Shown here: positions 1 through 64,000 of the stretch, in pieces | Layout of the letters: every line of letters begins with the position of its first letter | How positions within the stretch are numbered: position 1 is the stretch's first letter | Notes under the pieces: generated by a model | Told to the model about the DNA's origin: nothing | Seen by the model: only the letters and a program-made list of their open reading frames with translations | Database searches by the model: none | Made by a program: the position numbers and the translations under genes | Assembly (NCBI GenBank): GCA_963792415.1 | Contig: CAWBVY010000006.1 | Location: 192,001 to 256,000, forward strand | DNA: 64,000 nt | Direction of reading: 5' to 3' | DNA from: Candidatus Deferrimicrobiaceae bacterium | GTDB lineage: Bacteria > Desulfobacterota > Deferrimicrobia > Deferrimicrobiales > Deferrimicrobiaceae

Positions 1-2
1 CG

Positions 3-3000
3 ATGGACCGGGAAGACCTCGAGATCACCGACCTCCCGGGCCTTCCCGCCCTGCAGCAGATGATGCTGGACGGGACGATGCGGAAGCCGAAAGGGGTCGC
101 GCTCGTACAGGCGGACCGGCAGGGAAGGACGGTCGCCGACTACGAGGAGGCGTTCCGGGGAGAGTCCGTCCAGGCGGCCGACCCGGCGGACCGGAAATTC
201 GTCGACGTGCGGATGGCGGGCGACATCGCGGTGGTCACGCTCACCCGTCCGGATGCGCTCAACGCATTGAGCGAGGAGCTCCTTGCGCAGTTCGCCGCCG
301 TCGTCCGCGAAGCGGGGACCCTCGGCACGATCGGCGGCCGGACCGTCAAGGCGATCGTCCTCACCGGTGCCGGCCGCGCGTTCGTCGCCGGCGCGGACGT
401 CAAGGAGTTCCACGGGAAAACCGCCGACGTCGTCGACGCCTTGGCGTGGAAGAACATCTCCGTCTTCACGGAACTCGAAAACCTGCCCCTCCCCGTCGTG
501 GCCCTGGTCGACGGGTTCGCGCTCGGTGGCGGCAACGAGCTCGCGATGAGCGCGCATTACCGGATCGTGACCGAGAACGCCCTCCTCGGGCAGCCGGAGG
601 TGAAACTCGGGATCATCCCGGGGTACGGCGGAATGCAGCGCCTCCCCCGCCTGATCGGTCCGCGCAAAGCGGCGGAGATCTGCGTCAACGGGGAACCGGT
701 GGACGGCGGCACCGCCGTGGCGCTCGGGTGGGCCGACGAATTCGTCCCCTCCTCCGCGGCACTGAAGCGCGCGGTCGCCGCGGCGCGCGAATTCGCCGCC
801 GGCGGGCGCCCCGTGCCTCGCCGCGACTGGAACGCCCTGGCCGCCGGCGGGAAGGAAGAGCTGTCGCTCCTCCTCGCCCGCCCGGAAGTCCGTGCCATCC
901 TCGACGCGCCGACACCGGAAAAGGAGTCCGCGGGAAATCTGCGCGCGGCGCGCCTCGCGGCCGCGAGGGACGCACTGCTGGCGATGCGGCACGGTTTCGA
1001 GCATGGGTTCGATGAGGGGTTGCGCAACGACGCCCGGAAGTTCGGCGCCGTCGCCGCCTCGCCCGGCGGCCAGGAATGGGTGGGCCGCTTCCTCGCGAAG
1101 GACGCCGCCCAATCGTCGTTCCTGACGCTCCTCCCCCCGGGCGAGCCGGTCGGAGAGAGGCGGCCCCCGATCACGAAGAAGGCCCCGGGCGACCGCCCCA
1201 TCTCCTTCGTCGAGATCCGGGAGATCGCGGCGATCCTCAAGGAAAAGATCTCCTCCGGCGGCGTGACCTCCCTGCCGAAAAAGATCCTTGGCGACCTGGT
1301 TTCGCTCCTCAAGGACCGCCCGGCTCCCGCGATCCTGGCGGAGATCGACCCGGAACGATCCGGAGCCGTCGGCCCCCGGATCGCCTCGCTCCTCCAGAGG
1401 GGGAAGATCTCCGTGCGGGTGGTCGACCTCGGAGCGGACGAAGGGTTCCGCCGTGAAAACGCCCGGCCGACGTGCGAAGTCCTGCTCGTGGAGAAGAACG
1501 GGGAGGTCCTCTGGGAGGGGAAGAAGCGGTTCCGTAGCGAACCGGGGGCGTTCCCGCGCGTATTTCTCCCGAAGGCCTTCCTCGAGCGGAACGTCGCCCG
1601 CCCCAACGTCGTGTACCAGGCGATCGTCCACCCGATCCTCGAATACGTGTTCGGCTACCCGCACATGATCGCGGTCCTCTGCGAGTCGGGGTACAACGCG
1701 ACCCCCCGTGAAGGGGCCGGAAGCCTGAGCGACCTGAACCGGTACATCGCCGAAGGGGCCGGGAAGGACCGCGACTTCCCCTACTTCGACCGGATCCTCG
1801 TGGACGTCTACGAGCCGGAAGATTTCAGGAAGGAGGACCTGGCCAACTTTTTCAACGGCGACGAGGCGAAGGTCGGGGCCGTCCTTGCGCGGGCGCGGGA
1901 GATGGGGATCCGGTACCGTGAACGGGTCGCGGAGATCCGGGAGAGGGTGCGGGGAGAGATCGCAGCGGAACAGGTCGTCGCGGGGCGCGCGGCCCTCGAC
2001 GAGGGAGACGCCGAGCGGGCGCTTCACCTCCTCCGCAACCTGGTCCTCTCATCGGAAACGCCGTCGCCGCACCGGGAAGCGGCGGCGGACGCGATCGCCG
2101 TGGCCATCCGTTCCTACGCCCTCGGAGCCGATCCCGCGTTCGAGGGAGTGACCGTCGCCGACGGCGGGGTGGCCGTGGAAAGTTGGGCGGGCCCGCGGGC
2201 TCGCGATCTTTCCCGGCTGCTCTCCCTCGCCCTGTCCCTCGCACGAACCCCCGCCGGGAATGGTCCAAGGATCGGGGAATCGGTCGCGGACGGACCCGTC
2301 CCCCGCGTCGTCCACGTCGTCGGGGAACTCGAGCGACCCTCCGGGAAGTTCATCGACGGGAACGACGGCCTGCACTGGGTGTTCGAGAAGGGGTTCGTTC
2401 TCCGCCTTCTGTCCGGGATGGCCGAGGGAACCCTGGACGACGGGATTCCCGCGCTCCTCGCGTGCCGCCTCCTGAGGGACGCCTCCTTCCCGGACGAGAG
2501 ACTCTCGATCGAGCGGCAGTTCTCCGCCGCCGTCAAGGGGACCCTCGAGGCGTACCGCTTCTACCAGTCGCTCCCGGACGGGACGCGGAAGCAGATGGCG
2601 GAAACGTACGCGCGGCATCCCCCGGCCGACCCGCTTTTCCGTCTTTTCGCCTCGCTGGAGACGGAGGGGAATCCCGCACGCGCCAGCCACATGATCCGCA
2701 GCATGACGGCCCGAACCCACTCCTATCGGCACGTCCGGTACCCGGACACCGCCCTCGCGGGAAAGGTGGTCGTGATCACCGGGGGCGGCACGGGGATGGG
2801 ACGCAGCCTCGCCCTCGAGGCGGCGCGGCGCGGTGGAAACGTCGTCATCACCGGCCGGCGGCACGAACCGCTCCTGGAAACGAAGGCCGACATGGACGAC
2901 CTCATCCGCCACCTCGGTCTCACGAACCAGACCCTCTTCGTGCAGGGCGATGTGTCCGATCCGAAATACGTCGGGGACATGTTCGAGCGGATCGAGGTGG

Positions 3001-6000
3001 AGTTCGGCCGCATCGACGTTCTGTACAACAACGCCGGCGTCTCGGGCCCGGTGGTGTTCGGCTCCGCGTACGAGGAGGGCCATTTCGACGAGTACCGGGA
3101 GGCGGTCAACGTCCACCTCACCGGTTCCTGGATGGCGTCGCTCGAGGCGGCAAGGATCATGGAGGGGCAGCCGGGCGGCGGGACGATCGTCATGGTGGGA
3201 ACCTTCTACAGCGAGAGCATCCACCACCACGTCCTGCACGCCTACCCCGGTCGCCTCCCGTACACCTCCGCGCAGTCCGCCAAACTCGCCCTCGGGGATT
3301 ACCTCGCGTGGGCGCTCGCGGGAAAAACGATCACCGTGCTCTCCCTGAACCCGTCGGCGGTCTCCACGGAGCGGATCCAGCGGGGAAGCGGCGTCTTCGA
3401 CAAGGGATCGAAGGCGCGCGCCCGCATCGGTCGCAACGTCCCCCCGGAGGCGCTGGAGCGGGACACCCTCGAACGGACGGTGGGGCACGCCTTCGTCGAT
3501 CCCCGGGACTTCGCCGCCCTCGCGCTCGAGGTCGTCGAAGGGCCGTTCCGGAGGACGATCGGCGGGGTCCGTCTCCCGATGGGCGGCGTCACCTACGAGC
3601 AGCCGCCCGGCGTCTTCCCCTCCCCCGCCGCGCTCTCGCGGTATCCCGACCTGGTCGGCAAGGTCGCGCTGGTCATCGTCGCGGAAGCGCTGTCGGGCGA
3701 CGTTCCCCTGATCGAGTCGTCCGCGGCCGCGCTTGCGAGGTCCGGCGCCGACGTGATCCTCTCCGGCGGCCGGCCCGAAATCCTCGAGCCGGTCGCCCTG
3801 AAGATCAACGCGCGTGGCGGGGAAGGAACCGCCACGGTCTCCCCCGTCAACCTCTCCCACCCCGCCCAGGTGCAGGAACTGTTCGACAGCCTGCCGCGTA
3901 TCGACGCCCTCCTGTATTTCACCGGGAGCGTGGACTGGAAACGACCGCTGACGAACCTGCCGCACGACGAATGGACCGCGCGCGTCGACCGTTTCGGCTT
4001 GATCCCCCGGTTCCTCTGCTGGCAGGCGGAGCGGCGGATGGACCGGGACGGGACGGACGGGACCATCGTCCTGGTGGGACCGGATCTCTCCGGTGTCCCG
4101 ACGATCCGGGAGCGGAACCTCGTGCAGGTCTTCCAGGCGATGCTGCGCCCGGCGGTGGCGACCGAAGCCATGGAACGCGCGCTGATGCGAAAGGCGAACA
4201 CCGAAGGGACCGCGCCCGGCCCCGTGGCGAACGTGAATATCGGGCTCGTTCTTCCGGGTCGCACCGACGGGAGGAACCGGCAGGCCCGCCCCGAAGCGAC
4301 CGCCGCCTCCGTCCTCTGGTTCCTCGACGAAGGCAAGCGCGTCTCGGGGGCGGTTCTCCTGCCCGACGAGCAGAACGCGGTCGCTTCCCTGCCCCCCGAC
4401 CCGGTGGAAGTTCCGGGTACGGCATCGGGAAAGGTGGCCGTCGTAACGGGGGGAACCCGCAACCTCGGGAAGGAGATCTCCCTTCGGCTGGCGGCGGAGA
4501 AGGCGACGGTCATTATCGGAAGCCGGTATCCGCCGACGGGATCGCGGGATCCCGTGGAGGCCGAAAAGGCGCATGGGGAGTTCGCGGAGGCCGACGCTTT
4601 CCTGACGCGCATGCGACATTCCGGCGGACGCGCCGTGTGGGTGCACACGGACGTCACGATGCCCAGGAAAGTGCGTGCGTTGCTTCTTGAGGCACGAAAC
4701 CGGTTCGGCCGCATCGACCTGCTGGTGAACAACGCCGGCGCGGGCGGAAACTTCTCGCGGGTCGGGGAAGTGATGCGGGATCACCGCGACAATTTTACCG
4801 CGGTCCTCGCCGCGAACTTTCTGGGGCCCTGGGAGGCGGTCGTCGCCGCGCGGGAGATATTGCGTACCCAACCTCGCGGGGGCTCGATCGTCAACGTCTC
4901 GACCCATTACGCCGATCACCCGTACCTCTTCCGGACGATCTACACGGTGTCGAAAATTCTCTTGAAGGCGCTGTCAAAGGCCGCGCGCGGGGATCTGGCG
5001 GCCGACGGAATCTCCGTCACCGACGTCGCGCCGACGCTCATCGCCGGCCCGCGGATGGAGTGGGTGATGCGGAACTACGCCACGAAGTTCTCCGGCGGGT
5101 TCGACGATTTCCCGGACCTTTCCCCCGCCGTGCGCAAGGTTCTCACGGATCTTTTCCTCCGTTCCTTCGACGGCGCCCTGCCCGCGGGGGAGCGGGAAAC
5201 GGCCTCGACATCGTTCCTCGCCGCCCTCCGGGCCCGGAAGATGCCGAAAGAAGCGCGCGAACGGATCGAGTCGTGGTACCGGCGGATCGGTGAATGGTTC
5301 CGCTGCACGGTTCCCGCGGCCCCGCCCGGGAACGGGGAGGTGGCGGAGGCGGTGCTGTTCGCCGCCAAGGACGGGCGTTTCCTCGAAAATCCGTTCCTCT
5401 CGATCACCACCCTCCCCCCCTTCTCCTCGTTCCCGCCGTCGCCGGGGGCCAGGAAGGTCCTCTCCGGCGGCGAACCGGGCACGATCGTGTCCACCGGAGT
5501 CGCCGAGGCGGCGCACCGCCGCCTGCACGAGGCGCTCTCCGGGAAGGGGACCGCGCTGACGTCGCTGTCGGACGCCGGCTTGCCCGAGGGGCAGGCGCGG
5601 ATCGGCCGACCTTCCGGGCAGGCACCCGGACAAGGCGCCCGGGGCCGCGCGCAGGAGACGCAGCAGCGCACCCTCGACCTGTCCGATCCCCGCGTCGTCG
5701 AGCCGTGGCTCGACAACGCGCTCGTCGGCGGGCCGCCACCGACGTTCGTCGTTCTGATCGTCGGTCCCAGGGCGGGGGAAAAAGGGGTCCTCGACGGGAC
5801 CGGGGAAGATCGCCGGCAGTTCCTCGAAAGCGTCAAAAAAACCGTCACCCTGTTCGCCGAGTCCGCGCGCGCGGTGCGCGACGGTGGTCACCTCGTCGTC
5901 GTCGGGCCTCCGGAAACGACGGGAGAGGGGCAACTGATGCTGGCCGCGTTGCGGCAGACCGTCCGGACCTTCCTCGCCGAGCAGCACTTCCTCCCCGCGG

Positions 6001-6140
6001 CGAAAACCGTTCGCGTCTCCCTACTCGCCGGGCGCGGCCCTGGGGCGGAGCGGGAGACGGAGCGCGAGGTACTCGCGATCCTCGAAGGGGCGCAGCCCCC
6101 TCGTGTCGAACCTCTCCCGGTGGGGTACCCCCGCCCTTAG
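3..6140 (+). CDS. Giant multidomain acyl-CoA enzyme, probably 5'-partial: MDR/enoyl-CoA reductase-like C-terminal tail + enoyl-CoA hydratase + unknown insert + four SDR domains (malonyl-CoA reductase-like)
   Basis: Crotonase motifs AFVAGADVKE and GFALGGGNELA...GQPEVKLGIIPGYGG. SDR motifs TGGGTGMG/NNAGVSG/YPGRLPY (~2750-3600) and TGGTRNLG/NNAGAGG/YLFRTIYTVSK (~4420-5400), each followed by a degenerate Rossmann fold. Confidence 0.85.
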   Translation: MDREDLEITDLPGLPALQQMMLDGTMRKPKGVALVQADRQGRTVADYEEAFRGESVQAADPADRKFVDVRMAGDIAVVTLTRPDALNALSEELLAQFAAVVREAGTLGTIGGRTVKAIVLTGAGRAFVAGADVKEFHGKTADVVDALAWKNISVFTELENLPLPVVALVDGFALGGGNELAMSAHYRIVTENALLGQPEVKLGIIPGYGGMQRLPRLIGPRKAAEICVNGEPVDGGTAVALGWADEFVPSSAALKRAVAAAREFAAGGRPVPRRDWNALAAGGKEELSLLLARPEVRAILDAPTPEKESAGNLRAARLAAARDALLAMRHGFEHGFDEGLRNDARKFGAVAASPGGQEWVGRFLAKDAAQSSFLTLLPPGEPVGERRPPITKKAPGDRPISFVEIREIAAILKEKISSGGVTSLPKKILGDLVSLLKDRPAPAILAEIDPERSGAVGPRIASLLQRGKISVRVVDLGADEGFRRENARPTCEVLLVEKNGEVLWEGKKRFRSEPGAFPRVFLPKAFLERNVARPNVVYQAIVHPILEYVFGYPHMIAVLCESGYNATPREGAGSLSDLNRYIAEGAGKDRDFPYFDRILVDVYEPEDFRKEDLANFFNGDEAKVGAVLARAREMGIRYRERVAEIRERVRGEIAAEQVVAGRAALDEGDAERALHLLRNLVLSSETPSPHREAAADAIAVAIRSYALGADPAFEGVTVADGGVAVESWAGPRARDLSRLLSLALSLARTPAGNGPRIGESVADGPVPRVVHVVGELERPSGKFIDGNDGLHWVFEKGFVLRLLSGMAEGTLDDGIPALLACRLLRDASFPDERLSIERQFSAAVKGTLEAYRFYQSLPDGTRKQMAETYARHPPADPLFRLFASLETEGNPARASHMIRSMTARTHSYRHVRYPDTALAGKVVVITGGGTGMGRSLALEAARRGGNVVITGRRHEPLLETKADMDDLIRHLGLTNQTLFVQGDVSDPKYVGDMFERIEVEFGRIDVLYNNAGVSGPVVFGSAYEEGHFDEYREAVNVHLTGSWMASLEAARIMEGQPGGGTIVMVGTFYSESIHHHVLHAYPGRLPYTSAQSAKLALGDYLAWALAGKTITVLSLNPSAVSTERIQRGSGVFDKGSKARARIGRNVPPEALERDTLERTVGHAFVDPRDFAALALEVVEGPFRRTIGGVRLPMGGVTYEQPPGVFPSPAALSRYPDLVGKVALVIVAEALSGDVPLIESSAAALARSGADVILSGGRPEILEPVALKINARGGEGTATVSPVNLSHPAQVQELFDSLPRIDALLYFTGSVDWKRPLTNLPHDEWTARVDRFGLIPRFLCWQAERRMDRDGTDGTIVLVGPDLSGVPTIRERNLVQVFQAMLRPAVATEAMERALMRKANTEGTAPGPVANVNIGLVLPGRTDGRNRQARPEATAASVLWFLDEGKRVSGAVLLPDEQNAVASLPPDPVEVPGTASGKVAVVTGGTRNLGKEISLRLAAEKATVIIGSRYPPTGSRDPVEAEKAHGEFAEADAFLTRMRHSGGRAVWVHTDVTMPRKVRALLLEARNRFGRIDLLVNNAGAGGNFSRVGEVMRDHRDNFTAVLAANFLGPWEAVVAAREILRTQPRGGSIVNVSTHYADHPYLFRTIYTVSKILLKALSKAARGDLAADGISVTDVAPTLIAGPRMEWVMRNYATKFSGGFDDFPDLSPAVRKVLTDLFLRSFDGALPAGERETASTSFLAALRARKMPKEARERIESWYRRIGEWFRCTVPAAPPGNGEVAEAVLFAAKDGRFLENPFLSITTLPPFSSFPPSPGARKVLSGGEPGTIVSTGVAEAAHRRLHEALSGKGTALTSLSDAGLPEGQARIGRPSGQAPGQGARGRAQETQQRTLDLSDPRVVEPWLDNALVGGPPPTFVVLIVGPRAGEKGVLDGTGEDRRQFLESVKKTVTLFAESARAVRDGGHLVVVGPPETTGEGQLMLAALRQTVRTFLAEQHFLPAAKTVRVSLLAGRGPGAERETEREVLAILEGAQPPRVEPLPVGYPRP

Positions 6141-6141
6141 G

Positions 6142-7095
6142 TCAGACGTGGTTCCGCAGCATCAGTTCCACGGGGTGCGGGTTCAGGAACACCTGCCGGG
6201 CGAGGTAGGCAACGTCGTACTTGCGGACGTAATGACGGATCAGGGTGACGGGGACGACCAGCGGGACGAGCCGAAGGCGGTACTGGTTGATGACCTCTAT
6301 CATCTCCTGTTTTTCAGCACTTGACAGCATCTTCCTGAAGTATCCCATCATATGCGACAAGACGTCGGCGCACTTCTTCGGCGTCGCCTTGTGCGCCAGC
6401 GCCGCCATGAAGATCTCCTCGTATCTTGAATAGAGTGTCCCGAGGGGAAGGGTCTTCGCACCGGCGACAAGTCGACCCATCTCCTCGTAGTGCCCCCGGT
6501 CGTGGGAGAGAAGGAGGAGTTTGTGGTCCGTGTGGAAATCCACGAGCGCCCCGCGGGAGAGGGGGCGGGCGAGCAGGTCGCGGAAGCGCCGAAGGCAGAA
6601 GACCCGCTCGACGAACATCTCCCGTAGCACCGGGTCGGTAAGACGCCCCTCCTCCTCTACCGGGATCCTCGGGAATCGCTCCAGAAACATCCGGGTGAAG
6701 ACCCCGGCTCCCGTCCGCGCCGGGATTCCGTCGCCGGCCCCGTACACCTTCACCCGCTCCATTCCGGAACTCGGGGAATCCTTTTTGCAGATGTAACCGC
6801 ACAGGTCCAGGCCGGACAGTTCTTCCAGGCGGGCCTTTGCCCACCGCTCCATCTTTTCCGTGTGATCGACCCCGGTCCTGTTCGTGACCAGGCGCGGGTG
6901 GATCGGATCCCCTACGAGTCGCATCGCCTCGCGCGGGACGGGAAGCCCGCAGTCGACCTCCGGGCAGACCCGCACCCACTCGACAAAGGGGCCCAGCGTC
7001 TCGTTCAGGAAGAGGTCCCGCTTGTGCCCGCCGTCGTAGCGTACCTTCTCCCCCAGAAGACAGGCGCTGACGAGGACCTTGATCCGTTCCGTCAT
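6142..7095 (-). CDS. DUF523/DUF1722 (YbgA/RudS-like, thiouracil desulfidase-related) protein
   Basis: N-terminal VSACLLGEKVRYDGGHK, VCPEV and SPSSG motifs; C-terminal YbgA-like FHTDHKLLLLSH...HMMGYF...YLARQVFLNPHP. Confidence 0.85.
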   Translation of the reverse strand: MTERIKVLVSACLLGEKVRYDGGHKRDLFLNETLGPFVEWVRVCPEVDCGLPVPREAMRLVGDPIHPRLVTNRTGVDHTEKMERWAKARLEELSGLDLCGYICKKDSPSSGMERVKVYGAGDGIPARTGAGVFTRMFLERFPRIPVEEEGRLTDPVLREMFVERVFCLRRFRDLLARPLSRGALVDFHTDHKLLLLSHDRGHYEEMGRLVAGAKTLPLGTLYSRYEEIFMAALAHKATPKKCADVLSHMMGYFRKMLSSAEKQEMIEVINQYRLRLVPLVVPVTLIRHYVRKYDVAYLARQVFLNPHPVELMLRNHV

Positions 7096-7817
7096 TTTTC
7101 CACTCCCGCATCCGCTCCAAGGTAGGCGGCCCGGACCTTCGGATCCTCCCTCAGGTCGGACGCCTTCCCCTCGAGGGCGATCTCCCCCGCCTCGAGGACG
7201 TAGGCGCGGTCCGCGATGGCGAGGGCCATGGAGGCGTTCTGTTCGACGAGGAGGATCGTCGTTCCCGCCTTGTTGATCTCCCCGATCATCCGGAAGATCT
7301 CGCTCACCAGCACGGGGGACAATCCCATGGACGGCTCGTCGAGAAGGAGCAGGTCGGGCCGCTGGACGAGGCCCCTCCCGATGGCCAGCATCTGCTGCTC
7401 CCCTCCGGACAAGGTCCCGGCAAGCTGGCGCGTGCGTTCGGCCAGGCGGGGGAAAAGACCGAAGACCCGTTCAAAGCTCTCCTCCATCTCTTTTCCGGAG
7501 GAGCGGGTGTACCCCCCCATCTCGAGGTTCTCCCGGACGCTCATGTTGGCGAAGACGCCGCGACCCTCAGGGACATGAGCGATCCCCAGGCGCGCGATCC
7601 GATGGGACGGGAGACCCGCGATCGATTTCCCGTCGTGTGCGATGCTCCCCGCTTCGGTACGGACGACGCCGGAGATTGCCCGAAGGATGGTGCTTTTCCC
7701 TGCCCCGTTCGCACCGATCAGGGTGACGATCTCCCCTTTTCCGACGATGAAGGACACATTGCGGATCGCCTGGACCGATCCGTAATAAACGCTTATAGAA
7801 TCCACGTTTAACAGCAT
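7092..7817 (-). CDS. livF: Branched-chain amino acid ABC transporter ATP-binding protein
   Basis: Walker A GANGAGKST, HVPEGRGVF, LSGGEQQMLA, LLLDEPSMGL. Confidence 0.93.
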   Translation of the reverse strand: MLLNVDSISVYYGSVQAIRNVSFIVGKGEIVTLIGANGAGKSTILRAISGVVRTEAGSIAHDGKSIAGLPSHRIARLGIAHVPEGRGVFANMSVRENLEMGGYTRSSGKEMEESFERVFGLFPRLAERTRQLAGTLSGGEQQMLAIGRGLVQRPDLLLLDEPSMGLSPVLVSEIFRMIGEINKAGTTILLVEQNASMALAIADRAYVLEAGEIALEGKASDLREDPKVRAAYLGADAGVEK

Positions 7818-7833
7818 TCTGTCACCATATTTC

Positions 7834-8622
7834 TTATTTCTTATCTCTTGTCGCAGTCGTATCGTCCCTTTTCCCGAGGTACGCCTCGACCACCTTCGGA
7901 TTCCTCCGGATCTCCGCGGGAAGACCCCGGGCGATCACCTGTCCGAAGTCCATCACGATCAGCCGTTCACAGATCCCCATCACCAGGCGCATCTGGTGCT
8001 CGATCAGCAAAACGGTCAAGGAGAAGCGTTCCCGGATCCGGAGGATGAACTCCATCAGCGTGCCCACCTCGGAGGGGTTCATCCCCGCCGCGGGCTCGTC
8101 CAGGAGGAGGATCTTCGGGCGCGATGCGAGCGCGCGGGCGATCTCCAGTTTTCGCTGGTCGCCGTACGGGAGGTTCCTGGCGAGCTCCTTCCCGCGACCC
8201 TGGAGGGAAAAGATCGAAAGAAATTCCTCCGCCTCTTCCCGTGTCCGCCTCTCCTCCCGGTAGAACGCCCCGGTCCGGAGAAGCGCCGCGGCGGCCCCGT
8301 ACCGGACGTGCGAGTGGTGAGCGATCCGCACGTTGTCGACGACCGTCAGCTCCGGGAAGAGGCGGATGTTCTGAAAGGTCCGCGCGATCCCGCGGCGGGA
8401 GATCTGGTCCGACGGGAGCCCCGTGATCTCACCCCCCTCCAGCGAGACGGCGCCGCGGTCGGGGCCGTAGATGCCTGTGATGACGTTGAACAACGTGGTC
8501 TTTCCGGAACCGTTGGGGCCGATGATCCCCACGAGCTCGCCCCGCCCGAGGCGGAAATCGACCCCGTCGAGGGCCTTGATCCCCCCGAAGTGCCGGGTAA
8601 GCCCCTGGACCTCGAGGATCAC
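7834..8622 (-). CDS. livG: Branched-chain amino acid ABC transporter ATP-binding protein
   Basis: GPNGSGKTT, ARTFQNIRLF, LPYGDQRKLEIARALA, LLLDEPAAG; GTG start at 8622 overlaps the livM stop (GTGA). Confidence 0.92.
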   Translation of the reverse strand: MILEVQGLTRHFGGIKALDGVDFRLGRGELVGIIGPNGSGKTTLFNVITGIYGPDRGAVSLEGGEITGLPSDQISRRGIARTFQNIRLFPELTVVDNVRIAHHSHVRYGAAAALLRTGAFYREERRTREEAEEFLSIFSLQGRGKELARNLPYGDQRKLEIARALASRPKILLLDEPAAGMNPSEVGTLMEFILRIRERFSLTVLLIEHQMRLVMGICERLIVMDFGQVIARGLPAEIRRNPKVVEAYLGKRDDTTATRDKK

Positions 8623-9608
8623 CGGTACACCTTGCTCCGCAGGAACGGGAACTCCCGCACGCCGAACAGTCCCCTCGGCCGCACCAGCATGGTGACGATC
8701 AGCAGCAGGGGGATGAGGACCCAGCGGAACTCGATGTATTCGGGCGGGAGCGCGACGCGCATCCCCTCCAGCAGGAAGACCCAGGCGAAGGAGGCGACCA
8801 GCGTCCCGGTCAGGTTTCCCAACCCCCCGAGAACGACGATCATCAGCACGTCGAACGATTTCAGGAAATCGAAGGTGCTCGGGTGCAGAAACGTGTAAAG
8901 GTGCGCGTACAGTCCCCCCGCCACGCCGGCGAAGGCGCACCCGGCGGTGAAGCCGATCACCTTGTACCGGAACGTGTCGATCCCCAGCGCCGCGGCGGCG
9001 ACCTCGTCTTCCCGGATGGCGACGAGTGCGCGCCCGTAGGTGGAGTGGACGAGGTTGCGGATCACCAGGATCGCCGCGACGAGCCCGGCGACGGCCCAGG
9101 GGATTCCGGTCAGCCGCGCGATGCCGGTCATCCCGCGGGCGCCCCCCAGTTGCGGCAGGAAGGAGTCCGCGTTGTCGAAGAGGACCTTCATGATGACCCC
9201 GAACCCGAGCGTCGCGATGCCGAGGTAATCCGACGTCAGGCGGAGAGTGGGCAGGCCGACGGCGCACGCAAGGAGCGCGGCGGCAAAACCGCCGGCCAGA
9301 AGGGAACCGAGGAACACCGCCCCCGTCGCGAAGACCGCCTCGTCTCCGTACGCTCCCACGTAGAGTTTCGTCAGCAGCGCCGCCGTGTACGCCCCCACGC
9401 CGTAGAAGGCGGCGTGTCCCAGGGAGAACAGCCCCGTGAACCCGTAGATGAGGTTCAGGCCCAGCGCGGAGATCGCCACGACGCACGCGAGCTGGAAAAT
9501 CTGCACCCAGTACGGGTTCAGGATGTCGCGGGCGGAGAGGAACTGGAGCAGGCCGGAGAGGACGGCGAAGGGCAGGACCGCCTTGGCAATGTTCTTCAGG
9601 AAGGGCAT
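8619..9608 (-). CDS. livM: Branched-chain amino acid ABC transporter permease
   Basis: GFTGLFSLGHAAFYGVGAY, LRLTSDYLGIATLGF, GRALVAIREDEVAA; many TM segments. Confidence 0.92.
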   Translation of the reverse strand: MPFLKNIAKAVLPFAVLSGLLQFLSARDILNPYWVQIFQLACVVAISALGLNLIYGFTGLFSLGHAAFYGVGAYTAALLTKLYVGAYGDEAVFATGAVFLGSLLAGGFAAALLACAVGLPTLRLTSDYLGIATLGFGVIMKVLFDNADSFLPQLGGARGMTGIARLTGIPWAVAGLVAAILVIRNLVHSTYGRALVAIREDEVAAAALGIDTFRYKVIGFTAGCAFAGVAGGLYAHLYTFLHPSTFDFLKSFDVLMIVVLGGLGNLTGTLVASFAWVFLLEGMRVALPPEYIEFRWVLIPLLLIVTMLVRPRGLFGVREFPFLRSKVYR

Positions 9609-9618
9609 CGTCCCGCCG

Positions 9619-10503
9619 TCACACCTTTTCCGTCCGGGCCTTCCCGAGGATCCCGGTGGGCTTCCACAACAGCACGGCGATGAGGAGGACGAAGGCGATC
9701 CCGTCCCGGTAGGTGGACGACAGATACGCCGTGGTCATCGTCTCCGTTTCCCCCATGATCAGCGCCCCGAGGACCGCCCCCGGGATGGACCCGATTCCGC
9801 CGAGGACGGCGGCGGTGAACGCCTTCAGGCCGGGCATCACCCCCATGAAGGTGTTGATCTGGGGATAGGCGATCCCGTAGAGCACTCCCCCGACACCCGC
9901 GAGCGCCGCCCCGAGGCCGAAGGTGAAGGAGATCACGCCGTTCACGTTGACTCCCATCAGCCCGGCGGTGACGATGTCGTGGGAGACGGCGCGCATCCCC
10001 CGCCCCACCTTCGTCCGGTAGACGACATATTGCAGCGCCCCCAGGGAAGCGAGCGTGACGCCGAGGATGACCCCCTGGATGTTGGTGACCGTGATCCCGC
10101 CGATCTCGAGGGACACCACCTGGAAGGGACGCGGGAAGGCGTAATAGTTCGGCCCGAAGACCTGGTGGAGGGCGGTGAAATATTCCAGAAACAGGGAGAC
10201 GCCGATGGCGGTGATCAGCGCCGCGATCTTCGGGGCGTGCCGCAGCGGCCGGTACGCCATCCGCTCGATGACGATCGCGAGGATGGCGGACCCGCCCGCG
10301 GCGATCGCGAACACGGCGGGGAGCGGAAGGTGATATTTCTCGACGGAGTAGAACGCCAGGAACGCCCCGACCATGAAGACGTCGCCGTGGGCGAAGTTGA
10401 TGAGGCGCACGATGCCGTACACCATCGTGTACCCCAGCGCGATCAGGGCGTACACGAACCCGAGTTGTAGGCCGTTCAGCGCCTGCTGGAGAAAATATTC
10501 TAC
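9619..10503 (-). CDS. livH: Branched-chain amino acid ABC transporter permease (start uncertain)
   Basis: EYFLQQALNGLQLGFVYALIALGYTMVYGIVRLINFAHGD, KAFTAAVLGGIGS; conserved N-terminus extends upstream of the GTG at 10455. Confidence 0.9.
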   Translation of the reverse strand, partial: VEYFLQQALNGLQLGFVYALIALGYTMVYGIVRLINFAHGDVFMVGAFLAFYSVEKYHLPLPAVFAIAAGGSAILAIVIERMAYRPLRHAPKIAALITAIGVSLFLEYFTALHQVFGPNYYAFPRPFQVVSLEIGGITVTNIQGVILGVTLASLGALQYVVYRTKVGRGMRAVSHDIVTAGLMGVNVNGVISFTFGLGAALAGVGGVLYGIAYPQINTFMGVMPGLKAFTAAVLGGIGSIPGAVLGALIMGETETMTTAYLSSTYRDGIAFVLLIAVLLWKPTGILGKARTEKV

Positions 10504-10513
10504 GGTTCCACCC

Positions 10514-11650
10514 CTATGGGTTCACCATCTTCACGAATTTCTGCTTGCCGCCCTCGATCTTGAGGATTGCGGCGCTCTTGATCATGTCGCCGTTCGCATC
10601 CAGCGTCGACTTTCCGGAAACCGCCTTGAAGTCCTTTATCGAGGCCAGGGCATCGCGGATCTTCCTCGGGTCGTCGCTCCCGGCCTTGCGGATCGCCTCG
10701 AGGAGAATGTTCGTAGCGTCGTACGCAAGCGTCCCCAGGGCATCGGGGACCTGTCCGTGCTTCTTCCTGTACTTTTCCACCCACGCCGCCACTTCCGGCC
10801 GGCGGTCGTCCGGGGAGTAGTGGTTGGAGAAGTAGCCGCCTTCGATCGCGCTTCCGGCGATCTTCACCAGATCCGGGGAGTCCCACCCGTCCGGCCCGAC
10901 CAGCCGGACCTTGAGCCCCTTCTCCTGGACCTGCTTCGCGATCAGGCCGACCTTGTTGTAGTAGTCCGGCAGGAAGAGGATGTCGGCGCCGGAGGCTTTC
11001 ACCTTCGTCAGGAGTGCCGAGAAGTCGACGTCGTCCTTGCCGTACGAATCGAAGGCGGCCACCTTTCCGCCCTGCTTCCGGAAAGCGTCGCGGAACACCT
11101 CGGCGATCCCCTTCGAGTAGTCGTTCGACGCGTCGAACAGCACCGCGGCGCTCTTCCCCTTCAGGGTTTCGCGGGAGAACTTCGCCATCACGGCCCCCTG
11201 GAACGGATCGATGAAGCAGGCGCGGAACATGTAGTCTTTCCGCTTCCCGTCCGCCACCGTCACCTTCGGGTTCGTCGCCGTGGGCGATATCGCTGGAATC
11301 CTCGCCGACTGGATGATGTCGGAAACCGGGATCGTGGTCTTCGATGTGACCGATCCGACGATCGCCTTCACGCGCTGCTGGTTCACGAGGAGGTTCGCCA
11401 CGTTCGCCGCCTCCGTGGCGTCGTTCTTGTCGTCCTGGATGGCGTAGGTGATCTTCATCCCCGCGACGCCGCCCCTGGCGTTCGCCTCCTCGACGGCGAT
11501 GAGGAAGGAGTTGCGGACCGACTCGCCGAACGTCTTGACGTCGCCGGAAAGCGGCGTGATGAGGCCGATCTTGATCTCTTTCGCGTGGGAGGGGACGACC
11601 GCCACCAGGGGCGTAAAAAGAATGGCGAGAAGAAGGGATGCGCGCTTCAT
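10514..11650 (-). CDS. Branched-chain amino acid ABC transporter substrate-binding protein (LivK/LivJ family)
   Basis: Signal peptide; IKIGLITPLSG, SPTATNPKVT, FRACFIDPFQG, DFSALLTKVK; first gene of the liv operon. Confidence 0.92.
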   Translation of the reverse strand: MKRASLLLAILFTPLVAVVPSHAKEIKIGLITPLSGDVKTFGESVRNSFLIAVEEANARGGVAGMKITYAIQDDKNDATEAANVANLLVNQQRVKAIVGSVTSKTTIPVSDIIQSARIPAISPTATNPKVTVADGKRKDYMFRACFIDPFQGAVMAKFSRETLKGKSAAVLFDASNDYSKGIAEVFRDAFRKQGGKVAAFDSYGKDDVDFSALLTKVKASGADILFLPDYYNKVGLIAKQVQEKGLKVRLVGPDGWDSPDLVKIAGSAIEGGYFSNHYSPDDRRPEVAAWVEKYRKKHGQVPDALGTLAYDATNILLEAIRKAGSDDPRKIRDALASIKDFKAVSGKSTLDANGDMIKSAAILKIEGGKQKFVKMVNP

Positions 11651-11778
11651 CGATCCTCCTTTCGGTACCCGGGATTCGGAATCGCGGGGGCAGGGAAAAC
11701 CCCGGGTGCATTATACCCGACGACCCTACCCGTCGAGCCCCCAAGTACGAGCTTCGCGCTGCCGGGGCTCGCCCGCTT

Positions 11779-12564
11779 TCACTTCAGGGTTTCCGCGAAG
11801 AATGCCTTCATCGCCTCCCACGACCGGCGGTCCGCCCGCTCGTTGTACGCGACCCCCTTCGAGTTGTCGCTTCCGGATTCGGGGTTCGTGAAGCTGTGGA
11901 CCGCCCCCCCGTAGGAGACGAACTGCCAGTCCACCCCACCCTTGCGCATCTCCTCCTGGAACGCCTCCACCTGCTTAAACGGGACGAACGGGTCGTCCCC
12001 CCCGTGGAGGGCCAGCACCTTCCCCTTGATGTTGCGGGCGTCCCCCGGGGTCGGGGTATCCAGACCCCCGTGGAAGCTGACCACCGATACCAGGTCCGCC
12101 CCGCTCCGGGCCAGTTCGAGCACGGTGGTTCCGCCGAAACAGTACCCGATCGCGGCGAGACGCGCCGGGTCGGTCTCCGGACGGTTCCGGAGAACGTCAA
12201 GACCGGCCGCGGCGCGGGCCCGCATCAGCTTCCGGTCCCCCTTGTAGATTCCCGCGAGGGCGGCCGCCTCTTTCGCATCCTTCGCCCGCACCCCTTTCCC
12301 GTACATGTCCAGCGCGAACGCCACGTACCCCAGCCGGGCGAGCTGTTCCGCCCGCTTCCGTACATACGGGTTGTGGCCGTTCCACTCGTGGGCCACCAGG
12401 ACCCCGGGGCGCTTCCCCTGGAACGAGTCGTCGTACGCCAGGTACCCTTCCAGCACGACGTCGCCGTGCCGGTATTCGACCACTTCCGTTTTCACCGCCG
12501 CCAGCGCCGGGGAAACCCCTGCGCACATACAGGCCATCACGAGAACCGCCGCAAGCATTTTCAT
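11779..12564 (-). CDS. Dienelactone hydrolase family protein, exported
   Basis: HEWNG, nucleophile motif GYCFGG, HGGDDP, YGGAVHSFTNP; N-terminal signal peptide. Confidence 0.9.
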   Translation of the reverse strand: MKMLAAVLVMACMCAGVSPALAAVKTEVVEYRHGDVVLEGYLAYDDSFQGKRPGVLVAHEWNGHNPYVRKRAEQLARLGYVAFALDMYGKGVRAKDAKEAAALAGIYKGDRKLMRARAAAGLDVLRNRPETDPARLAAIGYCFGGTTVLELARSGADLVSVVSFHGGLDTPTPGDARNIKGKVLALHGGDDPFVPFKQVEAFQEEMRKGGVDWQFVSYGGAVHSFTNPESGSDNSKGVAYNERADRRSWEAMKAFFAETLK

Positions 12565-12585
12565 ATCCGCGTCTCCTCCGATTCG

Positions 12586-12957
12586 TTACACGAGAGGTCG
12601 GGTTTCGACCACCTTGAAGTACGCCACGTGCTTGATCGCCTCCGGGTTTCCGGGGGTCCTTGCTCCGGTCCGTTCCCGGATCTTCGCGAGCATCTCCCCC
12701 GAATCCTCCGTGCGGGAAAGCGTCAGCGTGAGACGCGCACCGCGGAATCCCTCTCCGGGGGCGAAGTACGTGTAGGACGCGTTCGGGTTCTCCCGGACGT
12801 TGTTCCACGTCCTGCCGTCCGTCATTCCCCACGCGACCGTATCGGCGTCCACGACGTGGGGAACCGCGTACACCGCCATGTTCACCACCCCGGCTTTCGA
12901 CGCGGTGCCGATCACTCCGCGACCTCCCGGCTTCAGAACGTCCCCGATTTTCATCAT
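12586..12957 (-). CDS. Pyridoxamine 5'-phosphate oxidase-like (FMN-binding split barrel) protein
   Basis: GVIGTASKAGVVNMAVYAVPHV, TWNNVRENPNA; ATGA overlap with the mutY stop. Confidence 0.75.
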   Translation of the reverse strand: MMKIGDVLKPGGRGVIGTASKAGVVNMAVYAVPHVVDADTVAWGMTDGRTWNNVRENPNASYTYFAPGEGFRGARLTLTLSRTEDSGEMLAKIRERTGARTPGNPEAIKHVAYFKVVETRPLV

Positions 12958-14048
12958 TCTTCCTCCCGATGGATGAATTCGACCAGTTTCCGGTCGGCGC
13001 GCGGAAGGGCGAATGTCCCTCCCCCGTGCCCGGGGAGCCACCCCGTCCCCTCTCCCGCCGGCAACGCACCCCCCGTCGTCTCGCAAAGAAAGCCGTGAAG
13101 GGTGATCCGGTAGTGGGAATAGGCGTGCCGTACGGCTCCCACTTCTCTTTGAATCGCCGCGCGCACCCGAAGTTTCTCCCCAAGCGAACGATGTAGCGCG
13201 TCCCCGAGGGTCTCCCCCGGTTCGCGCCTCCCCGAGGGGAAGGCCCACAGGCCCCCCAGGAGCCCGTCGGGCGGCCGACGCATCAGGAACAGCGCGCCAT
13301 CCGGACGACGGAACAGCGCGGCGACGACGTCGTGGTGGGGAAGCATTTTCCTCGCGCGCTTCGGGGGGATCGAATCCTGGAGCCCCCCCAGGAAGGAGGA
13401 ACATCGGGACCGCAGGGGACACTCCCGGCAACGGGGGGCATTCGGCAGGCAGACGACGGCGCCCAGGTCCATCACCGCAAGGGCCGTGTCCCGACCTTTC
13501 CCCTTCCGCACCAGGCTTGCGGACCGTTCCCAGAGGACATTCTCCACCGCGGGGGACCGGGGATCCCCTTCGACGGCGAAGAGACGGGCGACGACGCGAC
13601 GCGCGTTCGCGTCGAGGATCGGCACGTCCGCCCCGAAGGCGATCGCGGCGATCGCCCCGGCCGTCGATCGTCCGATCCCGGGGAGCGCCATCAGCGCCTC
13701 CACCGTCCGGGGCACTTCGGAGGAGTGGCGGGCAACGAGGATCCCGGCGGTCCGGTGGAGGTTTCTCGCGCGGGAATAGTACCCGAGCCCTTCCCACGCC
13801 TTCAGGACGTCATCCAGGGGAGCCCGGGCAAGGGTTTCCACGTCGGGGAATCTCCGGAGAAAGCGGTCGTAGTAGGGGGCAACGGTTCCGACCCGGGTCT
13901 GCTGGAGCATGATCTCCGAGACCCAGATGCGATACGGGTCCCGGGTCTCCCGCCACGCCATCGGCCGGGCCGCCGTCCGGAACCACCGCAGGAGCGCGGC
14001 GGAGATCCACGCGGCCGTTTTCGGATCTTCCCTGGTGTCGCGTTTCAT
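12954..14048 (-). CDS. mutY: A/G-specific adenine glycosylase
   Basis: PYRIWVSEIMLQQT, WEGLGYYSRARNL, HhH LPGIGRSTAGAI, Fe-S motif C-x6-C-x2-C-x5-C, C-terminal NUDIX-like domain. Confidence 0.95.
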   Translation of the reverse strand: MKRDTREDPKTAAWISAALLRWFRTAARPMAWRETRDPYRIWVSEIMLQQTRVGTVAPYYDRFLRRFPDVETLARAPLDDVLKAWEGLGYYSRARNLHRTAGILVARHSSEVPRTVEALMALPGIGRSTAGAIAAIAFGADVPILDANARRVVARLFAVEGDPRSPAVENVLWERSASLVRKGKGRDTALAVMDLGAVVCLPNAPRCRECPLRSRCSSFLGGLQDSIPPKRARKMLPHHDVVAALFRRPDGALFLMRRPPDGLLGGLWAFPSGRREPGETLGDALHRSLGEKLRVRAAIQREVGAVRHAYSHYRITLHGFLCETTGGALPAGEGTGWLPGHGGGTFALPRADRKLVEFIHREEE

Positions 14049-14163
14049 CAGATAAATACGCCGGAAGATCACCATCGGGTGCTCAGACTCGGATCACATA
14101 CCCGCCGTTTTTCCTACAGCGGGGGTACTCCGGCGGCGCGAAGCTCGAGGTGGGGCGCGACGG

Positions 14164-14598
14164 CTACCGCGAGGTGGGGAAACCCGCCTCTTTCCATTTC
14201 GTGATCCCCCCCGAAAAAACGTATACGTTCGGGAACCCCAATTCCCGCATGACCTTGACGGCTCCGTTCGTACGATTCCCCGTGCGGCAGTATACGAGGT
14301 ACGATTTGCTCCGATCGAGCTTCGCCATTTCGTCGCGGAAGGATGGGGACCTGTAATCGACTACCACGGCACCAGCGATCCGCTCCGCGTCGAACTCTTT
14401 CCGGGTCCGGACGTCCAGAAGGATAAAATCCGGGTCCGTGGCCCGTTTGGTGATCGTTTCCCGCGCCTCCGCCGGGGAGAGACTTGGATACCCCTCAACC
14501 GCTCCCTGCGCCCGAAGGAACGACGACAACAGGAACAGGAAGGCGCACACGACGGCGGCGAGACCCGCCACCCACCAGACCGCCTTCATGGTAGTCAT
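14164..14598 (-). CDS. Rhodanese-like domain protein with N-terminal membrane/signal segment
   Basis: LLDVRTRKEF, active loop YCRTGNR, GGITKWKEAG. Confidence 0.88.
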   Translation of the reverse strand: MTTMKAVWWVAGLAAVVCAFLFLLSSFLRAQGAVEGYPSLSPAEARETITKRATDPDFILLDVRTRKEFDAERIAGAVVVDYRSPSFRDEMAKLDRSKSYLVYCRTGNRTNGAVKVMRELGFPNVYVFSGGITKWKEAGFPTSR

Positions 14599-14686
14599 GC
14601 GTCACCCCCTCGAGGATTCCTGTTGGATTCGAAACCGGAGGGGAAGGTTCCCCGCCGTGCGTCATCCGGTCCCATCGTGACCGTCG

Positions 14687-14726
14687 AAAAAAAACGGCCG
14701 GATCCCGGGGAGGGAAACCGGCCGTT
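14687..14726 (-). terminator. Intrinsic terminator downstream of the ferritin-like gene
   Basis: AACGGCCGG...CCGGCCGTT inverted repeat next to an A8 run (U-tract on the minus strand). Confidence 0.75.
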
Positions 14727-14762
14727 CCGCTGCGATTCGCTGCGCCCGGGAACGAACTCTCC

Positions 14763-15194
14763 TCAATCCTTCTCCAGGAGAGAGGTGAAGAGGTCGTGGT
14801 GCTCCTCCTCGTCCGAGAGGATCTTGGTGAAGAGGAACTCCGTGGTTTCGTCCCCCTCCTTCCGGGCGACCTGGATGATCTTCCTGTACATCGTGATCGC
14901 CTCCTCCTCGGCCTTCTTGTCCGCCTCGATCATCTGCTTCAAAGTGGTTCCGATGAAGATCGGCGTAGGCTTCGTCGTCGGGATTCCCCCGAGGTAATTC
15001 AGCCGCTCCGCGATCGCCTCGGCGTGCTTCATCTCCGAGATGGCGGTCATCTTGAAGGCGTCCTTCACCGCGTACCCCTGGACCCCTTTCCAGAGTACGT
15101 GCTGCCACATGTATTGCACGGAGACCTGGATCTCCCGGGCGATCGCCTGGTTCAGAAGGTCGAGCAGCTCGGCGGACGGTTTCTTGCTGGCCAT
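14763..15194 (-). CDS. Ferritin-like / bacterioferritin-family protein
   Basis: Four-helix diiron pattern: REIQVSVQY, EMKHAE, EEEAITMY, DEEEHHD. Confidence 0.85.
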   Translation of the reverse strand: MASKKPSAELLDLLNQAIAREIQVSVQYMWQHVLWKGVQGYAVKDAFKMTAISEMKHAEAIAERLNYLGGIPTTKPTPIFIGTTLKQMIEADKKAEEEAITMYRKIIQVARKEGDETTEFLFTKILSDEEEHHDLFTSLLEKD

Positions 15195-15296
15195 CGGTCG
15201 TACCTCCTTCGTTCTTTGTGGAAATTCTATCCTGTCGAGAGGTATTCTTACACATCGGGGAACGGAAAGTCACCCCCCAACGGAGGACCCTGCCGC

Positions 15297-16220
15297 ATGA
15301 TCCGCGACGTCGTCATCCTCGGTTCCGGTTGCGCGGGCTCGACCGCCGCCATCTACGCCGCGCGCGCCAACCTCGCCCCGCTGGTCCTCGATGGCCGCGA
15401 ACCGGGGGGACAGCTGACGCTGACCACCGAGGTCGAGAACTTCCCCGGGTTCCCCGCGGGGGTCCAGGGACCGGAACTCGTCGACCTCATGCGGAAGCAG
15501 GCGGAGCGGTTCGGAGCCGCGTACCTCGCGGAAACGGTCATCGGCGTGGACCTTTCGAAACGCCCCTTCGCGGTGAACACGGAAGAGAACACCTACATGG
15601 CGCGCACCCTCATCGTCGCCACCGGGGCCTCTGCCAGGCTCCTGGGACTGGAATCGGAGAGGAAGCTGATGGGGCGGGGCGTATCCACCTGCGCCACCTG
15701 CGACGGTGCGTTCTTCCGGGACCGCGAGATCGTCGTGGTCGGCGGGGGCGACACCGCGCTGGAGGAGGCGATCTTCCTCACCCGCTTCGCATCGAAGGTG
15801 CTGCTGGTCCATCGAAGGGACCAGTTCCGCGCCTCGAAAATCATGGTCGATCGGGTCCGCAACCTCCCGAAGATCGAGTTCGTCCTCGACACCGTCATCA
15901 CGGACATCCTCGACCCGGCGAAGAATGAAGTCTCCGCGGTCCGGATGAAGAGTACCAAGGACGGTTCGGAGACGGTCCGAAAGGTCGACGGCGTCTTCGT
16001 CGCCATCGGCCACGACCCGAACACGAAGATCTTCGAGGGGCAATTGGCGCTCGACAACGGGTACATCGTCCTGGGTGATGGCGCGAAAACGAGCGTCGAG
16101 GGGGTCTTCGCCGCCGGAGACGTGCACGACAAGGTCTACCGGCAGGCGATCACGGCGGCGGGGGCCGGCTGCCGTGCCGCCATCGAGGCGGAGCGGTTCC
16201 TCGAGGCGGAAGGCCGGTAA
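15297..16220 (+). CDS. trxB: Thioredoxin-disulfide reductase
   Basis: ILGSGCAG, GGQLTLTTEVENFPGF, CATCDG redox motif, GGGDTALEEA, GVFAAGDV, YRQAITAAG; GGAGG RBS. Confidence 0.96.
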   Translation: MIRDVVILGSGCAGSTAAIYAARANLAPLVLDGREPGGQLTLTTEVENFPGFPAGVQGPELVDLMRKQAERFGAAYLAETVIGVDLSKRPFAVNTEENTYMARTLIVATGASARLLGLESERKLMGRGVSTCATCDGAFFRDREIVVVGGGDTALEEAIFLTRFASKVLLVHRRDQFRASKIMVDRVRNLPKIEFVLDTVITDILDPAKNEVSAVRMKSTKDGSETVRKVDGVFVAIGHDPNTKIFEGQLALDNGYIVLGDGAKTSVEGVFAAGDVHDKVYRQAITAAGAGCRAAIEAERFLEAEGR

Positions 16221-16228
16221 GGGCGGCA

Positions 16229-16732
16229 ATGCGGATCCATCTCGTTCGCCATTCCGAGGCGGTGGACCGCGTTCCCCCGATGCCGGACGCGGCGCGGTAC
16301 CTGAGCGCCCGGGGACGCGTTTCGTTCCGGGAAATGGCACGGCGTTTCCGCGACGCCGGAGGGATGCCCACCCGGATTTTCACCAGCCCTCTCGTCCGCG
16401 CGGTGCAGACGTCGGAGATCCTGTCGGAGACGCTCCGGTACGAAGGGGAAATCATCCTGGATCCCCGGCTTTCCCCCGGCTTCGACGTTGAGAAACTGGG
16501 CTCTGTGCTGAACGATTGTCCCTCCGAAAGGGAAATCGTCTTCGTCGGCCACGAACCGGACCTGGGGGACATTCTCACCCGCCTCCTCTCCCTCCCCCAG
16601 GGGTACGCGATGCGGAAGGGCGACATCGCCGCCCTCGATCTCGCGATCCAAGGGGACCCGCTCCGCGTCGAATTCGCCTGGCTCCTTACGGGGGATCGCC
16701 GGATCGAGGACCGAGCAATGCTGGCGAGGTAG
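16229..16732 (+). CDS. sixA: Phosphohistidine phosphatase SixA-like (histidine phosphatase family)
   Basis: LVRHSEA, SPLVRAVQT, VGHEPDL. Confidence 0.82.
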   Translation: MRIHLVRHSEAVDRVPPMPDAARYLSARGRVSFREMARRFRDAGGMPTRIFTSPLVRAVQTSEILSETLRYEGEIILDPRLSPGFDVEKLGSVLNDCPSEREIVFVGHEPDLGDILTRLLSLPQGYAMRKGDIAALDLAIQGDPLRVEFAWLLTGDRRIEDRAMLAR

Positions 16733-16755
16733 CGCGGAAACCTCGACGAACGGTG

Positions 16756-16784
16756 TTGCAACCTCCTGCACGGTGTGATACATT
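16756..16784 (+). promoter_or_regulatory. Putative sigma70 promoter of the DEAD-box helicase gene
   Basis: TTGCAA-17 bp-TACATT with TG extended -10, about 130 nt upstream of the ATG. Confidence 0.5.
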
Positions 16785-16912
16785 TGTCGTGGTTTGCGTC
16801 CCCTCGATCTCAATACCCTCCCGGCATTCCAGGTATCCACGTCCCATAACGACCCGTAGGCCCTTCGTCCGTCAACCATCACTCACCCGATCATCAGGAG
16901 AAATAGACAACG

Positions 16913-18283
16913 ATGCCGTTTCGACACTTCGGTTTGTCCCCGGAACTCCTCCGGGCCGTTCAGGAAATGCACTACACGACCCCGACCCCCATCCAGGAAA
17001 AGGCGATCCCCGACGTGCTCCAGGGGAAGGACCTGCTCGGTTCCGCCCAGACCGGCACAGGAAAGACGGCCGCCTTCGCGCTGCCCATCCTTCACCGCCT
17101 CGCCGCGGAGACCCCGACCGTCCGGGGACGCCGCGTCGTCCGATCGCTCGTCCTCACCCCGACGCGCGAACTGGCCATGCAGATCGGTGAAAGTTTCGGC
17201 GCCTACGGCCGGCACACCGGGATGCGGCACGCCGTCATCTACGGCGGCGTCAGCCAGAAAACCCAGGAGCAGGCGCTGCAGAAAGGGGTGGACATCCTCG
17301 TCGCCACGCCGGGCCGTCTCCTCGACCTCATGGGGCAGAAACTGATCAACCTCTCCACCGTCGGGATTTTCGTGCTGGACGAGGCCGACCGGATGCTGGA
17401 CATGGGCTTCATCGTCGACATCCGCCGCATCATCGAGAAACTCCCCTCGAAACGGCAGACGCTGATGTTCTCCGCGACGATGCCTCCGGAGATCGTCCGC
17501 CTCTCCGCCACCCTGCTCCGCGATCCGGTGCGGGTCCAGGTCGCCGCCGATGCAGCGCCGGCCGACGACGTGGAACATCGTCTCTATTACGTGGAAAAAT
17601 CGTCCAAGGCGGATCTGCTGAAAACGCTCCTCGGCGGCGACGAGATCAAGAACGCCCTCGTCTTCACGCGGACGCGGCACGGCGCCGACCGCGTGGAACG
17701 GACCCTCAGCCGAGCGGGAATGCGCGTCGAGGCGATCCACGGGGACAAGTCTCAGGGGGCGAGGGAACGCGCACTTTCCGCCTTCAAGAAGGGGACGATC
17801 CGGGTCCTGGTGGCCACCGACATCGCCGCCCGGGGACTCGACATCATCGACCTCTCGCACGTGGTGAACTACGACCTCCCGAACGAACCGGAGGCGTACG
17901 TCCACCGGATCGGACGCACCGGGCGAGCCGGGGCGTCGGGCACCGCGATCTCCTTCTGCGGCTTCGAGGAGCGCCCGCTGCTCGCCGAGATCGAGCGCCT
18001 GATGAGCAAGCACCTGACCGTGGTCACGGACCACCCGTTCGCCTCTCCGGCGAAACCGGCGCCCCCGACGGTCTTCCACACGGGCAGGACGCCGGCGAAA
18101 CCGCGGCCGTTCATGATCTCCGTGGACGCCGCGTTCCTCTCGGCGGGGCGAACCGCCCCCTCGTCGCCTCCGGAGCGGGTTTCCCGCCACACCGCAAACG
18201 AGGCGCGCCCGACCTCCGGCCCCGGCGGCCGGAAGAGCGGGCACCGGGACCAGTTCTCTTCCCGGGGCCGCTCCCAGAGGTAA
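16913..18283 (+). CDS. rhlE: DEAD-box ATP-dependent RNA helicase (RhlE-like)
   Basis: Q motif [41 protein letters not shown]; basic C-terminal tail. Confidence 0.93.
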
Positions 18284-18368
18284 CCGCGGGACGGCTCTTG
18301 CCGATCGGACCGCCCCCGCGGATCCCTTTCGTGTATCATCTTGACAACGCCACCCGGGGGCCGGTCCG

Positions 18369-19067
18369 CTGCAGGAAAAGCTGAAATTCCTCGTCAAGCC
18401 GCTCGTCTTTCTCTTCGCGTTCCTCGCTCTCAGTTTCGCCCTGTACCGTTTCGGCCTCTTCCACTTCTTCATGAACCGGGAGCGCCTGATCGCCTGGATC
18501 CACTCGCTGGGCGCGTGGGGATTCGCCGGATTCATCCTGCTGCAGGTGGTCCAGGTAGTGGCCGCGCCGATCCCCGGAGAAGCGACGGGTGTCCTCGGAG
18601 GGTATCTCTACGGGCCTGTTGTGGGAGTTGCGCTCTCCACCATCGGACTGACGATCGGGTCGTTCCTCGCCTTCAGCCTCTCACGCTTCTTCGGTCGCCC
18701 CCTGACCGAGAAGTTCGTCGACGCAAAGACGATGGAGCGGTTCGACTACCTGCTCCACCACAAGGGGGCGTTTCTCATCTTCCTGCTGTTCCTGATCCCG
18801 GGGTTCCCGAAAGATTACCTCTGCTACATCCTCGGGCTGGGGCATCTCACCACGCTCGAGTTTCTGACCATCGCCACCACGGGGCGCCTTCTCGGCACCA
18901 CGTTGCTCACGCTCGGGGGAACGTTCCTCAGGAACCACCAGTATTCCCGGTTCTTCCTGCTCAGCGGCGCGGCCGTGGTCGTCGTCTTCCTGACCATCGC
19001 CTATCGGGATCGCCTGGAATCCTTCCTGAAGTCCCTCCACCAGCGGTACGGTCGCCGGCGGAAGTAG
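18369..19067 (+). CDS. TVP38/TMEM64 (DedA/SNARE-associated) membrane protein; start uncertain (CTG 18369 or ATG 18471)
   Basis: QVVAAPIPGE, FLIPGFPKDYLCYILGL; hydrophobic in-frame extension upstream of ATG 18471. Confidence 0.85.
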   Translation: MQEKLKFLVKPLVFLFAFLALSFALYRFGLFHFFMNRERLIAWIHSLGAWGFAGFILLQVVQVVAAPIPGEATGVLGGYLYGPVVGVALSTIGLTIGSFLAFSLSRFFGRPLTEKFVDAKTMERFDYLLHHKGAFLIFLLFLIPGFPKDYLCYILGLGHLTTLEFLTIATTGRLLGTTLLTLGGTFLRNHQYSRFFLLSGAAVVVVFLTIAYRDRLESFLKSLHQRYGRRRK

Positions 19068-19115
19068 CCCGGCAGGCAGGGATCATCTCCGAACCGCACG
19101 CGCGCGCTCCACGGA

Positions 19116-22100
19116 TTACCGGATGCGGAAATCCACCCTGCTGTCCGATAGTTTCTCCTTCTTTTCCGGGGCGAGCGACTTCGGCTCCACCAGGAAAACC
19201 CTGCCCGGTTCGACCTTCCCGCCGACGAGGACCTGGTCGCGCGCGCGCGACGCCCGCTCCAGCGCGAGTTGACGGAGTTCGTCGTTCCCGACCCGTATGT
19301 TCGTCAGCATCAGTTTCTCCATCTCCGGGACGGGAATATCCTTCGCCATCCCGATGAAGTTGCGCGGCTTGGGGAACTTCTCTTCCTTGTAGGCGAGCGT
19401 CAGGAACCTGGGGTACTCCGAGGCGTCGACACGGACGTTGTCCGTCGCGGGCACGCTCTGCCCGGATTTCGCCAGGCTTTTCACCTTCTGCGCTGCCACT
19501 TTTCCGCGGAAGATCCTCTCCCGCAACGCTTCCTTGTCCCGGTCGGGGTCGACGTGCCCCTCGATCTCGAGTTTCAGCGCCGGGCGTTCGGTGAGAACCT
19601 TCACGAGGTTCCCCAGCTTCGCGATGCCCGGTGCGGGGATAACGGAGGACCCCGGGTCGAACTCGAGGTACGAAAGTTCCTCGCCTCCGCCGAAAACCGC
19701 CCCGAGCAGCGCGAACGGCGAGGTAGCCACCTTGACCAGCAGGTTTTTGACGATCTTCCATACAACCCCCAGGACGCTGAACTTCGGGTCCTCGAGCGAC
19801 CCCGTCACGGGGAGGTCGAGGTGGATCTCCCCGTTCCGGTCCTTCAGGAGCGCCACCGCGAACCGCACCGGGAGCTTCGTCGCGTCGGGGCTGTCCACCG
19901 CGTCGCCGAAGGTGAACTGGTCGAGGAAGACCTTGTTCTCCGAGTCGAGCTTCCTTTTCTCGATGTGGTACTTGAGGTTCAGGGTGAGTTTCCCTTTCTG
20001 GATCCCGTACCCGGCGTACCGTCCGGAATACGGAGACAGGGAGGAAAGGTCCATGTCCCGGAAATCCACCTTGAAATCGAGGAAGAGGTCCTTCGCCAGC
20101 GGGTTGATCTTTCCGACGATCTCCAGCGGCGTCGCGTTCCCCAACTTCCCGCGCAGGTCGACATCCGCGCGCGCGCTCTCCTCCGAGGAGAGGCCGGAGA
20201 CACGACCTCCCAGTTCCAAGAGGCTCGCCGAGTAGTTCGGCTTTATATATTGATCGCTGAAGTTCACGGTACCGCCGAGCAGCGTCACCGCGTCGATCCG
20301 GACGGGGACCCCGGGCGCCTGCGCCGCGTTGTCCGCGGGTGCGGCCGTCGCAGTTTTCAGGGCCGCGTTGTCCCGGCCTGCGCCGTCCTTCGCCACGATC
20401 CCCTGGACGTTCAGCGTGCCGTCCGGGCGCACGATGATGCGGGAATAGAAGTCCGTCAGGGAGATCTCCCGGATGGCGACGCTCGTCGGGTTGTACTTTA
20501 CGTCCACGCCCCCGAAGTGGAGGCTCGCGAACCTCAGGAACTCCTCCTCGAGGGCCTTGTCCAGTGAGGAGAAGTCGTTCACGGACACTTCCCCTCGGAA
20601 TCCGGCGCGCACCGGCTTCCCCTTCGGGGCATCCACCGAGACGTTCCCTTCGGCCGAGATCGATCCCCCCTGCAGGAGGATCTTCACCTTCCTCCGTGTA
20701 ATACGGCTGCATGGTCCCGATCGGAAGGGCTTTCGCCTGCAGCCTGCCGTTCACCGAAGGGGGATCGACCGTGAACGTACCGCCCAGGGAGATGCTCCCC
20801 TGTCGGTTATAGCCGGTGGCGAAGGAGAATTTCCCAGGTTTTTTCCCGTCGGTAGTGAGGTACTCCAACTTCAACCGAAGCCGGTCCAGGACGATCTCCA
20901 CCGGCGGATCCGTAGTCCGGTCCTCGAAGCTCACGGAGTACCGGTCGACGACGAATTCCTTGGCGATAATTCCCCACGGTTTCTCCGGCGGCTTTTGCTC
21001 GTCCGGTTTATCCCCTGACCTGATCGCGCTTACCATGCCCGTCGATTGCACACCTTCCGGCAGAAGACGGGTGACATTCATTTCGCCGCCGGCGGAACGG
21101 CGCACGAAAACCGATCCTTTCGCAGTTGAGATCCGGCCGAACGTAATCTCCTTCTTCCCCAGGTCGAGTTCGACCTCTTTCAGGGAGAACCCGGGGATTA
21201 CGAGGAACTCCTCCTTCTCCTCCCGTTTGCGCAGTCGAAGACCCGATGCGGACGCTTCCAATCCGGAGAGCCGGAAATCGTTCCTCCCCTCCACCCTGGC
21301 GAAACTGTAGCCGGACCGCGCGTCGAGGGAACCGGCGTCGACGTCGAACCGGACGGCGTCGGTGTAATACGGGGCGTATTTCTTCAGGACCATCTTCGCG
21401 AGGGATACCGTCCCTTCCGATCCGAGGGGCGAGAGGGAGAAGTTTCCCTTCAGTTCGACGTTCTCCCCCGCTTCGGTCGAAAAGGAGATCAGGGCGTCCG
21501 CCTTCTTCCCCGTCTCGGTGGTTACGTTGTCCACGTCGACCCGGAGTTCCCCCAACGCGGTCTTGAAAGGGGATCCAAGCGAAGCGTCGGAGAACCGCAC
21601 CTTCCCGCCGGTCAGCCGGATGGAATCAACGGCGAAACTCGGTTCCCTTACCCCCGGCTCCTCTTTCGGAGCGATCGTTTCCTTTTTTTCCTCTACATCG
21701 CTTTCCTTTTGTTTTTCAGGAAGTAACGATAAGAGGTTCAACTTTCGATTGATATCTATGGAGGCGTCGATTTCGGGGTCCCGCACCTCGAGGGACGCCA
21801 GGTGGAAATCGCGTGCGATAAGGTCCGACGGGGAGATCGCCGCCTTCACCATGGGGAGGTGAACCATGGGACTCTTGTCGCTTCCCCGAGACGCGGACCT
21901 CCCTCAGGACCACGTCCCCCTCCGCAGAGAGGGTGGGTGGCTTGTCCTTGTACTGCGTGAAGGAAAGTACCGCCTTCACGTCCAGGAAAGCGGAAGGGAT
22001 CTCGTAATCCCGCTGCACCGGGACATATTCGAGATAGTGCGGGATGTCGAAGTCCGAGATGTTCAGATCGAAGGTGGTTTCCATCGACTCGCTGAACGGC

Positions 22101-22747
22101 TTGGTCTTTCCCTGGATCGAGATCTGCTTGCCGTTCACCACCGCGGAGAAGGACGGGTGCACGTACCGGTCGACGTGATACCGGAGATTCGACAGGAACG
22201 GGATGCCGACCTGGATCCCCCGGATCTCGTGGTTGGTGTTCTTCGGACCGTCGTCGAAGTCGACGCCCCCGTCGACGATTTGAATATTATTAAGGGAATA
22301 CTTTAACGGAGAGCTTTTTTCTTTCTGTCTTTTCTTTGAATCCTCAATCAGATCTGAGAAGTTATAGGACCCGTCCGGATGCCGGACGATGTTCACGTAG
22401 GGCCGGGAGAGCCGGACCTCGCTGAGCACGGGGCCACCGCGGATGACCGAAGCCAGTTGAAGGTTCCCGAAGATCTCTTCCGCGGAAACCCAGGTTCCCG
22501 GGGCGTCCCGCTCCAAGATCGAAAGCCCACGGACGGAGATGGTGAGCACAAGCGGGTTCACCCGAATTTGCCGGAGCTCCACCCTCCGGTGGAGGGTCTC
22601 GGAGAGATTCCTTGAAAGGACGGATTTGAGGATGGGCGGGAGGGCGAAAAACCCGAAGAGGGTGTAGACCAGGAAAGCGGCCCCCGCCGCGATCATCCCC
22701 TTCCGTACCGCGGGTTTCGACCAGACCTTCCGCAGCCATCCCGACAT
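19116..22747 (-). pseudogene. DUF748 / AsmA-like envelope protein with C-terminal OmpA-like domain, split by two +1 frameshifts (pseudogene or sequencing error)
   Basis: Three consecutive frames (22747-~21880, ~21880-~20691, ~20690-19116) give one coherent protein: N-terminal TM anchor, LSPYSGRYAGYGIQKGKL, LLKDRNGEIHLDLPVTGSLEDPKF, C-terminal LEIEGH...RVDF. Confidence 0.8.
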
Positions 22748-22813
22748 GGGTCACCCCCGTTCGACCGCTCCCCCACCGAGACAATAGATCCATTCGGGGG
22801 AATGAGGTTATGC

Positions 22814-23833
22814 TTACGCCGCCCCTTCCATGGAAGGGGTGTATTTCCCGTAGCGGGCCGCCCCGTTCAATTTCGACCGGTGGAGGAACGCCTCCTTCGC
22901 CGCCGGGACGCTCGCCGCCTTCCCTCTCCACGCTTTCAATACCGGATCCTGCAACGCCCTCCCGTAGGAGAAACTCAATTCCCACGGGTGCTTCCCCATT
23001 GCGTTCATGGCGCTCAGATTCTCGGTGGCCTGACGCGGGGCCTGGCCTCCGGAGAGGAATACGATGCCGTGGACGGCCGGCGGGACGACGCGGGAGAGGG
23101 TTCGAACCGTCGCTTCCGCCACCTGCGCCGCTCCCGCCTGTGTCGGACACCCCTTCCCCGAAACGACCATGTTGGGCTTCAGCAGGGTTCCCTCGAGCGC
23201 CACGCGATGGGCCGTCAATTCCGCATAGACCAGCGAGAGCACTTCGGTGGTCACCTCCTCGCACCGCTCGATCGAGTGGTCCCCGTCCATCAGCACCTCC
23301 GGCTCCACGATGGGGACGAGCCCCGCTTCCTGGCACAGCGCGGCGTATCGGGCCAGCGCGTGGGCGTTTGCCTGGATGCAGTAGCGCGTCGGGATCCCGG
23401 CGCCGATGTCGATCACCGCCCGCCACTTCGCGAAACGCGCCCCCAGCGCCCGGTATTCCGGCAGGCGTCCCCGCAGCCCGTCCAGGCCCACGGTGATCTT
23501 CTCCCCGGGGAACCCGACCAGCGCCTTCGCCCCTTCGTCGACCTTGATCCCGGGTACGATCCCCTGCCGTTCCAGCACCTTCGTGAACGGCGTCCCGTCG
23601 GCGGAGCGTTGCCGGATCGTTTCGTCGTAGAGGATCACGCCGCTGATGAATTCCGAGACGCCCGGTGTCGTGAAAAGGAGTTCCCGGTAAAGGCGCCGAT
23701 TTTCCTCCGTGGACGGTACGTCGATCGCCTTGAACCGTTTCTCGATGGTCGGGGCGCTTTCGTCCGCCGCCAGGATCCCCTTTCCAGGGGAGACGAGGGA
23801 GCGCGCGACCGATTCCAGTCCGCCGAGGGTCAT
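22814..23833 (-). CDS. Fructose-bisphosphate aldolase class I (animal/plant type)
   Basis: GKGILAADES, GIKVDEG, FAKWRAV, PIVEPEVLMDG, LLKPNMV (Schiff-base Lys), SFSYGRALQ. Confidence 0.95.
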   Translation of the reverse strand: MTLGGLESVARSLVSPGKGILAADESAPTIEKRFKAIDVPSTEENRRLYRELLFTTPGVSEFISGVILYDETIRQRSADGTPFTKVLERQGIVPGIKVDEGAKALVGFPGEKITVGLDGLRGRLPEYRALGARFAKWRAVIDIGAGIPTRYCIQANAHALARYAALCQEAGLVPIVEPEVLMDGDHSIERCEEVTTEVLSLVYAELTAHRVALEGTLLKPNMVVSGKGCPTQAGAAQVAEATVRTLSRVVPPAVHGIVFLSGGQAPRQATENLSAMNAMGKHPWELSFSYGRALQDPVLKAWRGKAASVPAAKEAFLHRSKLNGAARYGKYTPSMEGAA

Positions 23834-23990
23834 CTTCCCACCTCCAGGATGATTTTCGTTCCAGTCAGAGGATTCCCCTCCGGACACCGGGGTTTCGTAC
23901 TTCCTCCGCGTCGGGAGGCCCGTTCGCCACGTCTTCTTTTCCTGTTATATTCGAACGAAAGAGTGGAATCCACCCCACGGAGGGCGCGAC

Positions 23991-24353
23991 GTGTCGGTAC
24001 GGAAGGACGATCCGGTGATGGTCTACTCCACGGAGCGGGGACTCGTCTGCCCGAAGTGCCGGGTGCCCGTGGCGAAATGCCGCTGCGGGAAGGGGGAACC
24101 TGCGCCCGCGGGGGACGGGATCGTCCGGGTCCGCCGGGAGACGAAGGGGCGGGGAGGAAAGACGGTGACCGCCGTGTCGGGCGTCCCGCTGGGAGGGGAG
24201 GCGCTCCGGGACCTTGCATCGGACCTGAAACGCCGCTGCGGCACCGGGGGAACGGCAAAGGACGGGGTGATCGAGGTCCAGGGGGACCACAGGGAGACGA
24301 TCGTGGCGGAACTTTCCCGCCGCGGCTTCACCGTGAAGCTGGCGGGGGGATGA
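23991..24353 (+). CDS. yciH: Translation initiation factor SUI1 / YciH
   Basis: VYST, CPKC..CRC, RETKGRGGKTVT, LKRRCGTGGTAKDGVIEVQGDHR. Confidence 0.92.
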   Translation: MSVRKDDPVMVYSTERGLVCPKCRVPVAKCRCGKGEPAPAGDGIVRVRRETKGRGGKTVTAVSGVPLGGEALRDLASDLKRRCGTGGTAKDGVIEVQGDHRETIVAELSRRGFTVKLAGG

Positions 24354-24993
24354 GCCCTTCCGCCTGAGAGCGAAAGGAGTCGGCGAGGAGCGCGGCCACT
24401 TTCCTGGAGAGGAGCAGTCCGACGTGGGATGCTCGCACCGTGACCATCCGCGCCCCCTCGACGCGCGTTTCCTCGACGCGGATGACGCCGTCGTGGGGCT
24501 TCTTCAGGCCGAGGAGAAGCCCCGACCCCAGCGGGATGTCGCCGGCGACGACGAGAAGGTCCCTTCCGACCGGCCATTTCGGCGCATGTTCGACGATCCC
24601 CTCCCGGATCACGCCGCCCACGAGCCATCGCCCGGCCCGGCGCCGGGACATGATCCTCGCCGCCGCGCTCCCCCCCATCGGAGCCCCCAGCATCGCGACG
24701 CGACCCGGTCGCGATAACGGGGCCTCCTCCAGCATCTTCGCGATCACGATCCCGCCCAGGCTGTGCCCGACAAGGTGCACCCGCTTCCCTTCCGTCGCCT
24801 CGACGAACTCCCGGAGGGCGCCCGCCGCCTGCGCGAGGCCTCCCCGCCAGGAGCGGTACCGGAAGTAGCGAACGCGGAAACCCGCCTCCTCGAGACGTAC
24901 GCCGAGGACGCGCATCTCCGTCCCCGTCATCCAGAGCCCGTGAACGAGGACGATCGCTTCGCTCCTCTCCGTTTCCGGCAGGTTTCCCCCCAC
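24328..24993 (-). CDS. Small alpha/beta hydrolase (lipase/esterase-like)
   Basis: VLVHGLWM, HLVGHSLGG nucleophile elbow, HDGVI, SHVGLL; GTG start preceded by GGGAGG. Confidence 0.82.
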   Translation of the reverse strand: MGGNLPETERSEAIVLVHGLWMTGTEMRVLGVRLEEAGFRVRYFRYRSWRGGLAQAAGALREFVEATEGKRVHLVGHSLGGIVIAKMLEEAPLSRPGRVAMLGAPMGGSAAARIMSRRRAGRWLVGGVIREGIVEHAPKWPVGRDLLVVAGDIPLGSGLLLGLKKPHDGVIRVEETRVEGARMVTVRASHVGLLLSRKVAALLADSFRSQAEGLIPPPASR

Positions 24994-25038
24994 GACACCC
25001 TCCCGGCCGGGATTATATCCCATCGGTTGATGTAGACT

Positions 25039-27521
<2,483 letters not shown>

Positions 27522-27544
27522 ACGATTCACGCATCGAACGAAGC

Positions 27545-27588
27545 ACGCCGGCCGGGTCGGGGTCTCCCCTCCCGGCCGGCGTCGTTTT
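27545..27588 (+). terminator. Intrinsic terminator after mdh
   Basis: ACGCCGGCCGGG...CCCGGCCGGCGT 12-bp stem followed by CGTTTT. Confidence 0.7.
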
Positions 27589-27623
27589 CACCTGCGAGTC
27601 TCACGGATTCCTGCATGCGATCA

Positions 27624-27654
27624 TTGACACTCCCCGGGGGGGGAAGGGTATAAA
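27624..27654 (+). promoter_or_regulatory. Putative sigma70 promoter with 19-bp spacer for the FecR-OmpA-CHASE2 operon
   Basis: TTGACA (27624-27629), 19-bp spacer containing C4-G8, TATAAA (27649-27654). Confidence 0.55.
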
Positions 27655-27697
27655 GGGAAGGGAAACCGCAACGCCGGAAATCCGGAAAGGGAGAACA

Positions 27698-28162
27698 ATG
27701 AAGAGCTCCGTGACCGCCACGCTCCTGCTGGTCGCCCTGTGCCTCCCGGCTGCCGCCGTCACGGCAGCCGCAGGAGAAACGATCGGCGTGGTGCGAACCA
27801 CGTCGGGCGACGCCACCGTCACCCGCGGGGATGAGACGCTCCCCGCCGCCCCGGGATTGAAGATCCTGGTCGGGGACACCCTCGGCACCGGGCCGGACGG
27901 TTCGCTCGGCGTCATCCTTCGTGACGACTCCTCCCTCTCCATCGGCCCCGGGAGCCGTCTCGTCCTCCGGAGTTTCCAGTTCTCGCCCTATGAGGAAAAG
28001 TTCGGCCTGGTGGCCCGCATCACCCGGGGGACGATGGCATACCTCTCGGGCCTGATCGGGAAGCTGGCCCCCGGAAAAGCCCGCTTCGAAACCCCCACCG
28101 CCACCATCGGCATCCGGGGAACGCGCCTCGCCGTGAAGGTGGGGGAACCTTCCTCACGATGA
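27698..28162 (+). CDS. Exported FecR-domain protein
   Basis: Signal peptide; GDTLGTGPDG, DDSSLSIGPGS, ETPTATIGIRGT. Confidence 0.87.
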   Translation: MKSSVTATLLLVALCLPAAAVTAAAGETIGVVRTTSGDATVTRGDETLPAAPGLKILVGDTLGTGPDGSLGVILRDDSSLSIGPGSRLVLRSFQFSPYEEKFGLVARITRGTMAYLSGLIGKLAPGKARFETPTATIGIRGTRLAVKVGEPSSR

Positions 28163-28175
28163 TCGCGATCGCGCG

Positions 28176-28817
28176 GTGGAAACGAGGTCCAACGTGACTC
28201 GGCGGCCTCTGGTCCTTCCGGTCGTACTCCTCCTTCTCGCGTCCGCCTGCGCCACATCGCCGAAGCCGCCTCCCCCCGCGTCGCGCGACATCATCGTCCT
28301 CCTCCCCGACGACCAGGGAAAGACCGGAGCCATTGTGGTCTCGAGCGCCGGTGTCGAACGCCGCCTGGACCGTCCGGGGGAGATGGTGACGGTCGAGGCG
28401 GGGTCGCCTCCCGGAATCCCCACCGTGATCCCCGGACAGGAGGTTCGCGAGATCGCGGGCCCGGCCCTCGCGGCCCTCCCGAAGCCGCCGGCGCGGTTCA
28501 TCCTCTACTTCAAGCACGACTCGGTCGAGCTCACGGGGGAGTCGCAGGCGCTGCTGCAAACAGTGCTGGAGACGATCCGTGACCGCGCCCCGGTGGACGT
28601 CAGCGTGGTGGGTCACACCGACACGGTCGGAAAGAAAGGGTACAACTACACCCTCTCCATGAAACGCGCCAGGGAGGTGGCCTCCATCCTTCTCGGGAAA
28701 GGGATCGATCCCTCCGTCCTCGACATCACGTCCCACGGGAAGGATAACCCGCTGATCCCCACCGGCGACCAGGTCCCCGAACCCCGGAACCGACGGGTCG
28801 AGATCACGGTCCGGTAA
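28176..28817 (+). CDS. OmpA-family (peptidoglycan-binding) lipoprotein
   Basis: Lipobox LASAC; VGHTDTVG, NYTLSMKRA, NRRVEITVR. Confidence 0.9.
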   Translation: METRSNVTRRPLVLPVVLLLLASACATSPKPPPPASRDIIVLLPDDQGKTGAIVVSSAGVERRLDRPGEMVTVEAGSPPGIPTVIPGQEVREIAGPALAALPKPPARFILYFKHDSVELTGESQALLQTVLETIRDRAPVDVSVVGHTDTVGKKGYNYTLSMKRAREVASILLGKGIDPSVLDITSHGKDNPLIPTGDQVPEPRNRRVEITVR

Positions 28818-28825
28818 CCGGCGCC

Positions 28826-30832
28826 TTGAGAGGTCCGTCCCGCTACCCCGCGCTTCCAACGATCCTCGCCGGCGTCGCCCTCACCGTCCTCGGGGGCGCC
28901 CTCGCCGTCTGGCCTCCGCCCCTGGCCGTGTCCATCGAGGGGAAGGTCTACGACACCTTCCTCCGGTCCGCACCCCGGCATCCCGCACCCGGCCCGATCA
29001 CGATCGTGGATCTCGACGAGAAGAGCCTCGAACGGCTCGGTCAGTGGCCGTGGCCGCGGTACCGGATCGGCCGCCTCCTCGAACGGATCCGCGAGGACGG
29101 CGCGACGGCGGTGGGACTCGACATGGTGTTCGCCGAACCCGACCGGACGTCGCTCACATCCCTTTCCGGCGAGATCCTGCGGGAATTCCCCGGGACGCGG
29201 ATCGACCTGGCGGGCTTTCCGCCGGCAGCGCTGGACACCGACCGGACCCTCGCGGCGACGCTCGCCGGAGATAACGCCTTCGTCCTCAGCTACCAGTTCG
29301 AGTTCGATACGGAGCGTGGGAACGGGTGTCTCCTCCACCCGCTTCGCGCGGCGGTTCTCTCCGGCGGGGGAACGGGAAGGTCCGACGGCATCTTCGACGG
29401 GAGGGGGGTCGTCTGCAACCTGCCCGCGCTGTCGAAGGCGGCCGGCGCCTCCGGCTTCATGAACGCCACCCCCGACCCGGACGGAGTCCTGCGCCGCGTT
29501 CCCCTGGTGATCCGCCACAAGGGGGCGCTCTACCCGAACCTCGCCCTGGCCCTTTACCTCCGAGCTCGCGGCGGCGATGCCGTCCTTGAAACGGGACCGG
29601 AGGGGGTCGAGGCGCTGCGGCTTGACGGGAGGCGGATCCCCCTCGACCGACACGGCAACCTGCTGGTGAACTTTCGCGGTCCCCAACAGACCTTTCCGCA
29701 TCTGTCCGCCGCCGATGTCCTCGACAACACCGCGGACCCGGCCCTGCTGAACGGAAGGATCGTGCTGGTGGGGACCTCCGCCGCCGCGCTCAAGGATATC
29801 CGCACCACGCCGCTCGACTCCCGCCAGCCCGGAGTGGAAATCCACGCCAACGTCCTCGACAACCTGCTTTCGGGAGACCCCATCTCGGAGCCGCAATGGA
29901 CACGGGCGCTGAGGGTCCTCCTTGTCCTGTTCCCCGGATTCCTACTGACAGGCCTTCTGGCGCGCACCAGCGCCGCGTGGGGGCTCGCGCTGATCATCCC
30001 GTCCGCGGCGGGAATCTGGCTCGGGTCCTGGGGACTCCTCGCCTACCGGCAGGTTTTCCTTCCCCCGCTCCTGCCGGTGGTCACGCTGACGGTCGTCTTC
30101 ACGGTCCTCACCTCCATGCGGTTCCTGCGTGCCGACCGGCAGGTACGCGAGCGAACCCGCAAACTCGCCCTGACCCAGGACGCGATCATCCAGAGCCTGG
30201 CCGCCCTGACGGAGACCCGGCACCACGAAACCGGGGGCCACATCCAGCGCACCCGGCACTACATCCGGGTACTTGCCGGGCGCCTGCAGGCGCGTCCGGA
30301 GTTCCGGACCCTGCTGGACGACGCCACCGTGGATCTCCTCTTTCGGCTCGCCCCCCTCCACGACATCGGCAAGGTCGGCGTGCGCGACCGGATCCTGCTG
30401 AAGCCGGCCCGGTTGACGCCGGAGGAGTACGGGGAGATGAAACGGCACACGGTTTACGGGTCCGAGACGATCCGGCTTGCGAAACGGATGCTGGGGGAGG
30501 ACGCTTTTTTCCAGACCGCGGATGATCTCGTCCTGAACCATCACGAGCGGTGGGACGGAACCGGGTATCCGAACGGCCTGCGCGGGGAAGCGATCCCCCT
30601 GCCGGGGCGCCTGATGGCCGTGGCCGACGCCTACGACGCGATCATCTCCTACCGCGTCTACAAACCGGCGCTCACCCACGAGGAGGCGGTCCGCGAAATG
30701 AGCGAAAAGCGGGGGACGTACTTCGACCCCGACGTGCTGGACGCCTTCCTGGAAGTTGCCGAGGATTTCCGGGAGATCGCCGCCCGCTTCACCGGCACCG
30801 GCGTGGAGCCCGAACTGCCCCCGGAAGCGTGA
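28826..30832 (+). CDS. CHASE2-domain HD-GYP cyclic-dinucleotide phosphodiesterase
   Basis: CHASE2 motifs GQWPWPR, DPDGVLRRVPL, PGVEIHA; TM helices; ETGGHIQR, LHDIGK, HHERWDGTGYP. Confidence 0.92.
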   Translation: MRGPSRYPALPTILAGVALTVLGGALAVWPPPLAVSIEGKVYDTFLRSAPRHPAPGPITIVDLDEKSLERLGQWPWPRYRIGRLLERIREDGATAVGLDMVFAEPDRTSLTSLSGEILREFPGTRIDLAGFPPAALDTDRTLAATLAGDNAFVLSYQFEFDTERGNGCLLHPLRAAVLSGGGTGRSDGIFDGRGVVCNLPALSKAAGASGFMNATPDPDGVLRRVPLVIRHKGALYPNLALALYLRARGGDAVLETGPEGVEALRLDGRRIPLDRHGNLLVNFRGPQQTFPHLSAADVLDNTADPALLNGRIVLVGTSAAALKDIRTTPLDSRQPGVEIHANVLDNLLSGDPISEPQWTRALRVLLVLFPGFLLTGLLARTSAAWGLALIIPSAAGIWLGSWGLLAYRQVFLPPLLPVVTLTVVFTVLTSMRFLRADRQVRERTRKLALTQDAIIQSLAALTETRHHETGGHIQRTRHYIRVLAGRLQARPEFRTLLDDATVDLLFRLAPLHDIGKVGVRDRILLKPARLTPEEYGEMKRHTVYGSETIRLAKRMLGEDAFFQTADDLVLNHHERWDGTGYPNGLRGEAIPLPGRLMAVADAYDAIISYRVYKPALTHEEAVREMSEKRGTYFDPDVLDAFLEVAEDFREIAARFTGTGVEPELPPEA

Positions 30833-30980
30833 TTTGTCCCGGGGGTACCCCAGGGAGTGCCCTCCGTTATTCCTACAGCGAGGGTACCCCAGGGGGCGTA
30901 TTTCATACGGGAGTGGGGCGCGTTTCGTCCGGAAGTGGGGCGCCCCCACCCACCCCCCGCGCGCGTTCGTCGTACTCCGG

Positions 30981-32273
30981 TCAGACCGGGCGGTTGTCGA
31001 AGACCCGTTTCGTCTTGCGCTCGGAGCGCGGGAGGGTCCCGTACGGGATCATGTCGACCGCGCAGGAGACCATCAGGTTCCGCTTGATCTCCGACGCGAC
31101 GACGCGGGCGACCGACGCGGTGTCCGCCTCGGCGACCCCCGCGGCCGCCTCGACCTTTACCGTCATGTAATCCTTCCCGTCGGCCTTCCGGTCGAGGAGA
31201 ACCTGGTACTCGCTTCCGATCCGACCGATCCGCGAGAGGACCTCGTCCACCTGGCCGGGGTAGACGTTCACACCGCGGAAGACGACCATGTCGTCGGAAC
31301 GCCCGAGGATCCGGTCGTGGCGCGGGAGGGTGCAACCGCAGGGACACGGCCCCTCGATCAGCCGGGTCAGGTCGCGGGAGCGATACCGGAGGAGCGGCGC
31401 GGCCTCCTTGCGCAGCGTCGTGTAGACCATCTCGCCGATCTCCCCGGGGACGACGGGGGCAAGCGTCTCCGGATCCAGGATCTCCAGGATGTAGTAGTCG
31501 GCCCAGTAGTGGATCCCGACGTTTTGGCGGCAGGTGAGGCCGGTCCCGGGCCCGTAGAGTTCCGTCAGCCCGGGAATGTCGTACACCTCCTCGACGCCCA
31601 GCAGGTCGCGGATGGTCTGGAGCATCGCCTCGCTCGTCCGCTCGGCGCCAAGGATCACCTTCTTGAGCCGGAGCCGCCCCCGCAGGCCGCGCGCGTGGAC
31701 CTCCTCCGCCACGAGGAGCCCCATCGACGCGGTGCAGCAGAGCACGGTCGTCTGGAGGTCGATCAGGAAATTGCACTGCAGCTCGAGGTTCCCGGGCCCG
31801 GAAGGGATCGCCATCGCCCCGAACCGTTCCACCCCCAGTTGAAATCCGGCTCCCGCAGTCCACAGCCCGTACCCGACGCAGATCTGGACACGGTCCTCGC
31901 GAGATAGCCCCGCCATCTCATAGCAGCGCGCAAACATGTCCAGCCAGTCGTCGATGTCTTTCCGCGTGTAGCAGAGGATCTTCCGCTTTCCCGTGGTTCC
32001 CGAGGAGGAGTGAATCCGGAGGACATCCCGCGTCGGTACCGACAGGAGCGGAAGCGGGTACCCGTCCCGCAGGTCGTCCGCCGTCGTGAAGGGAATCCTC
32101 CCGAGATCCTCGAGCGACCGGATGGAACCGGGCGACACCCCGGAATCATCGAGTCGCTTCCGGTAGAAGGGGGAATTGTTCCAGGCGTGCTCGACAGTCC
32201 AGCGCAGACCCGCGAACTGGAGGTCTCGCAGTTCCTGGTACGTTCGATAGTTCGGTGCGAACCGTTTCAGCAT
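30981..32273 (-). CDS. paaK: Phenylacetate--CoA ligase family protein
   Basis: HSSSGTTGK, GYGLWTAG, GLTELYGPG, PLLRYRSRD, GRSDDMVVFRGVNVYP. Confidence 0.9.
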   Translation of the reverse strand: MLKRFAPNYRTYQELRDLQFAGLRWTVEHAWNNSPFYRKRLDDSGVSPGSIRSLEDLGRIPFTTADDLRDGYPLPLLSVPTRDVLRIHSSSGTTGKRKILCYTRKDIDDWLDMFARCYEMAGLSREDRVQICVGYGLWTAGAGFQLGVERFGAMAIPSGPGNLELQCNFLIDLQTTVLCCTASMGLLVAEEVHARGLRGRLRLKKVILGAERTSEAMLQTIRDLLGVEEVYDIPGLTELYGPGTGLTCRQNVGIHYWADYYILEILDPETLAPVVPGEIGEMVYTTLRKEAAPLLRYRSRDLTRLIEGPCPCGCTLPRHDRILGRSDDMVVFRGVNVYPGQVDEVLSRIGRIGSEYQVLLDRKADGKDYMTVKVEAAAGVAEADTASVARVVASEIKRNLMVSCAVDMIPYGTLPRSERKTKRVFDNRPV

Positions 32274-32288
32274 AGGGAGGATCTCTTA

Positions 32289-32867
32289 TCACGTCCCATG
32301 GGCGATTCCAAGGTCGAGGGCGGAGAGCGCGTCGCCGAGCCGGGACCCTGCCGCTCCCTGCCTCCGCGAGAGCGCCTCCCGGATCTCCCCTGCCGCGCAG
32401 AAAAATCCGCCCGCGGTACCCCCCCCGATCCGCGCGAGCGCGAACCCGAGCAGGATCAGGTTGACGGCATGCGGAGTCCCGGACGAGAGGGCAAGCGCGT
32501 CGGCATCGACCGCGTGCACACGCACGCCGGGACCGGCATCGGTCGGTATCGCCGCGTTGACGATCAGGGCCCCGCCGTCGGCCAGAAACTCGCGGTGGAG
32601 GGCGACATTCTCCTCCTTGAGGACGAGGAGCAGATCGGCCTTGCCTGCACGGACCAGCGGGCTGTCGAAGCCCCCCACCTTCAGGTGGGAAACGACCACT
32701 CCCCCGCGCTGGGCCATCCCGTGCGTTTCCGAGGTGAGCACCGGGAATCCGCCGGCGATCGCCGCCTCGGCCAAAAGGCGGGAGAGGAACAGGATCCCCT
32801 GCCCTCCGAACCCGGACAGGACGATCTGCTGTCGCACGGGGGGCGACTCCCTGACCCCGGCGCTCAT
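32289..32867 (-). CDS. iorB: Indolepyruvate:ferredoxin oxidoreductase beta subunit
   Basis: LSGFGGQGIL, SETHGMAQRGGVVVSH, VNLILLG; overlaps the iorA stop. Confidence 0.9.
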   Translation of the reverse strand: MSAGVRESPPVRQQIVLSGFGGQGILFLSRLLAEAAIAGGFPVLTSETHGMAQRGGVVVSHLKVGGFDSPLVRAGKADLLLVLKEENVALHREFLADGGALIVNAAIPTDAGPGVRVHAVDADALALSSGTPHAVNLILLGFALARIGGGTAGGFFCAAGEIREALSRRQGAAGSRLGDALSALDLGIAHGT

Positions 32868-34693
32868 GGACGTCTCCCGCCGCCCGACTCCCGGCGGATC
32901 GCGGCCACCGGGCAGACGTGGACGCACACGCCGCAGCCGGTGCAGGTCATCCCGTCGATCCGGACCCGGTTCGACGCCTCGTCGAATACCAGGGCGGGGC
33001 ATTCGAACCGGTCCACGCAGTGGCGGCACCCGGTGCACTCCGCGGTGATCACGATCGCGTCCGGCATCTTCCCGCCGGGGATGCGGGCGACCATCGCGCA
33101 CGGCTGTCGGGCGATCACCACCGCGACGCCTTGCTCCCGGGCATGGACGAGCGCCTCCTTGAGCAGCACCACGAATTCGGGCAGGAGGTCGGGGTTCGCC
33201 GTGCGGCAGAATCGGACGCCGCACGCGCGGACGAGCCCCTCCATGTCGACGGCCGCGGTGGTTTCCCCTCCCGCCCCTATCCCGGTTCCCGGCGTCGGCT
33301 GGTTCCCCGTCATCGCGGTCGTCCCGTTGTCGAGAATCACCAGTACGAACCGCGCTCCCTGGACGACGGCGTCGATCAGGGGCGGGATCCCGGCGTGGTA
33401 GAAGGTCGAGTCGCCGATCGTGGCGACGATGTCGACCCGCTTCCCGGAAAGACGGTGCGCGTAATCGAAGCCGGCCGCCTGGCTCACCGCCGCCCCCATG
33501 CACAGAACCGTGTCGACGGCGCCGAGGTTGATCCCGAGTGTATAGCAGCCGATGTCGCTCGGGTAAATGCCCGCAGGTGCCGCCTTCCGGATGGCGTAGA
33601 AGCTGGACCGGTGCGCGCATCCCGGGCAGAGCGTCGGCCGCCGTCCGCCGCCCTGCGCGGAAAGCGCCCGACCGGGGTCCGGAAGCCCGGCGAAACGGCA
33701 AAGAAGCCGCTCGACGATCTCGGGGAGCAGTTCCCCCGTCCCGGGAACCGCGCCGGTCATCCGCCCGCGCACGCGGTGCCGGTCGGCGATCTGCATCTCG
33801 ATCACCGGCGCCGACTCCTCGAGCACGAGGATCTCCGCGTGCGTTTCCAGGAGGTGTTCGATGAAGGCGGCATGCAGCGGGTACGGCTGGATCACCTGGT
33901 ACAGCGCGATCCGGTCCGCTACCCCCAGCTCGCCGAACAGTTCCCTGGCGTGCGCGAACGCGACGCCCGAAGCCACCACGGCCTTCCCCGGCGAACCTTC
34001 CGCGTTCACCCGGATCGGGGCGGTCGCCGGCCACGCGGCGATCGCCGCGATCTTTTCGGCGAGACGGTCGTGCAGCTTCCTTCGGAACACGGGGGTCGCC
34101 GCCCAGCGGGCCGGATCCTTCACGAACAGCGCCTCCCTTCCCTGCGGCCGGAACGGAGGGGCGTCCACGTCCTGATTCGCGTGGCAGACACGCGTCGTCG
34201 GCCGCAGCATCACGGGAACCCCGAACGCCTCCGAAAGGTCGAACCCGGTCCCGGCGAGCGCCATCGCATGCGCGGGGGACGACGGGTCGAGGACCGGCAC
34301 CTTCGCCAGCATCGCCAGCAGCCGGCTGTCCTGCTCCGTCTGCGAGGAGTGGGGGCCCGGGTCGTCCGCGCTGACCACCAGGAATCCGCCCGTCACTCCG
34401 AGATAGGCGGCGCTGACCAACGGGTCGGAGGCGACGTTCAACCCCACCTGCTTCATGCTGACCGCGGCGCGCAAGCCGGAGATTGCGGCCGTGTAGGCGA
34501 TCTCGAGCGCGACCTTTTCGTTCACCGCCCATTCGACGTGCATCGTCGCGCCGCTCTTTCTCCTCCATCGGTCGACCGAGGAGAGGATCTCCGAGGCGGG
34601 CGTCCCCGGATAGGAAGCGGCGACCGCGCAGCCGGCCATGACCAGCCCGCGCGCGATGGCGTCGTTTCCCTGCATCAGGATGCGTTCGCTCAC
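32864..34693 (-). CDS. iorA: Indolepyruvate:ferredoxin oxidoreductase alpha subunit
   Basis: GNDAIARG, YPGTPASEI, NEKVALE, LCPGCAHR, TPP motif GDSTFYHAG...LDN, C-terminal 2x[4Fe-4S]. Confidence 0.94.
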   Translation of the reverse strand: MSERILMQGNDAIARGLVMAGCAVAASYPGTPASEILSSVDRWRRKSGATMHVEWAVNEKVALEIAYTAAISGLRAAVSMKQVGLNVASDPLVSAAYLGVTGGFLVVSADDPGPHSSQTEQDSRLLAMLAKVPVLDPSSPAHAMALAGTGFDLSEAFGVPVMLRPTTRVCHANQDVDAPPFRPQGREALFVKDPARWAATPVFRRKLHDRLAEKIAAIAAWPATAPIRVNAEGSPGKAVVASGVAFAHARELFGELGVADRIALYQVIQPYPLHAAFIEHLLETHAEILVLEESAPVIEMQIADRHRVRGRMTGAVPGTGELLPEIVERLLCRFAGLPDPGRALSAQGGGRRPTLCPGCAHRSSFYAIRKAAPAGIYPSDIGCYTLGINLGAVDTVLCMGAAVSQAAGFDYAHRLSGKRVDIVATIGDSTFYHAGIPPLIDAVVQGARFVLVILDNGTTAMTGNQPTPGTGIGAGGETTAAVDMEGLVRACGVRFCRTANPDLLPEFVVLLKEALVHAREQGVAVVIARQPCAMVARIPGGKMPDAIVITAECTGCRHCVDRFECPALVFDEASNRVRIDGMTCTGCGVCVHVCPVAAIRRESGGGRRP

Positions 34694-34712
34694 GAGGGAA
34701 ACTCCCGCCGGT

Positions 34713-36017
34713 CTATTTCACGAGGTCCGACAAGACGAGGACGGTCCAGTACGGAGAGATCATCAGGATAACGATCGAAACGATATAGGACGGGATGTAG
34801 TAGAAGCTGCCGCGGAAGACGGTCCCCAGCGGGATGCCGGACATCCCGGACACGACGTAGCAGCAGATGCCGATGGGCGGCATGATGGAGCCCATCGTCG
34901 TCACGATCGTGATCACCTGCCCGAACCAGATCGGGTCGTAGCCAAGCTGGATGACCAGAGGGTAGAAGATGGGAAGCGAGACGAGCAGGAACGCCAGGGC
35001 GTCCATGATGCAGCCGCCGATGATGTAGCAGAGCAGGATCACCCAGAGCACCATCCATTTCGGCAGCGCGAGCGCCTGGATCCACTCCGCGGCCGCGAAG
35101 GGAAGACGGGTGAGCGTCAGGAACCGGGCGAAGATCACCGCCCCCGCGACGATCATGAAGACCATGCAGGAGATGCGCAGGGTTTCGGTCATCGAGTCGA
35201 GGAACTTCTTCCACGTGAGCTTGCGCCGCGCGAGGCAGATCGCGTACCCCAGGAAACAGCTGACGGCGGCCGCCTCCGTCGCGGTCACGACCCCCGTGAA
35301 CAGGGCGTACATGATGATCCCGAAGAGGACGAGAATGTCGATCACGGCGGGGAGCGCCTTCATCCGCTCTTTCCAGCCGAACCTCGGCCCGGCGGGACCC
35401 CAGTCCGGGTGCATGCGGCAGATCCAGACCACCGTTCCCAGGATGGCGACGGTCAGAATGGCGCTGGGGATGATGTTGCCGAAAAACAGCTTGCCGATCG
35501 ACTGGCCGGTGTAAAGACCGTACACCACGAGCACGATGGAGGGCGGGATGAGGACGCCGAGCGTCGCGCCGGCGGCGACCGACCCGGCGTTCATCATCGG
35601 GTGATACCTGTATTCCTTCATGGCGGGGATGGCGACGGCGCTCATCGTGGCCGCCGTCGCCGTGTTGGAGCCGGAAATGGCCGAGAAGGCCGCCGACGCC
35701 ATGATCGTGGTCATCGCGAGCCCGCCGCGGAAATGACCGAACCATTTGTAGGTGGCGTCGTACAGGCTGAAATTGTACCCGGCGTAATGGACGATCTCGC
35801 CGACCAGGATGAAGAGCGGTATCACCGTCAGCCCATAGCTGGAGAAGATGTTCCACATCTCGGTGCCGACGATCGAGAAGGCCGCGTGGAAGGAGATCAC
35901 CTGGGCGATCCCGACGAACCCGACCATGGCCATGGTGAAGGCGGCGGGGACCCTCAGGACGAACAGGATGAAAAACATGACCCCGATCCCGTACACTCCG
36001 ACGATGGGTCCGCTCAT
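34713..36017 (-). CDS. dctM: TRAP transporter large permease
   Basis: IPLFILVGE, FSAISGSNTATAATM, GATLGVLIPPS, TATEAAA, PPIG. Confidence 0.92.
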   Translation of the reverse strand: MSGPIVGVYGIGVMFFILFVLRVPAAFTMAMVGFVGIAQVISFHAAFSIVGTEMWNIFSSYGLTVIPLFILVGEIVHYAGYNFSLYDATYKWFGHFRGGLAMTTIMASAAFSAISGSNTATAATMSAVAIPAMKEYRYHPMMNAGSVAAGATLGVLIPPSIVLVVYGLYTGQSIGKLFFGNIIPSAILTVAILGTVVWICRMHPDWGPAGPRFGWKERMKALPAVIDILVLFGIIMYALFTGVVTATEAAAVSCFLGYAICLARRKLTWKKFLDSMTETLRISCMVFMIVAGAVIFARFLTLTRLPFAAAEWIQALALPKWMVLWVILLCYIIGGCIMDALAFLLVSLPIFYPLVIQLGYDPIWFGQVITIVTTMGSIMPPIGICCYVVSGMSGIPLGTVFRGSFYYIPSYIVSIVILMISPYWTVLVLSDLVK

Positions 36018-36499
36018 CGCTTCTCGCCGCGGGTCCAGACGGATTCGATCAGGTCGAGGAAACTCGTCAGCGCGAGGACGGCGAACCCGATGCCGACGAG
36101 GAAGACGAAGGGGTAATAGGGGATCTTCAGCGTTTCGGACAGCTCGCCCGTCTGCATCAGCCGCTTTCCGTATACGGACGTCTGCCACGAGACGATGGTG
36201 AAGAAGGCGAGGATGAGGGTGTTGCTCACCCGGTCGAGAACCCGCTTGACAGGGGCCGGGAACTTTTCCGAGAGGATGTCGACGACGATGTGGTCCTTCC
36301 GTTTCTGGGTATAGCCGAGGGCGCCCGCGGTGACGATCGCGCCGAGGAAGGAGACGACCTCATACGTCCCGCTCACCGGAACCCGGAATATCCTCAGGGC
36401 GACGTTCACCGTCGCCAGGAGGGTGAGCGCCAGGAGCGAGACGCCCCCGGCGATCAACAGGCCCCTCCGAAGCAGCTCGGATAGCCGCTCCAGTCCCAT
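36014..36499 (-). CDS. dctQ: TRAP transporter small permease
   Basis: Four TM helices, HIVVDIL motif; lies between dctP and dctM. Confidence 0.88.
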   Translation of the reverse strand: MGLERLSELLRRGLLIAGGVSLLALTLLATVNVALRIFRVPVSGTYEVVSFLGAIVTAGALGYTQKRKDHIVVDILSEKFPAPVKRVLDRVSNTLILAFFTIVSWQTSVYGKRLMQTGELSETLKIPYYPFVFLVGIGFAVLALTSFLDLIESVWTRGEKR

Positions 36500-36517
36500 C
36501 GCCCGATCCGCCTGCCG

Positions 36518-37540
36518 TTATTTCCGCTCGTGCTTTTTCTTGAGCTCCTGGACGTCGGAAACGATCTTCGCGCCGTCCAGCCCGAGCGTGGCGGTCCGCT
36601 TCACGTACTCCTCGGTCATCGGCTTCAGGAGGGAGGCGACCATGGCGTGGTCCGCCGCGGGGAGCTCGAAGAGCTGGTGCTGGTAGTTCGCCTTCGACCA
36701 GGCGAGGGCCTCGGTCACGTGGTCGTCCACGTACTTCCCGGTCCACTCCGCCTGCTCGCGGCGCAACTTCTCGAGAACGTCCTTCACGTCCGCCGGGAGG
36801 GAGTCCCACTTCGCCTGGTTCATCACGACGGCGAAGGAGACGACGGGAAGGTTCGCAACCGTGGCGTAAGGCGTGTAGGCGGCGAACTTGAAGTCCTTGA
36901 GGATCTCCATCGACGAGACCATCCCCTTCACGACCCCCTTCTGGATCGCCTCGGGCGTCTCGGACTGCGGCATCGCGACGGGGATCCCGCCAAGGCGCTT
37001 GACGACCTCGGCGTTCGTGCCGGCGACCCGCAGCTCCATCCCCTTGAGGTCGGCCAGGGACTTGACCGGCGTCTTCGTCATGAAGTTCGTCGGGGGGCAG
37101 GTGAAGAGCGTGAGCACCTTGACCTGCGCGAACTCCTTCGGCTTGTACTTCTCGATCAGGTCGAACAGGGTGAGGCTCGCGGCGCGGGCGCTCGTGAACC
37201 CCATCGGAAGGTCCACGGCCTCGGAGACGGGGAACCGGCCCGGCTGATAGCTCATCGCGAAGTTGCCGATGTCGGCCATTCCCGAGATGACGCCGTCGAA
37301 GATGTTCTTCGCCGCGAGGAGCGTACCCCCCGGGAATGTCTGGACCTTCACCCTGCCGTGGGTCCGCTTCTCCACCTCCTTCGCCCAGCGCTCCATCTGG
37401 ACGCAGGGGAAGGTGGCCGAGGGGGGGAAGTTCGCGTACCGGAGCGTGATCGTCTCGGTGGACGGCGCCGTCCCAGGCGCGACAAACAGGGCAAGGAGAA
37501 GAGCCGACAGGAGAACAGGCAACAGCAGTTTCGATTTCAC
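36518..37540 (-). CDS. dctP: TRAP transporter substrate-binding protein
   Basis: Signal peptide, FPGGTL, PGRFPVSEAVDLP, DLKGMELR, AIQKGVV; GTG start with GGGAGG RBS. Confidence 0.9.
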   Translation of the reverse strand: MKSKLLLPVLLSALLLALFVAPGTAPSTETITLRYANFPPSATFPCVQMERWAKEVEKRTHGRVKVQTFPGGTLLAAKNIFDGVISGMADIGNFAMSYQPGRFPVSEAVDLPMGFTSARAASLTLFDLIEKYKPKEFAQVKVLTLFTCPPTNFMTKTPVKSLADLKGMELRVAGTNAEVVKRLGGIPVAMPQSETPEAIQKGVVKGMVSSMEILKDFKFAAYTPYATVANLPVVSFAVVMNQAKWDSLPADVKDVLEKLRREQAEWTGKYVDDHVTEALAWSKANYQHQLFELPAADHAMVASLLKPMTEEYVKRTATLGLDGAKIVSDVQELKKKHERK

Positions 37541-37638
37541 GAGCGCCTCCCTGGGAAATGGATTCGAAACCTTCAGCATCGTCCGGGGGGAAAATTGTCC
37601 CATAGTACCCGAATCCGCCCTCGCGCGGCAACGGAGTT

Positions 37639-39849
37639 TTATCCTCCCAATGCGTTCATCAGCTCGTCCGCGGCTTCACGGAGCATCGCCTCGTACCGCG
37701 GCACGTCCGGCGTCTCGGTCCCGTCGAGGAACCCCATCGCGCGGCCCCCGCGGTCCGCCAGAAGGTAGCGGATCTTCGACCCGGGCCGCAGGTCCACGCC
37801 GCGGCCGCACAGCTCCCGGGTCACCGCGGCGGCGGCCGTGTTGGCGACGTACCGCCCGGGGGCCTTCGACAGGCGCCTCGCGATCGCCAATCCCTCGATC
37901 GGGACCCTCCCGCAGCGAAGTTCGGAAACGGCGGATTCCACGCGCTCGCGCAGCTCCGGCAACATCGCCCGCAGCTCCGAAAGGTCGCCGGCCTCCGCCA
38001 TCCGCCCGAGGAGTTCCCGCTGGAGCGCGGCGACCAGCGGCGGGGTGTCGGAGCGGCGCAGGGCGATCCCGCGGGCCTTGATCTCCCCGCTCGTGAACGC
38101 CCCCGCGAACCGGTTGGGAACGGCCACCGACCGGTTCCGCTTCGACGGGAGGAAGGCGAGCCACTTGTAGACCCCTTCGAGCGCGATCGGCATCCCCGTC
38201 TCCGCGGTGATCCGTTCCGAGAGCCGGCGGTACTCCTCCGCCGCCGCGCCCCCCTTTTTCACCCAGATCGCGTCCGTCAGCCCGTGGAGAAAGACGAACC
38301 CTTCCCGCTCGGCGACCTCCTTCGCGGACAGGAGCTTCTCCCTGCCCCAGGCGGTGACCGCCTCGTGCGCCTCGATCCGACCGAACCGCGCGTTCCGGTA
38401 GCCGAGGAAGCCGAAGGAGACGACGAGGAGCCATTTGAGCGCCGTCTGCCGCTTCCGGAAGAGTTCGCGCGCCTCGGGCTCCGTCGCGGCCTTCTGCCGC
38501 TCCTTCAGGAGCCGGCGCTTGAGGAGGATCGGGGCGATCGTATCGGGGACGAGCCCCCTGCGGCGGAGGCAGGTGTGGGCGCCGATCTCGGGGACGGGGA
38601 GGCCGGGGCGGCAGCAGGCGCAGTTGACCGTCTCGGGGGAGATGTTGTACCGGTCCATGAGCGACGGATACATCGACGCGAAGTCGAGCTCCCCCACGTT
38701 CTCGTGCGCCCCTGGGCGCGGAAGATACGTGAGCCCGCCCTTGTCGGTGACGACGAGATCGACGCCGCTCTTGAACGTCTCCGGCTCCCGCTTCTTGTAC
38801 GGAACGAGGATCCCCCCCTTGAGGGCGGTCGCCACCTGCATCGCGGAGATGGCGGTTCCCGGCGACGTCCGGGCGACGCGCTGCAGCGGGATGCCGGAGA
38901 GACGGGAGAGTTCGACGAGCCCCGGCAGCCCGGTCTCCCCGAAAAGGAACGAGTTGCGGGCGTCCACGTGCCACCGGCCGGCGAGGGTGTGCGGCGCCGC
39001 GCGGAAGATCACCCTGCCGTACGAAACGAACGACCGTTCCCGGCCGCCCCGAACGCGGCCCGGGACGGAGGACCCGATCCCCGTGCCGCGGTTCCGCGGA
39101 GCGCCGAAAACCTCGTCGGGGGTTCGGGGAGCCCGCCCCAGGGGAAGCGGCGAGCGAAGCCGGCCGGCCAGCGCGAGAAGCCGCGGCAGCAGCCAGTCGT
39201 CGCCGTACTCGGTGACGAGCAGGTCGGGGTCGGCACGCTCGACGAGCCGCGCCAGGTCCCGAAGGAAGTCGGCCCCGTTCTCCCAAAGGAGACTTTGCGT
39301 CACGCCGTCGGCGATGAACTCGAGCGGGCGGACGCGCCGATGCGCCGGGTGCCCCTTCCCTTCCATTCTGAGGAGCGCGATCGAAAAGGAGGGATGCGGC
39401 GCGTCCACGTCCCACGGCGAATCGAGAACGCGGGCGGAGCGGATCGTCCCGTCGCCGTCGCAATCGACCGCGGCGCGCGACAGGGGGTACAGCCCCGTCG
39501 CGAAGGAGAACTGCTGCTCCGGCGCGATGTCGGCGTTGCACAGCGCGTCCGGGCCGAACGCCTTTTCCGCCTTGCGGACCGAAGGTCCGAGAAGGGCCGG
39601 TCCCGGCACGGTGAACGACCAGGCCGGGATCGTCCTGCCCGAGAGGAAATCGATCCCCTCCCCCCGAGCGAGGCCGCACTTCCACCGCACGGCGGCGGCG
39701 CGGAGCGCGGGCTCTTTCAGGCGGTTCCCCGCGAGGACGAACGAGGGACGAAACGGGGCGAAGAGCGCGATCGTCTCCCCGGTAGCGGCGCGGAACCAGA
39801 CCGTCATCCCGCCCGGTTCCCCCGCGATGTCGAACACCCACCCGTTCAT
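37639..39849 (-). CDS. Family B DNA polymerase, PolB2-like (degenerate exonuclease)
   Basis: Motif A LDFASMYPS, NISPET, motif B KWLLVVSFGFLG, motif C HGLTDAIWV, KARGIALRRSD; ATGA overlap with the upstream small gene. Confidence 0.9.
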   Translation of the reverse strand: MNGWVFDIAGEPGGMTVWFRAATGETIALFAPFRPSFVLAGNRLKEPALRAAAVRWKCGLARGEGIDFLSGRTIPAWSFTVPGPALLGPSVRKAEKAFGPDALCNADIAPEQQFSFATGLYPLSRAAVDCDGDGTIRSARVLDSPWDVDAPHPSFSIALLRMEGKGHPAHRRVRPLEFIADGVTQSLLWENGADFLRDLARLVERADPDLLVTEYGDDWLLPRLLALAGRLRSPLPLGRAPRTPDEVFGAPRNRGTGIGSSVPGRVRGGRERSFVSYGRVIFRAAPHTLAGRWHVDARNSFLFGETGLPGLVELSRLSGIPLQRVARTSPGTAISAMQVATALKGGILVPYKKREPETFKSGVDLVVTDKGGLTYLPRPGAHENVGELDFASMYPSLMDRYNISPETVNCACCRPGLPVPEIGAHTCLRRRGLVPDTIAPILLKRRLLKERQKAATEPEARELFRKRQTALKWLLVVSFGFLGYRNARFGRIEAHEAVTAWGREKLLSAKEVAEREGFVFLHGLTDAIWVKKGGAAAEEYRRLSERITAETGMPIALEGVYKWLAFLPSKRNRSVAVPNRFAGAFTSGEIKARGIALRRSDTPPLVAALQRELLGRMAEAGDLSELRAMLPELRERVESAVSELRCGRVPIEGLAIARRLSKAPGRYVANTAAAAVTRELCGRGVDLRPGSKIRYLLADRGGRAMGFLDGTETPDVPRYEAMLREAADELMNALGG

Positions 39850-40139
39850 CTCCCGTCGGGGCATTGCCGATGCATCGAAGCCAGCCGCCGTTCGAGCTCC
39901 TCGAGCCGCCTCGACAGCTCGCGCGCGGAGCGGCGCTCCTCGATGAGGATGCTCATCAGGATCGCGTCGAAGGGAACGACCCTCCCCGCGCAGGTGCACG
40001 CCGCGGTGTGGTAGCGGGCCGCCGCGAACAGCGCGTCGAACAGCTCGCGATCCTCCCGGCGCAAGGCGCGTCGAAAACCCCGCCACGACTCCTCCTCGCG
40101 GTAGAGCTCCTGGGTGAAGGGGAGGACGGTTCGCCCCAC
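39846..40139 (-). CDS. Small helical PolB2-associated protein (arCOG07300/PPB2-like), 97 aa
   Basis: MGRTVLPF...FRRALRREDRELFDALF...PFDAILMSILIE; GGAGG RBS before GTG; translationally coupled to the polymerase. Confidence 0.8.
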   Translation of the reverse strand: MGRTVLPFTQELYREEESWRGFRRALRREDRELFDALFAAARYHTAACTCAGRVVPFDAILMSILIEERRSARELSRRLEELERRLASMHRQCPDGR

Positions 40140-40141
40140 CG

Positions 40142-40761
40142 TCAGGATCCTCCCCGCAGTTCCCACGTCGGACCGCCCTCGGCCCGTCGCAGGAGAAGGA
40201 CGGGATCGGCCGTTCGGACGAGATAACGGAAGAACCCCGCCCGGTCGGCGGGGACGGGACCCACCGCGCAACGGCCGGCCGAAGCCGGCGGCTCCCCTTT
40301 CCCGACGAGGACGACCCGCGTTCCGGCGCGGGCGAGCCTGCGCAGCGCGGAGAGACAGTTCCGGAAGACACGGCACGCCTCCGCGTACGGCACGTCGGCG
40401 TCGGCGAACGTTTCGGGAAGACCGAGGACGAGGGCAAGCCGGGCGTCGAACCGGGAAAGCGCCCGGGGCAGCCGGCGGGACAGGAGCGCTTCCATCTGGT
40501 GGCAGGTGAACGCCCGGGAGACGCGGATGCGGGACAGGGCCTCCCTGCCGTCCCCCCCCTCGCCCGGGCCGCTTTGGAGATCTCGTACGGGTCGAACCGG
40601 TTCGCGCCGTCGACGGCCACGACCGCCTCGGCGCGAAGAAGCGGCACGGCGAGCGCCCGGAGCGCGAGCCCGCACGCGCCGTCCCCGAAGATCCCGGCCA
40701 TCTTCCCCGGGGCCGGGGAAAGGCAGAGGGAGGAGGCGCGCTCCATGTCGAGCAAGGGCAC
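40142..40761 (-). pseudogene. Catalytically degenerate RadA/RecA-fold (ImuA-like) protein with a frameshift in a G8 tract
   Basis: VDGANRFDPYEI in one frame and LSRIRVSRAFTCHQM in another; adding one G at 40552-40559 joins them into 206 aa; no GKT Walker A. Confidence 0.75.
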
Positions 40762-40770
40762 GGGAGGCCC

Positions 40771-41382
40771 CTACAATTTCCGGTAGACGCCGACGACTTT
40801 TCCGGCGATGCGGAACGACGGGGCGCCGGCGGGGACGACGATGGCCGGATAGGCCGGGTTGGCGGCCTCGAGCCGGACCTTCCCCTTCCATCGGCGGAAC
40901 CGCTTGACGGTGGCATCGCCGTCGATCACGGCGACGACGATCTCCCCTTCCTCCGCGCGGGGCTGCGACCGGACAACGACGTGGTCCCCGTCGCAGATGT
41001 GGACCCCCGTCATGCTGTCCCCCTTGACCCGAAGGGAGAAGACCTCGCCCTCCCCCACCAGGCCGGGATCGAGGAGAAGTTCCCCCTCGACCTCCTCGAT
41101 CGCCTCGCGCGGCCCCCCGGCGGGAACCCGGCCCAGGACCGGGACGCGCACGGCGGACCGGGGGTGGCTCTCCCCCACGAACTCGATCCGGCGCGGATGG
41201 TGGCGCTTGCGCCGGATGTACCCCTTGCGCTCCAGAAGCTCCAGGTAGTAGAAGCCGTTCTTCACGGCGATCCCGAAACGGCTCGCGATCTCCGCGGCCG
41301 TCGGGGCGAACCGGTGGCGCTCCGCGAACTCCCGGAGGAAGTCGAGGACCCGCCGCTGCGTCGGTGTCAGGGGGGCGACCAT
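40771..41382 (-). CDS. lexA: SOS transcriptional repressor LexA
   Basis: LTPTQRRVLDFL...PTAAEIA wHTH, Ala-Gly site VPAGGP, catalytic Ser in GDSM, catalytic Lys in TVKRF. Confidence 0.94.
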   Translation of the reverse strand: MVAPLTPTQRRVLDFLREFAERHRFAPTAAEIASRFGIAVKNGFYYLELLERKGYIRRKRHHPRRIEFVGESHPRSAVRVPVLGRVPAGGPREAIEEVEGELLLDPGLVGEGEVFSLRVKGDSMTGVHICDGDHVVVRSQPRAEEGEIVVAVIDGDATVKRFRRWKGKVRLEAANPAYPAIVVPAGAPSFRIAGKVVGVYRKL

Positions 41383-41408
41383 GCATGTATACTACTATAC
41401 ATGCATGG
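41379..41408. promoter_or_regulatory. Perfect inverted repeat over the lexA start; candidate LexA operator
   Basis: CCATGCATGTATA-CTAC-TATACATGCATGG (13-bp arms, 4-bp spacer), AT-rich in a high-GC background. Confidence 0.7.
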
Positions 41409-41428
41409 AAGAAGGAAAGAGGACGTAC

Positions 41429-41743
41429 CTAGTCGAGGTCGATGTCCCGGATGGGGCGGGGCGCCGGCTCGTCCTTCGACTTCTCGATGTGGCTCTTGAA
41501 GAGTTGGTCCAGCACCGCGCCTCGCCCCTTTTCGGTCTTCACGATCTGGTCGTACCGTTCGTGGATGCGCGCCGTTTCCTGCTCGAGAACCTGCCGCGCG
41601 TCCTTCAGGTCGACCCCGGCGCGCGCATGTGCGGCTTTTTCGCTTCCGAGCACGGCGCCGCTCGCCGGGTCGACGGTGAGCCGCGCTTCACAGCACGGGC
41701 AGGTCACTTCGAGCACGCCACCCTTTTCGGGATGATCCGGCAT
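41429..41743 (-). CDS. Small hypothetical protein with CPCC motif and C-terminal PIRDIDLD
   Basis: LEVTCPCCEARLTVDPASGAVL; AGGAGGG RBS; coiled-coil-like middle. Confidence 0.7.
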   Translation of the reverse strand: MPDHPEKGGVLEVTCPCCEARLTVDPASGAVLGSEKAAHARAGVDLKDARQVLEQETARIHERYDQIVKTEKGRGAVLDQLFKSHIEKSKDEPAPRPIRDIDLD

Positions 41744-41818
41744 CGCACCCTCCTGGTGAATCCGCCTTCGATTCTTCCGCTCTCATTGTAGGATGGATCT
41801 ACCGTGGATGCCACGGGG

Positions 41819-41955
41819 TGACATTTTTTGGCACATTTCATCGATCGTTCCCATATCCATGCCAAAAATTGTCTCCCACGTCGTCAGACTGTATTCTATA
41901 ACTACTTGTTATTTATTATTATTTCAGATTCATTCCGGTTGGCATGCTTATTCCA
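41819..41955 (+). promoter_or_regulatory. Putative sigma54-type promoter region (two activator sites, IHF-like site, -24/-12)
   Basis: TGACA-N5-TGGCA (41819) and TGCCA-N5-TGTCT (41860); TAACTACTTGTTAT IHF-like site (~41899); TGGCATGCTTATTCCA (41940). Confidence 0.5.
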
Positions 41956-42019
41956 TAAGAAGCAGGCAGGGGTGGAGGCGCGGGATGCGGCGGAGGACAT
42001 CTCCCCCCGGAGGAACACC

Positions 42020-42481
42020 ATGAGACGCACTCTGTTCGTCGCGATCCTTCTGGCGGCCGTATCCATCCCGACACGGGGGCACGCCGACACCGACGGGACC
42101 ATCGGGGTGGTTCGCAACTTCGCGGGTTCGGCGACCGTCACCCGTGGCGACACCGTTCTTCCGGCGACGACGGGGACCAGGCTTCACGTCGGGGACACGC
42201 TCGGCACGGGCCCCGACGGATCGCTCGGCGTCGTCCTGCGGGATAATTCCTCCCTTTCGCTCGGGCCGTCCAGCAGCCTCGTCCTCCGCGAGTTTCTCTT
42301 CTCGCCCTCCGAGAATAAATTCGGCCTGCTGGTCCGTCTCTCCAAGGGGACCATGGCATACCTCTCGGGCCTGATCGGAAAACTGGCGCCGGAGAAGGCC
42401 CGTTTCGAAACCCCGACCGCCACCATCGGCATCCGGGGGACCCACTTCGCCGTGAAGGCAGAAGGCCCCGTATCGCAATAA
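42020..42481 (+). CDS. Exported FecR-domain protein (paralog of 27698-28162)
   Basis: Signal peptide; GDTLGTGPDGSLGVVLRD, GTMAYLSGLIGKLAP, FETPTATIGIRGT; GGAGG RBS. Confidence 0.87.
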   Translation: MRRTLFVAILLAAVSIPTRGHADTDGTIGVVRNFAGSATVTRGDTVLPATTGTRLHVGDTLGTGPDGSLGVVLRDNSSLSLGPSSSLVLREFLFSPSENKFGLLVRLSKGTMAYLSGLIGKLAPEKARFETPTATIGIRGTHFAVKAEGPVSQ

Positions 42482-42600
42482 AAGTCGCTCGGAACGAAAT
42501 TCCCCACCAGCCGCCCGTCCCTGTCGGAACGATATCCCCGCCGACCGTGCTATAAAGCATATGCACGGCAGCCCTCCACACGACGACAGGGGGAGGATCG

Positions 42601-43380
42601 ATGACGACAATGCTCGCGGGCGGACGCCGCATCGAGGCCGTCTGGCACGGGCCCGGGCCGGAGATCGCCCCCACGCTCGTCTTCCTCCACGACGGCATCG
42701 GATGCGCCGCGACGTGGCGTGACTTCCCCGCGGCGCTCGCCGGCGAAACGGGGTGCGGCGCGCTTGTCTACAGCCGCGCCGGGTACGGCGGCTCCGATCC
42801 CGTCGCGCTTCCTCGACCGCTCACCTACCTGCACGACGAGGGATTCCTCGGCCTTCCGGATCTGCTCGACGCGGCGGGAGTCCGCCGCGCCTTTCTCGTC
42901 GGGCACAGCGACGGCGGTTCCATCGCGCTGCTGCACGCATCGACGCGGCGGTCCCTGCCGAGGGTCCGCGGTCTCCTGCTCGAGGCGCCGCACGTCTTCT
43001 GCGAGGAGGTCACCGTGCGCTCGATCGAGAAGGCGCGCGACGAATACCTCCACGCCGACCTGAGGGCGAGGCTCGAACGGCACCATGGCGGGAACGTCGA
43101 TTGCGCCTTCTGGGGATGGAACCGGGCCTGGCTCGATCCTGGGTTTCTCGCCTGGAACATCGAGGATTGCCTGCCCGCCGTCACGGTCCCGGTGCTCGTG
43201 GTACAGGGGACCGACGATCCGTACGGGACCCTTCGCCAGGTCGAAGCGATCGAACGGCAATGCGGCGGGCCGGTCCGGCGCAGCATCCTCGAGCAGTGCG
43301 GCCACAGCCCGCATCGCGATCAGCGCGTACGGACGCTCTCGGCCATGGCCGCGTTCCTCCGCGAGATGGGGGGGATCTAG
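42601..43380 (+). CDS. Alpha/beta fold hydrolase
   Basis: VFLHDGIG, GHSDGG nucleophile, QGTDDPYG, GHSPH. Confidence 0.88.
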   Translation: MTTMLAGGRRIEAVWHGPGPEIAPTLVFLHDGIGCAATWRDFPAALAGETGCGALVYSRAGYGGSDPVALPRPLTYLHDEGFLGLPDLLDAAGVRRAFLVGHSDGGSIALLHASTRRSLPRVRGLLLEAPHVFCEEVTVRSIEKARDEYLHADLRARLERHHGGNVDCAFWGWNRAWLDPGFLAWNIEDCLPAVTVPVLVVQGTDDPYGTLRQVEAIERQCGGPVRRSILEQCGHSPHRDQRVRTLSAMAAFLREMGGI

Positions 43381-43386
43381 GGTCGC

Positions 43387-43959
43387 TTGGCGCCGAAACT
43401 TCGCCTTTCAAAGGCGCTTCCGCGCACGTTTTACGATCGCGATACCGTCGCGGTCGCGAGGGATCTTCTGGGGAAGCACCTGGTCCACGTGTCTGGCGGC
43501 GTGGAGCGGATCGGCAGGATCGTGGAGGTCGAGGCGTACCTGGGCCCGCACGACCTCGCCTCCCACTCCTCGCGGGGACGCACCGCCCGGACCGGGGTCA
43601 TGTTCGGCCCGCCGGGTCACGCCTATGTATATCTTGTGTACGGCATGCACTGCTGCATGAACGTCGTGACCGAGCGAGACGGGCACGCATCCGCCGTGCT
43701 GATCCGGGCCGTCGAGCCGGTGAAGAATATCGAAGGTTCCACCCGGGGCCCCGGCCGCCTCTGCAAGGCGATGCACATCGACCGGGGACGCAACGGGCAC
43801 GACCTGACCAGCGACGATTTTCATGTCGCCGATCCGGCCGCGCCGGAACCTCTCTCCATCGTCAAGAGACCCCGCGTCGGCGTCGACTACGCCGGGAAAT
43901 GGGCGAGAAGACTCCTGAGGTTCTACATCCGTGGGAACCCGTTTCTCTCGAAGCCTTAA
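43387..43959 (+). CDS. mpg: DNA-3-methyladenine glycosylase (AAG/MPG type)
   Basis: GRIVEVEAYLG, MFGPPGHAYVYLVYGMH, AVLIRAVEP, GPGRLC, PRVGV. Confidence 0.93.
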   Translation: MAPKLRLSKALPRTFYDRDTVAVARDLLGKHLVHVSGGVERIGRIVEVEAYLGPHDLASHSSRGRTARTGVMFGPPGHAYVYLVYGMHCCMNVVTERDGHASAVLIRAVEPVKNIEGSTRGPGRLCKAMHIDRGRNGHDLTSDDFHVADPAAPEPLSIVKRPRVGVDYAGKWARRLLRFYIRGNPFLSKP

Positions 43960-43990
43960 ATAATGTACTGCTTTAGATAATACCTGTTAA

Positions 43991-45295
43991 TTACATCATT
44001 TCCCTTATTTTTTTAAGAACAGCGATGTTCTGCGTGTGACCCGTCATCCGGGCGACCACCCTCGCCTGCAAACGCCGGCCGAGAAGGTAGAAATCCCCGA
44101 TCATGTCCATGATCTTGTGGCGCACCGGCTCATCCGGGAATCGAAGGGCGTCGTTGATCGGTCCATCCTCCCCGAAGAGGACGAAGTTGTCGAAGCGCCC
44201 GCCGAGAGCCAACCCCTGCCGCTGCAATTGCCCGATGTCCCGCGCGAACCCGAAGGTTCGGGCGGGGGCGATCTCCTTCCGATAGGTCGCGGGGTCGTCG
44301 AGACGGAAGACGTATCGCTGCTTGCCGACCGGGGCCGGATATTCGAGCGTGTAGTCGATCTCGAACGCGTCGCACGGCTCGAGGAGGATCGATGCCTTGC
44401 CGGCATCGATCCGGATCGGCTCCTTCACCTGGATCCCGTGCCAGTCCCCGATCTGGTTCTCGAAGCCCACTTCCTCGAACAGGGAACAGAACTCCACGGA
44501 CGAACCGTCCAGCACGGGGACCTCGCCGTTGCACTTGATGAGGAGATTGCTCACCCCGTAGGCGTTGAGCGCGGACATGACGTGCTCGATGGTCGCGACA
44601 TGGGTGGTTCCGAGGCGGATCGTCGTGGCCCACCCGGTCGATTCGACGAAATCGAGGTGCGCGGGAACCGCCCGATTGTCGGAGACCCCGACGAAGTGGA
44701 TCCCCGAATCGGGACCCAGCGGCTCGAAGATCAGGCCGCTCTTCCTCCCGGAATGAAGCCCCTGTCCATACAGGACCGCGCTGCGGGCGAGCGTCCGCTG
44801 GGGAATGAGGGCCCCGGGCATCGCCTGGCTCCTGAACACCAGCGGCTGCAGTTCCGGCATCCCCTCCCCGGACCGGAGATCGACCGGGCCGGCGAGGTCC
44901 CCCTCGGCGGGAGTCCGCGCGGCATCCTGCGTCCCGAGCGCCCGACGAATCGCGTTCAGCACGACCTCGAGCTCGAGCGGTTTTTCGATGAAATCCGACG
45001 CGCCGACCTTCGTCGCCTTTATGGCGGTAGATATCGTCGCGTGCCCGCTTATCATGATCACGGGCGTATCGGGCTGCATGGCCTTCATGCGCCGGAGCGT
45101 TTCGATCCCGTCCATTCCCGGCATCCAGATGTCGAGAATCACCAGCGAGGGACGCAGCGATTCAAGCTTGGAGAGCGCATCGGCGCCATCGCTGGCGAGC
45201 GCGCAGGAATACCCCTCGTCGCTCAGAACACCCTCGAGCGATTTCCTGATGCTCGTCTCGTCATCGACGATCAGGATCGGTCCCGGTTGCGCCAT
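43991..45295 (-). CDS. lpxC: Response-regulator receiver domain fused to UDP-3-O-acyl-GlcNAc deacetylase
   Basis: REC motifs ILIVDDE, LDIWMPGMDG, ISGH, FIEKP; LpxC motifs QRTL...GQGLHSG, TIEHVMSAL, PVLDGS, IAPARTFG, RHKIMDMIGD, GH; own GGGAGG RBS; in frame with thiE. Confidence 0.88.
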   Translation of the reverse strand: MAQPGPILIVDDETSIRKSLEGVLSDEGYSCALASDGADALSKLESLRPSLVILDIWMPGMDGIETLRRMKAMQPDTPVIMISGHATISTAIKATKVGASDFIEKPLELEVVLNAIRRALGTQDAARTPAEGDLAGPVDLRSGEGMPELQPLVFRSQAMPGALIPQRTLARSAVLYGQGLHSGRKSGLIFEPLGPDSGIHFVGVSDNRAVPAHLDFVESTGWATTIRLGTTHVATIEHVMSALNAYGVSNLLIKCNGEVPVLDGSSVEFCSLFEEVGFENQIGDWHGIQVKEPIRIDAGKASILLEPCDAFEIDYTLEYPAPVGKQRYVFRLDDPATYRKEIAPARTFGFARDIGQLQRQGLALGGRFDNFVLFGEDGPINDALRFPDEPVRHKIMDMIGDFYLLGRRLQARVVARMTGHTQNIAVLKKIREMM

Positions 45296-45961
45296 GGACG
45301 GTTCCTCCCTTTCCTTTCCAGTTTCTTCCAGTATCCTCTTCAACCGCCGGGTCTCCTGCGAAATATCGTCCGCGGACACGATCGCGGAGATCACGGCCGC
45401 CCCATCCGCCCCCGCTTCCCGCACCTTCCGGGCATTTTCGGCGTTGATCCCCCCGATGGCGACGATCGGGAGACGGCAATGACGGCGGATCCGCACGATG
45501 CAGTCGAGGCCCATGGGCTCGCCGGTGTCCGGCTTCGTCCCCCGCGCCTCGAACACCGGGCCGACCCCAAGGTAATCCGCTCCATCCTTCTCCGCCCGGA
45601 GGGCCTCCTCCACCGTTACCGCCGAAACCCCCAGGATCTTGCCCGGGGCCAGGATCCTCCGCACCACCGACGCCGGCAGGTCGGACTGGCCGACATGGAC
45701 CCCGTCCGCGTCGACCGCCAACGCGATGTCGAGGCGATCGTTCACGATGAAGGGGACCTTCGCCTCGCGTGTGAGGTTCCGCAGCTGCAGCGCCTCCCGG
45801 TACAGCAGGCCGCTTCCGGCTTCCTTGTCCCGCAGCTGAAGCACGTCGGCCCCGCCCGCGATGGCCGCTTCCGCGACCTCGAGATGGGACCGGCCCCGGC
45901 TCAACTTCCGGTCCGTGAGGACGTGGAGCCTCCAAAGGCCCGGGGAAACGGGATCGGTCAT
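45296..45961 (-). CDS. thiE: Thiamine-phosphate synthase (no stop codon; reads into REC-LpxC)
   Basis: LQLRDK, FIVNDRLDIALAVDADGVHVGQSD, DYLGVGPVF, TKPD, VAIGGIN. Confidence 0.9.
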
Positions 45962-45967
45962 CGCCGG

Positions 45968-47029
45968 TCAGCCGCCCTGCGACGCCGCTTTCCCGAAGGC
46001 GGCCCAGAAGGGATCCACCTTGGGATGGATCAGCTCATGGGACGTTCCGCCTTCAAAGTAGCGCATACCGTGTCCTGCCTCCACGATCTCCCCCACCATG
46101 CTCGCCGGGATCCCCTTGTCGCCCAGCCGCCGGAGCACTTCCTTCGCCTTTTGCGGCCTGCAGGTGAGGATCAGCGTCCCCTCGCTGATCGAGGAGTACG
46201 GATCGATGCCGAACAGGTCGCACACGTTCCGAACCGCGTCCTGCACGATGATCTTCTCCTTGTCGATGGTCATGCCGACGCCCGACGCCCGGGCAACCTC
46301 GAACAGACCTCCCCACACCCCGCACTCGGTCGCGTCGTGCATGGTGGTCACCCCGTCCTCCCTCACCCCGGCCTCGATCGCGGTGAAGGCGTCCTCCACG
46401 ATGGACATCTGCCAGAAGACCTCCTCGGCTTCCCGTGCCGCCTTCTCCCCGTACCGCTTCACCATGCGGTCGGGAAAGGTGACGGCGAAGAGTCCGGCCG
46501 CCTCGATGGCCGCCCCCTTGGTGAGGACGACGACATCCCCCAGCCGCGCCATGTCCGGGGTCACGTACCGGTCCTTCGGCCCGATGCCGATCACGGTGGC
46601 CCCGCCGATCATGGGGTATTCGCACCCTTCGTAGCGGCCCGTGTGCCCGGAGATGACGGCCATCCCGATCTTGTCGCACTCCCTGTGCATCACTCCCCAG
46701 AGCGCCTCGAACTCCTCCCGGGTGATGGACAAGGGGAGATTCAGGTCCACGGTGATGTAGTTCGGCCGGATACCCGACGTGACCGCATCGGAAGCGAGGA
46801 TGTGGATCGCGAACCAGCCGGAACGCTCCCACCCGTAGGGGGGCACGACGAAGATGGGATCGGTCGTCGTCACCATCACCTGGCCGTGCCCGAGATCGAC
46901 GACCCCGACATCCACGCCATGACGCGGACCCATCAGGATTTCCGGGCGCTTCCGCCCCAGTTGCGGAAGGATGATCTCGTCGAATATCTCCGAAGACACC
47001 TTCCCGATCGTCGGCAACTCCGTTCTCAT
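45968..47029 (-). CDS. AIR synthase-related (PurM/HypE/ThiL superfamily) protein
   Basis: GPRHGVDVGVV, TTDPI, SDAVTSG, SGHTG, MHDATECGVWGGL, ISEGTLI. Confidence 0.85.
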   Translation of the reverse strand: MRTELPTIGKVSSEIFDEIILPQLGRKRPEILMGPRHGVDVGVVDLGHGQVMVTTTDPIFVVPPYGWERSGWFAIHILASDAVTSGIRPNYITVDLNLPLSITREEFEALWGVMHRECDKIGMAVISGHTGRYEGCEYPMIGGATVIGIGPKDRYVTPDMARLGDVVVLTKGAAIEAAGLFAVTFPDRMVKRYGEKAAREAEEVFWQMSIVEDAFTAIEAGVREDGVTTMHDATECGVWGGLFEVARASGVGMTIDKEKIIVQDAVRNVCDLFGIDPYSSISEGTLILTCRPQKAKEVLRRLGDKGIPASMVGEIVEAGHGMRYFEGGTSHELIHPKVDPFWAAFGKAASQGG

Positions 47030-47139
47030 GTGTTCCTCCAGTGCGGTTTTACAAAGAATATCACCGCGGCGACCGGATCGTGCAAAGATGCCTGGCAGCG
47101 CGCAACGTTTCCGGGAGGCCGGTCCGTGCGACTCCCTCG

Positions 47140-47637
47140 CTACAGGACCACGGGCGTGTCCGGCAATTCGTTCCGGTCGTCGCCGATCGGGGGGAAATGC
47201 TCCGCAAGATGGCGCGTCACTTCCTGGATGCCGCGGACCACGCCCCCTTCATAGTCCGCCTGCCGGAAAGCGGCTTCCATGATTCGACAGATCCCCTCCC
47301 ATTCCCGCTCGCCCACCTTCCCATGAATCCCCCGGTCCGCGACGATCTCCACGTCCCGGTCCGCGAGCAGCAGGTAGATCAGCACGCCGTTGTTCTGTTC
47401 GGTATCCCATATCCGCAACTGCGAAAAGACGTCGATCGCGCGTTCCCGGGCGGATTGGCCCCGCAGGAGCGGCTCGATGTGCAGCGCGGCTTCCACCGCG
47501 AACCGTATTTCGCCGCGGTGCAGGGCCTCGCTCGCCTTGATCGCCCTGTCGATCGCGACCAACGTGTCGCCCGGGAAGGAGCGGTTGACCATCCATCGGG
47601 TCGCCATGAGATGCCTTGCGATGCGTCCAACGCTCAT
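47140..47637 (-). CDS. TPM domain protein
   Basis: HRGEIRFAVE, WDTEQNNGVLIYLLLADRDVEIVADRG, NELPD. Confidence 0.88.
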   Translation of the reverse strand: MSVGRIARHLMATRWMVNRSFPGDTLVAIDRAIKASEALHRGEIRFAVEAALHIEPLLRGQSARERAIDVFSQLRIWDTEQNNGVLIYLLLADRDVEIVADRGIHGKVGEREWEGICRIMEAAFRQADYEGGVVRGIQEVTRHLAEHFPPIGDDRNELPDTPVVL

Positions 47638-47639
47638 CG

Positions 47640-48527
47640 TCACCACCGTCCCGACGCGCCGCCGCCGCCGAACCCGCCGCCGCCGCCGCTGAAACCGCCT
47701 CCGCCGAATCCCCCGCCTCCGAAGCCGCCGCCGCCAAATCCGCCTCCGAAGCCGCCGCCCAGCCCACGCCCTCCCATGCCGCGCAGCAGCGTGAACAGGA
47801 ATGCGATCAGACCTACGATCAGCGCCACGGAGATCGCGCCGGCCAGCATCCAGGTGATCACGGAGACGGCCCCGCCGGTGACCAACGCGCCGGGAAATCT
47901 GCCCAGCACGGTGTGCAGCACCCCGCCCACCACGAGCGCAAGGATCATCATGACGGGCAGGATCGACATGATCCCACGGGCCTCGCCGGGGCGCCGTGGG
48001 GACGGTTCCGGCAACGGCTCGCCGTCGATCACGCGGAGGATACGGTCGACCCCGGCAGAGATCCCTCCGTGGAAATCCCCCTGCCGGAACCGGGGCACGA
48101 TGATCTCGCTGATGATCCGCTTGCAGGCGGCGTCGGTGAGCGCCCCTTCCAGGCCGTACCCCACCTCGATCCGCAGCGTCCGGTCGTCCTTCGCGACGAC
48201 AAGAAGCGCCCCGTCGTCCACGTTCTTCCGCCCCGGCTTCCACCGCTCCGCGACGCGCAAGGCGTATTGCTCGATCGTCTCCGGGGCCGTGGATGGAACG
48301 ATGAGAACCGCGACCTGGCTCCCTTTCCTCTCCTCGAACGACCGCAAGGTCTGTTCCAGGACGGATTTCTGTTCCTCGGTGAGTGTGCCGGTCTGATCGG
48401 TAACACGCCCGGCCAGGGGTGGAACCGGGACCTGTGCCCCGGCAACGACGGCCCAGCAGAGCGCGAGCACCATCAGGGACGCCCTTGCGGTCCTCGGCGC
48501 CACTCCCTCTGCCCTTTCCCTTGCCAC
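47640..48527 (-). CDS. TPM domain protein (YgcG family) with Gly-rich tail
   Basis: GRVTDQTGTL, RIEVGYGLEGALTD, TM helices, GGGFGGGGASGRW terminus. Confidence 0.92.
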   Translation of the reverse strand: MARERAEGVAPRTARASLMVLALCWAVVAGAQVPVPPLAGRVTDQTGTLTEEQKSVLEQTLRSFEERKGSQVAVLIVPSTAPETIEQYALRVAERWKPGRKNVDDGALLVVAKDDRTLRIEVGYGLEGALTDAACKRIISEIIVPRFRQGDFHGGISAGVDRILRVIDGEPLPEPSPRRPGEARGIMSILPVMMILALVVGGVLHTVLGRFPGALVTGGAVSVITWMLAGAISVALIVGLIAFLFTLLRGMGGRGLGGGFGGGFGGGGFGGGGFGGGGFSGGGGGFGGGGASGRW

Positions 48528-48533
48528 TCCCGG

Positions 48534-49136
48534 CTACTTCGTCGGCGGAGGCGCGAAATCGACTTTGGGAGGCTTGGCGACTTCCTTCTCGTTCTCCACG
48601 GTGAAGTTCGGCTTCGTTTTATACCCGAACACCATCGCCGTCAGGTTGGAGGGGAATGACCGCACGGTCACGTTGTACTCCTGCACCGCCTTGATGTAGC
48701 GGTTCCGCGCGACCGCGATCCGGTTCTCGGTCCCTTCGAGCTGCGCCTGCAGATCGCGGAAGTTGGCGTCGGACTTCAACTGCGGATAATTCTCCGCCAC
48801 CACCAGCAGCCGCGAAAGGGCTCCCGACAGCTCTCCCTGGGCGGCCTGGAACTTCCCGAACGCCTCGGGGCTGTTGATCAGTTCCGGCGTCGCCTGGATG
48901 CTGCCCACCTTGGCGCGAGCGTTTGTGACACCCAGCAACACTTCTTTTTCCTGGGCGGCGAACCCCTTCACCGTGTTCACCAGGTTGGGGATCAGGTCCG
49001 CGCGGCGCTGGTACTGGTTCAGGACCTCGGACCAGCTCGACTTGATCAGCTCATCGTTCTGCTGGAACGTGTTGTAGCCGCAGCCCGCGAAGGTGAGTGC
49101 GAGGAACACCGTGAGGACCGCCGATGATTTCCGCAT
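48534..49136 (-). CDS. lemA: LemA family protein
   Basis: GCGYN, QYQRRADLIPNLV, ENYPQLKSD, LEGTENRIAVAR. Confidence 0.94.
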   Translation of the reverse strand: MRKSSAVLTVFLALTFAGCGYNTFQQNDELIKSSWSEVLNQYQRRADLIPNLVNTVKGFAAQEKEVLLGVTNARAKVGSIQATPELINSPEAFGKFQAAQGELSGALSRLLVVAENYPQLKSDANFRDLQAQLEGTENRIAVARNRYIKAVQEYNVTVRSFPSNLTAMVFGYKTKPNFTVENEKEVAKPPKVDFAPPPTK

Positions 49137-49252
49137 GTTTCCCCCCTTTTGAAGAGCGTGCCGGATCGACGCGTCACGATCCCGTTCGCGGTTGCGGGTT
49201 GAAGGTTGACGGAGTTCAATGTCTTGATTATGCACGAGTTCGCCGGCCGATG

Positions 49253-49285
49253 AAAAGCCCGACCACCTCGCCGGGTGGCCGGGCT
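49253..49285 (-). terminator. Intrinsic terminator after the NmrA-like gene
   Basis: AGCCCGACCACC...GGTGGCCGGGCT stem with an adjacent A4. Confidence 0.6.
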
Positions 49286-49325
49286 CGTTCCCGTCCCTTT
49301 CTTTACCGGAGTTCCGCCGGAGGGG

Positions 49326-50303
49326 TCACTCCCCCGACGCCCGCCGGGGGCCCTTCTCGACCGGGATGCGGTCCCTGTTTTCGTCGAGCCAGTCCTCGAA
49401 CGTCTTCATCGAGGGGTTGAGCGTCCTGGAGAATTCGGGGCTGCGGGCTCTGCAGAAGGACGATTCGAAGTCCCGTTTGAACTGGAACATGTTCCCGAGA
49501 TCGTCCGCCCCGGGGAACCCGAAGCCGCGGTAGGTCTCGGGGGACACCGCGTTGTACCGGACCTCCTCCCCGAGCGCCCTCGTGAGAGCTGCCGCCATCT
49601 GACCGCCGGTCAGCTGACCGCCGGCGATGCCCACGGTCTTGCCGGTGAATTCGCTCCCCCTCCTGAAAATGGCGTACGCGCATTTTCCGATATCATCGGA
49701 AGCGATGCCGGGGAGCTTCTTGTCGGCCATGGGCAGGGTGATATAAAGGTTCCCGTCCTCCCCCCTCTTGGGCCCCATCCCGAAGTGGATCAGGTTCTCC
49801 CAGTAAAACGACGTCAGCAGGAAAGTCGTCGGGATGCCGCGCTCGGTGAAAAGCCGGTTGGCCTCTCCCTTGGCGTCGAAGTGCGGTACCTTGTATTTCT
49901 CCATGAGGGTCGGCATGCGGCGGTCGTCGAGGGGGACCCACTCCCGGGTATCCTCGAGAGTCGACCAGATGACGTGCCGCACGCCTTCGTGTTTCGCCGC
50001 GTCGGCCATGTTCTTCGCCTCCGCCAGTTCCTTCTCCGGAGAAAAGTGCTCCCAGAAGAAAGTGACGCAGAACGCCCCATGGGCTCCGCGGAACGCCTTT
50101 TTCAGACTCTCCACGTCGTCGATGTCGACCTGCACGACTTCCGCGCCCAGCCTCTTCAGCTCTTTCGCCTTGTCGGAACCGGCATTCCTCGTCAGGGCGC
50201 GGACCCTGTACCCGCCGCCCGAATCCTTCAGGATGGCCCGGCACAAGCCTCCACCCTGCGCCCCGGTTGCCCCAATGACCGCGATGATCTTCGTGTCGTT
50301 CAC
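49326..50303 (-). CDS. NmrA/HSCARG family NAD(P)-binding protein
   Basis: VIGATGAQGG, VRALTRN, VPHFDAKG, FYWEN; AAAGGAGG RBS before GTG. Confidence 0.92.
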   Translation of the reverse strand: MNDTKIIAVIGATGAQGGGLCRAILKDSGGGYRVRALTRNAGSDKAKELKRLGAEVVQVDIDDVESLKKAFRGAHGAFCVTFFWEHFSPEKELAEAKNMADAAKHEGVRHVIWSTLEDTREWVPLDDRRMPTLMEKYKVPHFDAKGEANRLFTERGIPTTFLLTSFYWENLIHFGMGPKRGEDGNLYITLPMADKKLPGIASDDIGKCAYAIFRRGSEFTGKTVGIAGGQLTGGQMAAALTRALGEEVRYNAVSPETYRGFGFPGADDLGNMFQFKRDFESSFCRARSPEFSRTLNPSMKTFEDWLDENRDRIPVEKGPRRASGE

Positions 50304-50490
50304 GGTTTGCCTCCTTTGTTCCTGCGCTCGTGACCCGTACGGTTGCCTCGTTGACGGATTTCCTCCACTTGTCACCTCATTCGATCGCTCCGGACCGGCG
50401 ATGGATTCCGGCTCTCCCCGTTTTTTCGAGGTTTCCCGAATGATCCCCCCCAAGTCCCCCGGCATGAGAAACTATTCCTCACCCCGAAGA

Positions 50491-51960
50491 ATGGAGCAGG
50501 ACTTGCCTCGCCAGACCAACCGCCCTCTGACCGTCGTCTCTTTGCTCCTCGGCCTCTTCCTGGCCGCCATGGAGATGACCGTCGTGTCCACGGCGATGCC
50601 CACCGCGGTGGGGGACCTCGGAGGGATCCTCCTCTACGCCTGGGTGTTCGCCGCCTACATGCTCACCGCGACCGTGACCTTGCCCATCTACGGCAAGCTC
50701 GCGGACCTTTACGGCCGGAAGCCGGTGATGCTCGTCGGCCTCGCCCTTTTCCTGGGCGGCTCCTTCCTCTGCGGCCACGCCGACAGCATGAACATGCTCA
50801 TTCTCTTCCGGGCGATCCAGGGGCTGGGCGCCGGTGCCATCCAGCCCATGGCGATGACCATCGTTGGGGACCTCTTCGACGTGCACGAGCGCGCCCGGAT
50901 CCAGGGGATCCTCGGCGCGGTCTGGGGGGTCGCCGGCCTGATCGGTCCGGTCCTCGGAGGGGCGATTGTCCATTGGCTTTCCTGGCGATGGGTTTTCTAC
51001 GTGAACATCCCGTTGGGCCTGGGGTGCGCGGCGATGCTGATCTTCGCCTACCACGAGAAAGTGGAACGGCAGGACCACCGGCTCGATTTCGCGGGCGCGG
51101 CGCTGCTTTCGGGCACCGTGGTGCTCGCCCTTCTCGCGGCCCGCTCGCGGGGGGAAGGCCTGGGCTTCCTCCCCGCGGCGGGCGTTGCGCTGGCGCTCTT
51201 CCTGTGGGTGGAGCGTCGCGCGGAAGAGCCCCTCTTTCCGCTCGACCTCTTCTCCCAGCGCGTCATGGCCGTCGCATCGGTGACCGGAGCGCTTGTCGGC
51301 GCGGCGATGATCTCGGTGGTCACCTTCGTGCCGCTGTTCGTGCAGAGCGTCCTCGCCGGGAGCCCGACCGACGCCGGCACCACGATCGCCCCGATCGCCA
51401 TCGGGTGGCCCATTTCCTCGACGCTGGCGGGGCGGATCCTCCCGCGGACGGGGTACCGGGCGCTCATCCGCGGAGGCCTGGCGCTCACGTTCTGCGCGGC
51501 GTTGGCGCTTTCGCTCCTGCTCCGGCCCGGAGCGGATCTATGGTCGCTGCGACTGACCATGTTCTTCTACGGGCTGGGCCTGGGATTCGCCAACACTCCC
51601 CTGATCATCGGGGTGCAGTCCAGCGTCCCCTGGAAACGGCGCGGCGTCGCCACCGCGAGCACCATGTTCAGCCGCTCGATCGGCGGCACCCTGGCCGTGG
51701 GCGTCCTCGGAGGTGTCCTCGGGGCGGCGCTTGCCGCCGGCGGCGCCCCCCCCGGAGCGGTGGACAAGCTCCTCGGGCCGGAGCGCTCCTTCCTTCCCCC
51801 GGAGCTCGTGCGCAGCCTGTCGGGGGCGCTGCAGGGGGGGATGGAAGGGATCTTCCAGGCCGTGGCGTTCATCGCCTTCGCGGGATTCGCGGTGAGTCTC
51901 CTCTTCCCCGCGATCAGGGTCGCACCGCGGGGTTCCACCATGGACGAAGCGCCCCGGTAA
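50491..51960 (+). CDS. MFS drug:H+ antiporter (DHA2, EmrB/QacA-like)
   Basis: TVVSTAMP, GKLADLYGRK, RAIQGLGAG, GPVLGG, WRWVFYVNIP; about 14 TM segments. Confidence 0.92.
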   Translation: MEQDLPRQTNRPLTVVSLLLGLFLAAMEMTVVSTAMPTAVGDLGGILLYAWVFAAYMLTATVTLPIYGKLADLYGRKPVMLVGLALFLGGSFLCGHADSMNMLILFRAIQGLGAGAIQPMAMTIVGDLFDVHERARIQGILGAVWGVAGLIGPVLGGAIVHWLSWRWVFYVNIPLGLGCAAMLIFAYHEKVERQDHRLDFAGAALLSGTVVLALLAARSRGEGLGFLPAAGVALALFLWVERRAEEPLFPLDLFSQRVMAVASVTGALVGAAMISVVTFVPLFVQSVLAGSPTDAGTTIAPIAIGWPISSTLAGRILPRTGYRALIRGGLALTFCAALALSLLLRPGADLWSLRLTMFFYGLGLGFANTPLIIGVQSSVPWKRRGVATASTMFSRSIGGTLAVGVLGGVLGAALAAGGAPPGAVDKLLGPERSFLPPELVRSLSGALQGGMEGIFQAVAFIAFAGFAVSLLFPAIRVAPRGSTMDEAPR

Positions 51961-52076
51961 TCCGGATCCCCCCGCCCGGGCGGCGGACGGGTCGATCGCC
52001 GATACGGAGGGGCGCCGTCCTTCGTCCGTTGCCTTTCCGCGCCGGCCGCCCGATAATGTCGTCAGCGAGGAAGACC

Positions 52077-53363
52077 ATGCTGCTTCGGAAGATCCCGATC
52101 AACCTCTGGAACCTCGTCTCCCCCCTGGCAAGGACGTTCGACCTCATGAATCCCGCTCTCGGGGACCACTGCCTGCGGGTCGCCTATCTCGCGATGCGTC
52201 TGGCGGAGGAACTGGAGTGGCCGGCCTGGAGGCGAAGGGAGGTGGCGATCGCCGGGGCGCTCCACGACATCGGGGCGTTCTCCCTGGCCGAGCGGCTCGA
52301 TCTGCTGGAATTCGAAACCGCGGACCAGGGGACCCACGCACGGGCCGGGTACATCCTGCTGCGGGAGTTCAAGCCGTTCGAGCGGATCGCGGAAACGGTG
52401 CTGCACCACCACCTGCCCTGGCGGAACGGCCAGGGCGAGCGGGTGGACGGATCCCCTGTGCCGGAAGGCAGCCATCTCGTGCACCTCGCGGACCGGACGG
52501 CGGTTCTCTTCCGAAAGGACGAGCCGGTCCTGGGCCAAATTCCCGGAATCCGGGCGTCGATCCGCGAGCGGAGCGGATCCTGGTTCGCGCCCGCCTATGT
52601 CGACGCGCTCCTGCGCCTTTGCGACCGCGACTACATCTGGATGGAGATCTCCTCCGGTGCGATGGAAGATTCCCTGCGCCTCTCCCTCGGGATGGAGACG
52701 ATCGACACGGACATCGGGGAGTTCGTCGGTTTCTCCCGCCTCGTCTGCCGGATCATCGACTTCAAGAGCGCGTTCACGGCGACCCACTCCAGCGGCGTCG
52801 CCGCCGCGGGGCGATCCCTCGCGTCCCTGATCGGCTTCTCGCGGCAGGAGTGCCAGATGTTCGAGATCGCCGCCTACCTCCACGACCTGGGGAAGCTGGC
52901 GGTCCCCTCCGAGATCCTCGAGAAGCGGGAACGCCTGACACAGGCCGAATGGGGCGTGATGCGGACCCACGCCTACTACACCTACCAGATCCTCAGCCCG
53001 ATCGAGGCCCTGAACCTCGTCGCCTCCTGGAGCTCCCTCCACCAGGAGCGCCTCGACGGCAGCGGCTACCCGTTCCACGTCGGCGAGGACGACCTGCCGC
53101 TCGGGGCCCGGGTCATGGCCGTGGCGGACGTCTTCACGGGGATCACCGAGAACCGTCCGTACCGCGAGGGGATGGCGCGGGAGGAGGCCCTGGGGGTCCT
53201 CCACGGGATGGTGGCGAAGGGGGAACTCGACGGCCGCCTGGTCTCCCTGCTGGAGACGCACTTCGACGCGATCAGCCGCGCCCGCGAAGAGGCGCAGACA
53301 GAGGCCGTCCGTGAGTACGGGGCGTTCCGGGAAGCCCTGACGGGCGCCTCGTCCGCGGGATAA
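52077..53363 (+). CDS. Tandem HD / HD-GYP phosphodiesterase
   Basis: First domain HCLRV...LHDIG...HHH; second domain HSSGV...LHDLGK...HQERLDGSGYP, RPYR. Confidence 0.88.
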   Translation: MLLRKIPINLWNLVSPLARTFDLMNPALGDHCLRVAYLAMRLAEELEWPAWRRREVAIAGALHDIGAFSLAERLDLLEFETADQGTHARAGYILLREFKPFERIAETVLHHHLPWRNGQGERVDGSPVPEGSHLVHLADRTAVLFRKDEPVLGQIPGIRASIRERSGSWFAPAYVDALLRLCDRDYIWMEISSGAMEDSLRLSLGMETIDTDIGEFVGFSRLVCRIIDFKSAFTATHSSGVAAAGRSLASLIGFSRQECQMFEIAAYLHDLGKLAVPSEILEKRERLTQAEWGVMRTHAYYTYQILSPIEALNLVASWSSLHQERLDGSGYPFHVGEDDLPLGARVMAVADVFTGITENRPYREGMAREEALGVLHGMVAKGELDGRLVSLLETHFDAISRAREEAQTEAVREYGAFREALTGASSAG

Positions 53364-53369
53364 CCGAAG

Positions 53370-53406
53370 AAAAAAGCCCCTCGTGGCACCTTGCCAGGAG
53401 GGGCTT
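53370..53406 (-). terminator. Intrinsic terminator between convergent genes
   Basis: AAGCCCCTC-GTGGCA...TGCCAG-GAGGGGCTT stem preceded by A6. Confidence 0.75.
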
Positions 53407-53439
53407 CGCGGAATGCCTCCGGGATGGGAATCCCCTGCG

Positions 53440-53844
53440 TTACGGATTCGCCACGAACCAGACGTTCCCGAGTCCCTGCCCCAGGACATCCCCCGGCGCC
53501 TTGTCGCCCGCGTAGTAGTACAGGGGCCAGCCTTTGTACGTTGTCTGCGGCTTCCCGTCTTCCCGGGAGATGTTGCCGAAATCCCCGGCGGCAACTCCTT
53601 CCGGGACCCCGACTTTTTCACGGTGGTAGACAGGCCACTTTTCGACGCAAGGGCCCGCGCAGACGCTCTTGTTGGGGGAATCCTTCTTGAAAATGTAGAG
53701 GGTCATCCCTTTCGAATCGGTCAGGAATTTTCCGACGCCGTCCTTTTCGGAGATCTTCACCACGTGCTGGTCGGCAAACGCGGCCCCTCCAAGAACCAGC
53801 GTCAGGACTGCGCACATCGCGTATAGCACTGCACTTTTCCGCAT
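53440..53844 (-). CDS. Secreted protein with Y-x4-D repeats (Lipoprotein_15 / COG4315-like)
   Basis: Signal peptide; GMTLYIFKKD, C-x3-C-x3-WP, QTTYKGWPLYYYAGD, GNVW. Confidence 0.85.
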   Translation of the reverse strand: MRKSAVLYAMCAVLTLVLGGAAFADQHVVKISEKDGVGKFLTDSKGMTLYIFKKDSPNKSVCAGPCVEKWPVYHREKVGVPEGVAAGDFGNISREDGKPQTTYKGWPLYYYAGDKAPGDVLGQGLGNVWFVANP

Positions 53845-54083
53845 GACTCCCTCCCTTGCGATTTTTTCCCCTAACCGATCCTTAGGTGCACGGCCCCTGG
53901 GGGAAGTTTCCTCTTCCCGCGGAATCCCTTTCGATCCTCGAGGTTCGCCGTCCCGGTGGAGGCGATACGCGAAATGACGCGAAAGATCCCCTCCCGGGAT
54001 GCCGTGGTCTGGTAATAGAATGGTGCGGCAACCGGAGCCGCCCCTTCGGGGTCCAATTTCCGTTCCGGGGGCGGGGGAGATCG

Positions 54084-57000
54084 ATGACCCTGAGGCGCGC
54101 GGCACTATGGTGTGTCGCGGGATTTGCGGCCCTTCTGGGGGTTGCCGCGCTGTCCGTCGCCCTGGCCCTCTACCGGCCCGCGCTTGTCCGGCCGTGGGTG
54201 CAGCGGGCACTGGCTCCCCGCGGCGGGACGGCCTCCCTGGCCGGACTGAAAATATCGCTCGCCCCGCCGACCGTGCTGCTTTCCGGACTGGTGATTGCGG
54301 GGCCTCCGCGCGAGGGCGATCGCATCACCCTGGACCATCTGCAATTCGAACTGGTCCCCTCCCGCTTCCTCCACGGCGGCCCCTGGTTGCGGCACGTGGA
54401 AGCAAGGGGAGTGATCTTCGAGCGACCAGGCCCCCGGCAGACGGAAGGTCCGCCGGACCTGACGGCGCTCACCCGACTGTTCGACATCGAGGACCTGTCG
54501 CTGACGGACGCCCGGCTCCGCATGGCCATGACCCAGGGAGTTCTTTCGGTGGACGGGTTGCGGTTGAACCTGGCCCCGGGGGAAGGCGGGATGCGCGCCT
54601 TCGACGGATTCGGGGATCTGTCCTTTCGGGGAATGGGAAGGAACGTCTTCGCATCGAAGTTTTCGGCCCGCGGCACCGTCACGACCGAACCTGCGTTCAC
54701 GGTCGATCTCGTGTCGGCCTCGGGTCCCCTGGAACTGCCGTGGATTTCAGGCACCCTTTCCGGCCGGACCCGCCTGCGGGTGACGCGGAATACCCTCCAG
54801 GCGGAGGACCTGAACCTGACGCTGTCGCAGGGGCGGGTCCTCCTGGATTCGCGCGGGGAAATCCTCCCGGAATCGATCCGCCTGAACGGAGCTGCCGCTG
54901 CAACGCTGGAGGGACGGGACCCTCGCATTGAAGTCCGCGCGTTGGACATCGGCGGCCTGCTCATCGCGCGTGGACAGCTGGCCGGCCCGATCCTCGAAAC
55001 GATGTCCGGTACCCTTGAAGGGGAGATTCCGCGGGTGGAACGGGTGAGAACCTATTTGGCTCCTCTCCTGCCCGGTGCTCTTGCAGACATCGAACTGACG
55101 GGCAGACTGCCCTGGCGCCTGTCTCTGTCCACCGGGATCAAGGAACGTCTCCTGGCCCTCGAACTTCTCTCGCCCGACCTGCGGCTTTCCTCCGCAAGCG
55201 CGGGGCTCGATTGCGGCTTCGGGGGATCCTTCAGGGCGGCGGGCTCTCTCGATAAATGGCTTCATGGAAGGGTCTCCATGAGCGGTCGGGTCCAGGGAAC
55301 GGGAAGTTTCCACCGGCCGCCGCTCGCGGTGCGCCGCTTCCGCTTCGACACCCCATTCGCGGGAGCGATGGCCGCTCCCACCCTGCAAGGCTGGACCCTC
55401 TCGACGGGACCGGGAGAGGTTCTCTACGAAGGCCGTCCCCTGCCCTTGGGAACGGTCGCGATCCGGGGATCCGCAAGGGCGGTCGGGGATTCTTACCGCG
55501 TGGAAGACGTGGAGATCCGATCCGGATCCCTCGGCCGCTTGACCGGTCATGGGGCCTACCAGGGCGGGAACGTCATCGGCCGCCTGACCGGCACGAGGCT
55601 GCCCGCGGACAACCTCGCGACGCTGGCTGGAGCCCTTGGAGGACGCGACTGGAAGGGGTGGTCTCCCACCGGCGTCATCGACCTCTCCGCCCGGCTGGAC
55701 CCTCTGGAGGACGGGAGGCGGCTGGCGGCTACGGCCACGCTCGGGGAGATCGGCTTCAGCTCCCCCGGCGGCGATGCGATGGGTCAACAACTGGGCGGCA
55801 CGGTCGGCCTTGAGGCGGATCTGACCTCCCGGCCCCATGCGAAGGTTGACCTGACCCTGCAGCGAGGGGAAGCCCTCTGGGGCACGATCTACCTGGACCT
55901 CGCGAAGGATCCGCTGGTCCTTCGCGTCGGGGGAGCGCGGACGGGCCCCGAGGAATACGGGGAACTCCTTCTCGAAGGCGGTTTGGCAGGTTTCGGCCGC
56001 CTCGAGATCGGGGGAAAGGCACACCGAGAGGACGGCAGGTGGCGCCACCAGGGGCGACTCGCAATACGCGACGCCCGGCTCGGTCCGATCTTCCGCACCT
56101 TCCTGAGGGACCCCATGGCGGCATCGCAACCCGGTCTCGCCGGGCTGGAGATGGGAGGTTCCGCCGAGGTCGATCTTTCCTTTACGGGTATCGGGGAAGC
56201 GGCCGCCCTGGACGGAGCGCTCCGGCTTCGATCGGGCGCTCTGCGCCAAGGGGCGGAACCCCCTCTCCTCTCCGGGCTCGACATCGACCTGCCGATCTCC
56301 TATTCTCTCGGCGCCGCGGACCCGGGGTACCCCGCCCCCTCGGCCGGAGCGGAGTGGGGCCGTCTGCGTCTTGAGAAGATTCGCCTCTCCGGACAGGAAT
56401 TGGGGCCTCTGGAGATGCCGGCCGTCCTGGTCCCCAACCGTCTCTACCTCGAGGGATCCGTCGAGGCGTCCCTGTTCGGAGCCCGGCTTGCCTTGCGACG
56501 GATCCGGGTGGAGGAACCGCTTTCCCCGGGCTTTCGCGTCCGGATGGGGGCGGAACTGGACGATCTGAACCTGTCCGATATCGCCGGAAAGGATCCGATG
56601 CTCGAGGGGCGACTTGGAGGAATCCTGGATCCCGTGGTCCTCGACAGGGAACGGATGACCGCCGCCGGAGAGTTGACCGGCGATCTGTTCGGCGGCCGGC
56701 TGGACGTCGGCGGCGTGACGATGGAGCGGCCCTTCAGCGCGGGACGGGAGATCGGCGCCGACGTGACCCTCGATCGGATCGACCTCGAGCGGGTTTCCAC
56801 CGCACTGGGAATCGGACGCATCACCGGACGCCTCTCCGGGTCGATAAAGGGTTTGCGGGTGGCCTTCGGCCAGCCGGTAGCGTTCGATCTCAAGATGGAG
56901 TCGGTACCCGTCAAAGGGGTGAGCCAGTCGGTAAGCCTCAAGGCGGTGAACTCCATCTCATTGATCGGCACGGGCTCCGCGCTGAGCGGCATGGGGGTCT

Positions 57001-57236
57001 CCCTGATGACGAAATTATTCCGGGAATTCCCTTACGAGAAGATCGGTTTCGTATGCGGGTTGAAAAACGACGTCTTCACCGTCCGGGGTCTCATCCACGA
57101 GGACGGTGTAGAATATCTGGTGAAAAGGCGCTTATTCTCCGGGATCGACGTGATCAACGGCAACCCGGACAACCGCATCGGCTTTTCGGATATGCTGGAG
57201 CGCGCAAGACGCGTGACCGGCGAACGCTCCAATTGA
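54084..57236 (+). CDS. Large AsmA-like / YdbH-like intermembrane bridge protein
   Basis: N-terminal TM anchor, about 1050 aa of beta-rich sequence, C-terminal FPYEKIGF; followed by a YnbE/YdbL-like lipoprotein. Confidence 0.7.
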   Translation: MTLRRAALWCVAGFAALLGVAALSVALALYRPALVRPWVQRALAPRGGTASLAGLKISLAPPTVLLSGLVIAGPPREGDRITLDHLQFELVPSRFLHGGPWLRHVEARGVIFERPGPRQTEGPPDLTALTRLFDIEDLSLTDARLRMAMTQGVLSVDGLRLNLAPGEGGMRAFDGFGDLSFRGMGRNVFASKFSARGTVTTEPAFTVDLVSASGPLELPWISGTLSGRTRLRVTRNTLQAEDLNLTLSQGRVLLDSRGEILPESIRLNGAAAATLEGRDPRIEVRALDIGGLLIARGQLAGPILETMSGTLEGEIPRVERVRTYLAPLLPGALADIELTGRLPWRLSLSTGIKERLLALELLSPDLRLSSASAGLDCGFGGSFRAAGSLDKWLHGRVSMSGRVQGTGSFHRPPLAVRRFRFDTPFAGAMAAPTLQGWTLSTGPGEVLYEGRPLPLGTVAIRGSARAVGDSYRVEDVEIRSGSLGRLTGHGAYQGGNVIGRLTGTRLPADNLATLAGALGGRDWKGWSPTGVIDLSARLDPLEDGRRLAATATLGEIGFSSPGGDAMGQQLGGTVGLEADLTSRPHAKVDLTLQRGEALWGTIYLDLAKDPLVLRVGGARTGPEEYGELLLEGGLAGFGRLEIGGKAHREDGRWRHQGRLAIRDARLGPIFRTFLRDPMAASQPGLAGLEMGGSAEVDLSFTGIGEAAALDGALRLRSGALRQGAEPPLLSGLDIDLPISYSLGAADPGYPAPSAGAEWGRLRLEKIRLSGQELGPLEMPAVLVPNRLYLEGSVEASLFGARLALRRIRVEEPLSPGFRVRMGAELDDLNLSDIAGKDPMLEGRLGGILDPVVLDRERMTAAGELTGDLFGGRLDVGGVTMERPFSAGREIGADVTLDRIDLERVSTALGIGRITGRLSGSIKGLRVAFGQPVAFDLKMESVPVKGVSQSVSLKAVNSISLIGTGSALSGMGVSLMTKLFREFPYEKIGFVCGLKNDVFTVRGLIHEDGVEYLVKRRLFSGIDVINGNPDNRIGFSDMLERARRVTGERSN

Positions 57237-57274
57237 GGCGGAGGCACCCATCCGACCGTGAAAAGGGGGATCGC

Positions 57275-57889
57275 ATGAAACGACACGGGCATCGCTTTTC
57301 CTATTCCGTCCTGGCGGTTCTCGCGCTCCTCGCGGGGTGCGTCACGGTAAACGTCTACTTCCCTGCCGCGCAGGTGGAGAAGACGGCCGAGAAGATCGTG
57401 GACGAGGTCTACCAGGAAAACAGGGAACTTCCGAAACAGGAGCCGACGGAGAAACCGCGGTCGTGGAAGGATGGAGAAACGATCCGCGGGATCGTGCGAC
57501 TCGCCCGCTTCGGGCCCGCCCCGGCATTCGCCGAGGAAGCCACGACCGTGAGCAACGCGGCGATTCGCGGGCTGAAGGAGCAGATCGGCCAGCGGCACCA
57601 GGAGTTGCTCCCCTTCTACCAGCAAGGCCAGGTGGGGATCACCCGCGACGGGTTCCTCGAAGTCCGGGGGACGAGCGGCCTCGGGTTGCCCCAGGTGGCG
57701 TCCCTGAAGAGACTCGTCGACGCCGACAACGCCGCCCGCCGCCAGCTCTACGAAGAGGTGGCGAGAGCCCTCAACCTGAAACCGGATCAGGTGTCCCAGG
57801 TCCGGAAGATCTTTGCGAAGCAGTGGAGGGACAAGGCCCAGGCCGGGTGGGCGGTCCAGGCGGACGACGGCACGTGGGGGCGCAAGTAG
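57275..57889 (+). CDS. Lipoprotein with YnbE-like N-terminus and YdbL/DUF1318 domain
   Basis: Lipobox LAGC then VTVNVYFP; GQVGITRDGFL, NAARRQLYEEVA, AQAGWAVQADDGTW. Confidence 0.75.
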   Translation: MKRHGHRFSYSVLAVLALLAGCVTVNVYFPAAQVEKTAEKIVDEVYQENRELPKQEPTEKPRSWKDGETIRGIVRLARFGPAPAFAEEATTVSNAAIRGLKEQIGQRHQELLPFYQQGQVGITRDGFLEVRGTSGLGLPQVASLKRLVDADNAARRQLYEEVARALNLKPDQVSQVRKIFAKQWRDKAQAGWAVQADDGTWGRK

Positions 57890-57926
57890 CGGGTCACGTC
57901 GGCACGGTCCGGCGCGGCCGGGAACG

Positions 57927-58550
57927 TTAATGAAGCTTTGGGAGGCTCCACCCCAGGAAGATCGCGGCGGTCCGCAGCAGTAGCGTCGTGAGGAACGCGA
58001 CGGCGGAAACGACGGAGGGCTGGAAACCCGCCGCGGAAAGAAGGACGAAGGAGAGACCCCCCAGCAGCGCCGCCGTGGCGTAGAAATCCGCGTGCAGCAC
58101 CATCGGGATCTCCATTACGAGGAGGTCGCGGACCACCCCGCCTCCAACGCCGGTCAAGGCCGCGAGCACCACGACGCTCCACGACTTCAAGCCTGCCGCG
58201 GCGCCGGCGGAAGCCCCGATCACGGCGAAGATGGCCAACCCGAGGGCATCCACGAGGAGGAAGGCCCGATCCTCGTCCAGGAACCTTCTCCCCTTCGCCA
58301 CGTAATGCCACGCGACCGCCGACAGGCATCCCAGGAGGGAGAACAGGGCGTACAGGTTCGTGGTGAAGGAAACCGGGATGCGATGCAGGAGGGCATCCCG
58401 GATGATCCCTCCGCCCATGGCGGTCGCGAACCCGAGGACGAGGATGCCGAGGATGTCGAGTTTTTTCCGGATCGCCTTGAACGCCCCGGACATCGCGAAC
58501 GCGAAGGTTCCCACGAGGTCGAAGAGGAGGAACAGGGATTCCTGGGTCAT
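57927..58550 (-). CDS. Trimeric intracellular cation channel family (UPF0126, YadS/YicG-like) membrane protein
   Basis: DLVGTFAFAMSGA, two GGG..RD repeats (MGGGIIRD, VGGGVVRD), DALGLAIF. Confidence 0.9.
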   Translation of the reverse strand: MTQESLFLLFDLVGTFAFAMSGAFKAIRKKLDILGILVLGFATAMGGGIIRDALLHRIPVSFTTNLYALFSLLGCLSAVAWHYVAKGRRFLDEDRAFLLVDALGLAIFAVIGASAGAAAGLKSWSVVVLAALTGVGGGVVRDLLVMEIPMVLHADFYATAALLGGLSFVLLSAAGFQPSVVSAVAFLTTLLLRTAAIFLGWSLPKLH

Positions 58551-58667
58551 TGGGGTAAATTTCCCACAATCCCGCCCGAATGACAACGCGCCGTTCGCCA
58601 TGCTCCCACCGCGGCGGTTGACCCTCCGGCGCCTTCCTGCTTACATATTTCGAAAGGGGGTGTCACC

Positions 58668-59525
58668 ATGACGGTAACGAGGATCTTCCGGAAAGTATGG
58701 CGGGCCGAGCCGACGATCGAAGGCGCGGGCGTCCACCTCAAGCGGGCGTTCGGAAACCGGGAGGCGCCTCGCCTCGACCCCTTCCTCCTCCTCGACGATT
58801 TCCGCTCGGACGACCCCTCGAAATACCTCCCCGGATTCCCCTGGCACCCGCACCGGGGGATCGAGACGATCACCTACGTTCTCGAAGGGGACGTGGAGCA
58901 CGGGGACAGCATGGGAAACCGGGGCGACATCACCGCGGGCGACGTCCAGTGGATGACCGCGGGAAGCGGCATCGTCCACCAGGAGATGCCCAGGGGGAAT
59001 GCCCAGGGACGCATGGGGGGGTTCCAGCTCTGGGCCAACCTCCCCGCCTCTCACAAGATGATGGACCCGCGGTACCGGGACGTGAAGCGAAGCGAGATCC
59101 CCGAAGTCTCCACGGAGGGCGGGGCGAAGGTGAAGATCGTCTGCGGTCGGGTAAACGGCGTGCAGGGCCCGGTCCGGGACATCGTCACCGACCCCGAGTA
59201 CCTCGACGTCTCCGTGCCGAAGGGGACGCAATTCACCCATACGGTCAAGGTGGGGCACACGGTCTTCGCCTACGTCATCGAAGGGAGCGCCCGCTTCGAC
59301 CCGGGCCGCGACGGCCTTTGCGGGCCGGAGAGCCTCGTCCACTACGGTGACGGCGACGCCGTCTCCATCGCCGCCGAAAAGGAACCGGTTCGCTTTCTCC
59401 TCGTGTCCGGCAAGCCGATCGGGGAGCCGGTGGCCTGGCACGGCCCCATCGTGATGAACACCTCCGAGGAGATCCGGACCGCGTTCGAAGAGTACCGGAA
59501 CGGGACCTTCATCAAGCACCGCTGA
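58668..59525 (+). CDS. Pirin family protein
   Basis: DPFLLLDDF, HPHRGIETITY, QWMTAGSGIVHQE, QLWANLP, GPIVMNT. Confidence 0.95.
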   Translation: MTVTRIFRKVWRAEPTIEGAGVHLKRAFGNREAPRLDPFLLLDDFRSDDPSKYLPGFPWHPHRGIETITYVLEGDVEHGDSMGNRGDITAGDVQWMTAGSGIVHQEMPRGNAQGRMGGFQLWANLPASHKMMDPRYRDVKRSEIPEVSTEGGAKVKIVCGRVNGVQGPVRDIVTDPEYLDVSVPKGTQFTHTVKVGHTVFAYVIEGSARFDPGRDGLCGPESLVHYGDGDAVSIAAEKEPVRFLLVSGKPIGEPVAWHGPIVMNTSEEIRTAFEEYRNGTFIKHR

Positions 59526-59619
59526 AAGGAACGGGGCGTCCGGTCGAAGCGCATCTTCCCTCGACCAAGCAGCCGGGAGCGAAAGCCGGACCGGGCGGAC
59601 GCGCGCGAACCGCATCCGT

Positions 59620-61704
59620 CTAGCCGGTTGCCCTCCCCGATGGAAACGCAAGGACCCGTTCCAATACCCGCTTCAATTCCTCCATGCGGAACGGTTTCCC
59701 GAGCATCCCCCGGAACCCGTGGGCGGAGGGATCGGACATCACCGGGTCCGAGGAGTACCCGCTGCAGACGATCACCCTGGCGTCCGGGTACATCCCCAGC
59801 AGGCCCGCGCACGCCTCCTTCCCGCCCATCTTTCCCGGGACGGTGAGGTCCATGACGACCAGATCGTACGGCGTCCCAACCACGGCGGCGTCCCGGTACA
59901 TCCCGATCGCCTCGCTGCCGTCCCGGGCACCCCGCGCCTCGCATCCCAGGTGCTCCAGCATCCCGATCTCCATTTCGCGGACCAGGTCCTCGTCGTCCAT
60001 CACGAGCACCTTGCATATTCCATTCCGGGCGGTTTCCCTCTCCGCCTCCACGACGCGCGGGATGCACTCCGTCGACGCGGGAAGGTAGAGGGACACCGTG
60101 GTCCCCTCCCCCGGTACCGACTCCACGAACAGGTTCCCCCCGTGGCTCTTCATGATGTGGTAGGACGTCGTGAGACCCAGCCCCGTCGCGTTCTCCCGGG
60201 TGGTGAAGTACGGGTCGAAGATCCGCTTCAGGTTCTTCCCCGGTATGCCGACGCCGGTGTCCGCCACCTCGATCTTCACGTACGGGCCGGGGTTGACGTA
60301 CGCCATCTCCCCCTGTCCGACGACGACGTTCTCACCCCGGATCCGGACGGTTCCGCCGCCGGACATCGCCTGCGCCGCGTTGAGCACCAGGTTGCCGATC
60401 ACCTGGCCGATCTGCCCGGCGTCGGCATCCGTCGCGAAGAGATCCTCCGCAATCCCGAACTCGCACCGGACCGGCGTGCCGTGGACCGACAGCAGGGCCG
60501 ATTCCCGGACGAGGCTCTCGATGGAGATCCGCTCCCGGACCGGCTTCCCCCCCTTCGAGAAGGTGAGGAGCTTGGAGGCAAGCTTTTCGGCCCGGTCGGA
60601 GGCCCTCTCCGCCGCTTCCAGCCTCGCGACGGCCTTGCTGGCGGGGTCCAGGATCTGCTTCGCCAGGGAGATGTTCCCGAGGATCGCGGCGAGGAAATTG
60701 TTGAAATCGTGGGCGATGCCGCCGGCGAGGGTCCCGAGGGACTCCAGCTTCTGCCACTTCACCAGCTCCTCTTCCTTTCGGACCTTCACCGTCACGTTTC
60801 GAAAGACGAGGATCGATCCGGCGGTTCCCCCTGCACCTCCCGGGATCGCGGCCGCGCTGTCATCGATCAGCTGCCGGGTCCCGTCCCGCGCAACCAGCAC
60901 GTTCTGCTCGCCGGCCCTGGAATCGGCCTGCCGCTCGACCAGAGGATCCGAAAACTCCTGCCCCGTGCGGCCGTCGAGCAGACGGAACACCTCCCGGACC
61001 GGACGGCCGGCAGCCTCTTCCTGGAACCAACCCGTCATCTCCTCGGCGTGCCGGTTCATGAACTCCACGTTTCCTTCCGCGTCGGTCGTGATGACCCCGT
61101 CCGCGATCGACCGGAGGGTGACCTGCGCCCGCTCTTTCTCGCGGGCCAGCCGGCCGAGGGCCCTCCGTAGCGCCGCCATCGGGAGGATCCACAGGATCAG
61201 GAAGACGGCAATGCCGAGGAGGACGCCGAGCAGGGCAAAGAGTCCCGTGTGCAGGATCAACGGCCGGAGCGTACGGCTGACCTCGACGGCGCCGACGGGC
61301 CGGCCGGATTCCCGGATCAGGTGGGACCGGACGAGGGCGGGCCGGGGAACGGGTTCAGCCGTCGCCGCGATCACGTTCCCTCCGCTGTCCAGGACGCGCC
61401 GGGAATCGCCCGCATGGTCCTCGAACCGCTGCCCGAGCAGTCCCACGATCCGGACGGTCTCGAACTCCCACATGTCGGGATTCGCGCTGGCGATCCGGTT
61501 CATTTCCCGGGAGCACGCCTCCGCTTCCATCCGCAGGGCCGACCCCATGGACTGATAGCCGATGGCGAAATGGACGGACGGCAGCGCCAGTGCCACCACG
61601 ACCGCCACGATCCCGGCGAGCCAGCCGATGACCCGCGACAGGTCCCGGTCCTGCGCTTCCATGGACCGGCGGACCTTCATCCCGAACCGGACGGCCGGAT
61701 TCAC
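59620..61704 (-). CDS. Hybrid sensor histidine kinase (TM-PAS-HisKA-HATPase-REC)
   Basis: PAS LRSIADGVITTD, H-box GGIAHDFNN, N-box NLVLNA, DTGVG, FDPYFTT, GLGL; REC VMDDE, MDLTVPG, KPF. Confidence 0.93.
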   Translation of the reverse strand: MNPAVRFGMKVRRSMEAQDRDLSRVIGWLAGIVAVVVALALPSVHFAIGYQSMGSALRMEAEACSREMNRIASANPDMWEFETVRIVGLLGQRFEDHAGDSRRVLDSGGNVIAATAEPVPRPALVRSHLIRESGRPVGAVEVSRTLRPLILHTGLFALLGVLLGIAVFLILWILPMAALRRALGRLAREKERAQVTLRSIADGVITTDAEGNVEFMNRHAEEMTGWFQEEAAGRPVREVFRLLDGRTGQEFSDPLVERQADSRAGEQNVLVARDGTRQLIDDSAAAIPGGAGGTAGSILVFRNVTVKVRKEEELVKWQKLESLGTLAGGIAHDFNNFLAAILGNISLAKQILDPASKAVARLEAAERASDRAEKLASKLLTFSKGGKPVRERISIESLVRESALLSVHGTPVRCEFGIAEDLFATDADAGQIGQVIGNLVLNAAQAMSGGGTVRIRGENVVVGQGEMAYVNPGPYVKIEVADTGVGIPGKNLKRIFDPYFTTRENATGLGLTTSYHIMKSHGGNLFVESVPGEGTTVSLYLPASTECIPRVVEAERETARNGICKVLVMDDEDLVREMEIGMLEHLGCEARGARDGSEAIGMYRDAAVVGTPYDLVVMDLTVPGKMGGKEACAGLLGMYPDARVIVCSGYSSDPVMSDPSAHGFRGMLGKPFRMEELKRVLERVLAFPSGRATG

Positions 61705-62537
61705 GGCAGCGGTACGTGGCCGACCCGCGAGAGGATGGCCTTCCCCTCCGGCGACCGGACGAAGCGGAGGAACCTCGCCGCGATCGGGGAAGGGGCCTGG
61801 CGGGTCACCATGTGGAACGTCTTCGTGTAGGGGTACGTTCCGTCCCGGACGGATTTCGTCGTGGGCCTCACTCCGGACAGGGAAAGCACCCGGATCCTCC
61901 TTTTCTCGGAGACCGCCATGGCGAGCGTCGTGGTCCCGATCGATCCGCCCGTCCGCTCGAGCACGTCCGCGGCATCCTGGTCCGTCATCGCGACGATCAG
62001 CCCCTCCCGTTCTTGCGACCGTTCCACCGCGTGGGCCATCTCCGGGGATAGCATCCGCAAGGCGATGGTGTCCGTGTCGGCGGCCGGGCGGAGAATGAGC
62101 CGCAAGGCGGTCCCGTCGTCCCAGGTCGTCTTCCTGCCGGCGTAGATTTCAAGGACCTCGGCCAAGGTGGTGTCGGACCGCATCACCTCCGGGTGCACGG
62201 CGAAGACGAAGGCAGTCCGGGCGTACGCCGTTTCCCGCGCCCCCTGCGCCGTCTCCTCCGGGCTCAACGGTCTCGCGCTGAGTCCAATGTCCAGTTTTCC
62301 GGCGAGGACCGCACGGATGCCGCCGCTGCTCCCGATGCTCGGCAGGATGAGCACGTCCACGCCCGGCTCCGCCCTCCGGAAAGCTTCCGCGAGGAACCTC
62401 ATCCCCCCGATGGCTCCCCCCGTGCCGGAGATCCGGAGCGATTCCGCGCGAACGGTTCCAGAGAACAGGATCGCCCCGAGAAACAGCGATACGACCCATG
62501 CGAGTGGAAGGCCTGCCATCTTCCCCGCTCTCGTCAT
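61701..62537 (-). CDS. PstS-like periplasmic substrate-binding protein
   Basis: LRISGTGG, SIGSSGGI, YAGRKTTW, GTYPY; stop overlaps the kinase start. Confidence 0.85.
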   Translation of the reverse strand: MTRAGKMAGLPLAWVVSLFLGAILFSGTVRAESLRISGTGGAIGGMRFLAEAFRRAEPGVDVLILPSIGSSGGIRAVLAGKLDIGLSARPLSPEETAQGARETAYARTAFVFAVHPEVMRSDTTLAEVLEIYAGRKTTWDDGTALRLILRPAADTDTIALRMLSPEMAHAVERSQEREGLIVAMTDQDAADVLERTGGSIGTTTLAMAVSEKRRIRVLSLSGVRPTTKSVRDGTYPYTKTFHMVTRQAPSPIAARFLRFVRSPEGKAILSRVGHVPLP

Positions 62538-62803
62538 CGATGCCTCCGTGCCACTCTCGGAAAAACCGGCCGCCCCGGTTTCCCTTCCCTATTTATCGGA
62601 GGAATCCGGGTATTTCTTGATAGTCGGTCCTGATTTATCGGGAGCTCCTTCACCGGAACAGAGGGCGCCATCCGGGATCCCGTTTCCCCGCATCATGGGC
62701 TTCTATCGAAATCGGAAGATGGAATCTCGCCCGCTCCCGGAAAATAGCCCAAAACGCATCCAACTCCATTACCATGACGTATTGAATGCACGCAGGAGGC
62801 TCC

Positions 62804-64000
62804 GTGGAGGAAAGGTTCAATCTGCAGTCGGCCAACTGGATTTCCTACGTCCTGGACCGGCGCAACCAGATCCCCGACATCGCGGTCCCGAATCTCGTGA
62901 GGGATACGCTGATCGTGTTCCTCGGAAACCTGATCGAAGGGCTCTATTTTCACGGCAAATCAAACGCGAAGATCGTGGAAAAAGCGGTTCAAATGAGAGA
63001 CACGGTTCGGGAAAGGGCGCGCCACCGCTATGACGATATCGTCTTGGATCTGCGCGATATCTTTTCAAAAAGGGAGTGGACCGCGGTTCTCATCCCCTCC
63101 GGGTTCCAGGGGTCCCACTCCGCCGATCAGCTATTGACGTCAAGAAAATTCCTGTCGAAATTGTCCGGTACCATCAAGGCCGACCCGCATCTCATCCTTC
63201 AACTGAACGAAGCTCCCAAGAATGATTCGGCCATCACGTACGTATACCCCCCCTTCCACTCCGCCCTGTCGAAATCCACCCGATGGCCGGGGATCCTGCT
63301 CTGGCGCAGAAGCGATGAACCGCTGTTCTTTCCGCTTCCCGCGGAAAAAGCCGAAGATGCCATCCACTGGATCTTCTCCGGGGCGAATGACCTCGCGAAG
63401 ACACCGGGGCATCTCCTGACGCGCCATTACCTGGAGGCCTTTCCCTCCTGCAGCATCCACGCGGGTTCCCGGCTGACATTGCTGCATTTGAGCGACACGC
63501 ACATCGGAAGCAAAACATCGATCGAACGGATCGTAAGGGTGAAGGAGTTCCTGAAAAATTACATGAATCGAAACCGAGGCGATTCGACCGTGGTGTTTCT
63601 GTTGAGCGGGGACATCATGCAGACGCCGGACGAGGGGAACGTGATCTGCGCGAACGACTTCCATGATTTCCTGAAAGATCTCCAGCCTTCCGGCCGGGAT
63701 CCGATCTTCGTGCCTGGGAATCACGATGTTCGAGCGAAGGGGGTATTGAGAAGTCGACCCGCCTCCTCGTCCCTGGCTCCCGCATTCGATGCGAGAATCG
63801 AATGGATCCCGGAGCATTCTGTCGGCATTCTCTGCTGGAATTCCGCCGATGCCGGAAGGATGGCACGGGGGAAGATCACGAGGGAACAGTACAGGACCAT
63901 CGAAGAGCGCTTGAATCCTCTCCCTCGGGGCACCAGCAAACCGATACTGATCTCCCTGCTGCATCATCACCCCATGCAGCTGCACCGGATCGATCCGGAG
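62804..64000 (+). CDS. Calcineurin-like metallophosphoesterase with uncharacterised N-terminal domain (3'-partial)
   Basis: Manual translation from GTG 62804 (AGGAGG RBS) is open for 399 codons to the window end; motifs LHLSDTHIG, LSGD, PGNHD, LHHHP. Confidence 0.82.
   Translation, partial: MEERFNLQSANWISYVLDRRNQIPDIAVPNLVRDTLIVFLGNLIEGLYFHGKSNAKIVEKAVQMRDTVRERARHRYDDIVLDLRDIFSKREWTAVLIPSGFQGSHSADQLLTSRKFLSKLSGTIKADPHLILQLNEAPKNDSAITYVYPPFHSALSKSTRWPGILLWRRSDEPLFFPLPAEKAEDAIHWIFSGANDLAKTPGHLLTRHYLEAFPSCSIHAGSRLTLLHLSDTHIGSKTSIERIVRVKEFLKNYMNRNRGDSTVVFLLSGDIMQTPDEGNVICANDFHDFLKDLQPSGRDPIFVPGNHDVRAKGVLRSRPASSSLAPAFDARIEWIPEHSVGILCWNSADAGRMARGKITREQYRTIEERLNPLPRGTSKPILISLLHHHPMQLHRIDPE

Follow-up and report, generated by a model that had tools for sequence, protein, structure and literature searches.

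A predicted megaenzyme from a relative of Candidatus Deferrimicrobium combines modules resembling propionyl-CoA synthase and malonyl-CoA reductase

An open reading frame that runs uninterrupted through positions 3-6140 (+) of the analysed stretch (2045 codons and a stop), in the genome of an uncultured sediment bacterium related to Candidatus Deferrimicrobium, raises the question of what reaction sequence so long a chain could catalyze. The window, i.e. the whole stretch of 64,000 nucleotides under analysis, corresponds to G000:C6:192001-256000. The initial annotation had described a frame of at least 2045 aa from the window edge, which was confirmed, while the gene itself begins outside, 1,609 bases upstream of window position 1. 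Upstream, the frame is bounded by a stop that ends at C6:190286, and its first ATG lies at G000:C6:190392, after GGAGGATTCCGAC and preceded by GGAGGA. The full-length protein from this ATG (P0002) comprises 2582 aa, a length shared by 21 of the 24 first-listed homologues. Of the 27 class genomes with a match, 16 have an open frame of 2491-2657 aa around it, so the frame of P0002 is no assembly artefact. When the gene region was divided into 30 bins, contigs from three metatranscriptomic libraries, which may contain DNA, covered 30, 21 and 29 of them, and one contig bridges the junction between crotonase and the following domain; this evidence is weak.

From the N-terminus, P0002 comprises an enoyl-CoA reductase (ER) of the propionyl-CoA synthase (PCS) type, a crotonase (ECH), an orphan domain (MID) and four SDR folds (Table 1). 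It is a new architecture built from known modules, uniting in one protein parts of two separate carbon-fixation enzymes, PCS and malonyl-CoA reductase (MCR).

Table 1. Position of the megaenzyme domains in the window
Domain	Window position	Strand	Remarks
ER domain, C-terminal end	1..71	+	P0002 aa 1 to ~560; remainder of domain upstream of window
Crotonase with helical tail	189..1106	+	P0002 aa ~600-905; Pfam ECH_1; proposed 3-hydroxypropionyl-CoA dehydratase
MID, orphan ~520-aa mostly helical domain	1176..2741	+	P0002 aa ~929-1450
SDR-A, catalytic, like MCR SDR3	2757..3611	+	aligned to 8hjw 571-780, 8hi4 583-790; proposed malonyl-CoA to malonate-semialdehyde step
SDR-B, pseudo-SDR like MCR SDR4	3663..4388	+	Rossmann-type unit, secondary structure of model m215e6edc8868
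SDR-C, catalytic, like MCR SDR1	4416..5408	+	aligned to 8hjw 5-214, 8hi4 8-216; proposed malonate-semialdehyde to 3-hydroxypropionate step
SDR-D, C-terminal pseudo-SDR like MCR SDR2	5475..6140	+	model secondary structure; stop codon 6138-6140

Of 41 genomes sampled in the class, 27 contain the megaenzyme, as one fused gene or as a pair of genes that are translationally coupled. ER-ECH lies immediately upstream of MID-4xSDR in all 12 loci of relatives in which both are visible, in frame with it in three and in a separate frame in nine. In these nine split loci, the start codon of the second gene overlaps or directly follows the stop of the first.

For the whole protein, the best PDB sequence match was the 1850-aa chain 6eqo (E 5.4e-49), which we take to be the propionyl-CoA synthase of Erythrobacter sp. 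NAP1; its database label reads just 'Acetyl-coenzyme A synthetase'. Among 100 proteins of 1420-4519 aa, the only two matches outside the family (E 6e-50 and 6.6e-42) are both named acrylyl-CoA reductase/3-HP-CoA dehydratase/3-HP-CoA synthetase by JGI (PCS proteins P0101 and P0102). The crotonase had been reported as intact with both catalytic glutamates, and this holds true: ECH_1 was matched at E 2.3e-41, with GGGNE (E716) at window 525-539 and GQPE (E736) at 588-599. Its best stretch in the PDB is 6eqo 905-1203, and 5zai ('3-hydroxypropionyl-coenzyme A dehydratase') was matched at E 1.9e-34. The first ~55 aa in the window had been read as the tail of an enoyl-CoA reductase. In agreement with this, the 537 residues upstream contain both ADH_N (P0002 aa 62-157) and, as the initial annotation had anticipated for the same frame, ADH_zinc_N (aa 209-320). 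The ER core aligned best to the crotonyl-CoA carboxylase/reductase 4gi2 (E 1.2e-35, compared to 9.2e-21 for 6eqo), whereas 6eqo residues 1246-1735 match P0002 aa 23-498 including an insert of ~200 aa that the alignment to the carboxylase/reductase lacks. The earlier idea of a reverse run for propionate oxidation is improbable, since the established thermodynamics of the acryloyl-CoA/propionyl-CoA couple speak against this direction in an NADPH-dependent enoyl-CoA reductase of the MDR type.

The C-terminal part had been described as four tandem SDR folds, two of them with a YxxRxxY signature. While Pfam adh_short covered three stretches of the window frame, the AlphaFold2 model of the C-terminal 1143 aa (pLDDT 77.6; segment residues 110-136, 166-184 and 217-304 below 50) showed all four Rossmann-type units. 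A glycine-rich NADP motif occurs in just two of them, TGGGTGMG at window 2778-2801 (SDR-A) and TGGTRNLG at 4446-4469 (SDR-C); SDR-B has no TGxxxGxG, with a model pLDDT of mostly 85-95, and SDR-D is likewise a Rossmann-type unit without cofactor motif in sequence and model. Both signatures were located, YPGRLPY at 3243-3263 and YLFRTIY at 4923-4943, and none of 24 family members with 58-90% identity deviates at the Y, R and Y positions. According to the accessible part of the study on Roseiflexus MCR (PMC10470521), the YxxRxxY motifs are substrate-binding and hold the carboxylate of malonyl-CoA and malonate semialdehyde, T165, Y172, R175, Y178, K182 and R215 serve in malonate-semialdehyde binding and catalysis, and the exchange K753A abolished activity. 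SDR-C (TGGTRNLG, NNAG, T2171, Y2178-x-x-R2181-x-x-Y2184, K2188, R2221) has equivalents of all six residues named there, invariant in the 24 members; thus, the predicted malonate-semialdehyde site is fully kept. SDR-A (TGGGTGMG, GRR, NNAG, T1604, Y1618-x-x-R1621-x-x-Y1624, Q1628, K1631) retains equivalents of the MCR Ser/Thr, Y743, R746, Y749 and R785, with Gln at the position of K753 and Lys three residues later. The putative malonyl-CoA site is therefore one that keeps YxxRxxY, its catalytic Lys being displaced by three residues.

HMMER paired SDR-C with MCR SDR1 and SDR-A with MCR SDR3. The resulting swapped order of the MCR halves had been overlooked before. In Foldseek, the four-SDR model matched full-length Chloroflexus and Roseiflexus MCR at E 3.9e-37 and 1.1e-30, and MCR entries occupied ranks 1-24 and 26 of the PDB list, followed by single SDRs from about 1e-11, although these E-values favour long multi-domain targets. 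The unrelated tandem SDR 2et6 reached 9.3e-16, near the MCR halves at ~1e-17, yet its TMt was 0.45 compared to 0.66-0.68 for N-terminal (SDR1-2) and 0.51-0.58 for C-terminal MCR structures. Structurally, the block is closest to MCR. In the alignment to MCR, suggested earlier as a check, the cofactor half of SDR-A is nearer a generic SDR (4dyv, 78 bits over aa 17-170, vs 47 bits for MCR SDR3).

This last observation fits an alternative in which the several domains of the protein act in acyl-CoA reduction on a different substrate, and the likeness to MCR and PCS reflects shared fold ancestry rather than shared substrates. Examples would be a CoA-linked ketoreductase-dehydratase-enoylreductase chain elongation combined with an acyl-CoA-to-alcohol reductase, or a route starting from methylmalonyl-CoA or succinyl-CoA. 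The displaced Lys of the SDR3 triad points in the same direction, as do the stretch corresponding to the ~150-aa extra domain of MCR, which comprises only ~50 aa here (pLDDT < 50), the proximity of the ER core to 4gi2, and the best 25 NCBIfam families, all of which carry generic SDR or hydratase names and none of which reached its curated cut-off. A Liv-type branched-chain amino-acid ABC system as conserved downstream neighbour would also suit such an enzyme. Nonetheless, we consider this reading unlikely. Both catalytic SDRs carry the invariant motif that, in the available account of MCR, binds the carboxylate, the six residues of the SDR1 site are complete, the MCR structures lead the Foldseek ranking, and the ER shares the PCS-specific insert. 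Furthermore, two successive reductase sites suit the conversion of a thioester via the aldehyde to the alcohol on a carboxylated C3 unit.

The initial annotation had further proposed a ligase, reductase, dehydratase and MCR in one chain. Reductase, dehydratase and an MCR-like block were found, but not the ligase: a Pfam search at E <= 1 revealed no AMP-binding or other ligase domain in the 2582-aa frame, its upstream part included, where an AMP-binding domain had been expected. In the window genome, the gene is flanked upstream by coaE, SCP2 and Sir2, and downstream by a gene for a 2-thiouracil desulfurase/DUF1722 protein and the Liv-type system, with no ligase gene among them; nor does one adjoin the megaenzyme gene in L015, the sole locus of the same genus examined. 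Therefore, the chain is described as reductase-dehydratase-MID-MCR-like, and on present evidence it cannot convert malonyl-CoA through to propionyl-CoA by itself.

This lack of an adjoining ligase would be explained if MID were a novel 3-hydroxypropionate-activating CoA ligase or CoA transferase, so that all five steps reside in one polypeptide. The domain of ~520 aa between crotonase and SDRs had previously been overlooked. It opens with an invariant KKAPGDRP, with which the product of the second gene also starts in split forms, and is always N-terminal to the MCR-like unit, the split form included. About 90 columns, many of them charged (Arg, His, Asp, Glu), are invariant in 24 sequences down to 43% identity, and the AlphaFold2 model is confident (pLDDT 81, pTM 0.74), all of which would be compatible with an enzyme. 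However, no Pfam or PDB family, be it of ligases, ATP-grasp enzymes, CoA-transferases or others, is similar to MID in sequence or fold: zero Pfam matches (E <= 1), nothing below E 0.66 against PDB sequences, and a best Foldseek E of only 0.15. Among 1.84 billion representatives 20 matches were obtained, 17 at E 2e-226 to 1.2e-08, mostly full-length members or fragments of the megaenzyme family; the remaining three are weak and concern other proteins. By language model, the most similar entries are TPR/NucS_C clusters, whose score of 0.79 is not significant, and the structural model is mostly helical, as a scaffold would be. MID is thus taken to be a scaffold joining both halves of the chain, which may close a chamber around reactive intermediates.

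A gene outside the megaenzyme also makes the catalytic role of MID quite improbable. Six relatives' loci from other genera have, a few kb upstream, a gene for an ADP-forming acyl-CoA synthetase that resembles hydroxyacid-CoA ligases; these synthetases are orthologues, with 73-80% identity between loci. The counterpart in the window genome is located on a different contig (G000:C7:198818-200914), and its best PDB matches are the 4-hydroxybutyrate-CoA ligase (1.1e-121) and the 3-hydroxypropionate-CoA ligase (4.2e-103) of N. maritimus, with ADP-forming acyl-CoA/acetyl-CoA synthetase entries next at ~3e-83. Since 35 of the 41 class genomes contain it, among them 10 of the 14 that lack the megaenzyme, it is not dedicated to the latter, which leaves a point in favour of a ligase within the chain. 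Altogether, the synthetase is, judged by its homology and synteny, the most likely candidate for the missing activation step.

The genome was found to contain the carboxylases and the mutase that the initial annotation had suggested looking for, namely AccA/AccD-type matches and a cluster of PCC-type carboxyltransferase, biotin carboxylase and methylmalonyl-CoA mutase (MCM). Isocitrate lyase and the HpcH/malyl-CoA lyase family gave no match in the 2.84 Mb of the genome that the search covered. Seven POR_N matches were obtained, so that another route from acetyl-CoA to C3/C4 compounds exists. The genome further encodes a protein closely related to 4-hydroxybutyryl-CoA dehydratase (1u8v 7.2e-144; N. 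maritimus 6vjr 7.6e-135), whose gene adjoins one for an ALDH resembling succinate-semialdehyde/lactaldehyde dehydrogenases. Together with the PCC-type and MCM genes and the closeness of the synthetase to both thaumarchaeal ligases, this could suggest a closed autotrophic 3-hydroxypropionate/4-hydroxybutyrate-type cycle, in which the dehydratase and beta-oxidation enzymes regenerate acetyl-CoA. We regard such a cycle as very improbable: within the class, only 13 of the 27 genomes with the megaenzyme and 4 of the 14 lacking it have the dehydratase orthologue (E <= 1e-170), the genes around the dehydratase (ABC transporter, SDR, ALDH) suggest a catabolic role, and neither succinyl-CoA reductase nor succinate-semialdehyde reductase was identified in the window genome. 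Moreover, a heterotrophic lifestyle and an oxidative TCA cycle are predicted in the accessible part of a published genome analysis (PMC9386147).

We favour, with a probability of about 60%, a multi-enzyme that carries four of the five activities from malonyl-CoA to propionyl-CoA via 3-hydroxypropionate and works with a separate ligase and a downstream route to succinyl-CoA, a function deduced from sequence and structural models. SDR-A with pseudo-SDR-B would use NADPH to cleave malonyl-CoA reductively into malonate semialdehyde and CoA, and SDR-C with pseudo-SDR-D would convert the semialdehyde with NADPH to 3-hydroxypropionate. The free acid would be activated to 3-hydroxypropionyl-CoA by the separate enzyme, most likely the ADP-forming synthetase, dehydrated to acryloyl-CoA by the crotonase domain and reduced with NADPH to propionyl-CoA by the N-terminal PCS-type reductase. 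The PCC/MCM gene cluster would then lead from propionyl-CoA to succinyl-CoA. In sum, acetyl-CoA and 2 bicarbonate would yield succinyl-CoA, a conversion that would serve co-assimilation or anaplerosis and not a closed autotrophic cycle. Without the ligase and the reverse direction, the original idea is thus largely supported.

Compared to known systems, P0002 shares with the MCRs of Chloroflexus aurantiacus, Roseiflexus castenholzii and Porphyrobacter dokdonensis (8hjw, 8hi4, 6k8v/6k8s) four tandem SDRs, alternately catalytic and non-catalytic, with YxxRxxY and an NADP-type motif in both catalytic units. In contrast to MCR, the unit proposed to form the aldehyde comes first, so that the halves are reversed; the SDR3-triad Lys is shifted by three residues, an extra domain of about 50 aa stands in place of one of about 150 aa, and the identity in the Foldseek alignments is only 16-20%. 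Among the sequences seen, the MCR-like block never stands alone, since MID is always and ER-ECH often attached. The crotonyl-CoA carboxylase/reductases (4gi2, 4y0k, 3krt, 6owe) are closest to the ER core, including the GYET and NxN stretches, but unlike these the ER of P0002 contains the PCS-like insert and is part of a megaenzyme. The N. maritimus ADP-forming 3-hydroxypropionyl-CoA and 4-hydroxybutyryl-CoA synthetases (9y43, 8wzu) are the best solved relatives of the lineage's synthetase and share its CoA_binding_2/Succ_CoA_lig/ATP-grasp_5 architecture. Like PCS (6eqo; P0101, P0102), P0002 combines a crotonase with helical tail and an MDR-type ER with the ~200-aa insert in one chain. P0002 lacks the AMP-forming ligase domain of PCS, and its reductase comes before the dehydratase, whereas 6eqo has the crotonase first (905-1203) and the reductase after it (1246-1735). 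Unlike in PCS, this part is fused or coupled to an MCR-like unit in P0002 and its relatives.

The protein P0002 represents a new architecture, in which an enoyl-CoA reductase (ER) and a crotonase-type dehydratase (ECH) of the propionyl-CoA synthase (PCS) type are followed by an orphan domain (MID) and by an order-swapped block of four SDR domains (SDR-A to SDR-D) resembling bifunctional malonyl-CoA reductase (MCR). Judged from its sequence, this single chain probably accounts for four of the five reactions leading from malonyl-CoA to propionyl-CoA (rough probability 0.6), an assignment that is limited by the lack of a ligase in the chain and by one MCR-defining residue that is out of place.

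The frame that the initial annotation had described as uninterrupted from the window edge (3-6140, + strand, 2045 codons) was confirmed as a single open frame. It extends upstream of the window, where it stays open back to a stop ending at C6:190286 on the same contig. Its first ATG, at C6:190392, is preceded by a GGAGGA box and gives a protein of 2582 aa. Since 33 of the 100 proteins listed as matches share this size (2528-2647 aa) with a query coverage of 98-100%, start and length are well supported. The source names of these relatives are just "SDR family NAD(P)-dependent oxidoreductase" or "enoyl-CoA hydratase", and their organism names are Candidatus Deferrimicrobium, Deferrimicrobiaceae or "Deltaproteobacteria" MAGs. 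MID was found in 10 of 401 sampled genomes of the phylum, all belonging to one class, and in 27 of 41 genomes examined from that class, including 13 of 14 from the genus of the window genome. Among the 27 carriers, 16 frames are of fused size (2491-2657 aa), 8 of split size (1682-1977 aa) and 3 are cut by contig ends or unclear. An assembly artefact or a frameshift as the origin of the long frame is ruled out by the homologues of the same size and by the fused-size frames across the class genomes.

A comparison of 16 loci, taken from named MAG records of relatives, showed ER-ECH directly upstream of MID and the four SDR domains in all 12 loci in which both regions are visible. Both parts share one stop-free frame in three of these (L008, L015 and L018), while in the other nine ER-ECH lies in a different frame and the start codon of the second gene overlaps or directly follows the stop codon of the first. 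The origin of the megaenzyme is thereby illustrated, with sister genera encoding the same modules in two translationally coupled genes and the window genome in a single one. Locus L010 comprises MID and the SDR block without ER-ECH, with 10 kb of upstream sequence visible. In this relative (L010:2723-5869), genes for a type III polyketide synthase and for a fused U32-peptidase/UbiE-methyltransferase lie upstream, a context that may reflect another use of the MCR-like unit. Genes for CydA and CydB (cytochrome bd oxidase) directly follow the megaenzyme gene on the same strand at L008:15102-17474 and likewise in L013, L016 and L018; the window genome lacks them at the corresponding site.

Features of P0002 and of its genomic surroundings (G000, window genome; C1, C6 and C7, its contigs; L001, L032 and L033, loci of this genome)
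Feature	Position	Strand	Remarks
ADH_N	P0002 aa 62-157		Pfam
ADH_zinc_N	P0002 aa 209-320		Pfam
ECH_1/ECH_2	P0002 aa 611-804		Pfam; ECH_1 E 2.9e-41
adh_short/KR matches	P0002 from aa 1460 and aa 2014		Pfam
1420-aa ORF	L001:5248-9510 = G000:C6:183248-187510, upstream of window	-	high third-position GC, no Pfam match
15-pair GC-rich hairpin	L001:11730-11763 = G000:C6:189730-189763		just 3' of coaE
2-thiouracil-desulfurase/DUF1722 gene	window 6142-7095	-	convergent, abuts P0002 stop codon
Liv-type ABC transporter operon	window 7092-11650	-	two ATPases, two permeases, Peripla_BP_6 binding protein
ADP-forming acyl-CoA synthetase orthologue	G000:C7:198818-200914 = L033:7815-9914	-	73.5% identity
4-hydroxybutyryl-CoA dehydratase close homologue	G000:C1:320439-321917 = L032:9436-10917	-	1u8v 7.2e-144, 6vjr 7.6e-135

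The initial annotation had proposed a ligase-reductase-dehydratase-MCR chain, of which the PCS-type reductase and dehydratase and the MCR-like block were found. The zinc-type dehydrogenase domain predicted upstream in the same frame was located by Pfam (see table). The ligase did not hold up, as no Pfam match to an AMP-binding domain (PF00501) was obtained at E <= 1 across the 2582 aa of P0002, nor was this domain found in the genes flanking the P0002 gene. The top PDB sequence match of the whole protein is the 1850-aa chain 6eqo (E 5.4e-49), with the entry label "Acetyl-coenzyme A synthetase", which we take to be the Erythrobacter PCS. The crotonase with its helical tail (aa 611-904) matches 6eqo 905-1203, and both catalytic glutamates are kept, E716 and E736 aligning with Glu residues of 6eqo. 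The reductase (aa 23-498) aligns to 6eqo 1246-1735 and this alignment spans an insert of about 200 aa, whereas alignments to crotonyl-CoA carboxylase/reductases (4gi2, E 1.2e-35) end at about aa 349 and leave the insert unspanned. Therefore, both N-terminal domains are PCS-like. The sole non-family matches of similar length among those listed are two proteins named trifunctional PCS by JGI (E 6e-50 and 6.6e-42).

For the 1143-aa SDR block, the AlphaFold2 model (pLDDT 77.6) comprises four Rossmann units; glycine-rich motifs are confined to SDR-A and SDR-C, and SDR-B and SDR-D contain no cofactor motif. In a Foldseek search with this model, full-length MCRs took the top ranks (3.9e-37, 1.1e-30 and 2.0e-27), followed by MCR half-structures (about 1e-17, TMt up to 0.68). 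MCR entries fill ranks 1-24 and 26, whereas single SDRs appear from 1e-11; it has to be considered that long multi-domain targets gain score and that another tandem SDR, 2et6, reaches 9.3e-16. By HMMER, SDR-A (aa 1456-1669) pairs with residues 571-780 of the Chloroflexus MCR (8hjw) and 583-790 of the Roseiflexus MCR (8hi4), corresponding to the aldehyde-forming SDR3, and SDR-C (aa 2009-2227) pairs with MCR 5-214, the alcohol-forming SDR1. Thus, the halves of P0002 are reversed relative to MCR, and their order, with the aldehyde-forming half first, is that of the reactions. In the cofactor half of SDR-A the generic SDR 4dyv outscores MCR, none of the 25 NCBIfam models shown for P0002 attains its cut-off, and a further search, aimed at shorter homologues of the block, returned just fragments of the P0002 family and no canonical MCRs.

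According to PMC10470521, SDR1 of the Roseiflexus MCR contains Thr165-Tyr178-Lys182, with Tyr172, Arg175 and Arg215 holding malonate semialdehyde, and SDR3 contains Ser731-Tyr749-Lys753 with the pair Tyr743-Arg746; the SDR3 site also draws on the extra domain, with Arg785 and Arg799 for CoA and substrate, and on Arg1164 from SDR4, and an inactive K753A mutant is reported. SDR-C has equivalents of all six SDR1 residues (T2171, Y2178, R2181, Y2184, K2188 and R2221 in the HMMER alignments with 8hjw and 8hi4), which are invariant in 24 of 24 sequences. In SDR-A, Y1618, R1621 and Y1624 align with Tyr743, Arg746 and Tyr749, R1661 aligns with Arg785, and Thr1604 occupies the position of Ser731, all five being invariant in the 24 sequences. 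R1676 shows the proper spacing for Arg799 by residue counting without alignment, and an equivalent of Arg1164 was not identified in P0002. At the position of Lys753 (Tyr+4), SDR-A contains Gln1628, and Lys1631 follows at Tyr+7. The two positions show little or no variation, and this arrangement mirrors the ...SKAGQ... of MCR. The model is poor precisely at the substrate side of SDR-A (segment residues 110-136, 166-184 and 217-304 with pLDDT < 50).

MID (aa ~929-1450) had no Pfam and no PDB match by sequence. An exhaustive HMMER search of 1.84 billion representatives gave 20 matches, of which 17 (E 2e-226 to 1.2e-08) are mostly full-length members or fragments of the P0002 family and three are weak (E 5.5e-8 to 3.1e-4). 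When 24 members sharing 43-90% identity with the query over MID are aligned, about 90 columns are invariant, and the AlphaFold2 model based on this alignment is confident and mainly helical (pLDDT 81, pTM 0.74). Neither a Foldseek comparison of this model with the PDB (best E 0.15, TM < 0.2) nor a protein atlas, with TPR/NucS_C clusters as the only, non-significant look-alikes (score 0.79), revealed a relative. Pfam searches of P0115, P0118 and P0119, which are among the weakest of the 20 matches, returned nothing except one sub-threshold TPR. Two long proteins from public metagenomes, P0119 (4263 aa, no Pfam family whatever) and P0120 (5277 aa), are weakly similar to the first ~240 residues of MID (E 1.5e-6 and 3.1e-4). 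Altogether, MID is a folded and conserved domain that falls outside the families compared here, and nothing ties it to ligases or CoA-transferases. That it is a new type of 3-hydroxypropionate-activating (CoA-ligating or CoA-transferring) enzyme, which would make the 2582-aa chain a complete five-step nanoreactor from malonyl-CoA to propionyl-CoA, is regarded as improbable. If it were true, the uncultured Deferrimicrobium lineage would gain a CO2-assimilating route called absent in published genome analyses, and if in addition the CCR-like reductase carboxylates, methylmalonyl-CoA would be the end product instead.

For the activation of 3-hydroxypropionate, a separate enzyme has to be considered along with the four-step chain. 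Six relatives (L008, L009, L011, L013, L018 and L021) carry an ADP-forming acyl-CoA synthetase (CoA_binding_2 / Succ_CoA_lig / ATP-grasp_5) a few kb upstream on the opposite strand. Synteny with the megaenzyme is therefore a feature of other genera. In the window genome the orthologue lies on contig C7, and its neighbours there, coding for an enoyl-CoA hydratase, a radical SAM protein and a SerA-like dehydrogenase, are uninformative. Its closest solved relatives are two Nitrosopumilus maritimus enzymes, the ADP-forming 4-hydroxybutyrate-CoA ligase 8wzu (1.1e-121) and the 3-hydroxypropionate-CoA ligase 9y43 (4.2e-103), followed by ADP-forming acyl-CoA/acetyl-CoA synthetase entries at about 3e-83. 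On the basis of this similarity, the C7 synthetase is a reasonable candidate for 3-hydroxypropionate activation. As a dedicated partner of the megaenzyme it is rejected, because 35 of 41 class genomes have the synthetase, among them 10 of the 14 that lack the megaenzyme.

Upstream of the P0002 gene lie coaE on the same strand and SCP2 and Sir2 genes. The ~630 bases between the coaE hairpin and the megaenzyme start contain no convincing gene, a 133-aa ORF showing a low third-position GC (0.68) and no Pfam match; Rfam gave a sub-threshold sRNA match alone in the 5' intergenic region. A promoter and terminator scan detected the GC hairpin behind coaE, whereas the 3' end of the P0002 gene gave no signal. 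Further upstream, the 1420-aa ORF may encode a pilus-associated protein, since it adjoins PilW- and GspH-like pseudopilin genes. In the Liv operon, the 550-aa frame at 7834-9486 probably has a later start than its full length suggests, as it overlaps the permease ORF (8619-9608).

The genome examined (2.84 Mb, 11 contigs, completeness figure 100) contains candidates for the acetyl/propionyl-CoA carboxylase and methylmalonyl-CoA mutase that the initial annotation had named for a check: AccA/AccD-type matches are present, a PCC-type carboxyltransferase is clustered with a biotin carboxylase and a mutase, and there is a second mutase. Seven POR_N matches were found. Isocitrate lyase had no match in the 2.84 Mb, and neither had the HpcH/malyl-CoA-lyase family, by which the full 3-hydroxypropionate bi-cycle is rejected for this genome as covered here (all but 72 kb). 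The 4-hydroxybutyryl-CoA dehydratase homologue adjoins an ALDH (succinate-semialdehyde/lactaldehyde dehydrogenase-like), an SDR and a Urt/Liv-type ABC transporter, neighbours that look catabolic. Its occurrence in 13 of 27 megaenzyme carriers versus 4 of 14 non-carriers of the class argues against a tight linkage, which is rejected. Most economically, the findings are read as a linear reductive segment for co-assimilation, in which acetyl-CoA would be converted via malonyl-CoA and propionyl-CoA to succinyl-CoA; a closed autotrophic cycle is less likely. The reverse operation for propionate oxidation, which had also been suggested, is dismissed on general thermodynamic grounds. When the 9-kb region is divided into 30 bins, metatranscriptome contigs cover 30, 21 and 29 of them in three libraries, which come from three studies of the same year and habitat. 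One contig bridges the ECH-MID junction; as such libraries may contain DNA and contigs cannot show transcripts, this is a weak hint of expression.

Literature searches covering main texts on Deferrimicrobium, MBNT15, MCR or PCS revealed no description of an MCR-PCS fusion. The main text of a carbon-fixation survey of 52,515 MAGs contains neither "MBNT15" nor "Desulfobacterota" (PMC9802188), and MBNT15/Deferrimicrobiota are described in PMC9386147 as having no key enzymes of the 3-hydroxypropionate pathway. The four-step chain would place a reductive 3-hydroxypropionate segment in this candidate phylum, which is widespread in sediment and wetland. Malonate semialdehyde and acryloyl-CoA, both reactive intermediates, would be dealt with on one scaffold, and the protein could be used as a compact module when pathways through 3-hydroxypropionate or propionyl-CoA are engineered. 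MID, conserved over 520 aa and lacking relatives, raises a structural question of its own.

Compared to PCS, P0002 shares the crotonase-fold dehydratase with both catalytic glutamates and the MDR-type enoyl-CoA reductase, into which a second nucleotide-binding-like segment is inserted, whereas the AMP-forming acyl-CoA ligase domain of PCS is missing. The domain order of PCS is ligase-dehydratase-reductase; in contrast, the reductase of P0002 (aa 1-560) comes ahead of the dehydratase (aa 600-905). Compared to MCR, which has the alcohol-forming half N-terminally and the aldehyde-forming half C-terminally, P0002 shows the opposite arrangement. The catalytic lysine of SDR3 at Tyr+4 is not in place in SDR-A, and the extra-domain segment in SDR3 comprises about 150 aa in MCR but about 50 aa in P0002 (modelled with pLDDT < 50). 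While MCR is a stand-alone protein of about 1220 aa, the unit is embedded here in proteins of 1668 or 2582 aa. MCR comprises four tandem SDR domains, of which two alone bind the cofactor, as stated in PMC10470521. The same holds true for the organization of P0002, with four tandem SDR domains and cofactor motifs in two, SDR-B and SDR-D being motif-less as are SDR4 and SDR2 of MCR.

Follow-up and report, generated by a model that had tools for sequence, protein, structure and literature searches.

A malonyl-CoA reductase-like tandem with an apparently displaced lysine, fused to enoyl-CoA hydratase and reductase domains in a Candidatus Deferrimicrobium-like bacterium

Bifunctional malonyl-CoA reductase (MCR), described from Chloroflexus, Roseiflexus and Porphyrobacter (PDB 8hjw, 8hi4-6, 6k8s-w), consists of four tandem SDR-fold domains, catalytic then pseudo, twice, and its alcohol-forming half (SDR1-2, MCR-N) precedes the aldehyde-forming half (MCR-C). 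An enoyl-CoA hydratase (ECH) and a Ccr-type enoyl-CoA reductase (ECR) are combined in the single 1,850-aa chain of PDB 6eqo, which we take to be propionyl-CoA synthase (PCS; the file is titled acetyl-coenzyme A synthetase). PCS has the domain order ligase-ECH-ECR, with an AMP-forming ligase at the N-terminus. As for active sites, a Tyr-x6-Lys pair is the working dyad of the 'divergent' SDRs (FabI-type, YxxMxxxK), and YxxxN is also a working SDR site type. The MCR-N site is formed by Thr165-Tyr178-Lys182 with Tyr172/Arg175, and Ala mutants of these five residues cripple RfxMCR-N (PMC10470521). SDR3, the catalytic domain of MCR-C, has the triad Ser731-Tyr749-Lys753 with Tyr743-Arg746; Ser731 is named as catalytic and K753A abolishes RfxMCR activity (PMC10470521). 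A YxxRxxY motif binds the malonyl or malonate semialdehyde carboxylate in RfxMCR, an Arg after strand B binds the NADPH 2'-phosphate, and an extra MCR-C domain of about 160 aa carries CoA-binding residues (PMC10470521).

Here we describe a polypeptide of 2,582 aa, encoded by a Candidatus Deferrimicrobium-like bacterium, in which the domains follow the order ECR (Ccr-like), ECH, domain X, S1 with pseudo-S2, and S3 with pseudo-S4. MCR-like modules fused to a hydratase and an enoyl reductase were not found in the literature searched. The window, a DNA stretch of 64,000 nucleotides, begins inside the gene: its frame +3 is open from 3 to 6140 (+ strand), covering residues 538-2582 plus the stop. 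The ATG lies outside, 1,611 nt upstream at G000:C6:190392, with a GGAGG 8 nt before it, and the full gene occupies G000:C6:190392-198140 (L004:1392-9140). A first-pass annotation had flagged 2750-6137, the C-terminal 1,130 residues, as MCR-like halves in reversed order. The motifs it quoted are all located there: TGGGTGMG (2778), NNAGVSG (3027), AYPGRLPYTSAQ (3240) and PMGGVTYEQ (3576) in S1, and TGGTRNLG (4446), NNAGAGG (4728) and VSTHYADHPYLFRTIYTVSK (4896) in S3. A convergent gene for a 2-thiouracil desulfurase/DUF1722 protein (6142..7095, - strand), outside the system, bounds the 3' end, and the neighbouring genes are uninformative on function. Genes for a branched-chain-amino-acid-type ABC transporter lie just downstream on the opposite strand. 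Contigs of three RNA libraries span 18-29 of the 30 gene bins; as carried-over DNA may contribute to them, they count as weak evidence.

Nearly all of the ECR domain (residues 1 to about 560, + strand) precedes the window. It matches Ccr structures at 126 bits (PDB 4gi2, MDR fold) and TIGR01751 at 172.5 bits over residues 28-348, below the family cut-off of 378.55; unlike Ccr it is part of a fusion, and around residues 355-420 it contains an additional, degenerate segment of Rossmann-like type. Candidate CO2-pocket motifs resemble those of Ccr/ECR (PDB 4gi2, 6owe): of 33 full-length homologues, 33 have GPNFN, 33 GYET and 32 GSH, and in alignments to M. extorquens Ccr and AntE the Asn of GPNFN, the Tyr-Glu of GYET and the His of GSH fall at matching positions. 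These presumably correspond to the KsCcr CO2-pocket residues Asn81, Phe170, Glu171 and His365, an equivalence judged by the motifs rather than by aligning the sequence with 6owe; carboxylation is putative. The ECH (195..1103, + strand, residues 602-904) matches PF00378 (141.9 bits) and the 3-hydroxypropionyl-CoA dehydratase of PDB 5zai (E 1.4e-34), and holds both catalytic Glu motifs (GGGNELAM at 712, QPEVKLG at 734). Both domains align to 6eqo (ECH, 74-367 to 905-1203; ECR, 23-498 to 1246-1735). Unlike PCS, the chain has the order ECR-ECH, continues into MCR-like modules and lacks the ligase, no PF00501 match being detected in it (P0002) at E<=1.

Domain X (1170..2738, + strand, residues 927-1449) comprises about 520 conserved, confidently folded residues (pLDDT 84.9, pTM 0.79). 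It has no match to a Pfam family, none in an Atlas search and no fold match in Foldseek (best E 0.06), and in a wide structure comparison the best Z of 9.4 was confined to one helical hairpin. Short-form proteins of 1,670 aa start at domain X, a KAPGD motif opening 43 of 44, and its C-terminal third sits before S1 in the giant proteins P0228 and P0221.

In the AF2 model (mean pLDDT 83.4) the remainder of the protein folds into four tandem SDR-fold (Rossmann) domains, alternately catalytic and pseudo as in MCR. The model superposes on both MCR halves with Z 32-34 (488-503 residues aligned, rmsd 2.8-3.1), single SDRs reaching about 30, so that the initial recognition of an MCR-kind tandem holds. 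The domains are, however, only 18-21% identical to those of MCR by structural alignment, form their own clades and lack the extra domain of about 160 aa. S1 (2748..3626, + strand, residues 1453-1745; model strands and helices r23-307) has an MCR-C-type active-site layout and cofactor motifs, TGGGTGMG and NNAG, that are conserved among homologues; phmmer against the PDB aligns it to MCR residues 571-780 (YPNRADYAVSK). Thr1604 (3201..3203, + strand), invariant as T168 in alignment A1, takes the position of Ser731. In the segment YPGRLPYTSAQSAK (3243..3284, + strand), Tyr1618 and Arg1621 form the putative carboxylate-binding pair of YxxRxxY and Tyr1624 is the catalytic Tyr. S1 thus keeps both Tyr and the Arg of SDR3, whereas Ser is replaced by Thr and Lys753 by Gln1628.

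S3 (4407..5426, + strand, residues 2006-2345) aligns to MCR 5-214 in the same search. Its active site VSTHYADHPYLFRTIYTVSK (4896-4955, + strand; T2171, Y2178, R2181, Y2184, K2188) is the complete MCR-N site, T-x6-Y-x2-R-x2-Y-x3-K, with identical spacing and all five Ala-sensitive residues of RfxMCR-N; the motif recurs in 92 of 98 homologues. An insert of about 110 aa, helical and specific to this family (model helices r784-894), is a further part of S3. The pseudo-domains psi-S2 (3627..4406, + strand, residues 1746-2005; model r322-554), Rossmann-like, and psi-S4 (5427..6137, + strand, residues 2346-2582; model r926-1128) lack both the cofactor motif, Gly-rich in the case of psi-S2 as read from its sequence, and YxxxK.

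How might these domains work together? On balance we favour an NADPH-dependent conversion of malonyl-CoA to 3-hydroxypropionate (3-HP), coupled to 3-HP-CoA dehydration and to reduction or carboxylation of acryloyl-CoA, a proposal based on motifs and domain content. S1, with its MCR-C-type pocket (Thr1604, long loop, Tyr1618-x2-Arg1621-x2-Tyr1624, strand-F Arg), would use NADPH to convert malonyl-CoA into malonate semialdehyde, and S3 would carry the semialdehyde on to 3-HP. A separate ligase or CoA transferase, or domain X, may then form 3-HP-CoA, which the ECH would dehydrate; the ECR would reduce, or reductively carboxylate, the resulting acryloyl-CoA. With such roles, MCR and two parts of PCS, its hydratase and its reductase, would be joined in one protein. 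YxxRxxY is present and invariant in both S1 and S3, and both bear the Arg after strand B. The fused enzyme may point to an unrecognised 3-HP route in an iron-reducer lineage. Against this proposal, the available part of a published Deferrimicrobium genome analysis reports none of the key enzymes of the 3-HP pathway.

We infer substrates and direction, the substrates solely from motifs shared with MCR, and the same chemistry might instead act on another substrate (methylmalonyl-CoA/3-hydroxyisobutyrate or succinyl-CoA/4-hydroxybutyrate) or serve catabolism, with acrylate or propionate as the starting point and 3-HP and malonate semialdehyde as intermediates. Ccr-type enzymes and crotonases take C4 substrates, the giant P0234 has a hydroxyisobutyryl-CoA-hydrolase-type domain (ECH_2), and the branched-chain-amino-acid-type transporter is found here as well as beside the split genes of a relative (G032). 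That transporter is nevertheless on the opposite strand, and the spacing within YxxRxxY and within the S3 site is identical to that of MCR-N, where they grip a C3 semialdehyde. Both catalytic SDRs also have the strand-B Arg that contacts the NADPH 2'-phosphate in MCR, and Ccr-type reductases act reductively. We therefore regard this alternative as doubtful, though it is the strongest competitor to a reductive route from malonyl-CoA.

The order of the modules is a separate matter. Judged by motifs and by the PDB alignment, the module of the aldehyde-forming type stands ahead of the other here, the reverse of MCR, and this reversal is partly supported. S1 and the MCR-C catalytic domains have in common a 7-8 residue insertion between Ser/Thr and YxxRxxY, missing in MCR-N, S3 and generic SDRs, along with YP-x-R, an invariant Arg after strand F and PxGGxxYE. 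Near the position of Arg799, S1 has an invariant Arg (R240 in alignment A1). The pseudo-domain profiles agree: in hhalign, psi-S4 scores 50.0 against canonical SDR2 (prob 91.4) and 17.0 against SDR4 (prob 0.4), and psi-S2 weakly favours SDR4 (54.6, prob 93.6) over SDR2 (48.0). Other measures are neutral. Model residues 14-555 give tied Z-scores to MCR-C (33.9, 498 aa) and MCR-N (33.5, 496 aa), S3 is tied between the canonical catalytic domains (241 against 243), the five clades of the domain tree are unresolved, and all five groupings survive AU tests (p-AU 0.26-0.46). The assignment of S1 to the MCR-C half and S3 to the MCR-N half, and with it the C-then-N order of the first-pass annotation, draws on active-site features and the pseudo-domain profiles, not on overall similarity. 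S1 itself scores higher with an unrelated SDR (4dyv, 74.8 bits) than with MCR-C (43.4 bits) in phmmer against the PDB, so that it does not cleanly pass the check proposed in the first-pass annotation, by which S1 should be closer to MCR-C than to MCR-N or unrelated SDRs.

It could be argued that there was no permutation at all, and that S1/S2 and S3/S4 are independent old di-SDR lineages, perhaps with swapped roles (S3 acting on the CoA ester, S1 on the aldehyde). In the best tree canonical N and C group together (support 66), so that S1 and S3 would each be a lineage of their own, and no grouping is rejected. For S1, the hhalign alignment to MCR-N SDR1 scores higher (271) and extends further (250 columns) than that to MCR-C SDR3 (242), and MCR-N chains align nearly whole to model 14-555 (496 of 534 residues). 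Only 498 of 660 MCR-C residues align, the segment from strand F to strand G of S1 is about 70 aa long, and the MCR-C extra domain is absent from S1 in the phmmer alignment, the AF2 model and the structural alignment. A long insert at the corresponding place occurs in S3, as swapped roles might predict; it is, however, family-specific (S3 of P0223 has a short, ordinary SDR tail), and hhalign gave no alignment of it with the MCR extra domain. As the loop insertion, YP-x-R, the strand-F Arg and PxGGxxYE tie S1 to MCR-C, and psi-S4 resembles SDR2, we consider independent lineages unlikely and keep the partly supported reversed order.

Regarding the lysine, the first-pass annotation had read YxxxQ in S1 as loss of the catalytic Lys and, consequently, as an inactive domain or an altered mechanism. 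The Gln is genuine. The codons at the site, tac acc tcc gcg cag tcc gcc aaa, encode Y T S A Q S A K and place Gln1628 (CAG, 3273-3275) at Tyr+4 and Lys1631 (AAA, 3282-3284) at Tyr+7. The pattern YPGRLPY-x3-Q-x2-K is found in 97 of 98 database homologues (58-95% identity), the sole miss, P0100, being truncated, and Y182, P183, R185, Y188, Q192 and K195 are invariant in alignment A1. Canonical MCR C-halves have K at Tyr+4 and Q at Tyr+7 in all 16 cases, whereas 11 of 12 S1-clade domains (clade support 98-99 SH-aLRT), down to 30-39% identity, have Q and K at these positions. Because the invariant Lys stands where all canonical C-halves carry Gln, S1 shows a reciprocal K/Q swap in which the catalytic Lys has apparently moved by one helix turn. 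The Lys is thus absent from Tyr+4 but displaced rather than simply lost, and the conclusion of inactivity or an altered mechanism was overstated: Lys1631, at the 'divergent'-SDR spacing, may serve as the general-base partner in place of the residue at Tyr+4. That spacing is the sole feature shared with 'divergent' SDRs; S1 has the classical TGxxxGxG (as TGGGTGMG) instead of GxxxxxSxA, and clusters with MCR-like domains, not FabI.

A dead S1 scaffold, leaving S3, ECH and ECR as the only enzymes, would nonetheless fit the inactivity of K753A, since Gln1628 could disable S1 if Lys1631 cannot reach the site, and the protein already contains two pseudo-SDRs. Unlike psi-S2 and psi-S4, though, S1 keeps TGxxxGxG, NNAG, Thr, YxxRxxY, Tyr and Lys+7 across about 100 homologues, the same set persists in relatives at 30-39% identity, and both Y-x6-K and YxxxN sites function in other SDRs; inactivity seems to us slightly less probable still than independent lineages, and a working S1 with a shifted Lys remains our preferred reading. 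An error of sequencing or assembly as the source of the Gln, with the long ORF an assembly chimera, has nothing in its favour and can be dismissed as next to impossible, given the 97 of 98 homologues, of many origins, with Q, the open frames of ~2,600 aa in at least 20 other genomes, and DNA- and RNA-library contigs that match the Gln site (X17 record 29, 3226-3376, 0 differences).

The gene is present in 24 of 27 genomes of the same genus, 30 of 36 of the family and 5 of 7 of the sister family, and 14 database homologues are exactly 2,582 aa long. In a split form (G032), ECR-ECH is a 905-aa gene ending 1 nt before a gene for X-S1..S4, and the giants P0225 and P0234 retain the order ECR-ECH-S1-S3; split form and retained order argue for a functional linkage of ECR-ECH with the SDR modules. 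Against the proposed route, sister-family genomes have the short form but no ECR-ECH partner specific to it. P0234 adds an AMP-binding (ligase) domain; its absence from the present chain, and the lack of a close homologue in the genome studied here, also count against the proposal. This genome itself encodes at least 10 AMP-binding enzymes, six family-III CoA transferases, a methylmalonyl-CoA mutase and a PCC-type carboxyltransferase.

The gene at the window's left end encodes a conserved protein of 2,582 aa in which malonyl-CoA reductase (MCR)-like modules are joined to a new domain and to hydratase and Ccr-like reductase domains. The window spans contig C6 from 192001 to 256000. Its frame +3 has no stop between nt 3 and 6140, and the open frame extends past the window's 5' edge. 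An ATG start codon lies upstream of the window, at position 1392 of L004, with GGAGG 8 nt ahead of it, so the product (P0002) has 2,582 aa, a length shared exactly by 14 database homologues. Pfam, NCBIfam and PDB matches assign an MDR domain resembling crotonyl-CoA carboxylase/reductase (Ccr-like, ECR) to residues 28-348 and onward (TIGR01751, 172.5 bits with a cut-off of 378.55; Ccr 4gi2, 126 bits) and an enoyl-CoA hydratase (ECH) to residues 602-904 (141.9 bits). The latter has both catalytic Glu motifs, and its second PDB match is 5zai, a 3-hydroxypropionyl-CoA dehydratase. Residues 927-1449 (X, ~520 aa) are without family match, and C-terminal to X lie four SDR-fold domains. A degenerate second Rossmann-like segment (RRVLVWGADRTAREF...) was also seen in the Ccr-like domain, at P0002 residues ~350-540 (contig C6, 191440-192010), just 5' of the window. 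Residues 248-349 and 421-536 both align to one part of Ccr/AntE (~272-388), as if the cofactor subdomain had been partly duplicated within the protein.

All SDR motifs quoted in the first-pass annotation were found in frame +3 of the plus strand. Domain S1 carries TGGGTGMG (window nt 2778), NNAGVSG (3027), AYPGRLPYTSAQ (3240) and PMGGVTYEQ (3576), and S3 carries TGGTRNLG (4446), NNAGAGG (4728) and VSTHYADHPYLFRTIYTVSK (4896). The AlphaFold model of window 2700-6137, built from a 24-row alignment, contains four Rossmann domains (pLDDT 83.4, pTM 0.76); TGxxxGxG, NNAG and the Tyr-based site are kept in S1 and S3 and absent from the pseudo-domains S2 and S4. The VIA-align matches listed all fall on the model's first half, S1-S2, in which residues 14-555 match MCR-C 6k8u_B (Z 33.9, rmsd 2.8, 498/660 aligned) and MCR-N 8hi6 (Z 33.5, rmsd 2.8, 496/534 aligned). 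Single-domain SDRs reach Z ~30 across one domain only, and the two-domain match to both MCR halves therefore identifies the catalytic plus pseudo pair as an MCR module. Judged by this model, S1-S2 fits either half equally well; structural Z was discarded as a means of assigning it to one.

Canonical MCR has an alcohol-forming N-half (SDR1-2) followed by an aldehyde-forming C-half (SDR3-4), and the first-pass annotation proposed the reverse order for the SDR domains in the window, with S1 matching the C-half and S3 the N-half. The active sites speak for this proposal. An insertion of 7-8 residues between the catalytic Ser/Thr and YxxRxxY is common to S1 and every canonical C-half domain, and neither generic SDRs nor S3 nor MCR-N domains have it. 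The spacing of Ser/Thr and the first Tyr is 7 in both canonical N and S3, 12 in canonical C and 14 in S1. S1 also shares YP-x-R and PxGG-x2-YE with MCR-C and has an invariant Arg (R240 of alignment A1) just past strand F, near Arg799 of the Roseiflexus enzyme (RfxMCR). The S3 site, T-x6-Y-x2-R-x2-Y-x3-K, is the exact RfxMCR set of Thr165, Tyr172, Arg175, Tyr178 and Lys182, whose Ala mutants are described as crippled (PMC10470521). Profile-profile comparison of the pseudo-domains points the same way: S4 scores 50.0 with SDR2 (prob 91%) vs 17.0 with SDR4 (0.4%), and S2 scores 54.6 with SDR4 (172 columns) vs 48.0 with SDR2 (105 columns).

Overall similarity, however, does not establish the reversed order. 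When the PDB was searched with phmmer, S1 matched residues 571-780 of MCR chain 8hjw (1,219 aa) at 43.4 bits, with YPGRLPYTSAQ opposite YPNRADYAVSK, but the unrelated SDR 4dyv scored 74.8 bits, so that by this measure S1 is not nearer to MCR-C than to unrelated SDRs. S3 matched residues 5-214 of 8hjw at 55.6 bits. The hhalign scores of S1 are 271 with SDR1 vs 242 with SDR3, and those of S3 are tied (241 vs 243). Moreover, the ~160-residue extra domain of MCR-C is missing from S1, whose segment between strands F and G spans ~70 residues; the long helical insert of S3 is specific to the P0002 family and does not align to that extra domain. A 73-row domain tree recovers five well-supported clades (canonical N, canonical C, S1-type, S3-type and generic SDRs) with mutual relations not resolved. 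AU tests of five groupings were run on a 40-row LG+G4 tree, from which the near-duplicate P0042, the long or odd rows P0225_4757, P0280, P0248, P0233, P0262 and P0223_7, and half of the canonical and outgroup rows had been left out. None of the five was rejected (p-AU for S1 with canonical C 0.255, S3 with canonical N 0.364, S1 with canonical N 0.347, S3 with canonical C 0.289, and S1 with S3 0.456), and in the best tree canonical N and C form a pair (support 66). Domain phylogeny was set aside as a means to assign the halves. Weighing active sites and pseudo-domains against these measures, we consider the proposed half assignment likely to be correct and the module order probably swapped relative to MCR. 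"Permuted MCR" fairly describes the active sites rather than an established evolutionary event.

S1 had further been proposed to have lost its catalytic Lys, since Gln occupies that position. The codons at window nt 3261-3284 (tac acc tcc gcg cag tcc gcc aaa) read Y T S A Q S A K, and YPGRLPY-x3-Q-x2-K recurs in 97 of 98 homologues, the sole miss being the truncated P0100; the Y, P, R, Y, Q and K of the motif are invariant in an alignment with relatives down to 30-33% identity. In the C-half of canonical MCR-like representatives, K stands at Tyr+4 and Q at Tyr+7 (16/16), while the S1 clade shows the opposite, Q at Tyr+4 and K at Tyr+7, in 11 of its 12 domains; P0248 deviates and is degenerate at the site. 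Two residues on one face of the helix, a single turn apart, have been reciprocally exchanged. Y-x6-K is listed as the "divergent" and YxxxN as the "complex" SDR active-site pattern (PMC2792337, Table 3), which gives working precedents for Lys at +7 and for a residue other than Lys at +4. The position of Ser731 is Thr in S1, as in MCR-N. The reported abolition of RfxMCR activity by K753A (PMC10470521) implies that the exchange matters mechanistically. How the residues are conserved speaks for a relocated Lys rather than a dead S1. A sequencing error is ruled out by the homologues, the genome search and matching library contigs, one of which covers the Gln codon with 0 differences (RNA library, X17 record 29). 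Three RNA libraries gave contigs over 29, 24 and 18 of 30 bins of window 1-6400, which carry no expression level and could include DNA carry-over. Of the original interpretation, the MCR-like modules, the Gln and, probably, the swapped order stand; the Lys has moved to Tyr+7 and is not simply lost.

The architecture of P0002, its conservation, its fusion and fission and its distribution were observed directly. Homologues at 84-95% identity bear Candidatus Deferrimicrobium or Deferrimicrobiaceae names, and the databases call the family only "SDR family oxidoreductase" or "enoyl-CoA hydratase". Proteins of at least 2,500 aa account for 33 of the 98 homologues and a short form of 1,600-1,700 aa for 44, of which 43 start with KAPGD, the motif at which X begins; the rest are intermediate or truncated. 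When whole genomes were searched, 36 of 61 had the gene, the present one included; excluding it, the gene occurs in 24/27 genomes of the same genus, 30/36 of the family, 5/7 of the sister family and 0/17 of other families of the phylum. In genome G032 the protein is split: a 905-aa ECR-ECH gene (70% identical; L012 8865-11582, minus strand) has its stop 1 nt ahead of a 1,671-aa X-S1..S4 gene (L012 3848-8863, minus). Liv-type ABC transporter genes lie near this pair, as they do in the window (7092-9486). In three genomes of the sister family no specific ECR-ECH partner accompanies the short form; in one sister-family genome a type III polyketide synthase gene (chalcone-synthase-like, a malonyl-CoA user; L011, G038 contig C38, 728-1843, plus) lies ~6 kb upstream of it.

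An exhaustive HMMER search retrieved more distant relatives. The S1-then-S3 order recurs in ~1,100-aa stand-alone proteins (P0222-P0224, 30-33% identical) and in giants of 4,553-6,910 aa. The largest, P0225 (6,910 aa, Chlamydiota name), has the order ECR, ECH, S1, S3, and P0234 (4,553 aa) has AMP-binding ligase and ECH_2 domains upstream, besides ECR and ECH; P0228 has 5,572 aa and P0221 (JGI name PEP carboxykinase) 5,945 aa. Among smaller relatives, P0262 (3,200 aa) carries ECH_2 and a triosephosphate isomerase domain, and P0280 (1,475 aa) a phosphoribulokinase/uridine kinase domain. These six combine S1-type and S3-type SDR domains with further enzymes and look like whole pathways on a single polypeptide. 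The cluster of P0260, a canonical representative, is named malonyl-CoA reductase by its source.

X is modelled with confidence (pLDDT 84.9, pTM 0.79). Foldseek with the whole domain against the PDB gave no match at E<=0.001 (best 0.06), and an independent wide VIA search stayed at background level, with a best Z of 9.4 on residues 166-319 and all remaining rows on one helical hairpin. ESM Atlas returned no usable match to X or to its His/Cys/Glu-rich part, and all 48 matches of a word-based search were fragments of the P0002 family. The C-terminal third of X is detectable directly upstream of S1 in two giants and is thus part of the S1 module. The invariant polar residues of X (window 1170-2738), among them His, Cys, Glu and Arg, are concentrated in its N-terminal half: R95, R99, E103, H154, E158, H165, C171, E172, N190, D202, Y205, R208, Y214 and E215 in alignment A2 numbering. 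This cluster looks like an active or metal site in a fold without PDB match.

Among known systems, bifunctional MCR, propionyl-CoA synthase and Ccr come nearest. P0002 differs from canonical MCR in lacking its module order, Lys753 and extra domain, and is therefore not classed as an MCR orthologue; it probably works like one. S1 would convert malonyl-CoA to malonate semialdehyde via Thr1604, Tyr1618-Arg1621, Tyr1624 and Lys1631, and S3 would reduce the semialdehyde to 3-hydroxypropionate (3-HP). After activation of 3-HP to its CoA ester, ECH would yield acryloyl-CoA, which the Ccr-like domain could reduce to propionyl-CoA or carboxylate to methylmalonyl-CoA; we infer these substrates, the direction and the roles of Lys1631 and X. 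The Ccr CO2 pocket is described as Asn81, Phe170 (or Tyr), Glu171 and His365 (PMC6628652), and full-length homologues have GPNFN (33/33), GYET (33/33) and GSH (32/33), equivalent by motif, not by KsCcr alignment. The genome encodes six family-III CoA transferases, at least 10 AMP-binding enzymes, two methylmalonyl-CoA mutase matches and a PCC-type carboxyltransferase, which makes activation in trans and an onward route to succinyl-CoA plausible. The ligase region of P0234 had no tblastn match in this genome at E<=1e-5. A bolder reading has one chain take malonyl-CoA to (2S)-methylmalonyl-CoA, with 3-HP made by S1 and S3, X as a novel type of CoA-transferring domain that activates 3-HP, acryloyl-CoA formed by ECH and reductive carboxylation by the Ccr-like domain. 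We regard it as improbable; if true, it would be a natural counterpart to a synthetic HOPAC-type route and give Deferrimicrobia an ATP-sparing conversion of acetyl-CoA and 2 CO2 to succinyl-CoA.

In the 3-hydroxypropionate bi-cycle MCR is the key enzyme, and 3-HP bioproduction relies on it as its workhorse. A deep-branching family that has a probably swapped module order and a moved Lys and lacks the extra domain offers fresh sequence space for engineering and a natural experiment on the true roles of the catalytic Lys and extra domain. The fused and split arrangements of the modules with hydratase and Ccr-type reductase, joined in one giant by a ligase, constitute Rosetta-stone evidence for a putative full route from malonyl-CoA to propionyl- or methylmalonyl-CoA in an anaerobic iron-reducer lineage. 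The claim is directly testable, as expression of one gene suffices. The literature searched holds no description of the P0002 family or of a permuted or fused MCR, and the published genome analysis of the lineage reports no 3-HP enzymes.

No pathway partner was seen among the neighbours (tRNA synthetase, pilins, Sir2/CobB, ABC transporter and MutY-like genes). Directly 5' of the P0002 gene are a Sir2/CobB-type NAD-dependent protein deacylase gene (L003 11909-12688, minus) and a 374-aa ORF without family match (L004 7-1131, plus). CobB enzymes are common regulators of acyl-CoA synthetases. Elsewhere on contig C6, a stand-alone ECH paralogue (42% identical; 88871-89389) has a methylmalonyl-CoA mutase gene (83877-85412), one of two in the genome, at a distance of ~4 kb. 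A 1,420-aa ORF without Pfam match (L003 7248-11510, minus) adjoins type IV pilin-like genes (N_methyl/PilW, Ig-like domain protein). Finally, adjacent DUF748 ORFs of 968 and 343 aa (window 18961-22747, minus) match successive parts of the 1,037-position model and could be one split or mis-started gene.

Follow-up and report, generated by a model that had tools for sequence, protein, structure and literature searches.

The gene at positions 43991 to 45295 (minus strand) of the window, i.e., the whole stretch of 64,000 nucleotides from a Candidatus Deferrimicrobiaceae bacterium that was analysed, encodes a protein of 434 amino acids in which a receiver (REC) domain is joined by a linker to LpxC, and in which the phospho-acceptor residues and the LpxC catalytic residues are both complete sets. 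LpxC is the control point (the committed step) of outer-membrane lipid A synthesis and is a long-standing antibiotic target. The evidence tips slightly in favour of the protein being an active LpxC with a working phospho-acceptor receiver derived from an NtrX-type regulator, the circuit having descended in the manner proposed below, and suggests that a sensor kinase may control the LpxC enzyme itself in this genome. The known regulation of LpxC, as far as we are aware, acts through proteolysis (FtsH/LapB/YejM, Lon), through partner proteins or on transcription. A receiver on the only LpxC of whole lineages, if it acts as proposed, would add to these a fourth kind of control, in which phosphorylation switches the enzyme directly. 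An earlier note, made from the window alone, had raised this possibility as a mode not known to be characterised, and indeed no description of a REC-LpxC fusion was found in the literature searched; the terms “response regulator” and “receiver” are both absent from a 2025 review, “The regulation of lipid A biosynthesis” (PMC12444477).

Domain layout of the fused protein

The coding sequence (434 codons plus stop) begins at an internal ATG, a start shared with relatives. The REC domain comprises amino acids 7–116 (44948..45277, minus strand) and matches Pfam Response_reg (PF00072) with 114.7 bits, the cut-off being 30.2 bits. The LpxC deacetylase domain comprises amino acids 166–430 (44006..44800, minus strand), as delimited by Pfam PF03331 (268.7 bits; cut-off 27 bits; profile positions 1–266 of 268 covered) and supported by the alignment with solved LpxC and by Foldseek; the NCBIfam lpxC model TIGR00325 is also matched (214.2, cut-off 187.25). 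Both Pfam matches are thus far above cut-off, and the fusion claimed in the earlier note is borne out. The linker between the domains does exist, but is longer than the roughly 35 amino acids that had been estimated: it has about 49 (amino acids 117–165; 44801..44947, minus strand), of which 23 (amino acids 123–145) are predicted to be disordered (AF2 pLDDT below 50). Its length and sequence differ from fusion to fusion in an alignment of 35 fusions.

All of the residues named in the earlier note are there: D11-D12, D55, S83 and K105-P106 in the receiver, where the codon of the phospho-acceptor D55 is at 45131–45133 (minus strand), and E237-H238, H393-K394, D397, D401 and H420 in the enzyme. 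Across the same 35 fusions, conservation of these receiver and enzyme residues is complete or reaches at least 90%; D11, D12, D55, S83 and K105 are kept in 34 of them, at identities of 32–93%, and one fusion (P0148) has Asn in place of the acceptor Asp.

The LpxC domain

According to work on the E. coli and A. aeolicus enzymes, the zinc ligands of LpxC are His, His and Asp, and the catalytic residues Glu, His and Thr. E237-H238, T347, H393, K394, D397, D401 and H420 of the fused protein align with the motifs TVEHLL, ARTFGF, VKHKILDAIGD and SGH of P. aeruginosa LpxC, in agreement with the earlier reading of a complete LpxC with EH, HKxxD and the catalytic His. They are invariant in the 35 fusions, except for T347, which is at least 90% conserved. 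In the AF2 model of the protein (pLDDT 85.9), the LpxC domain is predicted to have the two-domain beta-alpha-alpha-beta fold of the family and matches A. aeolicus LpxC (1yh8) with a Foldseek TM of 0.97 and an rmsd of 1.2 Å. Presumably, the fused protein is an active LpxC deacetylase, acting on UDP-3-O-acyl-GlcNAc. It is the sole LpxC match in the 2.84-Mb genome, read except for 72 kb which could hide a second lpxC; the search for a stand-alone copy that the earlier note had proposed thus found none in the genome read. Both lpxA and lpxB are in the genome.

Compared with the stand-alone LpxCs of E. coli, P. aeruginosa and A. aeolicus, the fused enzyme has the same fold and the same zinc and catalytic motifs, at 31–35% identity, but it has an N-terminal receiver and belongs to a separate LpxC clade, of which nearly all members are fused. 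It also differs at the C terminus. The tail of E. coli LpxC is a degron for FtsH, a role for which PMC3333781 cites its reference 22, whereas the present protein ends 14 amino acids past H420, its alignment halting at residue 275 of the 302-amino-acid P. aeruginosa LpxC chain, so that the C-terminal tail is evidently absent (about 27 residues short of P. aeruginosa LpxC). A match to the LapB model (PF18073) was found in the genome; the same model also matched 10 of 14 control genomes, Gram-positives included. Six positions (G187, Y246, K254, C270, E306 and L373) are conserved in fused LpxC domains only. LpxC is also naturally fused in the bifunctional LpxC-FabZ proteins (NCBIfam PRK13188), examples of which were among the matches (P0210, P0225, P0262); these, however, carry a pathway enzyme at the C terminus rather than a signalling domain at the N terminus, and their LpxC domains lie outside the fused clade.

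Occurrence of the fusion

All 24 sampled relatives in the genus (Ca. Deferrimicrobium, to judge from how homologues are named) carry REC-LpxC, full length in 20 and partial, at contig ends, in four; the frame is interrupted by one in-frame TGA in G019. Among the matches listed, all homologue clusters (at least 120; lengths 427–442 amino acids) bear both PF03331 and PF00072, which answers the domain-architecture search that had been proposed, and both domains are on 61 of 150 distant representatives. In a listing of loci by profile search of contigs, 78 of the 80 loci listed have an unfused LpxC, the other two having a short (L037) and a long (L038) fusion. Contigs from independent public runs bridge the receiver to LpxC and the junctions. 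Those of an RNA library (run X15) cover parts of the gene, and one of 631 nucleotides bridges receiver, linker and LpxC; they are a relative's sequence (38 differences) and are no proof of transcription. The fusion is thus present both in independent contigs and in relatives. That an error of assembly or gene calling joined two separate genes has a vanishingly small probability: the junction with thiE does vary between strains, and nothing else speaks for such an error, whereas the relatives' continuous frames and the independent contigs, together with the two-domain homologues, refute it. The fusion is a widespread family that is already in public annotation, where it is unremarked.

Origin of the receiver and of the fused clade

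The NtrX model NF051870 is the best match of the receiver, as the earlier note's term “NtrX-like” had implied, and is confined to the receiver part: only positions 4–126 of 452 are matched, with 128 bits against a cut-off of 600. No match was found in the 434-amino-acid protein to PF00158 (the AAA+ sigma-54 interaction domain) or to PF02954 (the C-terminal Fis-type helix-turn-helix, HTH). The receiver is closest to those of NtrX-type regulators (D. vulgaris DVU2934, Bordetella PlrR and alphaproteobacterial NtrX); unlike these, REC-LpxC has neither AAA+ nor HTH and is not adjacent to a kinase. With both domains missing, REC-LpxC has no means of acting on transcription. The fused receiver scores 104–129 bits when compared with the NtrX-like regulators of lpxC loci, and at most 76 bits when compared with the other receiver domains of the genome; helix-1 and EKP motifs are common to it and the NtrX-like regulators. 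Its close match in the structural database is PDB 5m7n, and it has a weak likeness to RssB-type receivers.

In the receiver tree, the fused receiver groups with 14 of 14 NtrX-like regulators of lpxC loci and with 0 of 37 other receivers (SH-aLRT 95). An approximately unbiased (AU) test did not reject placement beside the genome's 37 other receiver rows (p 0.62; 117 columns), but the test was poorly posed, since a lineage that branches off first within the NtrX-like group would satisfy that split as well. Taken by itself, the receiver tree is a weak argument, as an alignment of 117 columns cannot carry it. By the scores, tree and motifs together, the receiver evidently derives from an NtrX-type regulator that in relatives is in an operon with lpxC.

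The LpxC tree (107 domains) places 41 of the 41 fusions with a detected receiver in one clade of 50 rows (SH-aLRT 97), with 56 of the 61 unfused rows outside it. Grouping the fused LpxC of the lineage with its native unfused lpxC was rejected by the AU test (delta lnL 85, p 0.00014), on a 47-row subset of the 107 with groups named after the first tree had been seen. Three architectures occur in the fused clade, REC-AAA-HTH-LpxC, REC-HTH-LpxC and REC-LpxC. In Pfam terms the long form is REC-Sigma54_activat-AAA_lid-HTH_8-LpxC and the middle form REC-HTH_8-LpxC. The long form is common in Nitrospinota and is found in proteins labelled Nitrospina and Nitrospinaceae; the Nitrospina group has cultured members. 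GAFTGA or the Walker-B Asp-Glu is kept in 0 of 16 long forms versus 14 of 14 unfused neighbour regulators; in the long forms, both the loop that contacts sigma-54 and the Walker B motif have decayed. The starting point of the fused clade is evidently an NtrX-type regulator that was joined to LpxC in its entirety.

The ancestral locus and the orphan kinase

The earlier note had remarked that no cognate kinase adjoins the gene, and none was found next to it. The ancestral locus is preserved in relatives. In a sister species of the same genus (G016) it reads ruvA-ruvB-lpxC-DUF4390-HK-ntrX-STK, in another genome (G033) ruvB-lpxC-DUF4390-HK-ntrX-STK, and in the present genome ruvA-ruvB-DUF4390-HK-STK, both lpxC and ntrX having gone. 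The kinase, which is NtrY/PlrS-like, has an orthologue in 26 of 28 genomes of the genus (71–92% identity), whereas ntrX is in one of the 28; in the present genome it is encoded by C1:29904-32192. A kinase of the same type lies directly upstream of the long fusion in G037 and L038. A consensus sigma-54 promoter is found within about 110 nucleotides upstream of the unfused lpxC in nine loci, G016 among them; in the window there are no exact matches and five with one mismatch versus 3.2 expected, none of them before thiE or the fusion.

These loci resemble NtrYX-family systems in their module of DUF4390 and HAMP-PAS kinase, which is also in this genome, and in lpxC as the shared biological target. 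For the sigma-54 regulator DVU2934 of D. vulgaris, lpxC is reported as the single target (PMC3333781), and the DUF4390 protein PlrP is named as a third component of an NtrYX-family system (PMC13001219); lpxC transcript levels are reported to be affected by NtrYX. As to pairing, DVU2934 goes with the kinase DVU2931 in D. vulgaris, and PlrR with PlrS and PlrP in Bordetella.

G016 has both the fusion and the stand-alone system of lpxC, kinase and ntrX; replacement of the old circuit was therefore no simple, single step. Within one genus, G016 (both systems) may be read as the state “before” and the present genome (orphan kinase and fusion) as the state “after”. The orphan NtrY/PlrS-like kinase is likely to be the partner of REC-LpxC; as the two genes are unlinked here, the pairing rests on descent and retention.

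Control of LpxC by phosphorylation

In the ancestral circuit, a sigma-54 activator would have turned on the neighbouring lpxC at the level of transcription, its signal coming from a histidine kinase of the membrane (NtrY/PlrS-like) and a DUF4390 protein of the periplasm (PlrP-like). The fused lineage would then have acquired the receiver on the enzyme itself, with decay and deletion of the ATPase and DNA-binding parts; in the present genome the stand-alone lpxC and ntrX would have been lost afterwards. Direct two-component control is made more plausible by the origin of the receiver in the NtrX-type regulator of an lpxC operon, by the survival of that regulator's kinase as an orphan, and by the decay or deletion of the transcription-activating parts. 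What the sequences show is the architecture and the conservation of its residues, the single copy, the descent, the synteny and the retained kinase. On this reading, the orphan kinase would pass a phosphoryl group to REC-LpxC, and phosphorylation would alter the activity or stability of LpxC.

The sign is a guess: the unphosphorylated receiver might restrain LpxC and phosphorylation free it, since a sigma-54 activator can only activate, so that the ancestral signal meant “more LpxC”. CheB, in which the receiver packs on the catalytic domain and blocks it until phosphorylation, is offered as a precedent of the same sign. More widely, CheB (REC-methylesterase), PleD and WspR (REC-GGDEF) and RpfG (REC-HD-GYP) likewise place a receiver at the N terminus and an enzyme at the C terminus, with a flexible linker in between, and by analogy the expected logic would be phosphorylation-dependent release or activation. 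However, their output is a signalling enzyme, as opposed to the biosynthetic committed-step enzyme here.

The receiver could instead be a passenger or structural module on a constitutive LpxC, one that leaves catalysis unaffected and helps the protein to fold, oligomerise or localise, or that acts as a sink for phosphate from the kinase. No computed result links the two domains (the overall pTM of 0.82 for the one-chain AF2 model is an overall score only and says nothing on receiver-enzyme packing), the linker is long, variable and predicted to be disordered, and the P0148 fusion does without the acceptor Asp. A passenger domain, however, would be expected to lose its acid pocket along with the acceptor Asp, the Ser and the Lys, much as the AAA+ motifs were lost in 16 of 16 long forms; yet 34 of 35 fusions still have them, at identities as low as 32%. 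The kinase has also outlasted its regulator, together with the DUF4390 protein, and a phosphate sink requires a second output, none being evident without ntrX. A mere passenger is thus unlikely, while still deserving some weight. Slightly less probable still is that phosphorylation sets the amount of LpxC, the receiver being a phospho-dependent switch for degradation or sequestration (e.g., by FtsH, Lon or Clp) in place of the E. coli LapB/FtsH degron. The missing C-terminal tail and the weak likeness of the receiver to RssB-type receivers fit this, as does the proteolytic control of LpxC in the best-studied species (PMC12444477); no link to an adaptor or protease was found, and such a switch would be a variant of direct phosphorylation control and no contradiction to it. 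Signalling in reverse, with the LpxC domain sensing substrate or product, tuning phosphorylation of the receiver and so returning a signal to the kinase or, where the form is long, to DNA binding, is very improbable: HTH_8 is kept in the long and middle forms, and in G016, where a free NtrX stands beside the fusion, competition for the phosphoryl group is conceivable, but LpxC is the short form's only output and its catalytic residues are invariant, as expected for the only working enzyme of the cell.

Direct control of LpxC through its receiver, if true, would act on the one LpxC that Nitrospinota, Deferrimicrobia and several candidate phyla possess. It would be a readable case of the short-circuiting of a circuit, in which the input domain of a regulator moves onto the product of its own target gene, while its ATPase and DNA-binding parts later decay and disappear. 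Taken jointly, the series of architectures, whose intermediates (REC-AAA(decayed)-HTH-LpxC, REC-HTH-LpxC and REC-LpxC) still exist in different phyla, and the states before and after within one genus give an even chance that His-Asp phosphotransfer onto LpxC is a hitherto unrecognised means, independent of proteases, of balancing outer-membrane lipid synthesis.

The upstream junction with thiE

Upstream of the fusion lies thiE (thiamine-phosphate synthase; 45314..45961, minus strand; PF02581 208.9 bits, TIGR00693 204.5 bits). In this genome the open frame runs on to 45961 and would encode a ThiE-REC-LpxC protein of 656 amino acids, because the stop codon of thiE, TAA in relatives, is replaced by GAA at 45311..45313 (minus strand). 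This open frame into thiE had been overlooked in the earlier note. The internal ATG is preceded, at a distance of 8 nucleotides, by a Shine-Dalgarno-like GGGAGG (45304..45309, minus strand); comparable G-rich boxes are present in 11 of 11 relatives. Gene calls of 434 amino acids show that relatives start at the internal ATG. A functional triple fusion as a trait of the family was considered and rejected: the thiE stop is kept in nine of the nine relatives that have thiE upstream, and its loss is confined to this strain's population. At position 45313 of the plus strand, contigs of runs X1 and X2 have C, as in the window, while a contig of run X4 has A, which restores TAA.

The gene and its junction with thiE

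On the minus strand of the window, positions 43991-45961 translate as a single open frame of 656 aa, in which Pfam places a thiamine-phosphate synthase domain (aa 13-194), a response-regulator receiver domain (REC, aa 229-338) and an LpxC domain (aa 388-652), all on that strand. In NCBIfam, lpxC and thiE both score above their curated cut-offs, and NtrX is the top receiver match, confined to the receiver part. The earlier note had placed the gene at 43991-45295; this segment does encode a 434-aa REC-LpxC, while its start proves to be an internal ATG of the longer frame, preceded by GGGAGG. The junction was compared with 11 relatives in the genus: thiE closes with its own stop codon in all nine that have thiE upstream, and in six of these the stop is in frame with REC-LpxC, 5-6 codons ahead of the ATG. 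Here the stop-loss site (45311-45313, minus strand) reads GAA, as opposed to TAA in relatives, and thiE runs in frame into REC-LpxC, giving a 656-aa ThiE-REC-LpxC. At base 45313, contigs from the public sequencing runs X1 and X2 carry the same base as the window, and the X4 contig has the one that restores TAA. Taken together with the stop kept by relatives, these contigs establish that the stop loss is a real, strain-level variant, and on comparative grounds the product of the REC-LpxC family is the 434-aa protein. The 120 homologue clusters listed span 427-442 aa, and every one of them has PF03331 and PF00072.

Distribution of the fusion

A family search of the 11-contig, 2.84-Mb genome (72 kb of it outside the search) finds one LpxC, the fusion; completeness by marker genes is 100%, and lpxA and lpxB are located elsewhere in the genome. 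Going by the names that homologues bear, the organism belongs to Candidatus Deferrimicrobium, which PMC9386147 assigns to candidate phylum MBNT15. Among 24 genomes sampled from this genus, 20 have the fusion at full length (76-95% identity; one of the 20 has an in-frame TGA), and the remaining four have a partial fusion at contig ends. Two further families of the same phylum also have it, as a 414-aa short form (genome G032) and a 726-aa form (genome G037).

The architecture that had been read from this one contig recurs widely: when 150 listed representatives of 50%-identity clusters from an exhaustive profile search were re-scanned for receiver and LpxC, 61 had both. Their spacers define short (~20-70 aa), middle (~95-115 aa) and long (~260-340 aa) forms, the middle being REC-HTH_8-LpxC and the long REC-Sigma54_activat-AAA_lid-(HTH_8)-LpxC in Pfam. 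With a long-form query, every cluster among the 120 listed has PF03331, PF00158 and PF00072; those named come from Nitrospinae/Nitrospinota, Nitrospina, Ca. Nitromaritima, Ca. Schekmanbacteria, Ca. Tectomicrobia and Thermodesulfobacteriota, and are annotated as LpxC or 'response regulator NtrX'. An AIR-synthase-related gene (AIRS/AIRS_C; 45968-47029, minus strand) neighbours the fusion here, upstream of thiE, and in an unrelated MAG such a gene is the immediate downstream neighbour of a long fusion (locus L038, 4874-5926, plus strand).

Integrity of the two domains

Across 35 aligned short fusions, which share 32-93% identity with the one described here, the phospho-acceptor set reported in the earlier note is intact: D12, S83, K105 and P106 are invariant and D11 and D55 are at least 90% conserved. 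In the 454-aa short-form representative P0148, Asn replaces the acceptor Asp, the remainder of its receiver being conserved. The LpxC catalytic set likewise holds, with E237, H238, F348, H393, K394, D397, D401 and H420 invariant and T347 nearly so; in the alignment to P. aeruginosa LpxC these residues fall on its catalytic motifs, and we take their catalytic roles to be those of the LpxC literature. The AlphaFold model of REC-LpxC has a mean pLDDT of 85.9 and a pTM of 0.82, with aa 123-145 disordered, and the superposition of its LpxC part with A. aeolicus LpxC gives a TM of 0.97 and an rmsd of 1.2 A; structure comparison found no solved chain spanning both REC and LpxC. REC-LpxC stops 14 residues past its catalytic His and therefore, unlike the enterobacterial enzyme, has no C-terminal tail. 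From alignment and model, both domains look functional.

Descent of the fusion

In a tree of LpxC domains (107 rows, quick tree search), one 50-row clade (SH-aLRT 97) unites the fusions, 23 of them short, 2 middle and 16 long, together with five N-terminally cut long forms and four short proteins in which no receiver was detected, probably fragments. Inside this clade the short and long forms intermingle, and 56 unfused LpxCs fall outside it. In a 47-row subset, with groups named post hoc once the first tree was known, an AU test rejected joining the fused LpxC of this lineage to the unfused lpxC that is native to its class and genus (delta lnL 85, p 0.00014).

Against the NtrX-like regulators (sigma-54 activators) that adjoin NtrY-like kinases in relatives, the fused receiver reaches 104-129 bits; with the other receivers of its own genome it never exceeds 76 bits. 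One receiver-tree clade (SH-aLRT 95) holds 19 of 22 short, all 16 long and both middle fusions with all 14 NtrX-like regulators, and takes in none of the 37 other receivers of the genome. The first helix, which carries specificity and reads DDExxIxxSLxGxLxDEGY, is common to fusions and NtrX-like regulators, as is an EKP motif that occurs in only two of those 37. An AU test of a split placing the receiver of this lineage with the genome's other receivers, loosely posed and on 117 columns only, did not reject it (p 0.62). By sequence comparison, the fused receiver is shown to be intact and of NtrX descent.

Both G[AS]FTGA and the Walker-B Asp-Glu are present in 14/14 unfused neighbour regulators, and neither occurs in any of 16 long fusions, 14 of which retain the Walker-A lysine; AAA+, then HTH segments are missing from different branches of the fused clade. 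Judging from these motifs, selection on sigma-54-activating function has evidently gone after fusion.

The ancestral locus and the orphan kinase

In genome G033, the gene order is ruvB, lpxC, DUF4390, an NtrY-like kinase (HAMP-PAS-HisKA-HATPase), an NtrX-like sigma-54 regulator and a Ser/Thr kinase with PEGA. The sister species G016 (locus L017, G016:C2:1-10000) has ruvA, ruvB, unfused lpxC, DUF4390, kinase, sigma-54 regulator and Ser/Thr kinase, and additionally the REC-LpxC fusion, which means that this one species contains both systems. The same neighbourhood of the present genome reads ruvA, ruvB, DUF4390, kinase and Ser/Thr kinase, lpxC and the regulator both being absent, and the histidine-kinase gene overlaps the Ser/Thr kinase gene by 4 nt. 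This orphan kinase is 85% identical to that of G016; its scores are 394-1440 bits with the locus kinases and at most 108 bits with other kinases of its genome. It is found in 26 of 28 genus genomes (19/19 high-quality ones; 71-92% identity); a regulator orthologue (E <=1e-130) is found in 1/28. In G037 and L038 the immediate upstream neighbour of a long fusion is an NtrY-like kinase, and in the cultured Desulfonema magnum (L048) lpxC is followed by DUF4390 and kinase. The PEGA-domain Ser/Thr kinase directly downstream of the DUF4390-kinase(-regulator) locus is conserved in three genomes of different families (L024 6241-7905, minus; L015 8240-10000, plus; L017 3-1709, minus), and a functional link to the locus is possible.

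The sigma-54 promoter consensus TGGCAT-N5-TTGC precedes the unfused lpxC of G016. The exact consensus (TGGCAY-N5-TTGC) has 12 matches in the 116 loci examined, of which nine share the strand of an unfused lpxC and precede it by no more than ~110 nt (L040, L058, L069, L073, L084, L085, L090, L027 and L017; hosts from Nitrospirota, Acidobacteriota, Rokuibacteriota and genomes G038 and G016), where by our own arithmetic chance would give far below one match. This suggests that sigma-54-dependent lpxC transcription is widespread. In the published record, lpxC is the single mapped target of the D. vulgaris sigma-54 regulator DVU2934 and in S. fumaroxidans is the gene immediately before the orthologous operon (PMC3333781); in R. 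sphaeroides and C. crescentus, the amount of lpxC transcript is influenced by NtrYX (PMC12444477, PMC7240162); and PlrP (DUF4390) is proposed as a periplasmic third component that keeps the NtrY-family kinase PlrS from acting as a phosphatase (PMC13001219).

Proposed mechanism

Response regulators whose output domain is an enzyme are already known. Here, as far as conserved residues and homology show, a catalytically intact LpxC, the sole one found, is joined to an intact NtrX-descended receiver, in a genome whose conserved orphan kinase is of the family matching that receiver. The orphan kinase, with its DUF4390 partner, would phosphorylate D55 of REC-LpxC, and this would alter LpxC output. 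A close variant is that phosphorylation would control the stability of LpxC. For altered output, the favoured sign would be relief of inhibition upon phosphorylation, because a rise in lpxC expression was all that the ancestral sigma-54 activator could bring about. No published description of a receiver-LpxC fusion was found in the literature searched, which left subscription journals and supplementary files outside its scope, and a 2025 review of lipid A regulation (PMC12444477) contains neither 'response regulator' nor 'receiver'.

Other genes in the window

A LexA gene (40771-41382, minus strand) immediately precedes a long ORF (37639-40761, minus strand) that contains a family-B DNA polymerase domain, and this polymerase may be SOS-controlled. 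At 47140-49235 (minus strand), a LemA gene is followed by two TPM-domain genes, the first of which encodes a protein with a Gly-rich, GGGF-repeat C-terminal tail.
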